Shown piece after piece: positions 1 to 64,000 of a stretch of DNA of 64,000 nt (position 1 is the stretch's first letter; each line of letters starts with the position of its first letter). The stretch covers positions 1,440,001 through 1,504,000 of the forward strand of contig CBDEGZ010000003.1 of NCBI GenBank assembly GCA_965238175.1, written 5' to 3'. A program made the translations under genes and the position numbers. Under the pieces are notes generated by a model that ran no database searches, was not told the origin of the DNA, and saw only the letters and a program-made list of their open reading frames with translations. The stretch is from Gammaproteobacteria bacterium. Its GTDB lineage: Bacteria; Pseudomonadota; Gammaproteobacteria; CAJXQU01.

Positions 1-2
1 AA

Positions 3-635
3 GCTTACGTTCCAGCGTTAATGTCTTATATGCAGAAATATCAGGCCAATATTCATTTCAATCAAACACTGACTAAAGTTGATGGAGAACAAAAGAAAGC
101 GTGGTTTAAAAGTAAAGATGAAGAAGGAAATGACCAAATAACCATTTCAGATTTCGATATGATTCATGTTTGCCCATCTCAATGTGCTCCTGATTTTATT
201 CGTGAAAGTGCATTATCAGATGATGCAGGCTGGTTAGATGTTGATCAAAATACCTTACAGCATAAAACATATGCAAATATTTGGGGTTTGGGTGATGTTA
301 TGAACACCCCGAATGCAAAAACAATGGCTGCAGTTCGCAAGCAAGCTCCAGTAGTCGCTCAAAATATTAGCGATACATTATTAAGTAAAAAACCAAGTGT
401 TGCTTATGATGGATATGGCTCTTGTCCGTTGACAGTGGAAGCTGGCAAGATAGTGCTCGCAGAATTTTCTTATGGCGGAAAGCTGGCGCCGACTTTTCCA
501 CAGTGGATAAACGATGGTACAAAACCAACTAAATTAGCATGGTTACTTAAAGCTCAAATACTTCCAACAATATATTGGCATGGCATGCTTAAAGGGCGTG
601 AGTGGCTTGCATCTCCACAAAAAAGCAAGTCTTAA
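3..635 (+). CDS. FAD-dependent sulfide:quinone oxidoreductase-like protein (type II SQR style), 5'-partial
   Basis: The frame is open from base 3 (AYVPALM...). Motifs FDMIHVCP, GWLDVD..TLQH, GLGDV.NTPNAKT.AA and YDGYGSCPLT..GKIVLAEF. Adjacent to SulP. Confidence 0.8.
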   Translation, partial: AYVPALMSYMQKYQANIHFNQTLTKVDGEQKKAWFKSKDEEGNDQITISDFDMIHVCPSQCAPDFIRESALSDDAGWLDVDQNTLQHKTYANIWGLGDVMNTPNAKTMAAVRKQAPVVAQNISDTLLSKKPSVAYDGYGSCPLTVEAGKIVLAEFSYGGKLAPTFPQWINDGTKPTKLAWLLKAQILPTIYWHGMLKGREWLASPQKSKS

Positions 636-648
636 GTAATTAGGGAGA

Positions 649-2364
649 ATGAGACGCTTCGCAAATTATTTTCCAATTGTTCAATGGGGGAAGCCGTACG
701 ATAAGGAATCTTTAACCAGAGATATTCTGGCGGCAGTGATTGTGACGATTATGTTGATCCCACAATCTTTGGCTTATGCGTTGTTGGCAGGGCTGCCTGC
801 GAAAGTAGGTCTTTATGCAAGCATTTTACCCCTGGTGGTCTACGCTATCTTCGGAACCAGCAAAACACTATCGGTAGGCCCAGTTGCCGTTGCATCATTA
901 ATGACTGCCTCAGCACTTTCTGAAATTGCTCAACAAGGAACCACAGATTACTTGACTGCGGCTATTACGTTGGCACTTATATCAGGCGTGTTTTTACTGG
1001 TTTTAGGATTTTTTAAATTAGGATTTCTTGCAAATTTTCTCTCACACCCTGTTGTTTCTGGTTTTATTACCGCGTCAGGAATTCTTATTGCTTTTAGTCA
1101 ACTCAAACATGTACTAGGTGTTAAGGCCGATGGAGAGACACTGCTAGAAATTGGATCATCGTTGGCGAGTCAACTAACATCGATCAATTTTCATACGTTA
1201 CTAATGAGTGTTGCCGTTTTGTATTTTTTATATTGGGCTCGTTGTGGTTTTGCAGAAATGTTAATGAGACGAGGAATTGCAAAAAGGAAAGCGCTATTAT
1301 TCGCAAGAGTAGCACCTGTGGTGAGTATTTTAGCAACAATATTTATGGCTTATTTTTTTAATTTGGAATCAAAAAGTGTTGCTCTTGTTGGAACGATCCC
1401 ATCGGGTCTACCAAGTTTACAAATACCTGACTTATCGATAGATTTGATCAAGACTCTGTTCTTGCCAGCTATTTTGATTTCTATTATAGGTTATGTAGAA
1501 TCGGTCTCAGTTGGAAAAACACTTGCAGCTAAGAAACGTCAAAAAATTGATGTTAATCAGGAATTAATAGGGTTAGGTGCAGCCAACGTTGCCTCAGCAG
1601 TTTCTGGAGCATTTCCTGTTACTGGTGGTTTTTCTCGATCAGTTGTTAATTTCGATGCAGGAGCCGCGACACAGGCCGCGAGTATTTTTGCTGCAGTTGG
1701 TATAGCACTCGCGTCACTTTTTCTAACACCCGCTCTTTATTACTTACCAAAAGCAACATTAGCAGCTACGATAATAATTGCCGTTTTATCATTAGTCGAT
1801 TTCTCCATTTTTAAAAAAACATGGAATTTTTCAAGAAGTGATTTTTATGCAGTATTCACTACCGTTGTGATTACATTACTGTTTGGAGTTGAGGCGGGGG
1901 TTGCCAGTGGTGTTGGTACTTCTATCACTTTGCATCTATATCGAACATCAATGCCGCATATTGCAGAAGTAGGTCTGGTTGATGGCACAGAACATTTTAG
2001 AAATATAAATCGTTATCATGTTCAGACACTGCCAGAAATTTTATCTCTGCGCATGGATGAAAGCCTCTTTTTTGCAAATGCCAGTTATTTGGAAGATCAA
2101 ATATACGATACGATCTATTATCGTGACAAAATAGCCCATGTCATATTGGTTTGCAGTGCGATCAATGAAATTGATTTAAGTGCGATGGAAATGCTCGAAG
2201 CAGTTAATGAAAGATTAATAGAGCAAGGTATACATCTTCACCTTTCTGAGATTAAAGGTCCGGTTATGGAAATGCTGGAACGATCAGGTTTTATAGACTT
2301 TCTATCAGGAAAAATATTTTTAACACAGTTTGAAGCATTTACTTATCTTAGTGGCAGGAAATAG
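649..2364 (+). CDS. SulP/SLC26 family anion transporter with C-terminal STAS domain
   Basis: PQSLAYALLAGLP..GLY, GTSKTLSVGPVA and GGFSRS motifs; many TM helices; STAS region with LFFANA. Confidence 0.93.
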   Translation: MRRFANYFPIVQWGKPYDKESLTRDILAAVIVTIMLIPQSLAYALLAGLPAKVGLYASILPLVVYAIFGTSKTLSVGPVAVASLMTASALSEIAQQGTTDYLTAAITLALISGVFLLVLGFFKLGFLANFLSHPVVSGFITASGILIAFSQLKHVLGVKADGETLLEIGSSLASQLTSINFHTLLMSVAVLYFLYWARCGFAEMLMRRGIAKRKALLFARVAPVVSILATIFMAYFFNLESKSVALVGTIPSGLPSLQIPDLSIDLIKTLFLPAILISIIGYVESVSVGKTLAAKKRQKIDVNQELIGLGAANVASAVSGAFPVTGGFSRSVVNFDAGAATQAASIFAAVGIALASLFLTPALYYLPKATLAATIIIAVLSLVDFSIFKKTWNFSRSDFYAVFTTVVITLLFGVEAGVASGVGTSITLHLYRTSMPHIAEVGLVDGTEHFRNINRYHVQTLPEILSLRMDESLFFANASYLEDQIYDTIYYRDKIAHVILVCSAINEIDLSAMEMLEAVNERLIEQGIHLHLSEIKGPVMEMLERSGFIDFLSGKIFLTQFEAFTYLSGRK

Positions 2365-2500
2365 TTTAAACATATTAAAAAAATATAGAATTTTGTTGTT
2401 ACCATTTTATAACTCTTATCTAATACTCTTCTTTGATAAATAACGTTTTCTGATTTTTCTGTATTTAGATAAATTCCGAACTTCCTTATTCGTGATATTC

Positions 2501-4168
2501 CTAATGAATAGCCAACATTTCTTTTGCATGCTCGATAGTTTGATCGGTAATCTTCAATCCACCTAGCATTCGAGCAATTTCTTTAACACGTTGTTTTTGA
2601 TCAAGTGGCAATATGTGTGTCCAGGTATTATTTTGATCAGAATCTTTTTTCACCTGAAAGTGGTGGTGTCCGAGCGAGGCAACTTGTGGCAAGTGGGTGA
2701 CGCAGAGGATCTGTCGATTTTTACCAAGGCCGCGCATTTTTTTGCCAACAATCTCAGCAATGCCACCACCAATGCCAACATCGACTTCATCGAATACTAG
2801 CGTATGAACACCTTTTCCTTGGGCGGTAATAACTTGAATTGCTAGGCTTATTCTTGAAAGTTCTCCACCGGATGCGACTTTGCTCAAGGGTTGTAACGCT
2901 TGACCGGGATTTGCGCTGACCAGAAACTCAATATTATCTATCCCTGTAAATGAAGGTTTTTCTTCACTCTTGATATTTAGTCGAACTTCAAATTTCCCAC
3001 CGTCCATTCCTAGTAATTGCAGTTCGTTGCTAATTTGATCAGATAATTTTTGTGCATGTTCCTTTCTGCTTTTACTCAGTGCTACAGCAGCCTGTTGATA
3101 GCTGGAAAGTGCTTGTTTCTGTTCATCATGCAATTCTTTAAATCGCTGTTCAGAATTTTCCAGATCATTTAGTTGTGTTTTTAATTTTTCGAATGTCTCT
3201 GGTAAATCTTCGATCTGAGTTTGGTGCTTTCGGGCTAGATCCTGGAGTGAACTTAAATGTGACTCGATTTGGTTAAATTCATTTTGATCAAAATCCAATG
3301 ATTCTATTAGATGACGAAGTTGTGTTTCAGCCTCATCGAGCTGAATGCTGGCTTCATCCATCGTTTCTATAATGGATGCGGTTTTTGGTTCGAACTGGCT
3401 AACTTGTTGTAGTGCAACGATGGCTTTTTGCAAACGAGAGGATTGGGATTCTTGATCTTCGAAGAAACTTTCGGCCGCCTGACAAGCATCAGAAATTTTT
3501 GTCTGATTTGCTAGTCTTTTATGTTTTTCTAGTGTTGCGATAAGATCTTCAGGATCGACAATCGTTGTTTGCAGTTCTTCTAATTGATAGCGAAGAAGAT
3601 CTTTCTGGCTATTTCTAGCCGTCGGATCTCCACTCAAATTTTCCAGATCAAGGGTAATTGTTTTCCAGTCTTCTGCTGATTTTTGTACGGCTTTAATCAG
3701 AGTGTCGTGTCCAGCAAATTCGTCCAGCATTTCTCGTTGATTTTCTTTTCTGATTAAAGATTGATGCGCGTGTTGGCCATGGATATCGATTAGATGTTCG
3801 CTAAGTGCTTTTAATGTTTGGCCAGGTACGGCGACACCATTGATGTAACCACGTGAACGTCCATCACTGCTGATCTGTCGACGCAATAGGCATTCACCTT
3901 CATCACAATCGATATCTTGTTCTTCCAGCAAGGTTTGTGCTTTTGGGAGATCGGTAATATCAAAGATTGCACTTATCGATGTTTTATCTGCGCCTGATCT
4001 GACGACGCCACTTTGAGCGCGATCCCCAAGAACCAATCCTAATGCATCGATCATTATTGATTTACCAGCGCCCGTTTCACCCGTGAAGACGGTCATACCG
4101 TTGCTGAACTCTAAATCCAGTTGGTCAACTATCGCATAGTTTTTTACTGAGAGATGTTTTAGCCCCAT
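2501..4168 (-). CDS. recN: DNA repair protein RecN
   Basis: TGETGAGKS Walker A, IHGQH, ASGGELSR, FDEVD, VTHLPQVA; lies downstream of nadK. Confidence 0.97.
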   Translation of the reverse strand: MGLKHLSVKNYAIVDQLDLEFSNGMTVFTGETGAGKSIMIDALGLVLGDRAQSGVVRSGADKTSISAIFDITDLPKAQTLLEEQDIDCDEGECLLRRQISSDGRSRGYINGVAVPGQTLKALSEHLIDIHGQHAHQSLIRKENQREMLDEFAGHDTLIKAVQKSAEDWKTITLDLENLSGDPTARNSQKDLLRYQLEELQTTIVDPEDLIATLEKHKRLANQTKISDACQAAESFFEDQESQSSRLQKAIVALQQVSQFEPKTASIIETMDEASIQLDEAETQLRHLIESLDFDQNEFNQIESHLSSLQDLARKHQTQIEDLPETFEKLKTQLNDLENSEQRFKELHDEQKQALSSYQQAAVALSKSRKEHAQKLSDQISNELQLLGMDGGKFEVRLNIKSEEKPSFTGIDNIEFLVSANPGQALQPLSKVASGGELSRISLAIQVITAQGKGVHTLVFDEVDVGIGGGIAEIVGKKMRGLGKNRQILCVTHLPQVASLGHHHFQVKKDSDQNNTWTHILPLDQKQRVKEIARMLGGLKITDQTIEHAKEMLAIH

Positions 4169-5016
4169 TGCAGTTTTGCACGTAGTGTCGCGTAATAATC
4201 GTGATCATTTGGATGAATTAGACGGATAAATCGCTCACTTTTTTCTATGCTAATTTGATCATCCTGAGCCAGGGCAAATTTTACATTACCATCGCAAGTG
4301 AGTCGCGCATGTTCGGCTTCTGGCGTACTGATCTGAATGGTGATTTTGTTATCGCCATCAATAACTATTGGACGATTACTTAATGTATGTGGACAGATTG
4401 GAACCAGCGAAATTGCATTGAGGCTAGGATGCAAAATAGGTCCACCACAGGAGAGCGCATATGCGGTTGAGCCTGTTGGGGTAGAGATGATCAAACCATC
4501 TGAGCGTTGGCTGTTGACGAAAACATCATTGATGTAAGTATCAAATGTGATCAGACGCGCGGTGTCCCATTTTTGGATCACTGCATCGTTGAGTGCATTA
4601 TAAGTTGCTAAGACTTCATCATTACGAATAACGGAGCAACGTAAAATTGCGCGTTGTTCTTCAAAAAAATCACCTTGCAAAATACGATCTAAACGTTGAT
4701 CCATTTCTTTGGGTGAGATGTCGGTTAAAAAACCGAGCGTCCCCAAATTGATCCCTAAAAGACGTACATCATAATTGGGCAGTTGATGCGCAGCATGCAG
4801 CAGGGTTCCGTCGCCACCGATGGAAATAAGTAGATCGCAATTATCTCCGTTCAGTGTTTCTAAGCCAACCATTTCTTCTGAGCTTAACTGAGCAGCACAC
4901 TGATCACCGACAACGATATCAAGATCTCTCGCTTTGAGAAATTTGATCAATTTGATCAGTGCTTTTTGAACCCGCTTGTCATCGGGTTTTGCGATGAGAC
5001 CGATTTTCTTAAACAT
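4159..5016 (-). CDS. nadK: NAD+ kinase
   Basis: GGDGTLL, GINLGTLGFL, LND and STPTGSTAYALSCGGP motifs. Start placed at MFKKIG (the ORF track starts at 5034). Confidence 0.96.
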   Translation of the reverse strand: MFKKIGLIAKPDDKRVQKALIKLIKFLKARDLDIVVGDQCAAQLSSEEMVGLETLNGDNCDLLISIGGDGTLLHAAHQLPNYDVRLLGINLGTLGFLTDISPKEMDQRLDRILQGDFFEEQRAILRCSVIRNDEVLATYNALNDAVIQKWDTARLITFDTYINDVFVNSQRSDGLIISTPTGSTAYALSCGGPILHPSLNAISLVPICPHTLSNRPIVIDGDNKITIQISTPEAEHARLTCDGNVKFALAQDDQISIEKSERFIRLIHPNDHDYYATLRAKLQWG

Positions 5017-5199
5017 GGAGGGAGAAGTTAGCATTTCAGCTTAGTGTGAACAATCTTTTTTTATGATCATCATTATTTGATTTTTATATCAAACGTCAGG
5101 TTGATTAGACGTGCTTATGAAATTTAGCGAGCTGATATCATATTTTAAGTAAGAACACTGCTAAAATCATTAAGATATTCAGTGAGATCAGGAACATTT

Positions 5200-5226
5200 T
5201 TTGCACTCTTAGGACGAGAGTGCTAA
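5200..5226 (+). promoter_or_regulatory. CIRCE operator (HrcA site)
   Basis: TTTGCACTC-N9-GAGTGCTAA, one mismatch from TTAGCACTC-N9-GAGTGCTAA, 58 bp upstream of hrcA. Confidence 0.9.
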
Positions 5227-5284
5227 ATTTCGCGCTCTAATGGAGTTTGAACCTTTGTGGAATACTTTTTGATCACTAAAACGG

Positions 5285-6334
5285 ATGTCTGAAAACCCAG
5301 AACATAAGCAAATGACTGAACGTCAACAGCATCTTTTAAAGATACTGGTGGAACGTTACATTGGAGATGGTCAACCCGTTGGATCTCGTACCTTGGTCAA
5401 AGAATCTGATTTGGATCTCAGTTCTGCAACGGTACGTAATGTTATGGCGGATCTTGAGGATTTGGGTTTGATTACTTCTCCGCATACTTCGGCGGGGCGC
5501 GTTCCTACCAATCTCGGTTATAGATTATTTGTGGATTCATTATTAACTGTCGAAAAGTTATCAACGGGTGTGATCCAGAAAATATGCACGAATATTGAAT
5601 ATGAAGAAGACATGGAAGTTTTACTTGGTAAAACATCTTCAATGTTATCTGAGGTCACACAACTTGCTGGTTTAGTGATGATTCCGCGTGTAGAAGCACA
5701 GTCTTTACGTCATGTTGAATTTTTACCGTTGTCCGATAATCGAGTTCTTGCGATTCTGGTCATCAACAATAAAGATGTTCAGAATAAAGTCATTCATACC
5801 CAACGAGCCTATAACGCATCCGAATTGGAACAAGCGGCAAATTATTTGAATGAAGCGTTTGTTGGACGTGATTTATCCGTTGTCCGATCAGAACTACTTA
5901 AAGAAATGTCAGATGCTAAAGAACAAGTAAATCAGCTGATGACGACAGTGATCGAAATGACTGAGGCTTTGAATATAGGCGCGCAACAGCAAGATTATGT
6001 AATGGCTGGTGAGACAAACTTGATGGAGCAGGGGCAGATGTCTGATATAGATCAACTACGTCAGCTTTTTGAGGCCTTTAATCATAAGCAAGACATCTTA
6101 CATTTACTCGATCAGGCCTTGGATGGACAAGGAATACAATTATTTATTGGCGAAGAATCAGGTTATAAGGTGTTTGATGATTGCAGCATTGTGACGTCAA
6201 CCTATGAAACTGACGGAGAGGTATTGGGGGTACTTGGTATTATTGGCCCAACCCGAATGTCCTACGAAAAAGTCATCCCAGTGGTTGATGCTACAGCAAA
6301 AATGCTCGGCTCGGCCTTGAAATCTTTACATTAA
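5285..6334 (+). CDS. hrcA: Heat-inducible transcription repressor HrcA
   Basis: PVGSRTL, SSATVRNVMADLE, PHTSAGRVPT, GIIGPTRM.Y motifs. Confidence 0.97.
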   Translation: MSENPEHKQMTERQQHLLKILVERYIGDGQPVGSRTLVKESDLDLSSATVRNVMADLEDLGLITSPHTSAGRVPTNLGYRLFVDSLLTVEKLSTGVIQKICTNIEYEEDMEVLLGKTSSMLSEVTQLAGLVMIPRVEAQSLRHVEFLPLSDNRVLAILVINNKDVQNKVIHTQRAYNASELEQAANYLNEAFVGRDLSVVRSELLKEMSDAKEQVNQLMTTVIEMTEALNIGAQQQDYVMAGETNLMEQGQMSDIDQLRQLFEAFNHKQDILHLLDQALDGQGIQLFIGEESGYKVFDDCSIVTSTYETDGEVLGVLGIIGPTRMSYEKVIPVVDATAKMLGSALKSLH

Positions 6335-6341
6335 TCCCCAC
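6316..6341 (+). promoter_or_regulatory. sigma32 promoter of grpE
   Basis: CTTGAA-N14-CCCCAC. Confidence 0.75.
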
Positions 6342-6390
6342 CTCAAAGTATTAATAGATTAACTAAAGCATATTTGGAGAGAAGCTGAAA

Positions 6391-6969
6391 ATGGCTAATG
6401 AGAAAGAACCATTGGACGATGTTGTTGATGACGGAGTTTTAGAACCTGAACTTGTCGAAGAGACTGCTGAAGATCAGCAAGCAGTAGGTGAATCAGAAAT
6501 TGAGACAGAGTTAGAAAGCCTGCAAAGACAACTCGAAGCTGCCGAGAAGAAAGCTAAAGATAATTGGGAAACCGCATTGCGTGCTCAGGCTGAAACTGAC
6601 AACGTTAGAAAACGCGCCGTTAAAGATGTCGAAAGTGCACATAAATATTCTGTTGAAAAATTGATCAACGAATTCTTACCTGTTAAGGATAGTCTCGAAT
6701 TAGGTATTAACGCATCTGAGCAAGCAGATGTTAAGAGCTTGGTAGAAGGTATGGAATTGACCTTGGTTTCATTTAGCACAGCACTTGAAAAGTGTGGTGT
6801 CCAAGTGGTGGATCCGGTAGGTGAGAAATTTGATCCAGAACATCATCAAGCGATGACTATGATCGAAAACCCAGATGTGGAATCTGGCATGGTGATCGAT
6901 GTAATGCAGAAAGGTTATTTACTAAATGAACGACTAATCAGACCTGCCATGGTTGTCGTTGCTAAGTAA
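6391..6969 (+). CDS. grpE: Nucleotide exchange factor GrpE
   Basis: RAQAETDNVRKR, FDPEHHQAM, QKGYLLNERLIRPAMVVV. Confidence 0.97.
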   Translation: MANEKEPLDDVVDDGVLEPELVEETAEDQQAVGESEIETELESLQRQLEAAEKKAKDNWETALRAQAETDNVRKRAVKDVESAHKYSVEKLINEFLPVKDSLELGINASEQADVKSLVEGMELTLVSFSTALEKCGVQVVDPVGEKFDPEHHQAMTMIENPDVESGMVIDVMQKGYLLNERLIRPAMVVVAK

Positions 6970-7009
6970 TGGATCAAATAATAAATACGGACAAAGTAGC
7001 ATTTGAAAA

Positions 7010-7037
7010 CTTGAAAAAATCACAGCTGACCCCATAT
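7010..7037 (+). promoter_or_regulatory. sigma32 promoter of dnaK
   Basis: CTTGAA-N14-CCCCATAT, essentially consensus. Confidence 0.85.
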
Positions 7038-7073
7038 CAGCACCAAGCAAAAATTTCTACGGAGAATTAAACA

Positions 7074-8990
7074 ATGGGTAAAATTATTGGAATCGATCTG
7101 GGTACAACCAACTCCTGTGTAGCAGTGCTGGATGGAGGTGTCCCAAAGGTTATAGAGAATAGTGAAGGTGGACGAACCACACCTTCAATTATCGCTTACA
7201 CAGACGATGGTGAAGTATTAGTTGGCCAATCTGCTAAACGACAAGCGGTGACGAATCCAGACAATACTTTATTTGCGATCAAACGTTTGATTGGGCGAAA
7301 GTTTAAAGATGAAGTTGTACAGCGCGACATTAAAATGGTGCCTTACGATATTGTTGCCGCAGACAATGGTGATGCTTGGGTTGAAGCGCAAGGCGAAAAA
7401 ATGGCGCCGCCAGAAATCTCGGCGAAAGTACTGCAAAAAATGAAAAAAACGGCTGAAGATTATCTGGGTGAAACGGTGACAGAAGCCGTTGTCACTGTAC
7501 CCGCATACTTCAATGACTCACAGCGTCAGGCGACAAAAGATGCCGGTAAAATTGCAGGGCTTGATGTAAAACGAATCATTAATGAACCAACGGCAGCCGC
7601 GCTTGCTTTTGGTATGGATAAAAAAGAAGGCGACGCTACGATTGCAGTTTATGATTTGGGTGGAGGTACTTTCGACATTTCTATTATTGAAATTGCAGAT
7701 GTTGATGGCGAACATCAGTTTGAAGTATTGTCGACTAACGGAGATACTTTCCTTGGTGGTGAAGATTTTGATTCACGCGTGATCGAATTCTTGGCTGATG
7801 AATTCAAGAAAGATCAAGGAGTGGATTTACATAATGATCCACTTGCTTTACAACGTTTGAAAGAGGCGGCCGAGAAAGCCAAGATCGAATTGTCTTCCAG
7901 CCAGCAAACTGATGTGAATCTGCCGTATATCACCGCTGATGCAAGTGGTCCGAAACATCTTAATATTAAATTGACACGTGCGAAGCTTGAGTCACTTGTC
8001 GATGAACTGATCCAGCGAACTATCGAACCTTGTAAGATTGCGATTAAAGATGCAGGTATTTCCGCTTCGGAAATCACTGATGTTATCCTGGTTGGTGGCC
8101 AGAGCCGCATGCCGAAAGTACAAGAAGTTGTTGAGGAAATTTTTGGTAAAGAACCACGCAGAGACGTTAACCCTGATGAAGCCGTTGCAATGGGTGCAGC
8201 TATTCAAGGTGGTGTTTTGGGTGGCGATGTTAAAGACGTACTATTACTCGATGTAACGCCTTTGTCTTTAGGTATCGAAACCATGGGCGGTGTAATGACT
8301 AAATTGATCGAGAAAAACACTACGATTCCTACGAAAGCGAATCAGGTATTTTCAACTGCTGAAAATAATCAAACCGCAGTAACCGTTCATGTGCTTCAAG
8401 GTGAGCGTGAAATGGCAGGTGGTAATAAGTCACTCGGTCGATTTGATCTGTCGGATATCCCACCAGCACAACGGGGTGTTCCACAAATTGAAGTCACCTT
8501 TGATATTGATGCAAATGGTATCCTGAATGTGTCGGCAAAAGATAAGGCGACGAATAAAGAGCAATCAATTGTCATCAAGGCGTCAAGTGGATTGTCAGAT
8601 GAAGAAGTGGAACAAATGATTAAAGATGCTGAAGCGCATGCTGAAGAAGACAAGCAGCTTCATGAGCTAGTCACAGTAAGAAATACCGCTGAGCAGATCA
8701 TTCATGCGACTGAAAAAGCGCTCGACGATCTAGGTGATAAAGTAGAAGAAGCCGAAAAAACTGAGATCGAAGCGGCGGTTGAATCTTTAAAAGAAGCCAT
8801 TAAGGGTGATGATAAAGATGATATTGAAGCGAAGACTCAAACTTTGGCTGAGTTATCTGGCAAGATCGCTGAACGTGCTTATGCAGAAAATGCAGAAGGT
8901 CAGGCAGAAGATGTTCCTCCGTCAGAAAATGCAAGCGATGACGATATCGTCGATGCTGATTTCGAGGAAGTGAAGGACAACGATAAGTAA
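7074..8990 (+). CDS. dnaK: Chaperone DnaK (Hsp70)
   Basis: [37 protein letters not shown]. Confidence 0.99.
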
Positions 8991-9017
8991 TAACCAGAAA
9001 GTTAAAGTCTCTGGGTG

Positions 9018-9106
9018 GCCCGGACAGGTGAAGAATCTGTCCGGGCTGTGTTATATATAGACATCTCACTTTATGGCTGTTTAATTTCATAATGAGATGT
9101 CTATAT
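9018..9106 (+). other. Two stem-loops in the dnaK-dnaJ spacer
   Basis: GCCCGGACAG (9018-9027) pairs with CTGTCCGGGC (9037-9046). ATATAGACATCTCA (9055-9068) pairs with TGAGATGTCTATAT (9093-9106). Confidence 0.8.
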
Positions 9107-9126
9107 CTATATGGATCTAAAAAATT

Positions 9127-10266
9127 ATGGCAAAACGTGATTATTACGAAGTACTCGGCGTCAGTAAAAATGCAAGCGAATCGGAGTTAAAAAAGGCCTA
9201 TCGTAAATTAGCGATGAAGTATCATCCTGATCGAAATGCAGATGACCCAGAAAAAGCAGAAGAGAGTTTTAAGGAGGTAAAGGAAGCACACGAAATTCTT
9301 TCTGATCAGCAAAAAAGAGCTGCTTATGATCAATTTGGTCATGCGGGTGTTGATAACTCAATGGGGGGTGGTGGCCACAGTGCTGGGGCGGGTAATTTTG
9401 AGGATGTTTTCGGTTCTGTATTCGGAGATATTTTTGGTGGTGGATCACGTGGTGGTGGTGGACAAAGAGTCTACCGAGGTGCGGATCTCGCCTATGATTT
9501 AGATATGACTTTGGAAGATGCTGTTACTGGGAATACGGTACAGATCCGTGTGCCTACGCATAAATCATGTGGTACTTGTAGTGGCAGCGGTGCGAAAAAA
9601 GGTACTTCTGCAACAACATGTAATACCTGTCAGGGACACGGACAAGTGAGGATGTCACAAGGATTTTTCTCGGTACAACAAACATGTCCAGAATGTCATG
9701 GCAGTGGCACAGTGGTCAAAGAGCCTTGTGGTGATTGTAATGGGCAAGGCCGAGTTAGAGATAATAAAACCATTTCTGTAAAAGTGCCACCTGGTGTTGA
9801 TACAGGTGATCGGATCCGTCTTGGTGGTGAGGGAGAGGATGGAGAGAATGGTGGTCCTGCAGGTGATCTATACGTGAACGTTAGAGTTAAAGAACATGCG
9901 ATTTTCCAACGTGATGATGCTGATCTATTTTGCGAAGTTCCCATAGGTTTTGTGACAGCAGCACTCGGTGGAGAACTCGAAGTGCCTACTTTAAATGGTA
10001 AAGTGTCTTTGAAAATTCCTGCAGAGACTCAATCAGGAAAAGTATTTCGCTTGCGTGGAAAAGGCGTGAAAACAGTTCGTGGCAGCCAAACAGGTGATCT
10101 ATTATGCAAAGCAAATGTCGAAACACCGGTGAATCTTACCCAAGAGCAAAAAGAATTACTGCAACAACTTGAGGAATCTATGCAAGAAGGTGGCAAGCGC
10201 CATAGTCCTAAAGAGTCGTCATGGCTGGATGGTGTAAAGAGCTTCTTTGAAGACATGAAATTCTGA
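9127..10266 (+). CDS. dnaJ: Chaperone DnaJ
   Basis: J domain with HPD, G/F-rich linker, four CxxCxGxG repeats. Confidence 0.99.
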
Positions 10267-10276
10267 TGGTAACTAG

Positions 10277-11098
<822 letters not shown>

Positions 11099-11275
11099 GG
11101 TATTTCAGGAGGATCTGAGGTTTCAGTTAAGCATTCCATTTATTTGTACTTAAGTGATTCACAGGGTTTCAAACAAAAGGGTATAATGTCTCTTTAAAGA
11201 TTTAGTAAATCTGTAGATTTTTTCCTTTCCATTAGCTTAGAAGATCTAAAGTTCCAGTATAAAAAGGTAGCGCGC

Positions 11276-12106
11276 TTGAACCCACATGCTTCACAATCTG
11301 TATCTCCGGTATCGTTAATATTAAACTTTTGGAGCCACCGGCAACTCATAAAGCAGATGGCCTGGAGAGAGGTAGTCGGGCGTTATAAGGGTTCAGTCAT
11401 GGGGCTATTGTGGTCATTTCTTAACCCCGTATTAATGCTGGCCGTTTATACATTTGTTTTCTCCGTTGTCTTTAAGGCAAGGTGGGGCGGTGATGGCGAT
11501 GAAAGTAAGTTGATGTTTGCGCTTCTGTTATTTGTTGGACTTACCATGCATGGGCTGTTGGCCGAGGTGCTTAATCGTGCTCCAAGCCTGATTTTGAGTA
11601 ATGTCAATTATGTCAAAAAAGTCGTTTTCCCGATAGAAATCCTACCTGTTGTTAGTTTTGTTTCGGCCTTGTTTCATACATCAATTAGTCTTGTTGTGTT
11701 ACTCATGGCGACATTTATTATCAATGGTTTTCTACATTGGACAGTTATTTTAATCCCGTTAATAATTATGCCATTGGCTATTCTTATTATTGGTTTTGCC
11801 TGGATACTAGCTTCTCTTGGTGTTTACATCAGAGATATTAATCTGACTATTGGTATTATAACGACAGTGATGTTGTTCCTCGCACCGGTTTTTTTTCCGA
11901 TCACCGCATTACCTGAAGCCTATCAGCCATACCTGTTAGCAAACCCATTGACGTTTATTATTATGCAGGCGCGTGAAGTCCTGATATGGGGCCATTTGCC
12001 TGACTGGGAAGGGTTAGCAATTTATTTTCTTATAGCGATAGTCGTGGCTTGGTCTGGTTATGTATGGTTCCAAAAAACCAGAAAAGGGTTTGCTGATGTC
12101 CTCTGA
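11276..12106 (+). CDS. wzm: Polysaccharide ABC exporter permease (Wzm)
   Basis: RYKGSVMGLLWSFLNP, NYVKKVVFP, RDI, NPL and KGFADVL motifs; about 6 TM segments. Confidence 0.93.
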   Translation: MNPHASQSVSPVSLILNFWSHRQLIKQMAWREVVGRYKGSVMGLLWSFLNPVLMLAVYTFVFSVVFKARWGGDGDESKLMFALLLFVGLTMHGLLAEVLNRAPSLILSNVNYVKKVVFPIEILPVVSFVSALFHTSISLVVLLMATFIINGFLHWTVILIPLIIMPLAILIIGFAWILASLGVYIRDINLTIGIITTVMLFLAPVFFPITALPEAYQPYLLANPLTFIIMQAREVLIWGHLPDWEGLAIYFLIAIVVAWSGYVWFQKTRKGFADVL

Positions 12107-13481
12107 AGATGTTGCAATCCGTGTTCAAAATCTTAGCAAACGCTTTCAGATCTACGATTCACCGCATGATCGGTTAAAACAATTTGTAGCACCTCGCGTA
12201 CAGAGAATGATTAGATCAACTCCAAAACAATACTTCCGAGAGTTTTGGGCACTAAAGGATATTTCATTCGATGTTCAGAAAGGCGAGACTATAGGCATTA
12301 TTGGTCGTAATGGCTCAGGTAAATCTACATTGCTACAGATCATCTGTGGTACGTTAGCGCCAACAAAAGGTAGTATAGAAACCAATGGTCGGATCGCGGC
12401 GTTACTAGAGCTAGGTTCTGGATTCAACCCTGAGTTTACGGGACGTGAAAATGTATACATGAACGCTGCTGTTCTAGGAATGCTCAAGGAAGAGGTTGAT
12501 GAATGTTATGAAGAGATTGTTGCCTTTGCCGATATTGGTCAGTTTATAGATCAGCCAGTTAAAACATACTCCAGTGGCATGATGGTTCGGCTTGCATTTG
12601 CTGTTGCTATAAATGTAAATCCTGAAATATTAATTGTAGACGAAGCCTTATCTGTGGGAGATGAACTCTTTCAACGTAAATGTTTCTCCCGTATCGAAGC
12701 TATCAAAAATAATGGAGCGACGATTTTATTTGTATCCCATTCTGGGGGGACGATTATTGAGCTGTGCGATCGTGCGGTGCTGATGGAGTCGGGTGAAAGA
12801 CTTGCAGCAGGAATTCCTAAGCAAATTGTAGGGCGTTATCAAAAGCTTCTTTATGCTCCTACGGATAAAAGTGAAGAAATTCGAGAACAAATTCGTAGGG
12901 CAGATGAATACGTTGAGGCTTCTATAAATTCTATAGAGAACATTTCAAATGGGGTGCAACCGGTCACAGAACAAACTCAAGAACTACAGGAAAGTTTTGA
13001 TCCTAGCCTTAAGCCGAGTAGTACGATTGAATATGAATCTCACGGGGCCTGTATACAGCAGCCCATGATATTGACGCTTACTGGAAAACAGGTCAATAAC
13101 CTGATTCGTGGTAGAGATTATCTCTATGGCTATAAAGTTAGATTTGATAGAGGTGCAAGCTGTGTTCAGTTTGGTATGCTAATAAAAACTGTTTCAGGAG
13201 TAGAGCTTGGGGGAGGGGTCTCGGCTATATCTCCAACTGAAAAACTACAGTATGTTAAAACAGGTACTGTTTATCATGTCGAGTTTCGTTTTCGGTGCAT
13301 GTTAAATTCAGGAATCTATTTTCTGAATGCAGGTGTTATGGGCGACATACATGAAACAGAAGGATATTTACACCGTTTGATCGATAGCGCTATGTTTAGA
13401 GTAATACCAGATGATCATTGTTATACGACTGCAATAGTAGATTTTGGCTGTTATCCAGAGATTCAGCTTGTTCAGGAATAA
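12096..13481 (+). CDS. wzt: Polysaccharide ABC exporter ATPase with C-terminal Wzt_C carbohydrate-binding domain
   Basis: GRNGSGKST, YSSGM..RLAFA, DEALSVGD, followed by an approximately 200-aa extension ending in a beta-rich domain. Start placed at MSSED. Confidence 0.93.
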   Translation: MSSEDVAIRVQNLSKRFQIYDSPHDRLKQFVAPRVQRMIRSTPKQYFREFWALKDISFDVQKGETIGIIGRNGSGKSTLLQIICGTLAPTKGSIETNGRIAALLELGSGFNPEFTGRENVYMNAAVLGMLKEEVDECYEEIVAFADIGQFIDQPVKTYSSGMMVRLAFAVAINVNPEILIVDEALSVGDELFQRKCFSRIEAIKNNGATILFVSHSGGTIIELCDRAVLMESGERLAAGIPKQIVGRYQKLLYAPTDKSEEIREQIRRADEYVEASINSIENISNGVQPVTEQTQELQESFDPSLKPSSTIEYESHGACIQQPMILTLTGKQVNNLIRGRDYLYGYKVRFDRGASCVQFGMLIKTVSGVELGGGVSAISPTEKLQYVKTGTVYHVEFRFRCMLNSGIYFLNAGVMGDIHETEGYLHRLIDSAMFRVIPDDHCYTTAIVDFGCYPEIQLVQE

Positions 13482-13482
13482 C

Positions 13483-16400
13483 ATGAAAAAATCAGATGAA
13501 ACTAAAATTAAGAGCAGACTAATTGTTGTGCTTGGTATGCATCGAAGTGGAACAAGTCTCGTTACTAAGGGATTACAGGTGATGGGGGTAATTCTTGGTG
13601 AACAGCTATTGGTAGAAGCTTCCGATAATGAAAAGGGGTTCTGGGAAGATCGTGATGTACTTGCTTTAAACTCTGAGATTTTAGGTGCTCTCTCTAAGCT
13701 TGACTGGCATAGTCTTGTACCTGCTCCAATAGATAAACTTAGCGCAAAATCACTTTCATTATATCGATCTCGGGCAATTACATTTTTGCAGGAAAAGATG
13801 AAAGGGAAGTCGATTTTTGGAATCAAAGATCCTCGTTTATGCAGGTTGTTACCATTCTGGAAAGATGTATTTGAATTTCTGGAATTAGACGTTAGTTATG
13901 TTATATCAATTCGCAATCCAATAAGTGTTGCACACTCCCTTAAGAAACGTGATGGGTTTGAGTTTGAAAAAAGCTACTACCTTTGGTTGATTCACGTTGT
14001 TTCCAGCATGGTAGAATCTATGGGTAACCCAAGGGTTATTATTGATTATGATCTACTGATGGAACAACCAGAAGAACAACTACAGCAAATAGCAAAGATA
14101 TTAAATTTATCCTTTGAAGAGTCCTATCTTGACGAATATATTAACAAGTATATCACGGATCAAATGCGGCATACTCAGTTTCATGTCGATGATCTAAGTT
14201 CAATACCCGATCTGCCAGATGAGATAATAGAGGCATATACACTCTTAAATAGGGTGGCAAAAGGTCAAATATCTATTTCTTCAAAAGACGTATATGACAC
14301 TTTTAAAAAGTTGGAGCTTCGTATAGATGCTTTGTGCCCAGTTTTTAAATATGTAGAAAAAAAAGAGATTCAAATTATTTCCTCAAATCGGGAGGTTGGT
14401 AACCGCGATACAATTATTGCTAATTTAAATCGGGAGGTTGGTAACCGCGATACAATTATTGTCGATTTAAATCAGGAGGTTGGTAACCGCGATACAATTA
14501 TTGTCGATTTAAATCAGGAGGTTGGTAACCGCGATACAATTATTGCCAGTCTTAGCGAAGTTGTAAAAGGGCGTGATGAACAAATACAATCGATGCTCAG
14601 TTCTACAAGTTGGCGCATAACTGTGCCATTACGAGACATTAAGACTTTCTTTCTTCGATGTATGTCAGTAACAAGTCTGAAAAAGAGAAAACAGAACCCC
14701 GATTCTTTTTTTAAACGTAATATTAAAAGGACACATGTTGCACTTTCTTTGCTCTCTAATTTTCGAAGTTACTCTGGCGGTATTTTACCTGCTACCTACA
14801 AGGTACTAAGAGTATTAATACGTGAAGGATGGAGCGGGTTTGTAAAAAGGGTATTAATTCTGCAGGCTCAATCTGGAGTGTCCGTCGATCAAGCTCGACT
14901 ACATGAAGCTGAAGCTTATAAAAGTTATATTACTGCTATGGAGCCGCAAGAGAAAGACCTGGAAGCAATGGCTGTATCGGCTGCAAGCTTAGCTTACCGA
15001 CCGAAGTTTTCTATAGTAGTCCCAGTTTATAACGTCGAAGCAAAGTGGTTGACCCGTTTTATAGAATCGGTTCTTTCTCAAACTTATCAGGATTGGGAAT
15101 TGTGCATTGCTGATGACCATTCTACATTACCTCATGTGAAACCCCTTCTGGAAAGTTTTGCTGCTAGAGATTGCCGCATTAATTTGGTTTTCAGAGATAC
15201 AAATGGACATATTTCTGCTGCTACTAATTCTGCGCTTGAATTTGCGACTGGGGATTTCATGTGTTTGATGGACAATGATGATGAAATAGCGCCTGATGCT
15301 TTGTATGAGTTCGCGTCATTGCTCAATCGTGATAAGTCTATAGACATGATATATAGCGATGAAGATAAAATCGATATAGATGGTAATCGTTACGAGCCCT
15401 TTTTTAAACCGGATTGGTCGCCAGAAGCCTTGGAGGGTTGCATGTATACAGCGCATTTTGCATGCTATCGGATGAGTTTAGTTCGCAAAATTGGTGGGTT
15501 TCGCAGCGAGTTCAATGGTGCTCAAGATTATGATTTTGTATTACGATTTACTGAGCATGCCAAGAGGATAGTACATGTTCCGAAGATTCTATATCACTGG
15601 CGTGCTATTCCAGGATCAACTGCAGAATCAATGAATGCGAAAGATTATGTTCTCGATTCTGCAATACGTGCATTAACAGAGCGAGCAGAACGTGTATCAG
15701 GTGGAGGTGAGGCTAAGCTGGGCAAATACAGCGGAAGTTTTGATCTCCGATATAAAATTGATGGAGCTCCTCTTGTATCTATTGTCATTCCTTCAGCTGG
15801 AAGGATGGCGAATATTGGGGGAAAGGATGTTGATTTACTGGCTCAGGTTGTCAGTTCAATCTACAAGAATACGAGCTATCGGAATTTTGAGATTATTATT
15901 GTTGATAATAACGATTTACGACCGAGTACACTAAATGCAATAAAACCATATAATTGCCATTGCATACATTTTGATGGCCAGTTTAACATTGCTACCAAAA
16001 TGAATTTAGGTGCCAGGGAAGCTTGCGGAGAATACTTGTTGTTTATGAATGATGATATTGAGATCATTGCGCAGGACTGGATGGAATGTATGTTGCAATT
16101 ATGCCAACGTGAAGGTGTTGGCGCTGTTGGTGCCAAGCTGCTTTATGAGAATAATACATTACAGCATACAGGCGTCGCCTTTTGGGATGGGTTGCCAGAT
16201 CACATTTATCGTGCATATCCAGGCCAATATCCAGGTCATTTTTTTAGTACAGTAGCAAATCGTAACTATTTAGCCGTTACTGGAGCTGTGCTTATGACAA
16301 AACGTACGCTTTTTAATACAGTAGATGGTTTTGATGAACAGTTCGCTATAAATTATAATGATATTGATTATTGTCTAAAAGTTTTTAGGAAAGGTTTTCG

Positions 16401-16635
16401 TATTGTATATGCAGCCGGAGCTGAGCTATTTCATTATGAAAGTGTTTCGCGTGAAGCTGTGGTGGCAGCAGAGGAAATTGAACTTTTCCAACAGAAATGG
16501 AAAGATACAGTGTCGTATGACCCCTACTATAGTGATTTTTTCGATAATCATCCGCCGGTATTTTCATTGTGTCAAAAATGGGAATCTTTTTCGATTTTAG
16601 ATCCAGTAAAGTCTCCCGTAATTTCTCATTGCTGA
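13483..16635 (+). CDS. Multidomain protein: sulfotransferase-like domain, coiled coil, two GT2 glycosyltransferase domains
   Basis: N-terminal VLGMHRSGTS, N.KGFWE, KDPRLC and RNP.SVA.SL; 14-aa repeats; SWRITVPLR; GT2 domains FSIVVPVYN..DNDD..YSDED and VSIVIP..FMNDD..YNDIDYC. Confidence 0.9.
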   Translation: MKKSDETKIKSRLIVVLGMHRSGTSLVTKGLQVMGVILGEQLLVEASDNEKGFWEDRDVLALNSEILGALSKLDWHSLVPAPIDKLSAKSLSLYRSRAITFLQEKMKGKSIFGIKDPRLCRLLPFWKDVFEFLELDVSYVISIRNPISVAHSLKKRDGFEFEKSYYLWLIHVVSSMVESMGNPRVIIDYDLLMEQPEEQLQQIAKILNLSFEESYLDEYINKYITDQMRHTQFHVDDLSSIPDLPDEIIEAYTLLNRVAKGQISISSKDVYDTFKKLELRIDALCPVFKYVEKKEIQIISSNREVGNRDTIIANLNREVGNRDTIIVDLNQEVGNRDTIIVDLNQEVGNRDTIIASLSEVVKGRDEQIQSMLSSTSWRITVPLRDIKTFFLRCMSVTSLKKRKQNPDSFFKRNIKRTHVALSLLSNFRSYSGGILPATYKVLRVLIREGWSGFVKRVLILQAQSGVSVDQARLHEAEAYKSYITAMEPQEKDLEAMAVSAASLAYRPKFSIVVPVYNVEAKWLTRFIESVLSQTYQDWELCIADDHSTLPHVKPLLESFAARDCRINLVFRDTNGHISAATNSALEFATGDFMCLMDNDDEIAPDALYEFASLLNRDKSIDMIYSDEDKIDIDGNRYEPFFKPDWSPEALEGCMYTAHFACYRMSLVRKIGGFRSEFNGAQDYDFVLRFTEHAKRIVHVPKILYHWRAIPGSTAESMNAKDYVLDSAIRALTERAERVSGGGEAKLGKYSGSFDLRYKIDGAPLVSIVIPSAGRMANIGGKDVDLLAQVVSSIYKNTSYRNFEIIIVDNNDLRPSTLNAIKPYNCHCIHFDGQFNIATKMNLGAREACGEYLLFMNDDIEIIAQDWMECMLQLCQREGVGAVGAKLLYENNTLQHTGVAFWDGLPDHIYRAYPGQYPGHFFSTVANRNYLAVTGAVLMTKRTLFNTVDGFDEQFAINYNDIDYCLKVFRKGFRIVYAAGAELFHYESVSREAVVAAEEIELFQQKWKDTVSYDPYYSDFFDNHPPVFSLCQKWESFSILDPVKSPVISHC
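14385..14552 (+). repeat. In-frame tandem repeat, 4 x 42 bp (unit NREVGNRDTIIANL)
   Basis: Copies start at 14385, 14427, 14469 and 14511. The core ggaggttggtaaccgcgatacaattattg is identical in all four. Confidence 0.97.
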
Positions 16636-16669
16636 TTTACGAAGTCATCAATTTTAAAGAGGCAGAGAT

Positions 16670-17014
16670 ATGAAAACGGCGTTAGAAACAGAGTTTCCTA
16701 AGAATTTCGATGCGGAATATTATTTGTCTTGCTACCCTGATGTAGAAGCTGCTGTATTGGATGGAATTTTCGAATCTGCTTCCGAGCACTGGCTCTTTGG
16801 GCATCGTGAAGGTCGGATATTCGCATCACCAACTATTTCCGAGATGCCAGAGAGAATCGGGAAATACTGCATCGGCGAAATTGGCCGAATGGTGAACGAC
16901 ATGTTTTATTTAGTTAATCAGGAGCAACGCGCTGTAAATGCCGAAGCGGGCCAACAGCTAGTCGTTCCAGAGTTAATAACCCTAGATGCCCGCTTTAAAC
17001 TTAAGAAGCCGTAA
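16670..17014 (+). CDS. Small protein with an FDxxYYLxxYPDV...H...GxxEGR motif
   Basis: SD gagg upstream. The motif is recognised as a repeat unit of glycosyltransferase-associated and surface proteins. Confidence 0.6.
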   Translation: MKTALETEFPKNFDAEYYLSCYPDVEAAVLDGIFESASEHWLFGHREGRIFASPTISEMPERIGKYCIGEIGRMVNDMFYLVNQEQRAVNAEAGQQLVVPELITLDARFKLKKP

Positions 17015-17167
17015 TCTGTTTTGGTTAAGAGATGGTTATGCGGAAGAATTTTATTCCGTTTTACCTTCGTAATTATTAACGCTGCTCACTAACAATATAA
17101 TTAAGATATTTTCTGACAAGACATTCTCATCAACCTAAAAAAAACAGCTTATAAGGCACAGTTAAAA

Positions 17168-17935
17168 ATGAAAGCAATTATATTAGCCGGGGGATTAGGC
17201 TCTCGAATCAGTGAAGAATCTCACCTTCGCCCCAAGCCTATGATTGAGATCGGGGGTAAACCGATTCTTTGGCATATCATGAAAATGTATTCTTATTATG
17301 GAATTAATGATTTTGTGGTCTGTCTTGGGTACAAGGGTTATGTAATAAAAGAATATTTCTCAAACTATTTTTTACATATGTCAGATGTAACGTTTTGCAT
17401 GGGTGAAAACAAAATGGAGATCCATCAAAAATTTGTTGAACCATGGAATATAACGCTTATTGATACTGGTGAAAGCACAATGACTGGAGGTCGCCTCAAA
17501 CGTGTAGCACCTTATATCGCAAATGAAACATTTTGTTTTACTTATGGTGATGGTGTTTCGGATATTAATATTTCAGAATTAATCGAGTTCCATAAGTCAT
17601 CAGGTCGAGATGCAACAGTGACTGCGATCCAACCTCCAGGGCGTTATGGCGCATTACATATTGATGACGGAATTGTTCGTGATTTTCAGGAAAAACCGGA
17701 AGGTGATGGCGCTTGGATAAATGGTGGTTTTTTTGTCTTGGAACCCAGTGTCTTTGATTATATTGAAGACGATGAAACTATTTGGGAGCAACAACCTCTG
17801 CAAGAGTTGGTTGTTAAGGGACAACTTTCAGCGTATAGGCATCAAGGTTTTTGGCAGGCGATGGATACCTTACGAGAGAAAAACCATCTCGAAGATCTTT
17901 GGTCGACGGGTAAAGCACCTTGGAAGAAGTGGTGA
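17168..17935 (+). CDS. rfbF: Glucose-1-phosphate cytidylyltransferase
   Basis: [45 protein letters not shown]. Confidence 0.96.
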
Positions 17936-17937
17936 AA

Positions 17938-19014
17938 ATGTTTGGTAACGTGTATAAAAACCGTCGAGTTTTAGTGACAGGACATACAGGTTTTAAAGGA
18001 AGCTGGCTGGTTCTTTGGTTGAAATTGATGGGTGCTAAAGTATCGACAATTTCATTGCCTTCAGAGACTTCACCCAATCATTGGGATCTGTTAGATCTTG
18101 ATATCGAGTCAACTAACATCGATATCCGAGATGCAAATTTGCTTCGTCAAAAGGTTGCCGAATTTGAGCCAGAAATAGTTTTTCACTTGGCAGCACAATC
18201 ACTAGTTCGCTGTTCTTACCGAGCTCCCCTAGAGACTTGGGCAACGAATGTAATGGGTACAGCGAACCTGCTTGATGCTTGTCGGGATCTTGAAGAGTTA
18301 ACGGCTATTGTTATTGTCACCACTGACAAATGTTATGAAAATAAGGAATGGGTTTGGGGCTATCGAGAAATTGATTCTTTAGGTGGTCATGATCCGTACA
18401 GCGCCTCCAAAGGTGGTAGTGAATTGGTGGCAGCTAGTTATAGAAGTTCTTTTTTTAATGAACCTTCAAGTCCACTGCTGGCTACTGCGCGTGCAGGAAA
18501 TGTGATCGGTGGTGGTGACTGGTCAGAAGATAGACTGATACCTGATTTGGTTCGTAGCATAATGGCGGGCAAGCCATTGGAAATTCGTTCCCCAAGTTCA
18601 ACACGACCCTGGCAACATGTCCTGGAATGCCTTTCTGGATATCTTGTTTTAGGACAACAATTATTAAAACGAAATATATTTTGCGCAGATGCTTGGAATT
18701 TTGGTCCCGATCGAGAAGGAAACCGGCAAGTAGAACAAGTGCTCACCGCATTAAAAACTGATTGGCCTGCGATGGAATGGTATTGCAATGGTATACCTCA
18801 ACTACACGAAGCTCAGTTGTTGCATCTAGATAGCAGCAAGGCTCGCGATAAATTATTATGGCGGCCAGTCTGGACTTTCGAGGAAGGTGTTACAGCAACT
18901 GCAGAATGGTATCGAGCATGGATTGAAAGTAGGGATGTGATTAGCCTTAATCAATTGCAGCGGTATATTAATCTTGCTAAAGAACAAGAGATTTCCTGGG
19001 CAAAAGAGCTGTAG
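17938..19014 (+). CDS. rfbG: CDP-glucose 4,6-dehydratase
   Basis: TGHTGFKGSWL, TTDKCYEN, DPYSASK, RAGNVIGGGDW, RPWQHVLE. Confidence 0.96.
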   Translation: MFGNVYKNRRVLVTGHTGFKGSWLVLWLKLMGAKVSTISLPSETSPNHWDLLDLDIESTNIDIRDANLLRQKVAEFEPEIVFHLAAQSLVRCSYRAPLETWATNVMGTANLLDACRDLEELTAIVIVTTDKCYENKEWVWGYREIDSLGGHDPYSASKGGSELVAASYRSSFFNEPSSPLLATARAGNVIGGGDWSEDRLIPDLVRSIMAGKPLEIRSPSSTRPWQHVLECLSGYLVLGQQLLKRNIFCADAWNFGPDREGNRQVEQVLTALKTDWPAMEWYCNGIPQLHEAQLLHLDSSKARDKLLWRPVWTFEEGVTATAEWYRAWIESRDVISLNQLQRYINLAKEQEISWAKEL

Positions 19015-19016
19015 TT

Positions 19017-19568
19017 ATGAACTTTGTTGAAACAAGTATACCCGATGCGTGGGAAATCGAAAGCACCGCATTTCAGGATAATCGAGGAGCATTTTCAAGA
19101 TTGTTTTGTTCTTCAGAATCACAAGAAATTATTGGTTCAAGATCAATTGCCCAAATTAATCATTCGATGACACAGAATGTTGGTGCTGTCAGAGGATTGC
19201 ATTATCAAAATGCACCTCATGCAGAGATGAAGATAGTCCGTTGTCTCAAAGGTCGAGTTTTTGATGTGGTGGTAGATCTACGAAATAACTCACCAACATT
19301 TTTACAGTGGTACGGCGTCGAATTGTCACCCCAGAATCGTAGAGCCTTTGTTATACCAGAGGGTTGCGCTCATGGATTCCAAGTTTTAGAAGAAGAGAGC
19401 GAATTACTGTATTTACATACAGAATTTTATACGCCAAGTGCTGAAGGTGCGGTTCGATTTGATGAGCCAAGAATTAGTGTGGATTGGCCGTTATCTCCAA
19501 CAGACCTTTCAACAAGAGATCTAAGCCATTCATACTTAACTGATAAATTTGAAGGGATAATTTTATGA
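19017..19568 (+). CDS. rfbC: NDP-4-keto-6-deoxyhexose 3,5-epimerase (RmlC family)
   Basis: D.RG.F.R, RGLHYQ, DVVVDLR..SPTF, PEGCAHGFQ. Confidence 0.92.
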   Translation: MNFVETSIPDAWEIESTAFQDNRGAFSRLFCSSESQEIIGSRSIAQINHSMTQNVGAVRGLHYQNAPHAEMKIVRCLKGRVFDVVVDLRNNSPTFLQWYGVELSPQNRRAFVIPEGCAHGFQVLEEESELLYLHTEFYTPSAEGAVRFDEPRISVDWPLSPTDLSTRDLSHSYLTDKFEGIIL

Positions 19569-20791
19569 GATGTCGTCATTGTCAAACTGAGTTAGAGCAT
19601 GTTTTTCTTGATTTGGGTTATGCTTCCCCTTCAAATGCATATTTGACGAAGGATCAGTTGAATGCACCCGAGATCACTTTTCCTTTGAAGCTTTACGTTT
19701 GTGAACAGTGTTGGCTAGTGCAGACTGAAGATTATTCCGAAGCAGATGAATTGTTTTCTCAGGACTACGCGTACTTCTCTTCGATTTCTCAAGGTTGGTT
19801 ACGTCATGCAGCGAGTTATACAGAAGAAATAACTCAACGCTTGAATTTAACAAAAGAAAGTTTTGTTATTGAGGTGGCTTCAAACGATGGCTATTTATTA
19901 AAGAATTTTGTGGATGCTGGGATTCCCTGTCTAGGAGTAGAACCTACAGACAGTACTGCCGAAGCTGCAGAAAAAATTGGTGTGCCAGTATTACGACAGT
20001 TTTTTGGTTCGGAGACAGCCTCATCGTTGATTAAAGAAGGAAAAAATGCAGATCTGATCTGTGGAAATAATGTTTACGCACATGTTCCTGATGTTAATGA
20101 TTTTACAAAAGGTCTTTGTATCGCATTGAAAGAAGGAGGAACTGTTAATCTTGAGTTTCCACACTTGATGCGTCTGATTGAACAAAACCAATTTGATACG
20201 GTTTATCATGAGCACTTCTCCTACCTTTCCCTGATTTCTGTAACCAGTATTTTTTCTCAGGCTAGCTTACGAGTATATGACGTAGAAGAACTTCCCACTC
20301 ACGGTGGGAGTTTACGTATTTTCGGATGTCATGAAAGTGACACAAGACCAACCGAGCACACTGTTCAAAACATGTTGGAACAAGAGAAGGAGTTTGGTTT
20401 GCAAAATCTTCAGGTCTATAGAAACTTCCAGCAAAAAGCGGATAAGGTTAAAAATGATTTTCTGACTTTTCTTCTTGAGCAAAAGCGTACGGGTAAAACC
20501 ATTGCGGCTTATGGCGCAGCAGCGAAGGGTAATACGTTGATGAACTATGCTGGTATAAAGCATGATTTGATCGATTTTGTTTGTGATGCGGCAGCATCAA
20601 AACAGGGCAAGTTTATGCCCGGTAGCCATATTCCTATTTTGATTCCAGAAGATCTCACAAAGTACAAACCTGACTGGGTTTTTATTTTACCCTGGAATAT
20701 TGCGGATGAAGTGATGTTGCAACAAAAACAAGTACTTTCCTGGGGTGGGAAATTTGTTATTGCAGTACCTGAATTAAAGGTTCTTGCATGA
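19565..20791 (+). CDS. NDP-hexose C-methyltransferase (Zn-binding, SAM-dependent)
   Basis: CRHC...CEQCWLVQ zinc motif, EVASNDGYLL, YHEHFSY, THGGSLR, YGAAAKGNT. Confidence 0.9.
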   Translation: MRCRHCQTELEHVFLDLGYASPSNAYLTKDQLNAPEITFPLKLYVCEQCWLVQTEDYSEADELFSQDYAYFSSISQGWLRHAASYTEEITQRLNLTKESFVIEVASNDGYLLKNFVDAGIPCLGVEPTDSTAEAAEKIGVPVLRQFFGSETASSLIKEGKNADLICGNNVYAHVPDVNDFTKGLCIALKEGGTVNLEFPHLMRLIEQNQFDTVYHEHFSYLSLISVTSIFSQASLRVYDVEELPTHGGSLRIFGCHESDTRPTEHTVQNMLEQEKEFGLQNLQVYRNFQQKADKVKNDFLTFLLEQKRTGKTIAAYGAAAKGNTLMNYAGIKHDLIDFVCDAAASKQGKFMPGSHIPILIPEDLTKYKPDWVFILPWNIADEVMLQQKQVLSWGGKFVIAVPELKVLA

Positions 20792-21651
20792 AAGTAATTG
20801 TTACGGGTGCTACGGGTTTTGTGGGGCAACACGTAGTTAATCAACTAATTGCTAGCGGACATACTGTTGTCGCTGTTGCTCGTGATATTAAACGTGCAAC
20901 CAAAATGCCTTGGTTTGAGAATGTTGATTTTATTCAATGTGATTTATATGAAGATTTTCAACCTGTTTTGCAGAATAACTTTTCTCCCGATGTGCTCGTA
21001 CATTTAGCGTGGTCAGGTCTTCCAAATTACCTGGATTTTTTTCATATCAGTACTAATTTAATGGGTGATCTGGCTTTTTTAGAAGCTGTTGTTGATTCAG
21101 GGATTTCCCAACTGCTGGTTGCTGGTACTTGTCTTGAATATGGAATGCAACACGGGCCATTGAATGAGGAAATGGAAACCAGGCCGACGACATCGTACGG
21201 TTTTGCTAAAGATGTTTTACGCAAATCGCTTCAAGTGTTGCAGAAGGAAAAGCCATTTATATTACAGTGGATGCGATTGTTTTATATGTACGGAGAAGGA
21301 CAAAATAAGAATAGTCTATTGGCTCAGCTAGATCGTGCCATTGATGAAAAAACCCCCGTTTTCAATATGTCCAAGGGTGATCAATTACGAGATTATTTGT
21401 CCATTCAAGACGTAGCAAGAAACTTTGTTCTTGTCATTGAGAACAGCCAGTGTGATGGTATGATAAATTGTTGCAGTGGGGCTCCTGTTTCAGTTATTGA
21501 TTTGGTCAAAAAACGTTGTCGCTATAAAAATAGTAATATTCAATTGAATAGAGGTTTTTACCCTTACCCAAACTACGAGACACTAGCTTTCTGGGGAGAA
21601 TCATCAAAACTGATGGATTTAAAATCCTCATTAGGTATGGATCAAAATTGA
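20788..21651 (+). CDS. NAD-dependent epimerase/4-ketoreductase (extended SDR)
   Basis: TGATGFVG, GTCLEYG, YGFAK, RLFYMYG, QLRDYL. Confidence 0.88.
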   Translation: MKVIVTGATGFVGQHVVNQLIASGHTVVAVARDIKRATKMPWFENVDFIQCDLYEDFQPVLQNNFSPDVLVHLAWSGLPNYLDFFHISTNLMGDLAFLEAVVDSGISQLLVAGTCLEYGMQHGPLNEEMETRPTTSYGFAKDVLRKSLQVLQKEKPFILQWMRLFYMYGEGQNKNSLLAQLDRAIDEKTPVFNMSKGDQLRDYLSIQDVARNFVLVIENSQCDGMINCCSGAPVSVIDLVKKRCRYKNSNIQLNRGFYPYPNYETLAFWGESSKLMDLKSSLGMDQN

Positions 21652-21714
21652 GTTGGTTTTGTTAGGCAGTTTATATTTAACGAAAGGTAAAGATCGATGA
21701 TGGATGTGAGCATT

Positions 21715-22410
21715 ATAACTGGACCTCATAAGAGTGATTGGGGAATTAGTTTGTATGAAGGTAAGGCAAGCAGAACTTTCCATGATCCGCAGCCGAGCAT
21801 TACATCTGAAATTGTTGATTGGATTGAATATCACGCGATCAAAAGAAAGATCATTGCTAGTCACATTCGTCTGGCAAACTGTGGCAAGGTTAGTCTGGAA
21901 AATACACATCCATTTACTCACGAGCCTTGAGATTGTAGTTGGGTATTTGCTCATAATAGCCAACTCAATAATATCAAGAAAAAGAAATTATATTTTCACC
22001 ATCTCGTTGGTATAACAGATAGCGAATACGCGTTCTGTTATATGATGGATTGACTTCGTTGCCGTTTTCCAAAAAGATCTGCAAAACAAAAAAATCTCTG
22101 GAATTATATTCAACGATTCTCTCGAGAATTAAACATGTTTGGGGTGCCTAGTTTCCTGCTTAGTGACTCGTGATACCTCTTTGCTTATTGCAGCAAACTA
22201 ATGGTTTGGGTAACCAGAGAGTGTCCTTTTTTAGAAACCAAATTGATCGACACTGGAGAAGATTTAGATCTTCGAGAAAAATTCTCGGTGGAAGAATAAG
22301 ATCTGCGTGATAGCATCACAGCCTCTAACTGAAAATGAGAATTGGAATTTAATGGAAAAAGGTGATTTGTTGTGTTTGAAAATGGCCAGACAATTCCACT
22401 TTGGGCTTAA
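21715..22410 (+). pseudogene. yafJ: Class II glutamine amidotransferase (YafJ-like) pseudogene
   Basis: Collinear YafJ motifs GPH..WGI..YEG, SHIR.AN.G.V.LENTHPF, FAHN, VG.TDSE.AFC, LLSD and IASQPLT.NE.W. In-frame TGA at 21928, 22051 and 22171; frameshifts near 22297 and 22370; the N-terminal catalytic MC is missing. Confidence 0.88.
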
Positions 22411-22603
22411 TATATTCATCGCTCATTTATGAAAAATATAATAATATCAATCCCATAATAGATTGAATTAGTCATCGTGCTAATTTATGATAATCCTTCG
22501 ATATAACAGAAATTAACAAAATTAATCCGAAAGAGTTAAACCGAAAAAATAAAAGAATAATAATTGCTTATCACACGCGAGCAAATAAAAGAGGAGAGGA
22601 ACG

Positions 22604-23776
22604 ATGAGTACCACAACCCTTCAATATCTTGATAAAGCCATGAATCAATTACGTGATCTGGGCTTGATGCCAGAGACGGTAGAAGAAGCACCGATTCTAT
22701 CTCTGCTTGAGCGTATTTCTGATATTGATGAAGAGAAATCGTTAGCCATTGCTCGAACCTTATCACAAGCTTCTGTTTTTAATGACATCGTGCGTGAGCA
22801 AGTTAGTCTGATGAACTTAGGCGAACGTTACGAGGAAATCACTGTTGCATTTAATAGCATTCGTGAAGATGCTAAAAGCATGGTCGAGCAGATCGAAGAT
22901 GGCAAGATTGATACGTTTGAGCGGGTTAGCAATGTTTGGATGAAAGTGACGCGTGGCGATGTTGCAAGTCGTTTCGATAAAATAAAGGCAACGTACTTGG
23001 AAGTGGCGAGCGATTCGAGTGATCAAATTGATCGGGAACGAGTCATCTTAAACGCCTATCAAGATTTTCGTGGTGCAATGAAAGAGTCTGAAATTTATGC
23101 GTTAGATATTTTGCAAAAAGCAGAAGGGTTCTGGAATGAAGCGCAAGGGAAGCTAAAGCAGGCGGCGGAAACGGTGACAACTTTTACCGGAGATGATCTC
23201 TCTGCACGAGCGCAACTAGAATTAGCACGTGATGAAAAAATGCGTGAATTGCAATTTGCAGAAGATCGGTATCAAATTAGTAAAGATCTTTCGGACAATT
23301 TGACCGTCAGCTATAACACTTCAGAAGTGATCATGGCGAGACTGATGCAAACGACCAGTGCCAAAGATCGTGTCTACAAACAAGCGATTACTTTCTTTGG
23401 AACCAATGAAACTGTACTGACGGCACTCACTGCCTCGTTTACAGGACTGTTTGGTTTACATGAAAGTACACAAGCGTTGGAAGCAATGAAAGAGGGGGTT
23501 TCAAAAAGTTTGGAAGATCTTGCTGATATCGGTGGCAAGGTTCAAGAAGCGGCTGTTAGGGCAGGTTATGGTCCAACGATTCGTGCTGATTCAGTGAAAA
23601 AACTGGTCGATTCTGTGGTGAATTTTCAAGAACGCACCACTGAGATTATTACGGAAATGCGCGTGCTTTCAACCAAGAATGCAGAAGAAATTCGTGATGC
23701 CGTCGAAGATGGAAAACAACGTTTAAGTGTTATCATTAATCGAGGTGACTCGTTGCAACTACCACATAAATTCTGA
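22604..23776 (+). CDS. Conserved all-helical protein, distantly TelA (toxic anion resistance)-like
   Basis: 390 aa, strong SD, helical. Its segment order resembles TelA (DLSDNLTVS..ARLMQ; GPTIRADSVKKL). The family call is pattern-based. Confidence 0.6.
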   Translation: MSTTTLQYLDKAMNQLRDLGLMPETVEEAPILSLLERISDIDEEKSLAIARTLSQASVFNDIVREQVSLMNLGERYEEITVAFNSIREDAKSMVEQIEDGKIDTFERVSNVWMKVTRGDVASRFDKIKATYLEVASDSSDQIDRERVILNAYQDFRGAMKESEIYALDILQKAEGFWNEAQGKLKQAAETVTTFTGDDLSARAQLELARDEKMRELQFAEDRYQISKDLSDNLTVSYNTSEVIMARLMQTTSAKDRVYKQAITFFGTNETVLTALTASFTGLFGLHESTQALEAMKEGVSKSLEDLADIGGKVQEAAVRAGYGPTIRADSVKKLVDSVVNFQERTTEIITEMRVLSTKNAEEIRDAVEDGKQRLSVIINRGDSLQLPHKF

Positions 23777-23783
23777 TTTTTTT

Positions 23784-24698
23784 ATGGAAGAAACGATAGA
23801 AAATAAGAAGGCACCATTAGAAGATTTAATGGTAGCAATGGATGTTGTTGATACCTTGCGGCATCGTGAGAAGTTGGTCGATCGAGAACTGGATGCAGAC
23901 GCTCGCCGAGAACGTTTGATCGAAAAACTACGTCAGATTTATCAAGCACAAGGCATCGAAGTGACAGATCAAGTTTTAGCTGATGGCGTTGAGGCATTGG
24001 AAGAAGATCGTTTCAAATATGATCCACCTGAAAAGACTCTTGTAACACATCTTGCCAGTATCTATGTCAAGCGTGATAAATGGCTGAACCCTCTTCTTGC
24101 TATTTTAGCCTTACTATTTGTACTGTGGTCGTATAATTATTTCGTCAATGTACGTCCTGAAATCACTGCACAAAATGCGATACCTGATCAACTTAGTCAA
24201 ACTTATGAAGAAGTGATCCAGATCAGTGATGATCAAAATATTTTGTCGCAAGCACATTCAATAAATGATCAAGGTAAGTCTGCGATCAAAAATGAAAATT
24301 TTGCAGAAGCGCGCGCGGCTCAAGAAGAACTTGAAATGATGTTGATCCAACTTAAAAGTACTTATAAGTTGCGAGTTGTTCAAGAGCCTGGTGAACGTTC
24401 AGGTGTCTATCGTATTCCTGATGCCAACACTAATGCGAGGAATTATTATTTGATCATTGAGGCGATAGATTCACGCGGTAATGTACTCTCGCTGCCGATC
24501 ACAAGTGAAGAAGATGGCAAAACGAAAGTTGTTAATAAGTGGGGCATTCGCGTCGATGAATCAATCTATCAAGGTGTCGGTGCAGATAAAAAAGATGATG
24601 GCATTATCCAGAATAGAACAGTTGGTAGAAAAGAACGTGGTCAAATCCATCCTGAATATTCTATTCCCACAAACGGTACAGCTATTACAGATTGGTAA
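23784..24698 (+). CDS. DUF6384-like single-TM membrane protein
   Basis: LEDLMVAMDVVDTLRH, LRQIYQAQGIEVTD..L..GV.ALEEDRF, one TM, then RNYYLIIEAID and KKDDGIIQN. Start placed at MEETI. Confidence 0.75.
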   Translation: MEETIENKKAPLEDLMVAMDVVDTLRHREKLVDRELDADARRERLIEKLRQIYQAQGIEVTDQVLADGVEALEEDRFKYDPPEKTLVTHLASIYVKRDKWLNPLLAILALLFVLWSYNYFVNVRPEITAQNAIPDQLSQTYEEVIQISDDQNILSQAHSINDQGKSAIKNENFAEARAAQEELEMMLIQLKSTYKLRVVQEPGERSGVYRIPDANTNARNYYLIIEAIDSRGNVLSLPITSEEDGKTKVVNKWGIRVDESIYQGVGADKKDDGIIQNRTVGRKERGQIHPEYSIPTNGTAITDW

Positions 24699-24736
24699 CA
24701 TAGAGAATATGAATAATTGAGAATGCAAATAACAGT

Positions 24737-26194
24737 ATGATCAGTGGACATCAAACATTAGGTTATCTTGATCAGGGGCTCAGTTCTGTTCGTAAAGAGA
24801 TAAACCGAATTGATAGTGAGCTTAATCATGTCAGCGAAGCCTTGCATGATAATCATCGTCAGCAAGCAGCAGCAATGAAAGAACTTGCAAAAATTCGTCT
24901 GGATGAAATCACCCAAGGTTCTTTTTTGGGTGAAGTAGATGCGGCAGATCAAAAAGCACTTGCGCTTTTAGAAGATAGAAATCGTGCTTATAAAAAATTA
25001 GAAGCGAAAATTAATAAGACAACTAAAGCGCTTACAAAATGTGAAAAAGATCGAGAAGCTGCATTGAAAACCGTAAATGTAAAAGCGCAGGCGATTATCG
25101 ATTGTGAGCATAAAATTCAGGCGGATCTCGAAAGTAACAAAACGTACCAACAGCAGCTGCAAATAGCTCGAAAAGTAGATGGCATTGCTGAACAAGCTGA
25201 AGAAAAAGCTAAACTTGCTGAAAGAGATCGAGAAGAAAAAGGTCTGCCTTATGAAAGCAGTTCATTGTTTATGTATCTGTGGAAACGTAAATACGGCACA
25301 CCGGATTATCAAGCAAATACACTGACACGTTTTCTTGATCGCTGGGTAGAAGACTTATGCAATTATGATCAATTTCGAGTCAATTATTGGACCCTGTTAG
25401 AAATCCCGAAGAGATTAAGAGCACATGCAGAAGCAGCACGTAACGATTCGGAACAAGCGCTCGAAAAATTAGAATTGATCGAAACAAAAAAAGCTGGGCA
25501 AGCAGGCTTGCCTGAGTTACAAGTGCAACATACTGACGTAATAAAAATTGTTGATGGGATAGATGATGATATAGAACATCAAGAAGATGAGCTTAATCAA
25601 TTGCTCAAGCAGCGCACAGAATACATAGAAGCCAAAGATTCTTTTATGGAAGAAAGTTTAAAAATAGTGAGTACAGCATTAAGTAATAAGAGTGTTTATG
25701 AACTTAATCATGCAGCTAACCAAACGATCAGTAATCAAGATAATTTAATCGTTCGAGAACTAGCAGAACTGGACGAACAGCATATGGATCTTGAGGAACA
25801 ACTTTCTGATCAGCGGCGTATGCACGAAGCAAAACTTCGACGACTACAAGAACTCGAGGGTGTTCGACGACAATTTAAAAATCGCCGTTTTGATGACGTA
25901 AGATCAGGTTTTGGAAACGAAGGTATTATCTCATCCATGCTTGGTCAATTTCTAAATGGTTTGATTGGTAGTGGTGAATTATGGCGTGTACTACAACGAT
26001 TACAACGACATCGTGATGTTGGTGCCTGGCCTGATTTTGGTAGTGGTGGTTTAGGTCTACCCAAACGTCGCCGCAGTCCGTGGCATTTTCCCACCAGTCG
26101 TGGAAATTCAGGTGGTGGTTTTCGTCTGCCCAGATCGGGTGGGTTTAGTTCACGTGGTGGCAGTGGAGGTTTCCGTACTGGTGGTGGCTTCTAA
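24737..26194 (+). CDS. Long coiled-coil protein with Gly-rich C-terminus ending GFRTGGGF
   Basis: Heptad-rich, with a central KGLPYE..LFMYLW.RKYGT.DY segment; co-oriented with the two upstream genes. Confidence 0.8.
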   Translation: MISGHQTLGYLDQGLSSVRKEINRIDSELNHVSEALHDNHRQQAAAMKELAKIRLDEITQGSFLGEVDAADQKALALLEDRNRAYKKLEAKINKTTKALTKCEKDREAALKTVNVKAQAIIDCEHKIQADLESNKTYQQQLQIARKVDGIAEQAEEKAKLAERDREEKGLPYESSSLFMYLWKRKYGTPDYQANTLTRFLDRWVEDLCNYDQFRVNYWTLLEIPKRLRAHAEAARNDSEQALEKLELIETKKAGQAGLPELQVQHTDVIKIVDGIDDDIEHQEDELNQLLKQRTEYIEAKDSFMEESLKIVSTALSNKSVYELNHAANQTISNQDNLIVRELAELDEQHMDLEEQLSDQRRMHEAKLRRLQELEGVRRQFKNRRFDDVRSGFGNEGIISSMLGQFLNGLIGSGELWRVLQRLQRHRDVGAWPDFGSGGLGLPKRRRSPWHFPTSRGNSGGGFRLPRSGGFSSRGGSGGFRTGGGF

Positions 26195-26237
26195 ATAACT
26201 TTTAAAAACGTAAAGAACTGATCAAAAACACTTCTGA

Positions 26238-26432
26238 TCAAACATCATTTTCAGCATTTGCATCCACGATAATTTGATCAGAATCAATAATACTGACACT
26301 CAACATAATTGGCCGACAGCACACCTGACAATCCTCAATATATTGCTGCTCTTCAAGACTAGTATCAATAACGATTTCAATAGATTCACCGCAGTAAGGG
26401 CAAGAGAGTTTTTTTAATTCTGAAGTGTACAT
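26238..26432 (-). CDS. CPXCG-motif cysteine-rich small protein
   Basis: CPYCGE.IE..ID.S..EQQYIEDCQVCCRPI. Start placed at MYTSE. Confidence 0.88.
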   Translation of the reverse strand: MYTSELKKLSCPYCGESIEIVIDTSLEEQQYIEDCQVCCRPIMLSVSIIDSDQIIVDANAENDV

Positions 26433-26556
26433 TCGATTGTTTGATTTATTATAGTTTCTCGATTGTAATCTAATTAACTCAAATGTTTGAATTGTGTCCA
26501 TTATATGATTTTCAGGGGCGTAACCAATTCTTAATAAAGATGGTGAATTAAGTGAA

Positions 26557-26912
26557 ATATAACAAAAGCAAGCGATGCGAGAAGCGCGCCTGCTGCTAAC
26601 GGTACCGTATTTATGGGCAGGGAAAAGACATTTAGTTTCACAAAAGGGTATTCATTTTTTTGAAGGTTTCATTAATTTCACTTTTAGCTGCTGGAGGTAA
26701 ACTTGCTTTTGGTTTGCCCCAACAATGCGTTTGTTCAGACGCGCAGCTTGATTGTTAGGGTTAAAAAATTGACAAAAAGAACGTTGTTTAATCGATCCAT
26801 ATCTGCGAGATTGCATGGCAGAACATCGAAAGCCAAACCTTGCTTGGAATAAAAAGCCCTAACAAGTAACTCTAGGCGTTCCTATAAAGTAGTGCGGTGT
26901 TATGCGTTATAT
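26557..26912 (+). repeat. Three degenerate attC-like hairpins
   Basis: Near-RYYYAAC...GTTRRRY bounded segments at 26557-26607, 26717-26760 and 26857-26912; all deviate from consensus. Confidence 0.35.
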
Positions 26913-27230
26913 GTACTCTAGCAAATCGACAATAGTTCTAACTTTAATTTTTATAATTAGTTTACTGTCTGTAATGATAAACGTAGCCGCAGGTGAGAGT
27001 GTCATCATCGTGCTCAATTATATTCCTATTAATCTTTCTAACTGTTTTACAGTGCTAGATAAAGTGCTTAAAAAAGAGGATATTGAAAAAATTCGAAATA
27101 TTTCTGAGGGTGATATGGCGCTTTATCATCGTGGCTTAGAAGCGACTGGGTTTGTGGAGTAGATCTCGATTGGGCCGTGGTTTAACGATAAAGGGATCAG
27201 TTATTCTGGTGATATGTTTGCTATTATTCT
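26902..27230 (+). pseudogene. DUF6794-like gene remnant
   Basis: YIP.NL..CF..LDK.L..EDIEKI...YH.GL continues after frameshifts as GLWSRSRL and WFNDKGI....DM..IIL, running into the ttcA 3' end. Confidence 0.6.
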
Positions 27231-28099
27231 TGGGAGAAAGGTTGATTTTCTAGTTTTGTTAAATTTTCTTCTACAGATGAAATGTCAATCTTTTCATTTT
27301 TATTCTGAATCAAAGATGTAAATGGATATAAATCTGTATCCATCAAATGTGAAGGTTTAACGTTTTGCAGACTGCGGAAAATATTCTCAATTCGTCCTGG
27401 TACTTTAGCCCAATCTGAAAGCATGGATTTAATCGCAACACGTTGTAAATGATCCTGAGAGCCACATAAGTTACAAGGAATGATCGGATAGTTTTTGATC
27501 TTTGAGAAAATTTTAATATCTTCTTCTGAGCAATATGCCATTGGTCGGATAACAATATGCTTTCCATTATCGCTTTTCAGCTTTGGAGGCATGGTTTTAA
27601 GCGTACCGCCATGAAACATATTAAGAAAAACGGTTTCAATTATGTCATCTCGATGATGACCTAAAGCAATCTTGGTAAAACCATGTTTTTCCGCGTAGGT
27701 ATATAAATTACCTCGCCGCAGACGTGAACAAAGGCCGCAGGTGGTTTTGCCTTCTGGGATGACACGTTTAACAATACTGTATGTATCTTCCTCAATGATG
27801 TGATATGGAATATCAATGCTTTCGAGGTATTCTGGCAAGACATGTTCAGGGAAGCCAGGTTGCTTTTGATCTAGATTAACGGCTGTTAGATCAAAATTAA
27901 TTGGGGCATTTTTTTTCAAATTCTGCAGGATCTCCAACATGGTATAGGAGTCTTTGCCGCCAGAGAGACAGACCATGATCTTGTCTCCGTCTTCGATCAT
28001 ATTGTAATCTGCGATAGCATTTCCGACGTTTCTACGTAGCCGTTTGTGTAACTTATTGAGTTCGAGTGTCTGTTTTCTAAAATCTTGTGGTATAACCAT
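27224..28099 (-). CDS. ttcA: tRNA 2-thiocytidine(32) synthetase
   Basis: [43 protein letters not shown]. Confidence 0.97.
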
Positions 28100-28278
28100 A
28101 TTCTGAATTAATCCTACAAACCGATGAATTTAGCCGATATTCATTAATACCGAAAGAGAATAATTTAAATTAAATGATATAATGATTTGATTGTTTATAA
28201 CAATTTGTTATTAATAATGAATGTTTGTTAAAGGCAGTTTAACTGGGTTGCAACAGAATTAAGGGTATTTGAGTCATC

Positions 28279-28902
28279 GTGTCACTGGATCTTGAGAAAA
28301 TCAATGAGGAGTTGCGAGATAAGTCACCTGTCGAAATTATAAAATGGTCGATAGAGACAAATCTTAAATTGATCGCTACAACAAAGTTCGGTCCACATTC
28401 CGCAGCTCTTCTGCATCTCCTTACCCAACAAAAACCTGATGCTCCTATTTTATGGGCTGATCATGGCTATAACACCAAACCAACTTACCTTTTCGCAGAA
28501 AAACTGATAGAAAAGTTAAATCTGAATATGAAGATTTACACACCTGAAATGACATCGGTGCGGCGCGATGCGATCATGGGGGGAATTCCTGAACTTGATG
28601 ATGAGCTACATGATGAATTCACACGCCAAGTAAAACTGGAACCCTTTAATAGAGCCTTTGATGAAATCCAACCAGAAATTTGGTTAACAGGGATCCGTAA
28701 GGATCAAACTGATTTTCGTAAGACACTGGATATTGTCACATTAAGCCAGCGTGGGGTTTATAAGGTCGCACCAATTTTTAATTGGACAGAAATAGATTTA
28801 GAAGGTTATTTATACGAAAATGATTTGCCAACGGAAAGAGATTATTATGATCCAACTAAAATCCTTTCACATAGAGAGTGTGGGCTACATTACACTATCT
28901 AA
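28279..28902 (+). CDS. cysH: PAPS/APS reductase family protein without the Fe-S cysteine motifs
   Basis: TTKFGP.SA, DHGY, KLEPF, TGIRKDQT..R, C-terminal RECGLH. Confidence 0.85.
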   Translation: MSLDLEKINEELRDKSPVEIIKWSIETNLKLIATTKFGPHSAALLHLLTQQKPDAPILWADHGYNTKPTYLFAEKLIEKLNLNMKIYTPEMTSVRRDAIMGGIPELDDELHDEFTRQVKLEPFNRAFDEIQPEIWLTGIRKDQTDFRKTLDIVTLSQRGVYKVAPIFNWTEIDLEGYLYENDLPTERDYYDPTKILSHRECGLHYTI

Positions 28903-28959
28903 GTTTTTATGAAGTTTCAGCAATGAAAACTTTGTAGATACAAACAGACACTAGTCTTC

Positions 28960-29817
28960 TTATCTAATTTCACCAATTTGCTGCCCCATCTTTATTGGAG
29001 TCCCTGCACGTTGATTCTCCGCCCATGAAATTTGATCTTTCCCGAACAATAAAACCACGGTTGAGCCCATATTAAACCGACCCATTTCTTCGCCTTTTTT
29101 TAAGGTTAAATCAGAATCATAATTCCAGACTTTTATTTCTTTTTTGTATGGTGGTGTGATCATTTCTTCATGCCAGACGGTTTCCATACTGCCAACGAAA
29201 ATTGCGCCCACCATGATCAAAACGAACGGGCCAGAGTCCGTTTCAAACAAGATGATTGTGCGTTCATTTCTGGCAAATAATTCAGGAACATGTTCAACGG
29301 TACGTTGATTAACGGCAAATAGATCTCCTGGAACATAGATCATTTTTTTTAATTTGCCATCGAGAGGCATATGGATACGATGATAGTCTTTGGGTGATAA
29401 ATAAAGTGTCGAGAAATATCCATTAATAAAATTTTCTGTTAATTGTTGATCATTTGCTAGTAAACTTGAGAGTGAAAATGTTTTCCCTTTCGCTTGGAAA
29501 AGCTGATATTTTTCAATGAGGCCTGCCTGGCTAACTGCTCCATCGACAGGTGAGGCAATACTATTTGAATCTGTCAAAAATGGTCTTGCTGTAGTTTCTA
29601 ATTCGCGTACAAAAAATTCATTAAAATGAATAAAGTTTTGCGGATTTTTTTCAATCGCTATACTCATATCAACGTTATATAAGTTGATGAAATTCTTGAT
29701 TAGAAAATTTTTGATTGGCACAACCTCACAGCGCATTAATTTATGCATCTGCAAAGAAAGCCAATGTTGCGGAATAATACGCTGTAGTAGAACGAAGATT
29801 TGATCAACAATGTTCAT
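28960..29817 (-). CDS. psd: Phosphatidylserine decarboxylase
   Basis: FNEFF.R, SPVDG, YLSPKDYHRIHMP, NER, GRFNMGST. Confidence 0.95.
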   Translation of the reverse strand: MNIVDQIFVLLQRIIPQHWLSLQMHKLMRCEVVPIKNFLIKNFINLYNVDMSIAIEKNPQNFIHFNEFFVRELETTARPFLTDSNSIASPVDGAVSQAGLIEKYQLFQAKGKTFSLSSLLANDQQLTENFINGYFSTLYLSPKDYHRIHMPLDGKLKKMIYVPGDLFAVNQRTVEHVPELFARNERTIILFETDSGPFVLIMVGAIFVGSMETVWHEEMITPPYKKEIKVWNYDSDLTLKKGEEMGRFNMGSTVVLLFGKDQISWAENQRAGTPIKMGQQIGEIR

Positions 29818-29852
29818 AGGAAAATTTGGGGTTTGTTTAGCTGGTTTTCCAA

Positions 29853-30299
29853 CTATTTTTGAGTATTTATGTGAGCAACAGTTTTTTTTACTGTGACTAT
29901 GATTTTTTGAGCATTCATATTTTTAAAGCTCAAGTTAAATTCAACCTGATCTTCTAATTTCAGCGATGTATTTTTCCCCATCAGCATCATGTGAACACCG
30001 CCAGGTGCAAGTTCAAAGCTGGAATGAGCAGGTATTATTATTTCATCTGCATGACGCATTTTTGCTAAGCCATCTTTTATTTCAGTTTTATGAAACATAA
30101 TGCTCTTAAAAGTGAGGCTATTCGCGTTTGTTAATATAATATCCTGATCAGTTGGATTTTTAAGTGTCATGTAAGCGGCTAATACATTTACTGTTGGTGG
30201 TGCTTCTCTTATCCAGGCATTTTCAATAATTAATAATTGATCAGCTTTTACGAAAAAAGATAATGAGGACAGGAATAAAATCAGGAAGGTTTTGGACAT
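29853..30299 (-). CDS. Periplasmic copper chaperone PCu(A)C
   Basis: Signal peptide, AWIR..PP, AAYM.L.N, H..M..PGG.H.ML. Start placed at MSKTF. Confidence 0.9.
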   Translation of the reverse strand: MSKTFLILFLSSLSFFVKADQLLIIENAWIREAPPTVNVLAAYMTLKNPTDQDIILTNANSLTFKSIMFHKTEIKDGLAKMRHADEIIIPAHSSFELAPGGVHMMLMGKNTSLKLEDQVEFNLSFKNMNAQKIIVTVKKTVAHINTQK

Positions 30300-30300
30300 G

Positions 30301-30972
30301 TTAGTTTTGTTGATTGATAAACTCTGTAATTTGAAGATAACGTTGTTTGATATCTTCTTTGTCATGCGGCGTAGAGAAAATTCCTACTAATCTTGCTTTT
30401 GGATCAAGTAATAGTATTGCTGAAGAATGATCCATTAAATAATTTTCACTATCTGTCGAATTTTCATCTTTAACTTTCATATGCAAAATACCTAACTGTT
30501 TCATCAGTACTGTCAGATCTTCTTCTGAGCCGGTTAAGCCTGAAAATTCATTGTTAAAATAAGCAATATAATCAGCAAGGTGTTGTTGTGTATCTCTCTC
30601 AGGATCAACTGTCACAAAAATAACGTTCGGTTTTGTTTCTTCGTTAATTTTTTCATTTGTGGACAATTCTTCTACAACAGAATTAAGTAAAGTCATGGTA
30701 GTCGGACAGACATCGGGGCAGTGAGTATAACCAAAAAACATCATCGACCACTGGCCTTGCAAACTATTCTGATTGAATTCATCCGCATTTTTATCGACTA
30801 ATGAGAATGCAGAAATCTGTTTCGGATTTGGCCATAACAGTCCGGAAATATTAACAGGCGTTTGTTCGATGTTATTTGTCTTGTTGATATTTTGGTTGAT
30901 ATTCAGGGAAAACAGAATACCGCCAATCAGGGCGATGGCAGCAATTAGAATTGGGATGAGTTTAGAATTCAT
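30301..30972 (-). CDS. SCO1/SenC family copper protein
   Basis: FFGYTHCPDVCP, VDPERD, YLMDHS; N-terminal TM. Confidence 0.95.
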   Translation of the reverse strand: MNSKLIPILIAAIALIGGILFSLNINQNINKTNNIEQTPVNISGLLWPNPKQISAFSLVDKNADEFNQNSLQGQWSMMFFGYTHCPDVCPTTMTLLNSVVEELSTNEKINEETKPNVIFVTVDPERDTQQHLADYIAYFNNEFSGLTGSEEDLTVLMKQLGILHMKVKDENSTDSENYLMDHSSAILLLDPKARLVGIFSTPHDKEDIKQRYLQITEFINQQN

Positions 30973-31114
30973 CAGCCCAATTATACTGACTATGTTATAT
31001 CTATGTAATCCTTTAGCGATGAAAGTCTGAAAGTTGGTAAAAGCTCTGAGGATCTAACATGCAGAGATCTAAAACGATCTCCTCATTAACAATAAACTCA
31101 TTAAATAAAATATA

Positions 31115-31846
31115 TCAAGGTGATTCAAGGATAATCCAGTCACTGATTACATTTGAAAGAGTTTGTACATTACCCCTATCCGTCTCGATACTTTTTCTCA
31201 CCTGGTAGAAAACCTTTTTTTCCCCTTCACCACTACTTAGGGTGAAGATGGGTGTTTTTTGATAATCTTGCCATTCGGAATCCTTAAAATCTGGATCTTC
31301 ACTAATTCGGTAATGAGTTGGCTGCCCTTGAATTTTAGGACTTAGTACAACTGTTCGGCTACTCGTGTTGCTGTGTCCTTTATCAAGATAAAGTCGGGTA
31401 ATTCTTAAATTGTAGTCAGTTGTTGTATACCCGTCAGGTGCATAATGGGTTTCTGGTGCGGGTGCATTACAAACAGGACCGAAACCGCCGCGAGATGATT
31501 TGATTACTCTGACAAGATCGATATGAATATTATGTAGTGGAACAATGTGTTGAGTCCCTTTACGCTGTTCACCCGAAACGGTCAGTAAGATAGACGTGTT
31601 TGGTAGAGGAGGAAGCGTTACATTACCGTTAGAATCGGTACGAAAAGCGCCAAATTGATTTACATCTGCAGTAGTTCCCGCACAGACGGCAATGTTACTA
31701 AGTGGTTGCGATTTATGCGCATCTTGCACATGAACTTTAAGATTGGCGGCATGTGCATTAGAATTTGTGAGTATTGCAAATATGGCGAACATAGCCAATA
31801 TAGTTGAAGAATTAGAAAGATGATGGAATATTATTTTTTTGAGCAT
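31115..31846 (-). CDS. Exported hypothetical protein with two beta-rich domains
   Basis: Signal peptide ending AHA; TDSNG beta-sandwich-like segment; C-terminal YRISEDPDF..SEW..Y...FTLSSGEG.K.V..QV motif seen in surface proteins. Confidence 0.7.
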   Translation of the reverse strand: MLKKIIFHHLSNSSTILAMFAIFAILTNSNAHAANLKVHVQDAHKSQPLSNIAVCAGTTADVNQFGAFRTDSNGNVTLPPLPNTSILLTVSGEQRKGTQHIVPLHNIHIDLVRVIKSSRGGFGPVCNAPAPETHYAPDGYTTTDYNLRITRLYLDKGHSNTSSRTVVLSPKIQGQPTHYRISEDPDFKDSEWQDYQKTPIFTLSSGEGEKKVFYQVRKSIETDRGNVQTLSNVISDWIILESP

Positions 31847-32063
31847 ATTTATCTCTCTTTAATGATTCTTAAGTAATATTTGAATTGCTCAAGTTCGTAT
31901 TACTTGTACCAGTAATACGCTCTTATTTCTATTCTGCACAACAGGTTGGAGATTAGAGAGCCGAGTTGGGATATTCAATTGTTATTGGACTAACGTCAAT
32001 ATTTTGACGTTAAAGTATGTTACATATCCAATTTTTAGTCAGGCATGTTAGAATTTATTGTTC

Positions 32064-32885
32064 ATGATTCAGTTTCCAGATATTGATCCAATCGCACTAC
32101 AAATAGGCCCTTTGGCGATTCGCTGGTACGGGATTAGTTACCTTGTGGGCATAGGTTTAGCCTGGTTCTTACTAACCTGGCGAGCCAAACACCGCGATGA
32201 TTGGAACAGTGATCAAGTTGCTGATTTGGTTGTTTCTTGTGCATTAGGTGCCGTTCTTGGTGGCCGGATTGGCTATGCCTTTCTATACAAGCTTTCCTCT
32301 TATGCTTCTGATCCGTTATCGATCTTTAAGGTTTGGGAAGGAGGGATGTCGTTCCACGGTGGATTGATGGGTGTATTAATCGCTTTTGCTTTATTTTCCA
32401 GAAAAAATGATAAATCTTTTTTTCAGATTGCCGATTTTGCAGCTCCTGCTGTTCCTGTGGGTTTATTTTTTGGGCGAATCGCAAATTTCATTAATGGGGA
32501 GTTATGGGGAGCACCGACGGATAAACCGTGGGGTGTAATTTTCCCTGGATATGGTGCAGGAGATCAGCCAAGGCACCCGTCACAACTTTATGAAGCAGCA
32601 CTAGAAGGGGTGTTATTGTTTTTGATCTTATGGTTATTCTCGCGCTCAGAACGACCTTTGAGAGCGGTTTCTGGCTTGTTTTTACTCGGCTATGGTTTTT
32701 TCCGTTTCTTAGTGGAATTTGTGCGTGAGCCAGATCCACATGTAGGTTATGTAGCATTTGATTGGGTAACACTAGGGCAGATCTATTCCCTACCTATGAT
32801 TATGGTTGGATTATTTTTATTGTTCCTGGCTTATAGAAACGGGGCCTATAAAAATGAGACAAACAGAAGTAAGGAGAGTTCATAA
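32064..32885 (+). CDS. lgt: Prolipoprotein diacylglyceryl transferase
   Basis: IRWYG, GGRIGY, GGMSFHGG, GRIANFINGELWG, HPSQLYEA. Confidence 0.98.
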   Translation: MIQFPDIDPIALQIGPLAIRWYGISYLVGIGLAWFLLTWRAKHRDDWNSDQVADLVVSCALGAVLGGRIGYAFLYKLSSYASDPLSIFKVWEGGMSFHGGLMGVLIAFALFSRKNDKSFFQIADFAAPAVPVGLFFGRIANFINGELWGAPTDKPWGVIFPGYGAGDQPRHPSQLYEAALEGVLLFLILWLFSRSERPLRAVSGLFLLGYGFFRFLVEFVREPDPHVGYVAFDWVTLGQIYSLPMIMVGLFLLFLAYRNGAYKNETNRSKESS

Positions 32886-33680
32886 GTGCAGCAATATCTG
32901 GATTTATTGAGGCATGTAAGCGATCACGGTGTTGAAAAAGGTGATCGCACAGGAACTGGGACTAAAAGTGTTTTTGGTTATCAAATGCGCTTTGATCTTA
33001 CGCAAGGTTTTCCTGCGGTTACCACAAAAAAAATACACTTTAAATCAATCATTCATGAATTACTTTGGTTTCTCAAAGGTGAAACTAATGTACGTAGTCT
33101 TCAAGAAAATGGTGTAACGATTTGGGACGAATGGGCTGATCAGAATGGTAACTTAGGTCCTGTGTATGGATCGCAGTGGCGATCATGGCCTGCAGCAGAT
33201 AATAATGAAATTGATCAAATTTCTGATCTCATTGATCAAATTAAAAACAATCCTGATTCTCGACGTTTGATTGTTAGTGCCTGGAACGTAGGAGAGCTTA
33301 ACGATATGGCACTTGCTCCTTGTCATGCACTTTTTCAGTTTTATGTAGCGAATGGAAAATTATCTTGTCAGCTCTACCAACGAAGTGCGGATATTTTTCT
33401 CGGTGTACCGTTTAATATTTCGTCTTACGCACTACTGACAATGATGATTGCACAGGTGACAAATCTAAACGTTGGAGAATTTATTCACACGTTGGGTGAT
33501 GCACATATTTATACAAATCACTATGCTCAGGTTGAAAAACAATTGAAGCGTTATCCATTACCCTTACCTGAAATGAAAATCAATCCTGATGTGCGATCAA
33601 TTTTTGATTTTCAATATGATGATTTTGAACTGATTAATTACCAAAGCCATTCTACAATTTCTGCACCTATCGCGGTCTAA
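32886..33680 (+). CDS. thyA: Thymidylate synthase
   Basis: [41 protein letters not shown]. Confidence 0.99.
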
Positions 33681-33682
33681 TT

Positions 33683-34483
33683 ATGAAGTTATCACTAGTC
33701 GTTGCTATGGATGAAAATCGAGTGATTGGACTCAATGGAGGTTTACCCTGGCATCTTTCATCAGACTTGAAATATTTTCGTGATATTACGATGGGTAAGC
33801 CAATTATTATGGGGCGAAAGACGCATCAATCGATAGGTAGACCATTGCCTGGCAGACGAAATATTGTTGTCTCACGCAACCTCAACTTCGAAGCGACAGG
33901 TTGCGATGTCGTAAAATCTATAGAAGCAGCACTAACACTTGTTGAGGATGCCCCAGAAGTTATGATGATCGGCGGTGCTTCTCTCTATGGGGATATTTTA
34001 CCGTTTGTGGATCAACTTTATTTGACAGAAGTGCATGCTGAGGTTGAGGGAGATACTTTATTTCCAGAACTCGATCTTACTGAGTGGAAAGAGATTTCCA
34101 GATCTGCTTTTTCTGCGGATGAAAAAAATGATCAGGACTATAGTTTTGTAGTTTATAAAAAACGTAAGAAAAGGTTTGAACGTGTCGTTGGACTCAATGT
34201 TACTGATGAAGAGAGTTATCAACAATATCGTGACTTGATGACACCAATTTTGAATTCAATAGGTGGAAAGTTCAAATACGATATGAGAGTGAGTGAGTTA
34301 TTAAAAAGTGAATCGGAAAATGCTATCAACAGGGTATTTGTTATTTCGTTTCCTGATGAGAAAACACATGACAATTTTTTTGATCTGGCCGAATATAAAG
34401 CTATAAAAGAAAAGTACTTTAAGCCTGCAGTTGAGAGCGTCACTTTAATATCAAAACATAATACTAAACATAAAAGGCGATAG
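33683..34483 (+). CDS. folA: Dihydrofolate reductase fused to a DUF1330-like domain
   Basis: DHFR motifs (LPWHL..DL..F, MGRKT, RPLPGR.N, IGGA.LY, GDT.FP) up to about 34165, then VGLNVTD...YQQYR..M.PIL...GG.F.YD..V..INRVF.I.FP. Confidence 0.92.
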   Translation: MKLSLVVAMDENRVIGLNGGLPWHLSSDLKYFRDITMGKPIIMGRKTHQSIGRPLPGRRNIVVSRNLNFEATGCDVVKSIEAALTLVEDAPEVMMIGGASLYGDILPFVDQLYLTEVHAEVEGDTLFPELDLTEWKEISRSAFSADEKNDQDYSFVVYKKRKKRFERVVGLNVTDEESYQQYRDLMTPILNSIGGKFKYDMRVSELLKSESENAINRVFVISFPDEKTHDNFFDLAEYKAIKEKYFKPAVESVTLISKHNTKHKRR

Positions 34484-34507
34484 AATTTATATTGTTAATT
34501 ATAATTC

Positions 34508-35683
34508 ATGCAAAATCCATTAATGTTTGGTGAACTAACTGTCGAGGGTTTTCTCGAACAATATTGGCAAAAAAAACCGTTTTTAATCCGACAGGCTTTT
34601 CCCAACATAACACCCTTAATCCCTGCTGATGAACTTGCTGGTTTAGCCTGTGAAGAAGGTGTTGAATCTCGTTTAATTATCCAGCATGAGAATGGAAAGG
34701 ATTGGGATCTTCAACAGGCTCCTTTTAGTGACGAGAAGTTTTCGGAATTATCCCAATTATCATCTGATTCGAATTGGACATTGCTTGTACAAGCAGTCGA
34801 TCATTGGATCCCGGTAGCAGCAGAATTTCTACAACAATTTAATTTTATCCCTAACTGGCGAATTGATGATCTTATGATCAGTTATGCTAATGACGGTGGT
34901 GGTGTTGGTCCTCATTACGATAACTATGATGTATTTTTACTTCAGGTTGAAGGACAAAGACGTTGGGAAATTGGAGGGAACTTTGATCAAAATTCCTCTC
35001 GTCGTACGGATACAGATGTACTGATTCTTGATCAATTCAACAGTGAGAAAAGTTGGGTTTTAGAGCCTGGTGATATGCTTTATTTACCGCCACAGCTTGG
35101 GCACAACGGTGTTGCTGTTGGGGATGGTTGTATAACATACTCGGTTGGATTTCGAGCACCATCTCACAGTGAGTTGTTGACTGGTTTTGCAGATGCGATG
35201 ACAGATCATTTAAGTAATGAAGATCGTTATACTGATCCTGATCTTAAATTACAGAGTAATGCGGGTGAAATTTCATTACCAACATTACAAAATATTCAAA
35301 AAACATTGAGTGAATACTCACAGAATGATGAGCTTGTAGCAGAGTGGTTTGGTCGATTTGTGACCGAACTAAAATACAAGAATGTTCTTGAGCAGAATGT
35401 GAAATGCACCATAGAAGATTTGATCCAACATCAGAAAGAAGGCGGTTATATATCGCGTAATGAAGGATCTCGATTTGCTTTTGTAAAACAACAACAACAG
35501 ATCAGCTTATTTGTAGACGGTAATCATTTTGAATGTGATCATGAAATGATGTGGCTTATCGAGTTGCTTTGTGAAACAACACAATTTGATTTAATGCTTT
35601 TTGAGGCTGATCAAAAAAGTCTTTTATTGTTAAGAGATCTGATAGAGCAGGGTAGCCTTTATCCCTTTATTCCTGAACAATAA
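34508..35683 (+). CDS. roxA: JmjC/cupin ribosomal protein uL16 hydroxylase (RoxA/YcfD family)
   Basis: YWQKKP, WTLLVQAVD, WRIDDLMISYA..GGGVGPHYDNYDVFLLQ, PGDMLYLPP, YSVGFRAP. Confidence 0.92.
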   Translation: MQNPLMFGELTVEGFLEQYWQKKPFLIRQAFPNITPLIPADELAGLACEEGVESRLIIQHENGKDWDLQQAPFSDEKFSELSQLSSDSNWTLLVQAVDHWIPVAAEFLQQFNFIPNWRIDDLMISYANDGGGVGPHYDNYDVFLLQVEGQRRWEIGGNFDQNSSRRTDTDVLILDQFNSEKSWVLEPGDMLYLPPQLGHNGVAVGDGCITYSVGFRAPSHSELLTGFADAMTDHLSNEDRYTDPDLKLQSNAGEISLPTLQNIQKTLSEYSQNDELVAEWFGRFVTELKYKNVLEQNVKCTIEDLIQHQKEGGYISRNEGSRFAFVKQQQQISLFVDGNHFECDHEMMWLIELLCETTQFDLMLFEADQKSLLLLRDLIEQGSLYPFIPEQ

Positions 35684-35704
35684 GACTAAGCATAAATTTA
35701 AGAG

Positions 35705-35730
35705 CTTGAATTTAAAAATAGTATCCATAT
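35705..35730 (+). promoter_or_regulatory. Possible sigma32 promoter of lon
   Basis: CTTGAA-N12-ATCCATAT; the spacer is 2 nt shorter than at grpE and dnaK. Confidence 0.4.
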
Positions 35731-35817
35731 GTATAGGGAGACAATTGAAATGACAAAATGTCTCGATCGCATAATTTTTACAGAACAATGTCATGTTACT
35801 AAAACAGGAAGCCATTT

Positions 35818-38163
35818 GTGAGCAAAGTAGACATTACCTATTCCCCAGAATTACTCCCCGCTGTACCAGAAGATGTTTTGATCATCGTACCGGTTAGAAA
35901 TCTGGTTATGTTCCCGGGTGTGATGATGCCAATGCAGGTTGGCCGTGAATTTTCTATTGCGGGTATTGAAGAAGCGTTTGAAAGCAAGCGACGGATTGGA
36001 TTGTTGATGCAACGAGATCCAGAGGTTGAAAAACCGGGGTTAGATGATCTACATACTATTGGTACATCGGCAACCATTCTTCGTTATGCAAGCAACCCTC
36101 AAGGTGATACCTATCATGTAATCTCTCAGGGGGAACAAAGATTCCGGATTTTAGAGCTGATAGAAGGTAATCCTTTCATGTTGGCGCGAGTTGATTATAT
36201 TCGCGAAAACGATGAGATGAATACCGAAATTGAGGCGCGAGTGCACCGCCTTAAAACATTAGCACTAGAAGGACTTGAATTATTGCCGACAGCACCGATG
36301 GAGCTTTCTAATGCCATTCAGAGTATTACATCACCTTCCGATCTGACAGATATTGTAGCCAGTTTTATTGATATAGAAGCGGATGATAAGCAAGATATTC
36401 TAGAGACGCTTGATCTTAAGGTCCGCTTAAACAAAGTGATCAAACATGTGAGTCATCGTGTTGAAGTGTTACGGATCTCAAATAATATCCATGAAAAAAC
36501 TCAAGAGAAGATCACTGATCGTCAGCGCGAATTTATGTTGCGTGAGCAAATGGAAGAGATCAAAAAAGAACTCGGTGAAGATGAAGGATCAGAAATAGAA
36601 GAAATCGAAATTGCGATTGCAAATGCCGAAATGCCAGAGCATGCAGAAGAACAGGCGCTAAAAGAATTACGACGTCTGGAAAGAATGTCCGAGGCTTCAT
36701 CTGAATATTCAATGAGTCGAACTTATCTTGATTGGCTCGTCGAATTACCATGGAGCAAGCTGGACGAAGAACAAATTGATATCGAAAAAGCTGCAAAAAT
36801 ATTAGACGAAGATCATTATGGTTTGAGCAAGATCAAAAAGCGTATTCTTGAGTATCTTGCGGTACGTAAGTTGAATCCTGATGGTCGAAGTCCGATCTTA
36901 TGTTTTGTAGGGCCTCCTGGTGTTGGAAAAACCTCACTCGGGAAAAGTATTGCACGGGCGATTGGTCTGGAATTTATTCGATCCAGTTTAGGTGGGGTGC
37001 ATGACGAGTCTGAAATAAGGGGGCATCGACGAACCTATGTGGGAGCGATGCCGGGGAAAATTATCCAGAACTTGCGTAAAGCTGGAACACGGAACCCGAT
37101 CTTTATGCTGGATGAAATGGATAAGCTTTCTTCAAGTTATCATGGTGATCCATCATCAGCATTATTGGAAGTGTTGGATCCACAACAAAATACAAGCTTT
37201 GAAGATAATTATCTGGGGCTACCTTTTGATCTAAGTAAAGTGTTGTTTATTAGTACCGCAAATGCACTCCATCAAATTCCAGGACCATTACGCGATCGCA
37301 TGGAAGTGATCGAATTAAATGGTTATACCGCTGAAGAGAAATATAACATTGCAAAAAAATATCTGGTGAAACGTCAGATTAAACAAAATGGTTTGAAAAC
37401 CAGCCAGGTTTCTTTAACGGCGAAGGCACTTAAAAAAATTATTGAAGGCTATACACGGGAAGCAGGTTGTCGTGGATTAGAGCGTCAGATCGGTTCTGTT
37501 TTTAGAAGTGCCGCAGTCAAGGTGGCTCAGGGAGAAACTAAAAAGATCAAAATTGATGAGGGTGATCTTCATGAGATCCTTGGTGCTCAAAAGTTTGAAA
37601 GTGAACTTGCAATGCGAACAGGTGTTCCCGGTGTTGCAACAGGGCTTGCATGGACACCCGTTGGTGGCGATATTTTATTTATCGAAGCGACAAAAACACC
37701 TGGGAAGGGCATATTAATTTTGACCGGGCAATTGGGTAATGTAATGAAAGAAAGTGCCCAGGCTGCATTTACATTGGTAAAATCTAGACATGAAGAATTA
37801 GGTATTGATAAAGAAATTTTAGAGAAAAATGATATTCATGTACATGTGCCAGCAGGCGCAATTCCAAAAGATGGTCCAAGTGCCGGTGTCGCAATGTTTT
37901 TAGCGTTAGTGTCTCTACTAAAAGATAAAAAGATCAAAAAAGATGTGGCGATGACAGGGGAAATTAGTTTACGTGGACTTGTGTTGCCTATTGGTGGGTT
38001 GAAAGAAAAATGTATCGCGGCTGCCAGAGCGGGAATTAAAACCGTTATGATCCCTAAGCGTAATGAACGTGATATTGAAGAAATTCCAGAATCAGCAAGA
38101 AAAAGGCTTAAGTTTGTCGTTCTGGAAAATGTTGATGAGGCATTGAGAGTTGCACTAGGTTAA
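35818..38163 (+). CDS. lon: ATP-dependent protease La
   Basis: LON N-domain, GPPGVGKTS, RGHRRTYVGAMPG, LDEMDK, PKDGPSAG, IGGLKEK. Confidence 0.98.
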   Translation: MSKVDITYSPELLPAVPEDVLIIVPVRNLVMFPGVMMPMQVGREFSIAGIEEAFESKRRIGLLMQRDPEVEKPGLDDLHTIGTSATILRYASNPQGDTYHVISQGEQRFRILELIEGNPFMLARVDYIRENDEMNTEIEARVHRLKTLALEGLELLPTAPMELSNAIQSITSPSDLTDIVASFIDIEADDKQDILETLDLKVRLNKVIKHVSHRVEVLRISNNIHEKTQEKITDRQREFMLREQMEEIKKELGEDEGSEIEEIEIAIANAEMPEHAEEQALKELRRLERMSEASSEYSMSRTYLDWLVELPWSKLDEEQIDIEKAAKILDEDHYGLSKIKKRILEYLAVRKLNPDGRSPILCFVGPPGVGKTSLGKSIARAIGLEFIRSSLGGVHDESEIRGHRRTYVGAMPGKIIQNLRKAGTRNPIFMLDEMDKLSSSYHGDPSSALLEVLDPQQNTSFEDNYLGLPFDLSKVLFISTANALHQIPGPLRDRMEVIELNGYTAEEKYNIAKKYLVKRQIKQNGLKTSQVSLTAKALKKIIEGYTREAGCRGLERQIGSVFRSAAVKVAQGETKKIKIDEGDLHEILGAQKFESELAMRTGVPGVATGLAWTPVGGDILFIEATKTPGKGILILTGQLGNVMKESAQAAFTLVKSRHEELGIDKEILEKNDIHVHVPAGAIPKDGPSAGVAMFLALVSLLKDKKIKKDVAMTGEISLRGLVLPIGGLKEKCIAAARAGIKTVMIPKRNERDIEEIPESARKRLKFVVLENVDEALRVALG

Positions 38164-38201
38164 AATATTTTTATAACGTTTAAAAATGCAAAGCTATCAG
38201 A

Positions 38202-39713
38202 TCAGCCAAGTTCAGTTACTGTTTCTAATTTATCAAAACGTGAGACCTGGTTTCTGCCATTTTCTTTTGAATTATACAATGCAAGATCAGCTTGATTAAC
38301 AAGGAATGATGGATCATCAGCACCTAATAATGAAGAAGAAACACCAAGGCTAGAGGTAACCATCCTACCGGGAATAACATAGACTTCATTTTTGATCGTC
38401 GAAGTAATATTTCTTCTAATTCGCTCGGCAATTTGTGTTGCTTCTCTTAATGTAATACCTGGCATAAGAATACAAAATTCTTCACCACCATAACGGCAAA
38501 CATAATCTTTTTCTCTGACAGAAGCTGCTAGTGTTTGTGCCACTTTCTGTATCACAGTATCACCAGCACTATGGCCAAAGTCGTCATTGATGCTTTTAAA
38601 ATGATCTAGATCGGCCATGATGCAACAGAGTTCTTGTTCCTTTGAATTTTCAAAAACTTCTTCAAAAATTTCGAAAAATGCACGACGGTTCAGACAACCT
38701 GTTAATGGATCTGTCGATGCTAACAATAGTAACTTTTCATTAGTCTTTTCTATTTCTGATTGTGATTTTTTCAATTCGTGCATGGTACGTTTCAGCTGGA
38801 AATTTTTTTCTTCAAGATCGGAGACATCATCAAATGTCGCAAGAGCTCCTTTTTGTTTTCTGTTTGCATCTAGAATGGGAGTGCTGTTGATGGATAGCGT
38901 TCTTAATCCTTCAGGTGTATTTAATTTTAAATGTGTACCGGTTACTTGTGTGGCACCACTCAACGTTTTCTGCCATGGAAATATCAGATTCTTATCTGTT
39001 TTTCGTTTAGTATGCCAGCTAAGTTCTGACACTTTTTTTCCTAGCAAATTATCTGATTTTTCACCCGTTTTTAAAGAGAAAGCCGTATTAGCTAATACGA
39101 TTCTTTCATTTTCATCCATTAAAATCAGACCTTCAGTTAGTGTGTCGAGTACAAGTTTCACTCGATCTGGAATGATGGATGCTGGATCAAGATGTTGCAG
39201 TATTTTCCTCATAAACATCAATAATGTAAAAAATCCTAAGATGGCGACAAATAGAATTATTTTTATAATGGGTGGTATCGTAATCCCATATAACTGATTA
39301 TTTTGAAGCGGCGCAAATGATATTTCGATAGTACCCCACAAAGTATTATCTCTTTGTAGTGGAATTTTGACTTGGGATATCGATAGTTTACTATCCGTTG
39401 GGGGGGACCAGTATTTTTCATGATCCCCGGTATTGACCAACAAGGATCCATCGATTTTTCTAATAGCAATAGATTTTACATCCTCATAAATTTTTTGAAG
39501 GGAATGAGCATAGTTTTTCATTGATTTCAGATCATTATTTTGCTCAGAATAGGAAATCTGAACAGCAAGAGTCTCAATGATTTTTTCTCGGTTTTCTAAT
39601 TCGACTTTTGCAGTATCAGGAATCATTCCTAACAAACCTGCAAGGACAAGAATACTGACGATCATAAATATCAGCCAAATACTCACACGCATTGCTCGAG
39701 TCATAGCTTTCAT
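38202..39713 (-). CDS. Membrane sensor diguanylate cyclase (periplasmic domain, PAS, GGDEF)
   Basis: Two TMs, PAS, TDPLTG..NRR, DLDHFK.IND..GH..GD, RxxD I-site (REKD), YGGEEF. Confidence 0.93.
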   Translation of the reverse strand: MKAMTRAMRVSIWLIFMIVSILVLAGLLGMIPDTAKVELENREKIIETLAVQISYSEQNNDLKSMKNYAHSLQKIYEDVKSIAIRKIDGSLLVNTGDHEKYWSPPTDSKLSISQVKIPLQRDNTLWGTIEISFAPLQNNQLYGITIPPIIKIILFVAILGFFTLLMFMRKILQHLDPASIIPDRVKLVLDTLTEGLILMDENERIVLANTAFSLKTGEKSDNLLGKKVSELSWHTKRKTDKNLIFPWQKTLSGATQVTGTHLKLNTPEGLRTLSINSTPILDANRKQKGALATFDDVSDLEEKNFQLKRTMHELKKSQSEIEKTNEKLLLLASTDPLTGCLNRRAFFEIFEEVFENSKEQELCCIMADLDHFKSINDDFGHSAGDTVIQKVAQTLAASVREKDYVCRYGGEEFCILMPGITLREATQIAERIRRNITSTIKNEVYVIPGRMVTSSLGVSSSLLGADDPSFLVNQADLALYNSKENGRNQVSRFDKLETVTELG

Positions 39714-40362
39714 TGGCTATTGATATTTTTTTTCATAATTTAAACTATATTTAATATAGGCCTAATAGTAGTTTTCGTCACTTTTAGCTTTTTGTTGACT
39801 CTTTTTTTGTTTTTATCATCAACATCATTCTTTTTTAGAAGTAAGAACGGGCATTGGATCAAACCACTTCCGTGCGGGCAATGCTCCAAGAATACTTGTC
39901 TTTCAGGGGCTTACCTGCAAAAGAAACTTTAAAATTGCTCCGGCTTTCCCATGCTTTCTTAAAGATTAGTGGTTTAACATTTTCGATCCCTTTCAGCGCT
40001 GGGTAGTGGTCTAATCTTGAATTGAAGCATTGACAATACTTATCGCATCATCACTCAGCGCTCAAAAGGCAACACCAGCAGGTTTTAGGCAGGAACGCGA
40101 GCAGTTGATTTGAAAATGAACAATTCCTGATTGGCTATAGAAGGCACATAGAAAAATAATGTCGAGTTTTCTACTTGATAAACCTCTTAAGAGGAGTATT
40201 TCTGTCATAAACACACATTAAAGTTCTGACATGAACTAACCGATAGTAGTACTGGAGGGCTTCTTTTCGTGTAGGCCTCCCTTCTGATATCGAAAAGGAT
40301 GTTCTTCATAGAGCATTTGTGTTGTCAACCATGTGTAACAAATATTATGACTATGTGATGAA

Positions 40363-41532
40363 ATGGACTTCATAAATATAAAAAAAATAGGTTTGCAAGA
40401 ATTTCATTCGCTCAAATCAGAGTGGCAACTATTGCTTTCTGGTTCTAAGGCTGATTGCTACTTTTTCACCTATGATTGGCTGTCGGTATGGGCTAAGCAT
40501 TTTAAGGCTAGTTCAGAACCTTATATTTTGATCGCAAGAGGAGCGGAAAGTGGTGATTTGTTGGGAACAATACCTCTTGCTATCGAAACAACACATAATC
40601 AAATTGGCTTGCCTATTAAAAAACTAAGTCTGATGGGAAATGGCAGTACAGAAGTTGATCACCTTGATTTTATTATCAAAAAAGGTTTTGAAGCCGAGGT
40701 CTCAAAGGCATTTGTAGGCTATCTCCAAAAACAGAAAGGGCATTGGGATATTCTTTTTTTAGATGGTTTAGCAAACTCCTCATTAGCTTTTAAGACTTTA
40801 GTTGAAAATTTTCATACGAAACAAGTTTTGACATATACTGAATCTTGTCCTTATTTATCCTTACCAGAAAGTTGGGAATCATTGAGGCAGACGCTTGGTA
40901 AGAACATGCGTTATAACCTTGGTAGATATAAACGTAAGTTAGAAAAGGCTTATTCTGGAAAGATTGAGTTTAAACTTGTTGAGAGTATCGAAACGCTTAA
41001 CGAGGTCCTCCCTAAATTGTACTCTTATCATCACTTTCTACAGCAAGCCAAAAACGGTGAAAGTGGTATTTTCGAGGATGATCACGTTGCAGATTTTCAT
41101 ACAGAATTGAGTAAGGTAGCAATGCGTTCAGATCAGTTAAGGCTATATTATCTATCTATCGATAGTCAGATCGTTGCAGTACTGTACTGTTTTAAATATA
41201 AGGATTCGGTACTTTTCTACCAAGCTGCTTATGACCTTAATTGGAAGAAATATAGTCCTGGTAGACTGTTGCTGGCCTATGTGATTGAGGCTTCTATTGC
41301 AGAAGGTGCCATGGAGTTTGACTTTCTTCGAGGGGATGAAAGTTATAAATCATCCTGGACATCTGATTCACGAATAGAAACCAGAATTTACGTGGCAGGT
41401 TCCACTAGAGGATATATAACTTTGCTCCCACAGTTAATGAGAGAAAAAATAAAAAGTCTACTTAGCACAGGGGTTGGATTAACCTTTGTAAGGTTTATTA
41501 ATCCTAAACTGGCAGAAAGAATTTCTCTTTGA
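40363..41532 (+). CDS. GNAT acetyltransferase (CelD/BcsL-like)
   Basis: F.T.DW...W, CPYL.LP.SWE, K.MR.N..R..RKL, YSPG.LL, FDFLRGDE.YK..W. Confidence 0.85.
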   Translation: MDFINIKKIGLQEFHSLKSEWQLLLSGSKADCYFFTYDWLSVWAKHFKASSEPYILIARGAESGDLLGTIPLAIETTHNQIGLPIKKLSLMGNGSTEVDHLDFIIKKGFEAEVSKAFVGYLQKQKGHWDILFLDGLANSSLAFKTLVENFHTKQVLTYTESCPYLSLPESWESLRQTLGKNMRYNLGRYKRKLEKAYSGKIEFKLVESIETLNEVLPKLYSYHHFLQQAKNGESGIFEDDHVADFHTELSKVAMRSDQLRLYYLSIDSQIVAVLYCFKYKDSVLFYQAAYDLNWKKYSPGRLLLAYVIEASIAEGAMEFDFLRGDESYKSSWTSDSRIETRIYVAGSTRGYITLLPQLMREKIKSLLSTGVGLTFVRFINPKLAERISL

Positions 41533-41617
41533 ACTAATTGTTTCTTGCGGTAAGTTTGTAGCTCATATGTAGCTATTTAGGGTAGGATCGCATTGAATTA
41601 TTTTTTGGGGCATCAAT

Positions 41618-42451
41618 GTGAAGTTAACCGCACAGGATTTTCGAGACTGGAATAATAAATCCATTACTTTTTTAGGAATGTCTGGTGTTGGTAAGACTCG
41701 TCTGTCAAATATCCTACGCCAGCGTAATTGGTTTCATTACTCTGGAGATTACCGTATAGGTACTCGCTATCTAGATGAACCAATTCTCGATAATATAAAA
41801 AAACAAGTAATGCAGATCCCCTTCCTGAGGGATATGTTGCGTTCGGATTCGATCCAGATTACTAACAATTTGACCGTTGATGATCTGAAACCGGTTTCAA
41901 CCTTTCTTGGTAAATTAGGTAATCCTGAGCTGGATGGGCTTGGACTTAGCGAATTTAAACGTCGACAAGCACTACATCATCAGGCGGAATTGGCCACGAT
42001 GCGCGATGTGCCAGAATTTATCGGTAAAGCACATGATATTTATGGTTATGAACATTTCATTAATGATGCGGGCGGTAGCCTCTGTGAATTGGATGATGAT
42101 GACACGATCGAATTGCTGGCAGAGCATACGCTGATTATCTATATTCAAGCGACTAAAGCTAACGAAAAAGAATTGATCCAGCGAGCAGAGATAGATCCAA
42201 AACCTTTGTACTATCGCGAAGAATTTCTTGATCAAGAATTGTCACTCTATATGGCAGAACGCGATCTTGAATACGTGGCATTAATTGATCCAGATGATTT
42301 TGTACGATGGGTATTCCCACGGCTTTTTTATGCACGGATCCCACGCTATGAAGCTATTGCAGATCAATATGGGTATACCGTCACGTCGGATGAACTATCG
42401 AAAGTCAGTAGCGAAAAAAAATTTTTAAAACTGATCGAAGGAAAGTTATAA
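41618..42451 (+). CDS. Uncharacterised P-loop kinase/ATPase immediately upstream of metA
   Basis: Walker A GMSGVGKT, DYRIGTRY, INDAGGS; ends 2 bp before metA. Confidence 0.8.
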   Translation: MKLTAQDFRDWNNKSITFLGMSGVGKTRLSNILRQRNWFHYSGDYRIGTRYLDEPILDNIKKQVMQIPFLRDMLRSDSIQITNNLTVDDLKPVSTFLGKLGNPELDGLGLSEFKRRQALHHQAELATMRDVPEFIGKAHDIYGYEHFINDAGGSLCELDDDDTIELLAEHTLIIYIQATKANEKELIQRAEIDPKPLYYREEFLDQELSLYMAERDLEYVALIDPDDFVRWVFPRLFYARIPRYEAIADQYGYTVTSDELSKVSSEKKFLKLIEGKL

Positions 42452-42453
42452 CA

Positions 42454-43518
42454 ATGCCACTGGTCGCGAATACAGGCTTACCTGCTTTTGAACGTTTGAA
42501 ACAAGACGGCGAGACTATTTTGTCGGGAGATTTTGCACTCGAACAGGAAATTCGTGAATTACATATTGGCCTATTAAACATAATGCCAGACAAGGCGTTA
42601 CAAGCGACAGAGCGTCAGTTTTTTCGTCTGATTGGTGAAAGTAACCAGATTGCCCAGTTTTACGTACACCCTTTTACCTTGGATGCATTACAGCGAAGCC
42701 CAGAAGCAAAAGCACATATTGATGCCTATTATTCAACTTTTGATCAAGTTAAAGAACAGGGTCTGGACGCTTTGATCATCACCGGTGCAAATGTGGTTAA
42801 AGACAATTTGATCGATGAAGAATTTTGGAAACCATTGGGTGAAGTTGTCGAGTGGGCTTATGAAAATGTCACTTCTACACTTTGTTCTTGTCTGGCAACA
42901 CATGCCGTATTGCAATTCCAATATGATCAGAAACGAACACGTTTACCAGAAGGAAAGCGTTGGGGTGTTTATCCACATTGGGTCACCGATCAAAAACATC
43001 CTCTTGTAGCCGGTGTCAATACTCGTTTTGATGTCCCACATTCTCGGTTTAATCAAATTGAACGGCATCAGTTCCTGGGTGCAGGTTTAAGAGTGTTGGC
43101 AGAAAGTGTTGCTGGCGTCCATTTGGCGGTTAGTCCAGATGGCTTCCGGCAGGTGTTTTTTCAGGGACATCCTGAATACGATGCGGTTAGCTTGATAAAA
43201 GAATATAAGCGAGAAGTGGGATGTTTTGTTCGATCTGAAAGAGATGATTATCCACCTTTTCCAGAACATTATTTTACTTTACGAGATCAAGCAATATTAG
43301 CTGAGCATCAAGAAGCGATTTTGATCGCACATGATTTAGGAACCAAAGCACCTGAATTTCCTGAAGAAATTATCATACCAAATCTAGATAATACTTGGCA
43401 CGATACTGCCGAAGCGGTGATCAATAACTGGATCGGAAAGGTTTACCAAATAACCAATAGTGATCGACGCTTACCTTTTATGGAAGGTGTTGATCCGAAT
43501 AATCCTTTATCAATTTAA
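42454..43518 (+). CDS. metA: Homoserine O-succinyl/acetyltransferase MetA
   Basis: IGLLNIMPD, TERQF.RL, LIITGA, CLA, PHSR, QGHPEYD. Confidence 0.93.
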   Translation: MPLVANTGLPAFERLKQDGETILSGDFALEQEIRELHIGLLNIMPDKALQATERQFFRLIGESNQIAQFYVHPFTLDALQRSPEAKAHIDAYYSTFDQVKEQGLDALIITGANVVKDNLIDEEFWKPLGEVVEWAYENVTSTLCSCLATHAVLQFQYDQKRTRLPEGKRWGVYPHWVTDQKHPLVAGVNTRFDVPHSRFNQIERHQFLGAGLRVLAESVAGVHLAVSPDGFRQVFFQGHPEYDAVSLIKEYKREVGCFVRSERDDYPPFPEHYFTLRDQAILAEHQEAILIAHDLGTKAPEFPEEIIIPNLDNTWHDTAEAVINNWIGKVYQITNSDRRLPFMEGVDPNNPLSI

Positions 43519-43621
43519 TTTTTAAGCTCACTTTATCAAAGAGTTTGACAGCGCAGTGCTGCAACGGTAACTTTCCTAGGATTACTCCCACGATAAATAT
43601 AACAGAGACAGTTACAGCGAA

Positions 43622-44800
43622 TTGAAAACAGATTTTGACAGGATAGAACGTTTGCCGCCTTACGTGTTTAATACCGTAGGCGAACTCAAGATGGCAGCGC
43701 GTCATCGTGGCGAAGATATTGTGGATTTCGGGATGGGCAATCCTGATCAGCCTACGCCACAACATATCGTCGATAAGCTGATTGAGGTTTCACAGCGGAA
43801 TGACACACATCGTTATTCGGTTTCAAGGGGAATACCACGTTTACGTCGTGCGATTTGTAATTGGTACAAAACGCGCTACGACGTGGAGCTAGATCCGGAA
43901 TCTGAAGCAATAGTCACTATCGGCTCTAAAGAAGGGCTTGCTCATCTTGCCATGGCGGTGATGGACAAAGGTGATACGGTACTTGTCCCTAACCCGGCTT
44001 ATCCAATACACCCGTTTGGATTTGTGATCGCCGGCGCAGATGTTCGACATGTACCCACTGGGCCAGATGTTTGTTTTTTTGAGGAATTAGAAAAGGCCAT
44101 CGTCAATGCCTGGCCAAAACCTAAAATGTTGCTGCTCAACTTTCCGGGAAACCCAACAACAGAGTGTGTTGAGTTGGAATTTTTCGAGAAAGTGATTGAG
44201 ATCGCGAAAGAGCATCAAATTTGGGTAGTTCAGGATTTGGCCTACGCAGATATTGTTTTTGATGGCTATACTGCACCCTCTATTTTACAAGTGCCTGGGG
44301 CAAAAGATATTGCTGTTGAATTTTTCTCAATGTCTAAGAGCTATAATATGCCCGGTTGGCGTGTGGGTTTTATGGTCGGTAATCCGACATTAGTGAATGC
44401 ATTAGCACGAATGAAATCTTATCTGGATTATGGGATGTTTACACCGATTCAGGTGGCAGCGATTGCAGCATTGGAAGGTTCTCAACAGTGTGTTACTGAT
44501 ATAAGAAATATGTACTGGCGACGTCGTGACGTGCTTTGTAGTGGTCTCAATGAAGCAGGATGGCAAGTTGAGTCACCAAAAGCTACGATGTTTGCTTGGG
44601 CGCCAATACCAGAACAATATAAAAATTTAAAATCACTGGAATTTACTAAGTTATTGATCGAAAAAGCCAAAGTGGCAGTTTCTCCAGGTGTTGGTTTTGG
44701 TGCTTATGGAGATGATCATGTTCGGTTTGCCTTGATAGAGAATGAACAGAGAACAAAACAAGCGATACGTGGCATTAAAGATATGTTGAATAAGGGGTAA
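43622..44800 (+). CDS. alaC: PLP-dependent alanine aminotransferase (AlaC-like)
   Basis: [38 protein letters not shown]. Confidence 0.9.
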
Positions 44801-44807
44801 GGTTTTA

Positions 44808-46118
44808 ATGGAACCAGTTAAAGTTGGGTTATTGGGTTTGGGTACCGTTGGTGGCGGTGTGGTTAACGTTTTATACCGAAATGTCTCAGAAATTGCACGT
44901 CGTGCCGGTCGAGAAATCAAAGTCACACATGCGGTAGCAAAAGCATATGACAAAAATAGTCTTTCAGGCTTGGATAAAATTGAAATCTCAACCGATCCAG
45001 AAGCGTTAGTCTCAAATCCAGAGGTCGATATTATTGTTGAGCTTTTTGGAGGTACGGACTATTCACGAACCCTGGCTTTGCTGGCGATCGAAAATGGCAA
45101 GCATGTCGTCACCGCAAATAAAGCATTGATTGCAACCCATGGTAATGAAATTTTTGCCGCTGCACAGAAGCAAGGCGTTATGGTTGCATTTGAAGCCGCT
45201 GTTGCCGGTGGTATCCCAATCATAAAAACAATGCGTGAAGGCTTAGCCGCAAATCGTATCGAATGGCTGGCCGGAATTATTAATGGAACCGGTAATTTCA
45301 TCCTTACGGAAATGCGTGATAAAGGGCGTGATTTTGCGGATGTGTTAAAAGAAGCACAGGCACTAGGTTACGCAGAAGCTGATCCAGCCTTTGATATTGA
45401 TGGTACGGATGCTGCTCACAAGTTAACAATACTAGCCTCGATCGCTTTCGGCATTCCTTTGCAATATGATAAGGTTTACAAAGAGGGTATAGATAAAATC
45501 ACCCGTGAAGATGTCTTCTATGCCGAACAATTTGGCTATCGGATCAAACATTTAGGTATTGCTAAAGATACAGAATACGGTATTGAATTACGCGTGCATC
45601 CAACGTTGATCCCTGAGCGACGTTTGATCGCGAATGTCAATGGTGTGATGAATGCAGTTTTAGTCAAAGGGGACGCTATAGGATCAACGTTACAATATGG
45701 TGCCGGAGCCGGATCTGATCCAACGGCATCGGCTGTCGTTGCTGATCTTGTCGATGTTGTTCGCGTTATGTCATCGGATCCTGAAAGTCGTGTTCCACAC
45801 CTTGCTTTCCAAGCCGATGCATTATCAGAAACATCGATTGCAGAGATGGGTGATATTGAAACCGCCTATTATTTGCGTATGAACGCGCTAGAACGGCCAG
45901 GCGTTTTAGCTGAAGTGACGAATATTCTTGGTGAACGAGGTATCAGTATTGAAGCGATCAGGCAACAAGATGCGAAAGAGGGTGCGAGTGGTGTTCCAAT
46001 TGTTTTTCTGACCCATGCTGTTAAAGAACAAGCGATGAATGACGCGATCGAGACTATAGAAGCATTAGACTCAATTGATGGAACTGTTACCAGGATCCGT
46101 GTGGAACATCTTGGATAA
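44808..46118 (+). CDS. hom: Homoserine dehydrogenase with ACT domain
   Basis: GLGTVGGG, VVTANKA, EAAVAGGIP, GIINGT.N, GYAEADP..D..G.DAAHK. Confidence 0.97.
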   Translation: MEPVKVGLLGLGTVGGGVVNVLYRNVSEIARRAGREIKVTHAVAKAYDKNSLSGLDKIEISTDPEALVSNPEVDIIVELFGGTDYSRTLALLAIENGKHVVTANKALIATHGNEIFAAAQKQGVMVAFEAAVAGGIPIIKTMREGLAANRIEWLAGIINGTGNFILTEMRDKGRDFADVLKEAQALGYAEADPAFDIDGTDAAHKLTILASIAFGIPLQYDKVYKEGIDKITREDVFYAEQFGYRIKHLGIAKDTEYGIELRVHPTLIPERRLIANVNGVMNAVLVKGDAIGSTLQYGAGAGSDPTASAVVADLVDVVRVMSSDPESRVPHLAFQADALSETSIAEMGDIETAYYLRMNALERPGVLAEVTNILGERGISIEAIRQQDAKEGASGVPIVFLTHAVKEQAMNDAIETIEALDSIDGTVTRIRVEHLG

Positions 46119-46135
46119 GGTTTATAAACAAACCC

Positions 46136-47608
46136 ATGAAATTTATTGAATCAAGAGGGAATGATGGAGATCACCCTGAAGAAGTCACATTTTCTGAGGC
46201 AATCCTCTCACCAATGTGCTCTTTTGGGGGCATTTATGTACCAGAATCCTTACCTGAGCTAGGAAGTGTTTTTTTAGCAACACATTTAGATTCCAGCTAT
46301 AAAGATCTGGCCCGGGACATATTAAGTACCTGCAAAATAGATATTGATCAATCAGTGATAGAGGATGCACTTAGTCTTTATGAACAATTTGATAATCCGG
46401 ATGAACCTGCACCATTAGTAAAAGTTGTAGACGATCTTTATGTCAGTGAGCTATATCACGGCCCGACCAGAGCCTTTAAAGATATGGCATTACAGCCTTT
46501 CGGTGCGATTCTGTCTGCCTTAGCAGAACAACGTGATCAAAAGTATTTGATCCTCGCGGCAACCAGTGGCGATACAGGACCGGCTGCTTTAAATACCTTC
46601 AAGAACCGTAAAAATGTTCAAGTGGTTTGTTTGTATCCCGAGGGAGGCACTTCGGATGTACAACGGCTACAAATGGTGACTGAAGATGCTCCAAATCTGA
46701 AAGTTATTGGTATTCACGGCAATTTTGATGATGCACAAACGGCACTAAAATTCTTACTCAGCTCCAAGAATTTTAATAAAAGACTGCGACAAAAAAACAT
46801 CGCCTTGTCGGCGGCAAACTCGGTTAACTTTGGCAGAATCATTTTTCAAATCATTTACCACGTTCATAGCTATCTTGAATTAGTTCGTCAGAAGGCGATT
46901 AGTTTGGGTGAAAAAGTTTACCTAAACATTCCAAGCGGTAATTTTGGTAACGCATTGGGAGGCTACTATGCGATGAAAATGGGATTGCCGATTGAGAAGA
47001 TAGTGATTGCTTCTAACAGCAACAATATTCTGACACGGTTAATCAGCACTGGACAATACGATATGCGCGATGCATCTGTTGTCCCAACGACTTCACCGGC
47101 CATGGATATTCTTAAATCTTCTAATGTTGAACGTGTTTTGCAGGATCTTTATGGTGCCGAGCGTACTAAAGACTTAATGCAGCAATTGGATCAGAAAAAG
47201 TACTATCAGCTTACTGATACTGAATTGTATCAATTACAACAAATTTTTAGTGCGGATTTTTGTTCTGATCAGGAAGGTAAAGAATATATCCAAAAAGCCT
47301 TCAAAAATAACTATCTTATGGATCCACACACTGCAACCTGTTTCAAAGCCTATGAAACACGTAGTGAGAAGCCGCTTAAGACGATTGTTTATTCTACTGC
47401 CGAATGGACTAAGTTTTCACCCACTATTGCTGAAGCCTTGACTGGAGAAAAGGCTAAAGAAGATTTGGAGGCACTTCATTTGATATCTAAAAAGGCGAAA
47501 ATAGATATCCCATTAGTTGTGATCGAATTATTTAACAAGGAAATTACTCAAAACACGGTGATCAATAAGACGGATATAGAATCGGAAATTTTAGATTTTA
47601 TTCAGTAG
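46136..47608 (+). CDS. thrC: Threonine synthase
   Basis: ELYHGPTRAFKD, ATSGDTG, SAANSVNFGR, PSGNFGN, SPAMDI..SSN.ER, DPHTA. Confidence 0.95.
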   Translation: MKFIESRGNDGDHPEEVTFSEAILSPMCSFGGIYVPESLPELGSVFLATHLDSSYKDLARDILSTCKIDIDQSVIEDALSLYEQFDNPDEPAPLVKVVDDLYVSELYHGPTRAFKDMALQPFGAILSALAEQRDQKYLILAATSGDTGPAALNTFKNRKNVQVVCLYPEGGTSDVQRLQMVTEDAPNLKVIGIHGNFDDAQTALKFLLSSKNFNKRLRQKNIALSAANSVNFGRIIFQIIYHVHSYLELVRQKAISLGEKVYLNIPSGNFGNALGGYYAMKMGLPIEKIVIASNSNNILTRLISTGQYDMRDASVVPTTSPAMDILKSSNVERVLQDLYGAERTKDLMQQLDQKKYYQLTDTELYQLQQIFSADFCSDQEGKEYIQKAFKNNYLMDPHTATCFKAYETRSEKPLKTIVYSTAEWTKFSPTIAEALTGEKAKEDLEALHLISKKAKIDIPLVVIELFNKEITQNTVINKTDIESEILDFIQ

Positions 47609-47714
47609 CTTATAAAAATATGATTATTAAATTATTAAATAGTCTTTTTCTTCAGGAACACCGTTTAATCAATGTAACGCAAATGTAACTTTCAGTGTCA
47701 ATAGTGTGACAAGG

Positions 47715-47743
47715 TTGACATTAAGTAAGACGTTCTGTATAAA
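47715..47743 (+). promoter_or_regulatory. sigma70-type promoter of the STAS-sctV operon
   Basis: TTGACA-N17-TATAAA. Confidence 0.7.
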
Positions 47744-47779
47744 TTGTTGGCGTTGATAACGTATTTTATCCACAGTGGA

Positions 47780-48282
47780 TTACAAGGATTGTAAACACAT
47801 TTTCAAGGAGGAAATGATTGTGATAGACGTATCAGTTAGAGATTGTCCTCATGGCTCAATTCTTGTGTTAGCCGGTGAGTTAAATGCAGTGACTTCGAAT
47901 GACTTATTTAAAGAAGTTATCAAACAAGCACCTAAAACCCCTGCGCATATGTTTTTTGATTTTTCCCAGCTTCGGGTTGTTACGGCTGCAGGTTTACGTA
48001 CCTTATATAAAATTTTCCAAATGACACATACAGATTGTAAGTTAATCTTTTGTGCCACTCATAATACTGCTGGCTTAATGCTCTCTAAAGTCGGCTTTCC
48101 AAATCTGGTTACATTTCACGAAAGTTTATCTATCGCACAATCGGAGATCGAAATTAGTGATTGGAGTCAGAAAGAGTTAGAAATATCATGACTTAAGTAA
48201 AATTGGTGTTAAGAGTACGACCTCAAGGAAGAGGAAAACTCATAGCAAATTAATAGTAATTGAAATTTATCACGGATTGATA
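47780..48282 (+). promoter_or_regulatory. Four GGA-loop hairpins (CsrA/RsmA-type sites) in the STAS and sctV leaders
   Basis: TTACA-AGGAT-TGTAA (47780-47794), TTTC-AAGGAG-GAAA (47801-47814), CCTC-AAGGAA-GAGG (48221-48234), TATCA-CGGAT-TGATA (48268-48282). Confidence 0.65.
47814..48191 (+). CDS. Stand-alone STAS domain protein
   Basis: L.GEL...TS..L, FDFSQL..VTAAGLR.L, L...GF..L. SD AAGGAGG favours a start at 47814 or 47820. Confidence 0.8.
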   Translation: MIVIDVSVRDCPHGSILVLAGELNAVTSNDLFKEVIKQAPKTPAHMFFDFSQLRVVTAAGLRTLYKIFQMTHTDCKLIFCATHNTAGLMLSKVGFPNLVTFHESLSIAQSEIEISDWSQKELEIS

Positions 48283-48283
48283 C

Positions 48284-50353
48284 ATGAATATAAAAAAACT
48301 CACAGGTGTACTGGCGCTTAGAAGCGACTTGCTTTTTGCGCTAGCTTTGATCTCGATTGTCTTTATGATGATCTTGCCGATACCGACGTATATCGTTGAT
48401 ATCGTCATTGGATTAAACTTAGCCACCGCTGTTGTTCTACTAATGGTTGGGGTTTATGTATCAACACCAAGTGCATTTTCAGCTTTTCCCACGATTCTAT
48501 TAATTACTACCTTATTTAGACTTTCACTATCGGTTACAACAACTCGGTTGATCTTAATAGATGCTGATGCCGGAGACATTATTTATGCTTTCGGAGACTT
48601 TGTTGTTGGCGGTAGCATGATAGTGGGTTTAGTTATCTTCCTGATCATTACCATTGTGAGTTTTGTGGTTGTGACAAAAGGTTCAGAACGAATTGCAGAA
48701 GTCAGCGCACGTTTCTCTTTGGATGGAATGCCAGGAAAACAAATGAGTATCGACAGCGATATGCGTGCTGGTTTGATTACTATAGCGAAAGCCAAAGAGC
48801 GCCGCACTGAATTAGAACAAGAAAATCGTTTGTATGGTGCAATGGATGGCGCGATGAAATTTGTCAAAGGTGATGCCATTGCAGGTTTGATCATTATTTT
48901 CGTCAATATTATTGGTGGTCTTTCTGTTGGTATTTTCCAACATGGGCTAGAAGCCTCTGAAGCTTTAGAAATCTATTCTATCTTAACTATTGGAGATGGA
49001 CTTGTTTCACAAATTCCTGCCTTAATAATCGCAGTAACTGCGGGCCTTATTGTAACGCGTGTTACATCAGAGGAAGGTAATAGTCTTGGTGAAGATATTG
49101 GTGGACAAATTAGCGCCTATCCACAAGCTATATTGATAGGCGCAGCATTATTATTTTGTTTTGCCTGGATACCTGGATTTCCAACAATAACGTTTATTTG
49201 CTTATCTGTGCTGTTAGGATTTATGGGGTTAAGAATACAGAATCGATTTACGTCAGAATCTGGAAACACCCTTGATCATGAAGAGCCTATGACACTGCAA
49301 GGAAATGGTGCTGCAACGCCTAAAGAAACTAGTTCAGAAAAAGCTTGGGCAAACACACCAATCATTCTGGAAATATCGTCATCGTTAAAAGGAATGATCA
49401 ATATTCCAAATCTGGATAGTGAAATCGCGCAGGTTAGACAAAACTTACAATCTGAAATTGGGATTGCATATCCAGGCGTTCATTTGCGTTTTAATACTGA
49501 TTTGGATGATGACCATTATTCAATTTCACTTTACGATGTTCCAGTCGTAGTCACTAGTCTTAGAACAGATGCGTTGTTAACAACCACAGATCCTGTGTTG
49601 TTGAAACAAGAAGGAGTTTCTTATTTACCTGAAACTTACGTATTGCCAGGAATGAAGGGGCATTGGGTATTAAAAGAAGATCTTGAGAATCGTACTGAAC
49701 TTAGTATCAATTTGATCTTGATTGAGCAGATTATTTCAAATCAACTTCGTTATGAATTACAGCGTAGCGCTGCCCAATTTATTGGTATCCAAGAAACATA
49801 TCATATGCTTGCACAAGTTGAGCCTGTATATGGTGAGTTAATAAAAGAAGTGTTCAGATACCTGTCAGTTAGTAAAATTGCAGATGTCTTCCGACGTTTG
49901 GTTAATGAAAATGTCTCGATTTCAAATCTCCGAATAATTCTGGAGTCATTGGCTGAGTGGGGACCACAAATTGAAGATATGGAAATTCTGACAGAGAATG
50001 TTCGCATCGATCTTAAAAATCAGATCAGTCATCAATATTCAAAGAATAAGGTGCTTCCCGTTTATCTGTTGGATCCGGAGACTGAAGAAAAATTACGTAA
50101 TAGTATTCGACAGACACCTGAAGGTGTGGGGCTTGCACTTGAGGTTGATGAGTCGAAGACTTTTCTTGGCGCAATTGCGGATTTAATCAATGGTTCAGAT
50201 CGACAGGAAGGTGCCGCTTTAATTACCACTTTAGATTTGCGTTGCCATATTCGAAAATTGACTAAGCTAGAATTTCATGATCTTCCCATTTTGTCATTTC
50301 AGGAACTGACACCACAGGTGAATGTTCAGCCACTCGGAAAAATCAGTTTTTAG
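48284..50353 (+). CDS. sctV: T3SS export gate SctV (LcrD/YscV family)
   Basis: FPT.LL.TTLFRL.L, KGSERIAEVSARFSLDGMPGKQMSIDSD, GAMDGAMKFVKGDA, IGDGLVSQIP. Confidence 0.95.
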   Translation: MNIKKLTGVLALRSDLLFALALISIVFMMILPIPTYIVDIVIGLNLATAVVLLMVGVYVSTPSAFSAFPTILLITTLFRLSLSVTTTRLILIDADAGDIIYAFGDFVVGGSMIVGLVIFLIITIVSFVVVTKGSERIAEVSARFSLDGMPGKQMSIDSDMRAGLITIAKAKERRTELEQENRLYGAMDGAMKFVKGDAIAGLIIIFVNIIGGLSVGIFQHGLEASEALEIYSILTIGDGLVSQIPALIIAVTAGLIVTRVTSEEGNSLGEDIGGQISAYPQAILIGAALLFCFAWIPGFPTITFICLSVLLGFMGLRIQNRFTSESGNTLDHEEPMTLQGNGAATPKETSSEKAWANTPIILEISSSLKGMINIPNLDSEIAQVRQNLQSEIGIAYPGVHLRFNTDLDDDHYSISLYDVPVVVTSLRTDALLTTTDPVLLKQEGVSYLPETYVLPGMKGHWVLKEDLENRTELSINLILIEQIISNQLRYELQRSAAQFIGIQETYHMLAQVEPVYGELIKEVFRYLSVSKIADVFRRLVNENVSISNLRIILESLAEWGPQIEDMEILTENVRIDLKNQISHQYSKNKVLPVYLLDPETEEKLRNSIRQTPEGVGLALEVDESKTFLGAIADLINGSDRQEGAALITTLDLRCHIRKLTKLEFHDLPILSFQELTPQVNVQPLGKISF

Positions 50354-50359
50354 GTGATG

Positions 50360-51688
50360 ATTATGAATCAGTTTAATTACATTACGAAATCTCTGAATCA
50401 AGCCTCGAACCAGTATCAGCCATACCGGCCGAAGGGGAGAGTGATACAGGTTTCTGGAACAGTGATCAAAGCGATCATTCCACAAACTGGAATGGGTGAC
50501 ATCTGTTTGTTGCGTAATCCAGGTGATCCAAAAGGGCTTCGTGCTGAAGTGGTAGGTTTTGAAAATGAAATTGCTTTGTTGATGCCATTGGATGATGTCA
50601 ATGGGGTTTCATCAAGTACGGAAGTAATAACGAGTGGTCTAAACGATACCATTGGTGTTGGTATGGAACTAAAAGGTCGTATTCTAGATGCATTTGGAAA
50701 GCCAATAGATGAGGAAACCAATGGACCATTGAATACTCGAGAACGTTATCCAATTAATGCATCTCCTCCAAATCCTTTGACACGAGCTTCAATCAATAAG
50801 CCAATTGATTTGGGAGTAAAAGTCATCGATGGTTTTTTAGCTTGTGGTGAAGGACAACGAATGGGGATTTTTGCAGCGGCAGGCGTTGGTAAAAGTGTAC
50901 TCCTTGAAATGATGGTTAGAAATGCCAACGTCGATATGGTTGTGGTAGCACTTATTGGCGAGCGTGGACGTGAGGTTCGAGAATTTATCGAAGAGAACAT
51001 AAAAAATGGAGGTATGGAAAATACAATAATGGTCGTTGCCACTGCTGATCGTCCTCCATTGGAACGTGTTAAGGCCGCCCATTCTGCAACTGCTATCGCC
51101 GAATATTATCGTGATCAGGGTCAGCGTGTTTTGTTATTAATGGATTCGGTAACACGCTATGCAAGAGCACAGCGTGAAATTGGACTGGCTGCAGGCGAAA
51201 CACCGACAAGACGTGGTTATCCATCTTCTGTTTTTGCAAAACTGCCTAAGTTATTCGAACGAGCAGGAAATTCGTCTTCAGGATCTATTACTGCACTTTA
51301 TACAGTACTTGTTGAAGCTGATGATATGAATGAGCCTGTCGCTGATGAGGTTCGTTCTTTACTTGACGGACACATCGTTTTATCTCGAGAACTTGCCGCG
51401 AAAAATCACTACCCAGCCGTTGATGTATTAGCGAGCTTGAGTCGTTGTATGCAAAGAATTGCTGATGAAGATCATCTTTACGCTGCTGGTAAAGTCAGGC
51501 GCCTTTTGTCAAAGTTGGATGAAATAAAATTACTATTGAGAGTCGGTGAATACAAAGAAGGAACTGATCAGGAAGCGGATGAAGCAATAAGAAAGAAAGA
51601 GTTAATAGAAGCGTTTTTACAACAAGGAAGAAATGAAAATTTCACATTTGAATCTATGCTGGAACAATTAATGGAGTTAGCATCATGA
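50360..51688 (+). CDS. sctN: T3SS ATPase SctN
   Basis: [56 protein letters not shown]...HYPA.DV..S.SR. Confidence 0.95.
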
Positions 51689-60277: not shown

Positions 60278-61063
60278 CTATTGCAAGATCTTCATCAAGA
60301 GATCAGGTAAAAATTCTATCGATAGGATTTTATTTCTAATAAAGACCAAAATAGTACCGAGGTATAAAGCCAATACAAAAAGTACCACAGTACTTTTAAT
60401 CGGTATAGCGAGCAGGAATACGTTGACCGTTGGGACGAAGCGACCCATTAAACCCATTGAAAGTTCGGTTAGAAACATGATCAAAACAAAGGGAGCTGCC
60501 ATTAATAGTGCAAGGGCTAGAATGTTATCAAAATGTTGTAGAAGAATAGTAGCAGTCTCTATATTTAATTGAGGGTAATAGGAAGTTACTGGCCAGATGA
60601 CATAGGTTTGATAGATGACTGTCAACAGGGCGAGGAAGCCACCCACTGAAAAAAATAATACAGCTATGACTTGGGCAAAAAATGATCCTAAAAGTGAAGT
60701 TTGCCCACCAATAACAGGAGAAAACAATTGGGCAGTCAGAGCACCACGTTGCAAATCAATTATTTCACCCATTGATGCAACAGCCCAAAAAATGATGGCT
60801 GCTACATATCCGATGAGCAATCCCAGAACAGCTTCTTTAACAATCACGAGGATAAACAAAAGTCCATTAACTTCCACGACAGATAATTGTTTTGAAACTA
60901 CCGGTAAAATTATAACTGATAATATGATCGCAACACCGTTTCTGGCCGTTGTAGAAATGAGTTGACGACGAAAAAAAGGTAGTACCATAAAAATTATCAA
61001 AAATCGGGGAAGCGTTACTGTTAAAACTAATAACCAATGCTGTCCTGCAGAAATTATGTCCAT
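60278..61063 (-). CDS. sctT: T3SS export apparatus SctT
   Basis: KE..LG...G......FW.....G..ID.QRG, E...GL.GRF.P..NVF.LA.PIKS. Confidence 0.93.
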   Translation of the reverse strand: MDIISAGQHWLLVLTVTLPRFLIIFMVLPFFRRQLISTTARNGVAIILSVIILPVVSKQLSVVEVNGLLFILVIVKEAVLGLLIGYVAAIIFWAVASMGEIIDLQRGALTAQLFSPVIGGQTSLLGSFFAQVIAVLFFSVGGFLALLTVIYQTYVIWPVTSYYPQLNIETATILLQHFDNILALALLMAAPFVLIMFLTELSMGLMGRFVPTVNVFLLAIPIKSTVVLFVLALYLGTILVFIRNKILSIEFLPDLLMKILQ

Positions 61064-61087
61064 GATGTTTAGGTCGTAACGATATGG

Positions 61088-61363
61088 TTAATGAGTCACT
61101 GTTGAGATCATTACGTACATTTGATCTGTAAACAGCATTAACTCGCGGCCCATCCAGTGAGCCGTAAATAGTATTACGATGATAGCCCCGACTAATTTTA
61201 GACCGAATGCCAGGGTTTGATCTTGTATCTGCGTCAAAGCCTGAAATAAACCAACTAAAAGTCCAATAACAGTCGCAGCTATTGTAACCGGTAGCGAAAG
61301 ATATAAAACCAATAGCAGGCTTTGAGAAGCAAAATGAATAATCTGTTCTTCATTCATATCCAA
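61088..61363 (-). CDS. sctS: T3SS export apparatus SctS
   Basis: L.LVL.LSLP...A..IGLLVGLFQALTQIQDQTL.F..KL. Confidence 0.95.
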   Translation of the reverse strand: MDMNEEQIIHFASQSLLLVLYLSLPVTIAATVIGLLVGLFQALTQIQDQTLAFGLKLVGAIIVILFTAHWMGRELMLFTDQMYVMISTVTH

Positions 61364-61372
61364 TTACCGTGA

Positions 61373-62029
61373 CTAGACATAACTTAAAACCAGGCCATGA
61401 ATTAAACGTGTCCAACCATCAGCCATAACGAATAATAAAATTTTAAAGGGTAAAGAGATTAATATCGGTGACATCATGATCATCCCCATTGCGAGCAGGA
61501 TGTTTGCTATTACTATGTCAATAACGATAAAAGGCAGATAGACGAGAAAACCAATCTGAAACGCAGATTTCAATTCGCTTAGGACGAAAGAAGGCATTAA
61601 TACGAGAATATGTCGGTCATCCATATTGACTGCCTGGTCGTCAGGCCAGAGACGGCTTGTTGTGGAGACAAAAAATTCGCGTTCATCCTTGTCAGAATGG
61701 CGAGCAAGAAAATTTTTGATCGGTTCAAGACCACCGCCAATAGCATCATGGAGTTTAGGGTTTTGTAAATCGTTTATTTCTACATTGTGAGATTTGAACG
61801 CATCTATAGATGCAACTCCGACGGGAGCCATGATAAACAATGACAAGATTATGGCTAACCCATTAATGGCCATTGTGGGTGGAGCTTGTTGTAAGCCGAT
61901 AGCGTTACGCAGGATAAACATAACGACAACGATTTTGAGATATGAACTGACCATGATTGCAAGAAACGGTGCAAGAGCCAGGATAGATAATCCGCCTAAT
62001 AGTAGAAGGGGATTTGGTAATGCATCCAT
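61373..62029 (-). CDS. sctR: T3SS export apparatus SctR
   Basis: SY.KI.VV..ILRNA.GLQQ.PP, P.F.LSEL..AF.IGFL.YLPF..ID, ISLPFK.LLFV..DGW. Confidence 0.96.
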   Translation of the reverse strand: MDALPNPLLLLGGLSILALAPFLAIMVSSYLKIVVVMFILRNAIGLQQAPPTMAINGLAIILSLFIMAPVGVASIDAFKSHNVEINDLQNPKLHDAIGGGLEPIKNFLARHSDKDEREFFVSTTSRLWPDDQAVNMDDRHILVLMPSFVLSELKSAFQIGFLVYLPFIVIDIVIANILLAMGMIMMSPILISLPFKILLFVMADGWTRLIHGLVLSYV

Positions 62030-62032
62030 ACT

Positions 62033-63142
62033 TTATTTACCTAAAAATGATTTTAAACGAACTCCTGTTGTGCCTTCGATGTTAACTATTTCACCAATAC
62101 CTAATAATTGACCATTACTAAAAATATGAACTGACTTATCTATCGGTTTATCTAACGAAAATATATAGCCAGGACTAAGTGCTTTCACTTGAGAAATTGG
62201 TAATGAAACACTTCCAAGTTCGAATTCTAACTTAACGTTAATTTCGTCAATAAAATTCAATTCTTGATCTAGACCCTCTTGATAGCGGCGGTTAGGCTTG
62301 TTTTCTTTATGTTTGTCTTTTCCAGAGCTCTCTTCTGACATTTCAATATCCTTTTTAAATTGATTTGGTATTTTATCAACAATCAAAATATCCTCTTTCT
62401 CGGACGATTCCGAATCTGATTTTTTCAGCTTCAATGTTAAATGGAGACGATCAGAAATCGTCGCCATCACTCTGTTCTCATCTCCAAAAATATCTTGATC
62501 GAAAAGAACCACATCACCAGTTTCCAGGCTGTACAACTCTGAAGATGTCAGTATTGATGAACCAATAAGAAGCTGGGTGTTAAGACTAAGTTGTTCAAAA
62601 TCATTTGTTGATGTGGCCTGATGTTGAAGTAACTGTACTAATTCAGCGGAACTATCGCTATTAACTTTAATTGTTCCTGTCGCAATTTGCCCCGATTCTG
62701 ATGTCAAATGATAGTATAAAACGTAGGGATCAGAGAAAATATAAGGTTTAGCCAATTGTATTTCCTTTTCGACGGCATCAAACAAGATGGGTTTCTCATC
62801 AATAATATTCTCTATCCAGTGAAGAACTGGTGAAAGTAAGACCTTACTCGTAAGTTTTCTTACCACACGAGATCGTGAGCGTAACAAAGGAATGACATCA
62901 AGATTATTTTTCTTAATAAATTCGGGCCATTGATTTATCGTGATGATAAAAGTCGAATTACCAGATTTAAGAATAGTGGCGTACTCAGGTTGAGCGGCAT
63001 TTTCCTCATTTTCTAACGATAAATGTAGTTTATAGTTTTGACCATCAATTTTAATATCCACAGGTGAAGCATAGGCAGAGATTAAATTATTCACCGTCAA
63101 TACAGACTTATTTATACATGGAAACTCGGCTAAAGTATTCAT
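62033..63142 (-). CDS. sctQ: T3SS sorting-platform protein SctQ
   Basis: Two SpoA-like segments (L..L.TGDV.LF; V.L.FE.G...L.......L.PG..F.L......V.I..NGQ..G.GE.V.I....GVR); upstream of sctR. Confidence 0.88.
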   Translation of the reverse strand: MNTLAEFPCINKSVLTVNNLISAYASPVDIKIDGQNYKLHLSLENEENAAQPEYATILKSGNSTFIITINQWPEFIKKNNLDVIPLLRSRSRVVRKLTSKVLLSPVLHWIENIIDEKPILFDAVEKEIQLAKPYIFSDPYVLYYHLTSESGQIATGTIKVNSDSSAELVQLLQHQATSTNDFEQLSLNTQLLIGSSILTSSELYSLETGDVVLFDQDIFGDENRVMATISDRLHLTLKLKKSDSESSEKEDILIVDKIPNQFKKDIEMSEESSGKDKHKENKPNRRYQEGLDQELNFIDEINVKLEFELGSVSLPISQVKALSPGYIFSLDKPIDKSVHIFSNGQLLGIGEIVNIEGTTGVRLKSFLGK

Positions 63143-63144
63143 CT

Positions 63145-63735
63145 TTAAAATGGACCTCCATCAGAACTCGTGTGATCAAGATCGATGTTAGTACGGAAAA
63201 TATCTTCCAGCTGAGCTATTTTTTGATCAGCATTGACATGCACCACACCCATTTCAGATTCGATTATGCAATCATCTTTCTCAATACGATGATCAGCTAC
63301 CACATTAACTTTTCCAGACAAGGATTCTATATCTCTTAATCTAAGTAAGGTTTTATGAGGAATGCTTGGCGAAATTCTAAGTGTGATTTCTCGTGCGTTA
63401 GATAATTCAGATAAACTTTGCTGCACTGATTGAACTAAAAATTCATCAGGCTCGTAGTTTGCAACAATTTTCCTAATATTATTCAAGACAACATCAACAA
63501 TGTCATTCTCTAATTGTTGAACGTAATCAATAGAGTCAGAAACAAGTGATAAAGATTCTGCAAGCGCTTGAGATTTTGCATCCTCTTGTCCTTGAATCAA
63601 TCCTTTTTTATAGGCAATTTTGCAGATTGTTTCTGCGTAGGCCAGGATATCTTCTGCTTTTTGCTGATTCGAATCATTAGTTTGAACAGACTCAAGTATC
63701 TCGTCTACATCATTAGATTTAATTATATTCTTCAT
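63145..63735 (-). CDS. sctL: T3SS stator SctL (YscL/HrpE family)
   Basis: AYKKG...G...A, LE..I...V....RKI, D......CI.ES.MG.V......Q. Confidence 0.82.
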   Translation of the reverse strand: MKNIIKSNDVDEILESVQTNDSNQQKAEDILAYAETICKIAYKKGLIQGQEDAKSQALAESLSLVSDSIDYVQQLENDIVDVVLNNIRKIVANYEPDEFLVQSVQQSLSELSNAREITLRISPSIPHKTLLRLRDIESLSGKVNVVADHRIEKDDCIIESEMGVVHVNADQKIAQLEDIFRTNIDLDHTSSDGGPF

Positions 63736-64000
63736 GGATCACTCCTTGATCAAGGGTCGAGGTATTTTCAGTTTTTACATGGATTGAATTATGCTCAAAA
63801 TGATCCGTTAATAACCTTATTAATTCCACACAATTTGATTTCTTATAAGCAGTCATTTGATTTCGATTAGACAAATAAGAAAGACTATTTTTTCCAAGCT
63901 TTAATATAAGGCGAGTTACCAGTGCCTTGCTTTCATTGTTGAGCGCTCGACCTAAAACAATTAGTCCATTAGCAAAAACTTGTGTCTTTAATGGCTTTTT
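63719..64000 (-). CDS. SctK-like protein, 5'-partial
   Basis: 94-codon open frame from the window edge (KKPLKTQVFANGLIVLGRALNNESKALVTRLILKLG...) overlapping the sctL start; position and the RL.LKL motif fit YscK. Confidence 0.55.
   Translation of the reverse strand, partial: KKPLKTQVFANGLIVLGRALNNESKALVTRLILKLGKNSLSYLSNRNQMTAYKKSNCVELIRLLTDHFEHNSIHVKTENTSTLDQGVIHEEYN

Follow-up and report, generated by a model that had tools for sequence, protein, structure and literature searches.

The Ysc system and the plasmid-borne T3SS of Nitratidesulfovibrio vulgaris have a full SctC of 607-720 aa, the NPTH motif and a needle-length ruler, along with an SctW gatekeeper with TyeA/SycN, YscX/Y, a translocon, tip proteins and a pilotin. 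For the rhizobial Rhc family, three papers describe a barrel-less RhcC1 and no SctP, i.e., no hrpP/yscP (PMC3459982, PMC3574062, PMC3973906), and in the Rhc-III system of R. etli two of them describe rhcC1 only, without rhcC2 (PMC3973906, PMC3574062). One of the three presents an N-terminal SctC remnant serving as adaptor for a foreign secretin, and lists the Myxococcales T3SS as non-flagellar systems without a secretin altogether (PMC3459982).

Here we analyze a T3SS locus in a window of 64,000 nucleotides (the whole stretch of DNA under study) from a gammaproteobacterial genome. No full SctC, NPTH or ruler was found in its T3SS, nor was an SctW gatekeeper with TyeA/SycN, YscX/Y, a translocon, tip proteins or a pilotin. 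Judged from its sequence, the locus is probably a working member of a distinct non-flagellar T3SS branch that is closest to Ysc and Desulfovibrionales, and our searches of the literature returned no description of this branch.

Organization of the locus

The window carries two convergent T3SS operons, STAS-sctV-N-O-C-D-E-G-I, in which sctC encodes N0-N1 only, and sctJ-K-L-Q-R-S-T-U-luxR-p245 (Table 1). A preliminary description had given the operons in this order with intact frames, and the ORF, Pfam and NCBIfam calls agree. The insertion sequence between the operons, full-length sctK and the sctJ gene past the window end are additions to that description. Four departures from a canonical injectisome had also been named, and all are present: SctU reads DYAN at the NPTH position, the secretin domain is missing from SctC, no needle gene separates sctE from sctG (an 11-base overlap), and sctO overlaps the sctC fragment by 4 bases, so that no ruler gene follows sctO. 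Their combination is not unprecedented, as the Rhc family shows the same syndrome.

Table 1. Features of the T3SS locus, from open reading frames with Pfam and NCBIfam calls. Coordinates are window positions; those marked L001 lie in a second frame, in which position x is window position x + 63000.
Feature	Coordinates	Strand	Evidence
STAS-domain protein, anti-sigma-antagonist type, opens sctV operon	47775-48191	+	Pfam STAS, E 1.4e-8
sctV, export gate	48284-50353	+	FHIPEP, E 1e-211, 705 bits
sctN, ATPase	50354-51688	+	ATP-synt_ab and T3SS_ATPase_C
sctO, stalk	51685-52206	+	Pfam YscO, E 5e-8
sctC fragment, 208 aa	52203-52829	+	T3S_SPI-1_N0 and Secretin_N only
sctD, inner-membrane ring	52893-54332	+	Yop-YscD_cpl, two YscD BON-like domains, Y4YQ_C
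sctE, needle co-chaperone	54310-54564	+	PF08988, E 5e-9; TIGR02501, 43.7 bits (cut-off 38.25)
sctG-like TPR co-chaperone	54554-54979	+	TPR_19; CdsG family, E 7.6e-10, under cut-off; G position
sctI-like inner-rod protein, 207 aa, long N-terminal extension	55005-55628	+	C-terminal pattern
Insertion sequence, 1226 bp (transposase 55914-56948)	55786-57011	+	HTH_29 and rve_3
p245, signal-peptide protein with HExxH motif, last gene of sctJ-U operon	57832-58569	-	
LuxR/GerE-type regulator, atypical receiver domain	58576-59214	-	GerE, E 3e-18; Response_reg, 25.7 bits, under cut-off
sctU	59211-60260	-	Bac_export_2, 244 bits
sctT	60278-61063	-	Pfam Bac_export_1
sctS	61088-61363	-	Pfam Bac_export_3
sctR	61373-62029	-	Pfam FliP
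sctQ	62033-63142	-	Pfam FliMN_C
sctL	63145-63735	-	Pfam T3SS_SCTL
sctK, 3' part, ends at window edge	63719-64000	-	
sctK, whole gene, 242 aa	L001:719-1447	-	YscK, E 3e-16
sctJ, 294 aa	L001:1434-2318	-	YscJ_FliF, E 6e-30
o81, small acidic protein	L001:2621-2866	+	
oA73	L001:3097-3318	+	
oB74, displaced sctF-slot gene, 74 aa	L001:4902-5126	+	3.9 kb past window end
Collagen-repeat protein, 987 aa	L001:5326-8289	+	Collagen, E 8.5e-96
o81 paralogue	L001:8628-8873	+	

Only two FHIPEP genes occur in the whole genome, sctV being one, and the nearest solved structure of its product is the LcrD-type SctV 7alw (682 bits; SsaV 479, FlhA 358). SctD scores 109.9 bits against TIGR02500, above the cut-off of 86. 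The sctI-like protein matches no Pfam or NCBIfam family; its last 35 residues fit the pattern of YscI, MxiI, HrpB2 and NolB, and its gene lies directly before sctJ in related loci L016, L018, L053 and L056 and 0.6-0.7 kb ahead of it in L054 and L055. Orthologues of the sctG-like gene are present in L008, L018 and L053-L056, a STAS gene precedes sctV in L008, L015, L018 and L053, and homologues of the LuxR-type regulator adjoin T3SS genes in L012, L013, L015, L038 and L054. The earlier label of peptidase for p245 has the HExxH motif in its favor; otherwise there are only sub-threshold look-alikes, with no Pfam or NCBIfam match and with Atlas neighbors that are unnamed Pseudomonadota clusters at 0.95 and metallopeptidase clusters at only 0.86-0.88.

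Selection and the insertion sequence

A sister locus, L008, has the same gene set and order and no insertion sequence. Between it and the window, dN/dS is 0.065-0.32 for 19 T3SS genes at dS 0.63-1.26, a simple Nei-Gojobori estimate in which dS of 0.6-1.3 is near saturation. Values are 0.065-0.16 for sctT, sctS, sctR, sctQ and sctL, 0.07 for sctN, 0.10 for p245 (83% identity), 0.11 for the sctC fragment, 0.15 for sctU, 0.22 for the STAS gene, 0.23 for sctE and 0.32 for the sctI-like gene. All 19 genes are under purifying selection with intact frames, and the cluster is not decaying.

A recent loss of function, which would make the cluster a remnant in a genome under reduction and insertion-sequence expansion, is highly improbable. 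The genome does hold at least 57 full-length copies of the insertion sequence at 99.7-100% identity, one of them inside the cluster; only 2 of the 7 genomes of the genus have the T3SS, sctF is out of its slot, and both pore and NPTH are lost. However, all 19 genes are intact under the selection just described, and the insertion sequence occupies non-coding DNA between the stop codons of the convergent operons and does not belong to the machine. In L008, which lacks it, 10 bases separate the genes on either side, so the insertion does not seem to have removed anything. The odd traits are moreover common to distant relatives (NPTH missing in 13/13, a short SctC in 10 loci) and are therefore old and maintained.

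Phylogenetic placement

The lineage comprises at least 13 loci from uncultured or little-studied Gammaproteobacteria. Concatenated SctV/N/U/R/S/T trees, built without Chlamydiales, Myxococcales and Hrp1 references, recover it as one clade with SH-aLRT 99 (12 rows in the first tree, i.e., the window and L008-L018, and 9 of these in the second). Together with the dN/dS values, the missing NPTH and a short-SctC clade of 24 representatives, this bears out the earlier proposal of a distinct T3SS lineage as opposed to decay. The position of the clade is less settled: in the second tree, the starred group that contains it also takes in Ysc, Desulfovibrio, Mxi-Spa and an SPI-2-type system, and support is only 75 for joining it with Ysc, Desulfovibrio and an atypical Bradyrhizobium plasmid system, so that the placement beside Ysc and Desulfovibrionales is not firm.

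An alternative is that the locus is a deep non-rhizobial offshoot of Rhc, which inherited its traits from an ancestor shared with Rhc and injects a eukaryotic host via a pilus. We regard this as unlikely, even though a tree that unites the lineage with Rhc survives an AU test (p 0.10, lnL 23 lower). The best trees join the lineage to Ysc, Desulfovibrio and SPI systems, and the four Rhc rows of the second tree (one in the first) form a starred clade of their own outside its group. SctN shares 58% identity with YscN and 57.7% with the plasmid SctN of Nitratidesulfovibrio vulgaris, compared with ~50% for Rhc-I and Hrp2.

The short SctC and the outer-membrane route

The SctC fragment matches TIGR02516, a model of 463 positions, from position 2 to 143, and neither N3 nor a secretin domain was found by Pfam or NCBIfam. 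It consists of a signal peptide, N0, N1 and a conserved, DUF4124-like beta-hairpin tail (YRWKDKSG), in which Y180, W182 and G187 are invariant across 18 sequences. Its AlphaFold2 model (pLDDT 87) matches the N0-N1 parts of MxiD, InvG and EscC in Foldseek (e.g., 6rwk_0, TM 0.91, rmsd 1.6 A), and the solved N0-N1 rings that it resembles contact SctD.

A short SctC is widespread among relatives. The YRWxDxxG-type tail was seen in 7 of the 10 lineage loci with a short SctC, short sctC frames of 199-259 aa adjoin sctD in L008, L016, L018 and L053-L058, and SctC is 300 aa or less in 59 of the best 150 representatives. In an N0-N1 tree, the window SctC falls inside the clade of 24 representatives, all short (SH-like 96). 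An Arenicella member keeps a full T3SS-type SctC (TIGR02516, 366 bits) 11 kb from its T3SS cluster, so the truncation is derived and arose inside the lineage.

The genome-wide search turned up no secretin barrel of the T3SS type. The secretins present are PilQ, two GspD, two MSHA-type proteins and a 289-aa mini-secretin; the last occurs in 7/7 genomes of the genus, so its distribution does not follow that of the T3SS. Likewise, no secretin is specific to the T3SS-bearing genomes, which have 6 and 7 secretin matches compared with 4-8 in five T3SS-free genomes of the genus. Nor do the lineage clusters read contain a barrel gene, despite a short SctC long kept under selection in many genomes.

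These absences, along with the gatekeeper and SseC-type translocon not found genome-wide, would fit a machine that ends in the periplasm and exports its filament subunit and collagen-repeat protein there or to the periplasmic side of the outer membrane. The DUF4124-like tail points the same way, as this domain is found in periplasmic proteins. If so, the locus would encode an envelope-building or periplasmic-appendage system and not a cell-surface device. We consider this quite unlikely, since the locus keeps the N0-N1 ring, the rod and a needle-type subunit along with the chaperones of that subunit, as expected if the machine still reaches across the periplasm towards the outer membrane, and since the Rhc remnant works with a foreign secretin (PMC3459982).

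SctU, ruler, gatekeeper and translocon

Alignments show that NPTH is missing from 13/13 lineage SctU and kept in 7 of the 8 non-lineage rows of one alignment, among them the genome's own FlhB. The T3SS cluster and its surroundings contain no ruler gene; the only two PF02120 ruler-type domains of the genome are near 2.72 Mb, ~1.2 Mb away, and one of the genes sits beside an FlhB-C-like gene. The gatekeeper and translocon had also been reported as missing, and in the 97.7% complete genome PF07201 (gatekeeper), PF04888 (SseC-type translocon) and PF09392 gave no matches at E <= 1. The gatekeeper and translocon searches each used one Pfam model, and both groups of proteins are poorly conserved.

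Rhc-I systems inject effectors into plant cells. The Rhc-I clusters fetched carry an HrpF/NolX-type translocon gene by annotation, and RhcU is without NPTH in both Rhc-I loci aligned. Because these systems are translocon-bearing and injecting despite the missing motif, absence of NPTH and SctP is not proof of a single substrate class, and the SctU-motif, SctC and ruler traits do not by themselves show a machine that is non-injecting or non-switching.

A displaced gene from the sctF slot

The earlier suggestion that the system may be needle-less is not supported, as a gene belonging to the sctF slot of this lineage, oB74, lies past the window end. A canonical sctF had been named as something that might lie there; the slot gene does, but it is not canonical. 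In L054 and L055, orthologues with 44-45% identity occupy precisely the position that separates sctE from sctG, and a small ORF fills this slot in all five loci outside the genus that have both genes (L018, L053-L056). Searched against 177,635 PDB sequences, the slot-protein profile had a 43-residue needle-protein helix as its top match (7y6c_F, marginal E of 0.011). Pfam and NCBIfam needle models do not match oB74, and hhalign with four canonical needles gave probabilities of only 8.9% and 3.7%. Its Atlas look-alikes are HrpA_pilin clusters (0.92 and 0.91; 190 and 184 shared features), at a recognition of 1830, below the mark of 2300. Its dN/dS of 0.47 is the highest of the set.

A predicted complex of SctE, SctG and oB74 scored 0.38 (runs 0.35, 0.88 and 0.38; best of three controls 0.02) and weakly suggests an association. 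Of 80 solved complexes, 58 pass the same mark, as do 2 of 110 mismatched pairs, but among passes at 0.60 or less there are only 7 of the 80 and both mismatches. The runs share at least 6% of contacts, with partner pLDDT of at least 51; since E-F-G complexes are solved, the pass may reflect likeness only. The order o81-oB74-collagen recurs in L008, and SctC_N, o81 and oB74 are confined to the same two of seven genomes of the genus, those with the T3SS. In this genome the gene of the divergent SctF-slot subunit has thus moved beside the collagen-repeat gene beyond sctJ, although by sequence its assignment to SctF is weak. We infer that o81 and the collagen-repeat protein are T3SS substrates.

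Proposed machine

The locus keeps the export machine SctRSTUV, the ATPase complex SctN/L/O, the sorting platform SctK/Q and the inner rings SctD/J. A rod protein of the SctI type is also kept, SctE and SctG remain as needle co-chaperones, and the SctF-slot subunit is present in a divergent form. SctC is pared down to an SctD-docking N0-N1 ring with a small conserved hairpin tail, and the NPTH self-cleavage loop of SctU is lost. Such a machine may assemble a rod plus a thin filament of SctF-slot protein and export a small set of neighboring proteins, o81 and the collagen-repeat protein; the absences above suggest that the usual change from early to late substrates would not take place. As an adaptor, the N0-N1 ring would connect to an outer-membrane passage encoded outside the cluster, most likely a housekeeping secretin, by analogy with rhizobial RhcC1 and the Tad-derived RhcC2. 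Control might be exerted by the STAS partner-switch protein and the LuxR-type regulator.

Comparison with known systems

Among the closest known systems are those of the rhizobial Rhc family, above all subgroup III of Rhizobium etli/phaseoli with rhcC1 only. Common to Rhc and the lineage are an N-terminal SctC piece encoded among the core genes, no SctP-type ruler, and an SctU that is without NPTH (Rhc-I, 2/2) or truncated (Rhc-III, 265 aa). Listings of Rhc genes include no YopN/HrpJ-type gatekeeper, and the SctI-position protein of Rhc, NolB, is also longer than usual. The SctC, ruler and SctU traits and the rhcC1-only state of Rhc-III speak for an Rhc offshoot, as do the Y4YQ_C domain on SctD, named from the rhizobial SctD, and the Hrp pilins among the oB74 look-alikes.

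The lineage is nevertheless apart from the four Rhc references in the best trees, and its short SctC has a DUF4124-like tail, whereas NolW lacks the YRWxDxxG tail and lies outside the N0-N1 clade of the window. The full SctC of the Arenicella member places the truncation within the lineage and not in a shared ancestor. No Tad-derived RhcC2 barrel or CpaD-like lipoprotein was seen in the clusters, no NopX/HrpF-type translocon in the fetched loci by eye, and no SseC-type translocon was found. The lineage is found in Gammaproteobacteria and has STAS and LuxR-type regulators instead of TtsI.

The Myxococcales loci are described as having no secretin at all, whereas the window conserves the N0-N1 part. 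Core-protein similarity is highest to Ysc and the Desulfovibrionales plasmid T3SS (SctN 58%; LcrD-type SctV as best solved match). With these systems the lineage shares YscK, YscE, YscG-like and YscO components and the gene orders C-D-E-(F)-G-I-J-K-L and Q-R-S-T-U, which are Ysc-like and not Rhc-like, and the Nitratidesulfovibrio vulgaris cluster also has a STAS gene and a long SctI-position protein (271 aa).

Gene content and setting of the cluster

Open reading frames and Pfam and NCBIfam matches confirm that two convergent operons of a non-flagellar type III secretion system (T3SS) occupy 47.7-64 kb of the window, as the preliminary description had proposed. The core genes sctV, N, R, S, T, U, J and Q, together with D, L, K and O, were all matched by the same two collections and are clustered without flagellum-specific genes; full-length sctK (YscK, E 3e-16) and sctJ (E 6e-30) stand directly beyond the window end. 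The regulators in the cluster are a STAS protein and a LuxR-type protein. Housekeeping genes for an aminotransferase, homoserine dehydrogenase and threonine synthase form the left border. On the right lies a small module comprising o81 (a small acidic protein), oA73 (a small neighbouring ORF), oB74 (the displaced sctF-slot gene, 3.9 kb beyond the window end) and a collagen-repeat gene, and then, 7-17 kb further on, a separate flagellar fliL-flhA block. The genome comprises 3.35 Mb in 3 contigs and is 97.7% complete. One of the contigs (C1, 10,967 bases) has a G+C content of 55.8% against 40.4% for the chromosome and may be a foreign element or contamination.

Four joint departures from the canonical injectisome had been noted in the window, namely a SctU without NPTH, a SctC without barrel, no gene between sctE and sctG and no ruler gene after sctO. 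All four are real: DYAN stands at the NPTH position, SctC spans only positions 2-143 of the 463-position TIGR02516 model, sctE overlaps sctG, and sctO overlaps sctC.

The 207-aa protein of the plus-strand operon ends in 35 residues that match the pattern of YscI, MxiI, HrpB2 and NolB. A homologue search with it returned the sister orthologue only. In the loci of further relatives, its homologues stand directly before sctJ (L016, L018, L053, L056) or 0.6-0.7 kb before it (L054, L055), and Nitratidesulfovibrio vulgaris has a 271-aa protein at the same place. We call the 207-aa protein a putative SctI with a long N-terminal extension.

An insertion sequence separates the two operons. It has at least 57 full-length chromosomal copies at 99.7-100% identity and many 135-bp end fragments, which is a strong expansion for a genome of this size. 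In the sister locus, L008, the stop codons of the two terminal genes are only 10 bases apart; the element therefore sits in a non-coding gap where nothing was apparently lost, and we rule it out as a cause of gene loss. The unique sequence between the insertion sequence and p245, the 245-aa HExxH protein, is absent from L008 and may be what is left of a gene that the insertion either carried in or interrupted.

Located features of the cluster, its genome (G000; C3, contig) and comparison loci. L001 is the locus running past the window end (L001 position x = window position x + 63000); L038 is an Arenicella MAG locus; L015 and L018 are loci of further relatives.
Feature	Location	Strand	Description
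Plus-strand operon		+	STAS protein, SctV, SctN, SctO, 208-aa SctC fragment, SctD, SctE, TPR protein in SctG position, 207-aa protein without family match
Minus-strand operon		-	245-aa signal-peptide protein with HExxH, LuxR-type regulator, SctU, T, S, R, Q, L, end of SctK
Insertion sequence	window 55786-57011		1226 bp; transposase with HTH_29 and rve_3 domains; between the two operons
Unique sequence	window 57012-57831		~820 bases; broken minus-strand frames only (e.g. 57118-57387)
Small module			o81, oA73, oB74 (74 aa), 987-aa collagen-repeat protein, second o81 copy; divergent from sctJ
oA73	L001:3097-3318		small neighbouring ORF
Collagen-repeat protein	L001:5326-8289 = C3:1508326-1511289		987 aa, almost wholly Gly-X-Y repeats, no evident signal peptide; after oB74
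Mini-secretin	G000:C3:1800058-1800927		289 aa; signal peptide, one N-domain, weak secretin domain (38 bits); beside purB and exbBD-tonB genes
Flg_hook (FliK-type) protein and 87-aa FlhB-C-like protein	G000:C3:2727000-2727517		the former directly upstream of the latter
Second Flg_hook gene	G000:C3:2717609
Full-length T3SS-type SctC	L038:10652-12691		C-terminal TonB-C-like domain (residues ~597-667)
TGL-domain protein	L018:5310-7001		563 aa; long Pro-Thr repeat and TGL (protein-glutamine gamma-glutamyltransferase) domain; directly upstream of sctQ
Second SctU C-terminal domain copy	L015:11353-12786		477 aa; Bac_export_2 263-332, E 6e-12; directly after sctU

Lineage, selection and phylogenetic place

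A scan of species-representative genomes gave 15 loci, 11 of which (L008-L018) carry window-like T3SS genes and come from MAGs labelled Gammaproteobacteria, Pseudomonadota, Thiotrichales, Competibacteraceae and Arenicella. The other four are alphaproteobacterial and were matched in the conserved export-gate genes alone. The window's gene order does recur in another genome: the sister locus has the same genes in the same order, with 59-90% identity between the proteins. Between these two loci, dN/dS (Nei-Gojobori) is 0.065-0.32 for all 19 T3SS genes (the SctC fragment has 0.11 and SctU 0.15), and dS is 0.63-1.26, which is high for this simple method. With that caveat, the cluster is intact and not decaying.

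Concatenated SctV/N/U/R/S/T trees, built without named Chlamydiales, Myxococcales or Hrp1 references from 12 lineage rows (LG+C20 quick) or 9 of those rows (LG+G4 quick, four Rhc references), place the lineage in one clade (SH-aLRT 99). In the tree with the four Rhc references, Rhc forms its own starred clade (99), and the lineage clade (99) falls inside a starred group that also includes Ysc, Desulfovibrio, Mxi-Spa and SPI-2-type systems. A closer grouping of the lineage with Ysc (Yersinia), N. vulgaris and an atypical Bradyrhizobium plasmid system has a support of 75 and is not starred. Forcing the lineage together with Rhc makes the tree 23 lnL units worse, and this arrangement is not rejected (AU p 0.10). 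The window SctN shares 58% identity with YscN and 57.7% with its counterpart on the N. vulgaris plasmid; for Ralstonia HrcN and Rhc-I the value is about 50%, and for Shigella SpaL 42%. The best solved relative of the window SctV is LcrD-type.

SctU, ruler, gatekeeper and translocon

SctU aligns end to end with its family (244 bits). Its relatives comprise one at 72% identity and four at 38-40%, before identities fall to about 30%, and among the 15 that were aligned out of 63 matches, NPTH is absent from 9 and present in 6. All 13 lineage SctU sequences (12 from lineage loci and 1 from a further genome) are without NPTH, whereas it is present in 7 of the 8 non-lineage rows aligned, which are Yersinia, N. 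vulgaris, Ralstonia, Shigella, the SPI-2-type Pantoea system, the atypical Bradyrhizobium plasmid system and the genome's own FlhB. For the SctU homolog SpaS, cleavage is described as required for a conformation competent for switching (PMC4620466). A second, NPTH-bearing SctU elsewhere in the genome was considered and rejected, as the Bac_export_2 matches over cut-off are FlhB, the cluster SctU and an 87-aa FlhB-C-like protein whose start lies past the cleavage site. In one relative, L015, the gene directly after sctU encodes a protein with a second copy of the SctU C-terminal domain.

The genome holds only two FHIPEP genes. Genome-wide, neither the gatekeeper model PF07201 nor the SseC translocon model PF04888 has a match at E <= 1. 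The ruler/FliK C-terminal domain (PF02120) has two matches, both near 2.72 Mb and about 1.2 Mb from the cluster; a FliK-type Flg_hook gene in that region precedes the gene for the 87-aa FlhB-C-like protein. The HMM searches therefore bear out the preliminary description insofar as they found no canonical needle, gatekeeper, SseC translocon, cluster-linked ruler or second NPTH-bearing SctU, but a sctF-slot gene does exist. In L018, the TGL-domain protein stands where Ysc systems carry the ruler and may be a substrate or a ruler analogue.

The short SctC and the outer-membrane route

The 208-aa SctC ends after a signal peptide, N0 and a single Secretin_N domain. Its AlphaFold2 model, built with 18 relatives, has a pLDDT of 87.2 and superposes on the solved N0-N1 of MxiD, InvG and EscC with target-normalised TM values of 0.82-0.91 and an rmsd of 1.6-2.4 Å; these N0-N1 modules are the ring that contacts SctD. 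After N1, the model shows a confident beta-hairpin with a YRWxDxxG motif, of which Y180, W182 and G187 are invariant in the 18 sequences, and the tail has a weak match to Pfam DUF4124. Tails of this type are seen in the window, L016, L018 and L053-L056; the pattern is unmatched in L057 and L058, where the gene order differs (E-D-C), and the scan did not cover the frame of L008. The short SctC adjoins sctD in L008, L016, L018 and L053-L058.

Short forms are widespread. An exhaustive, profile-free search with the SctC fragment gave 744 representatives at E <= 1e-3, and 59 of the best 150 do not exceed 300 aa. In a FastTree built on the N0-N1 part, the window falls in a 24-row clade in which all members are short (SH-like 96). 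Of 400 genomes sampled evenly across the class, 7, the window's genome included, have short SctC frames (207-258 aa) and 3 have long ones; the profile used for this count was derived from short forms. A full SctC of the T3SS type (366 bits, over cut-off) is still present in the Arenicella member of the lineage, 11 kb from its cluster; therefore, the truncation arose inside the lineage, after the loss of NPTH. The fusion of that Arenicella SctC to a TonB-C-like domain is unusual.

The barrel might be supplied from elsewhere in the genome, which contains six PF00263 secretin frames: PilQ, two GspD, two MSHA-type secretins and a 289-aa mini-secretin. None is T3SS-type or near the cluster. One of the two MSHA-type secretins, of 535 aa, was rejected as a partner because it belongs to a PilM/N/O-secretin-AAA_22-TPR (MSHA-type) operon. 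The mini-secretin was likewise rejected as the missing barrel half, since it is present in all 7 genomes of the genus and the T3SS in only 2, and given its neighbours it is not T3SS-linked; it may serve the T3SS as a shared partner. Within the genus, the two T3SS-bearing genomes have 6 and 7 secretin matches, and those without a T3SS have 4, 6, 6, 6 and 8, where the last counts one frame twice. By contig numbers, 4 of the 5 related genomes searched have no secretin on the T3SS contig. With no T3SS-specific secretin in the genus and the mini-secretin in every genome, there is thus no dedicated barrel here. The options for the outer-membrane route are a shared housekeeping secretin, an outer-membrane partner not recognised as such, or export that ends in the periplasm.

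The sctF-slot gene

The missing needle gene between sctE and sctG had suggested that the system may be needle-less. This was not borne out: the slot is empty in the window, but the slot gene is present elsewhere, divergent from sctJ. Orthologues of oB74 (44-45% identity, E 2e-12 and 3e-14) lie exactly between sctE and sctG in two further lineage genomes, and L018, L053 and L056 have another small ORF (67-72 aa) in that slot, so that a small gene fills it at 5 of 5 loci outside the genus that have both sctE and sctG. Within the genus, o81 and oB74 are present in exactly the 2 of 7 genomes that carry the T3SS. The order o81-oB74-collagen recurs in L008, where the repeats of a similar collagen gene end the contig.

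The sequence of oB74 points more faintly in the same direction. When a profile of seven slot proteins was compared with the whole PDB, the best match was 7y6c_F (E 0.011, 18.9 bits), a 43-residue chain whose sequence plainly marks it as the C-terminal helix of a needle protein of the SsaG/EscF type. An Atlas feature search placed oB74 next to HrpA_pilin clusters (0.92, 0.91), which at a recognition of 1830, below the 2300 mark, is a lead. The L018 slot ORF has a sub-threshold HrpA_pilin match (E 0.018), and oB74 is the top genome-wide match (E 0.012) of an ad hoc HMM made from four needle proteins and that ORF. By hhalign, oB74 and its L008 orthologue reach 28% against the L018 slot ORF, and oB74 gives probabilities of 8.9% and 3.7% against four canonical needles. 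The curated needle models do not match oB74, and PF09392 has no match at E <= 1 genome-wide.

A predicted complex of SctE, SctG and oB74 scored 0.38 against 0.02 for the best of three controls, which lends weak support. Of 80 solved complexes, 58 reach the mark for this score, but only 7 do so with a score of 0.60 or under; of 110 mismatches, 2 reach it, both at 0.60 or under. The runs agreed in at least 6% of contacts with a partner pLDDT of at least 51, and solved E-F-G complexes were possibly remembered by the model. As a second needle-like gene, oA73 was rejected: it has 16% identity to oB74, an empty BLASTP result and no orthologue in L008-L018, L037 or L038. In our reading, sctF is kept in this genus as a divergent, pilin-like gene displaced from its slot; the argument from position is strong and that from sequence weak.

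Proposed mode of operation and significance

The cluster encodes a complete and selected inner-membrane export engine with rings, rod-type and needle-slot proteins, chaperones and an N0-N1 module, for which no NPTH and no cluster-linked ruler, gatekeeper or SseC-type translocon was found. On balance, we lean towards a machine that would export one unswitched substrate class, made up of the pilin-like subunit and of proteins encoded nearby, for instance o81 and the collagen-repeat protein, with the short SctC as its adaptor to a pore whose gene lies elsewhere and with STAS and LuxR-type proteins as its regulators. The exported subunit and its neighbours would possibly form a surface fibre. That the system is functional and distinct is far more secure than that it is unswitched or borrows a pore. 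A wider proposition strikes us as rather doubtful, namely that a whole T3SS family, in about 1-2% of sampled gammaproteobacterial species, has no pore of its own, that its N0-N1 ring and DUF4124-type hairpin dock on a T2SS or type IV pilus secretin or that export ends in the periplasm, and that one unswitched class of pilin-like SctF and collagen-like repeat proteins is exported.

Two features are treated as defining the injectisome, the secretin pore and the self-cleavage of SctU. A conserved, selected lineage without either raises a testable question, which is what carries the filament and substrates across the outer membrane, and the lineage would offer a natural experiment on the need for NPTH cleavage, ruler and gatekeeper. 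To our knowledge, a SctC remnant that works with a foreign secretin has been described only in rhizobia. A second case, probably of independent origin, would establish the N0-N1 ring as a portable adaptor, and if our best tree is right, the syndrome is independent of Rhc and modular pore-swapping is a recurrent route in T3SS evolution. The T3SS detection rules described by Abby and Rocha require a secretin (PMC3459982); therefore, clusters like that of the window can escape detection or be scored as incomplete. The host genome, in which one insertion sequence has at least 57 copies, may be host-associated, and the system may therefore matter for an undescribed symbiosis or infection.

Comparison with known systems

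The four departures had been regarded as jointly atypical. They do occur together, but they are not unprecedented, as Rhc systems have a barrel-less RhcC1, no hrpP/yscP and, in the two Rhc-I clusters aligned, an NPTH-less RhcU. RhcC1 is described as an N-terminal remnant of the original secretin, proposed to have been kept as a linker to SctD after the Tad-type barrel RhcC2 was recruited (Abby and Rocha, PMC3459982). Rhc systems are reported to be without hrpP/yscP, and Rhizobium etli Rhc-III to have rhcC1 only (Gazi et al., PMC3574062; Tampakaki, PMC3973906). On the rhizobial plasmids compared (L033, L039, L040), RhcU of two Rhc-I clusters (Bradyrhizobium guangzhouense and Mesorhizobium sp. 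AR10) has no NPTH where the motif would align, and in Rhizobium phaseoli Rhc-III, SctU is shortened to 265 aa. We found no paper among those surveyed that states this, and 'NPTH' is missing from the main texts of PMC3574062 and PMC3973906. In both fetched Rhc-I clusters, a HrpF/NolX-type translocon gene is annotated. Rhc-I systems inject effectors, and the shared traits are therefore no proof of a non-injecting machine.

There are also clear differences. Rhc pairs RhcC1 with a Tad-like RhcC2 barrel, whereas the lineage has an RhcC1-like short SctC and no barrel gene in its clusters or specific to the T3SS-bearing genomes; Rhc-III is likewise described as being without rhcC2 (PMC3973906). NolW falls outside the N0-N1 clade of the window and is without a DUF4124-like tail, whereas this tail is conserved in the lineage SctC. 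The lineage further differs from Rhc in its phylogenetic place and its Ysc-type accessory genes. The Rhc family is marked by the TtsI regulator and tts boxes; the regulators seen in the window cluster are the STAS and LuxR-type proteins. Ysc systems have YscP, YopN/TyeA and LcrV/YopB/YopD, whereas the window cluster has no such genes, with its PF02120 matches far away and LcrV-type tip models outside the search. In Myxococcales T3SS, the secretin is described as wholly absent (PMC3459982), whereas the window keeps the N0-N1 part of SctC. The Vibrio 'T3SS3' is described as an SPI-2-like system (PMC9967039).

On the N. vulgaris plasmid (L030), a canonical Ysc-like cluster has a STAS gene and an 'ATP-binding protein' gene directly after sctR; thus, T3SS clusters of more than one family carry STAS-type regulators, possibly of the partner-switch kind. 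The literature texts yielded no described T3SS with a truncated secretin outside Rhc, no NPTH-less SctU and no link between DUF4124 and type III secretion, and the supplements of PMC3459982 and PMC3574062 may bear on prior cataloguing. Collectively, the lineage is a second pore-less, NPTH-less T3SS branch beside Rhc and probably independent of it.
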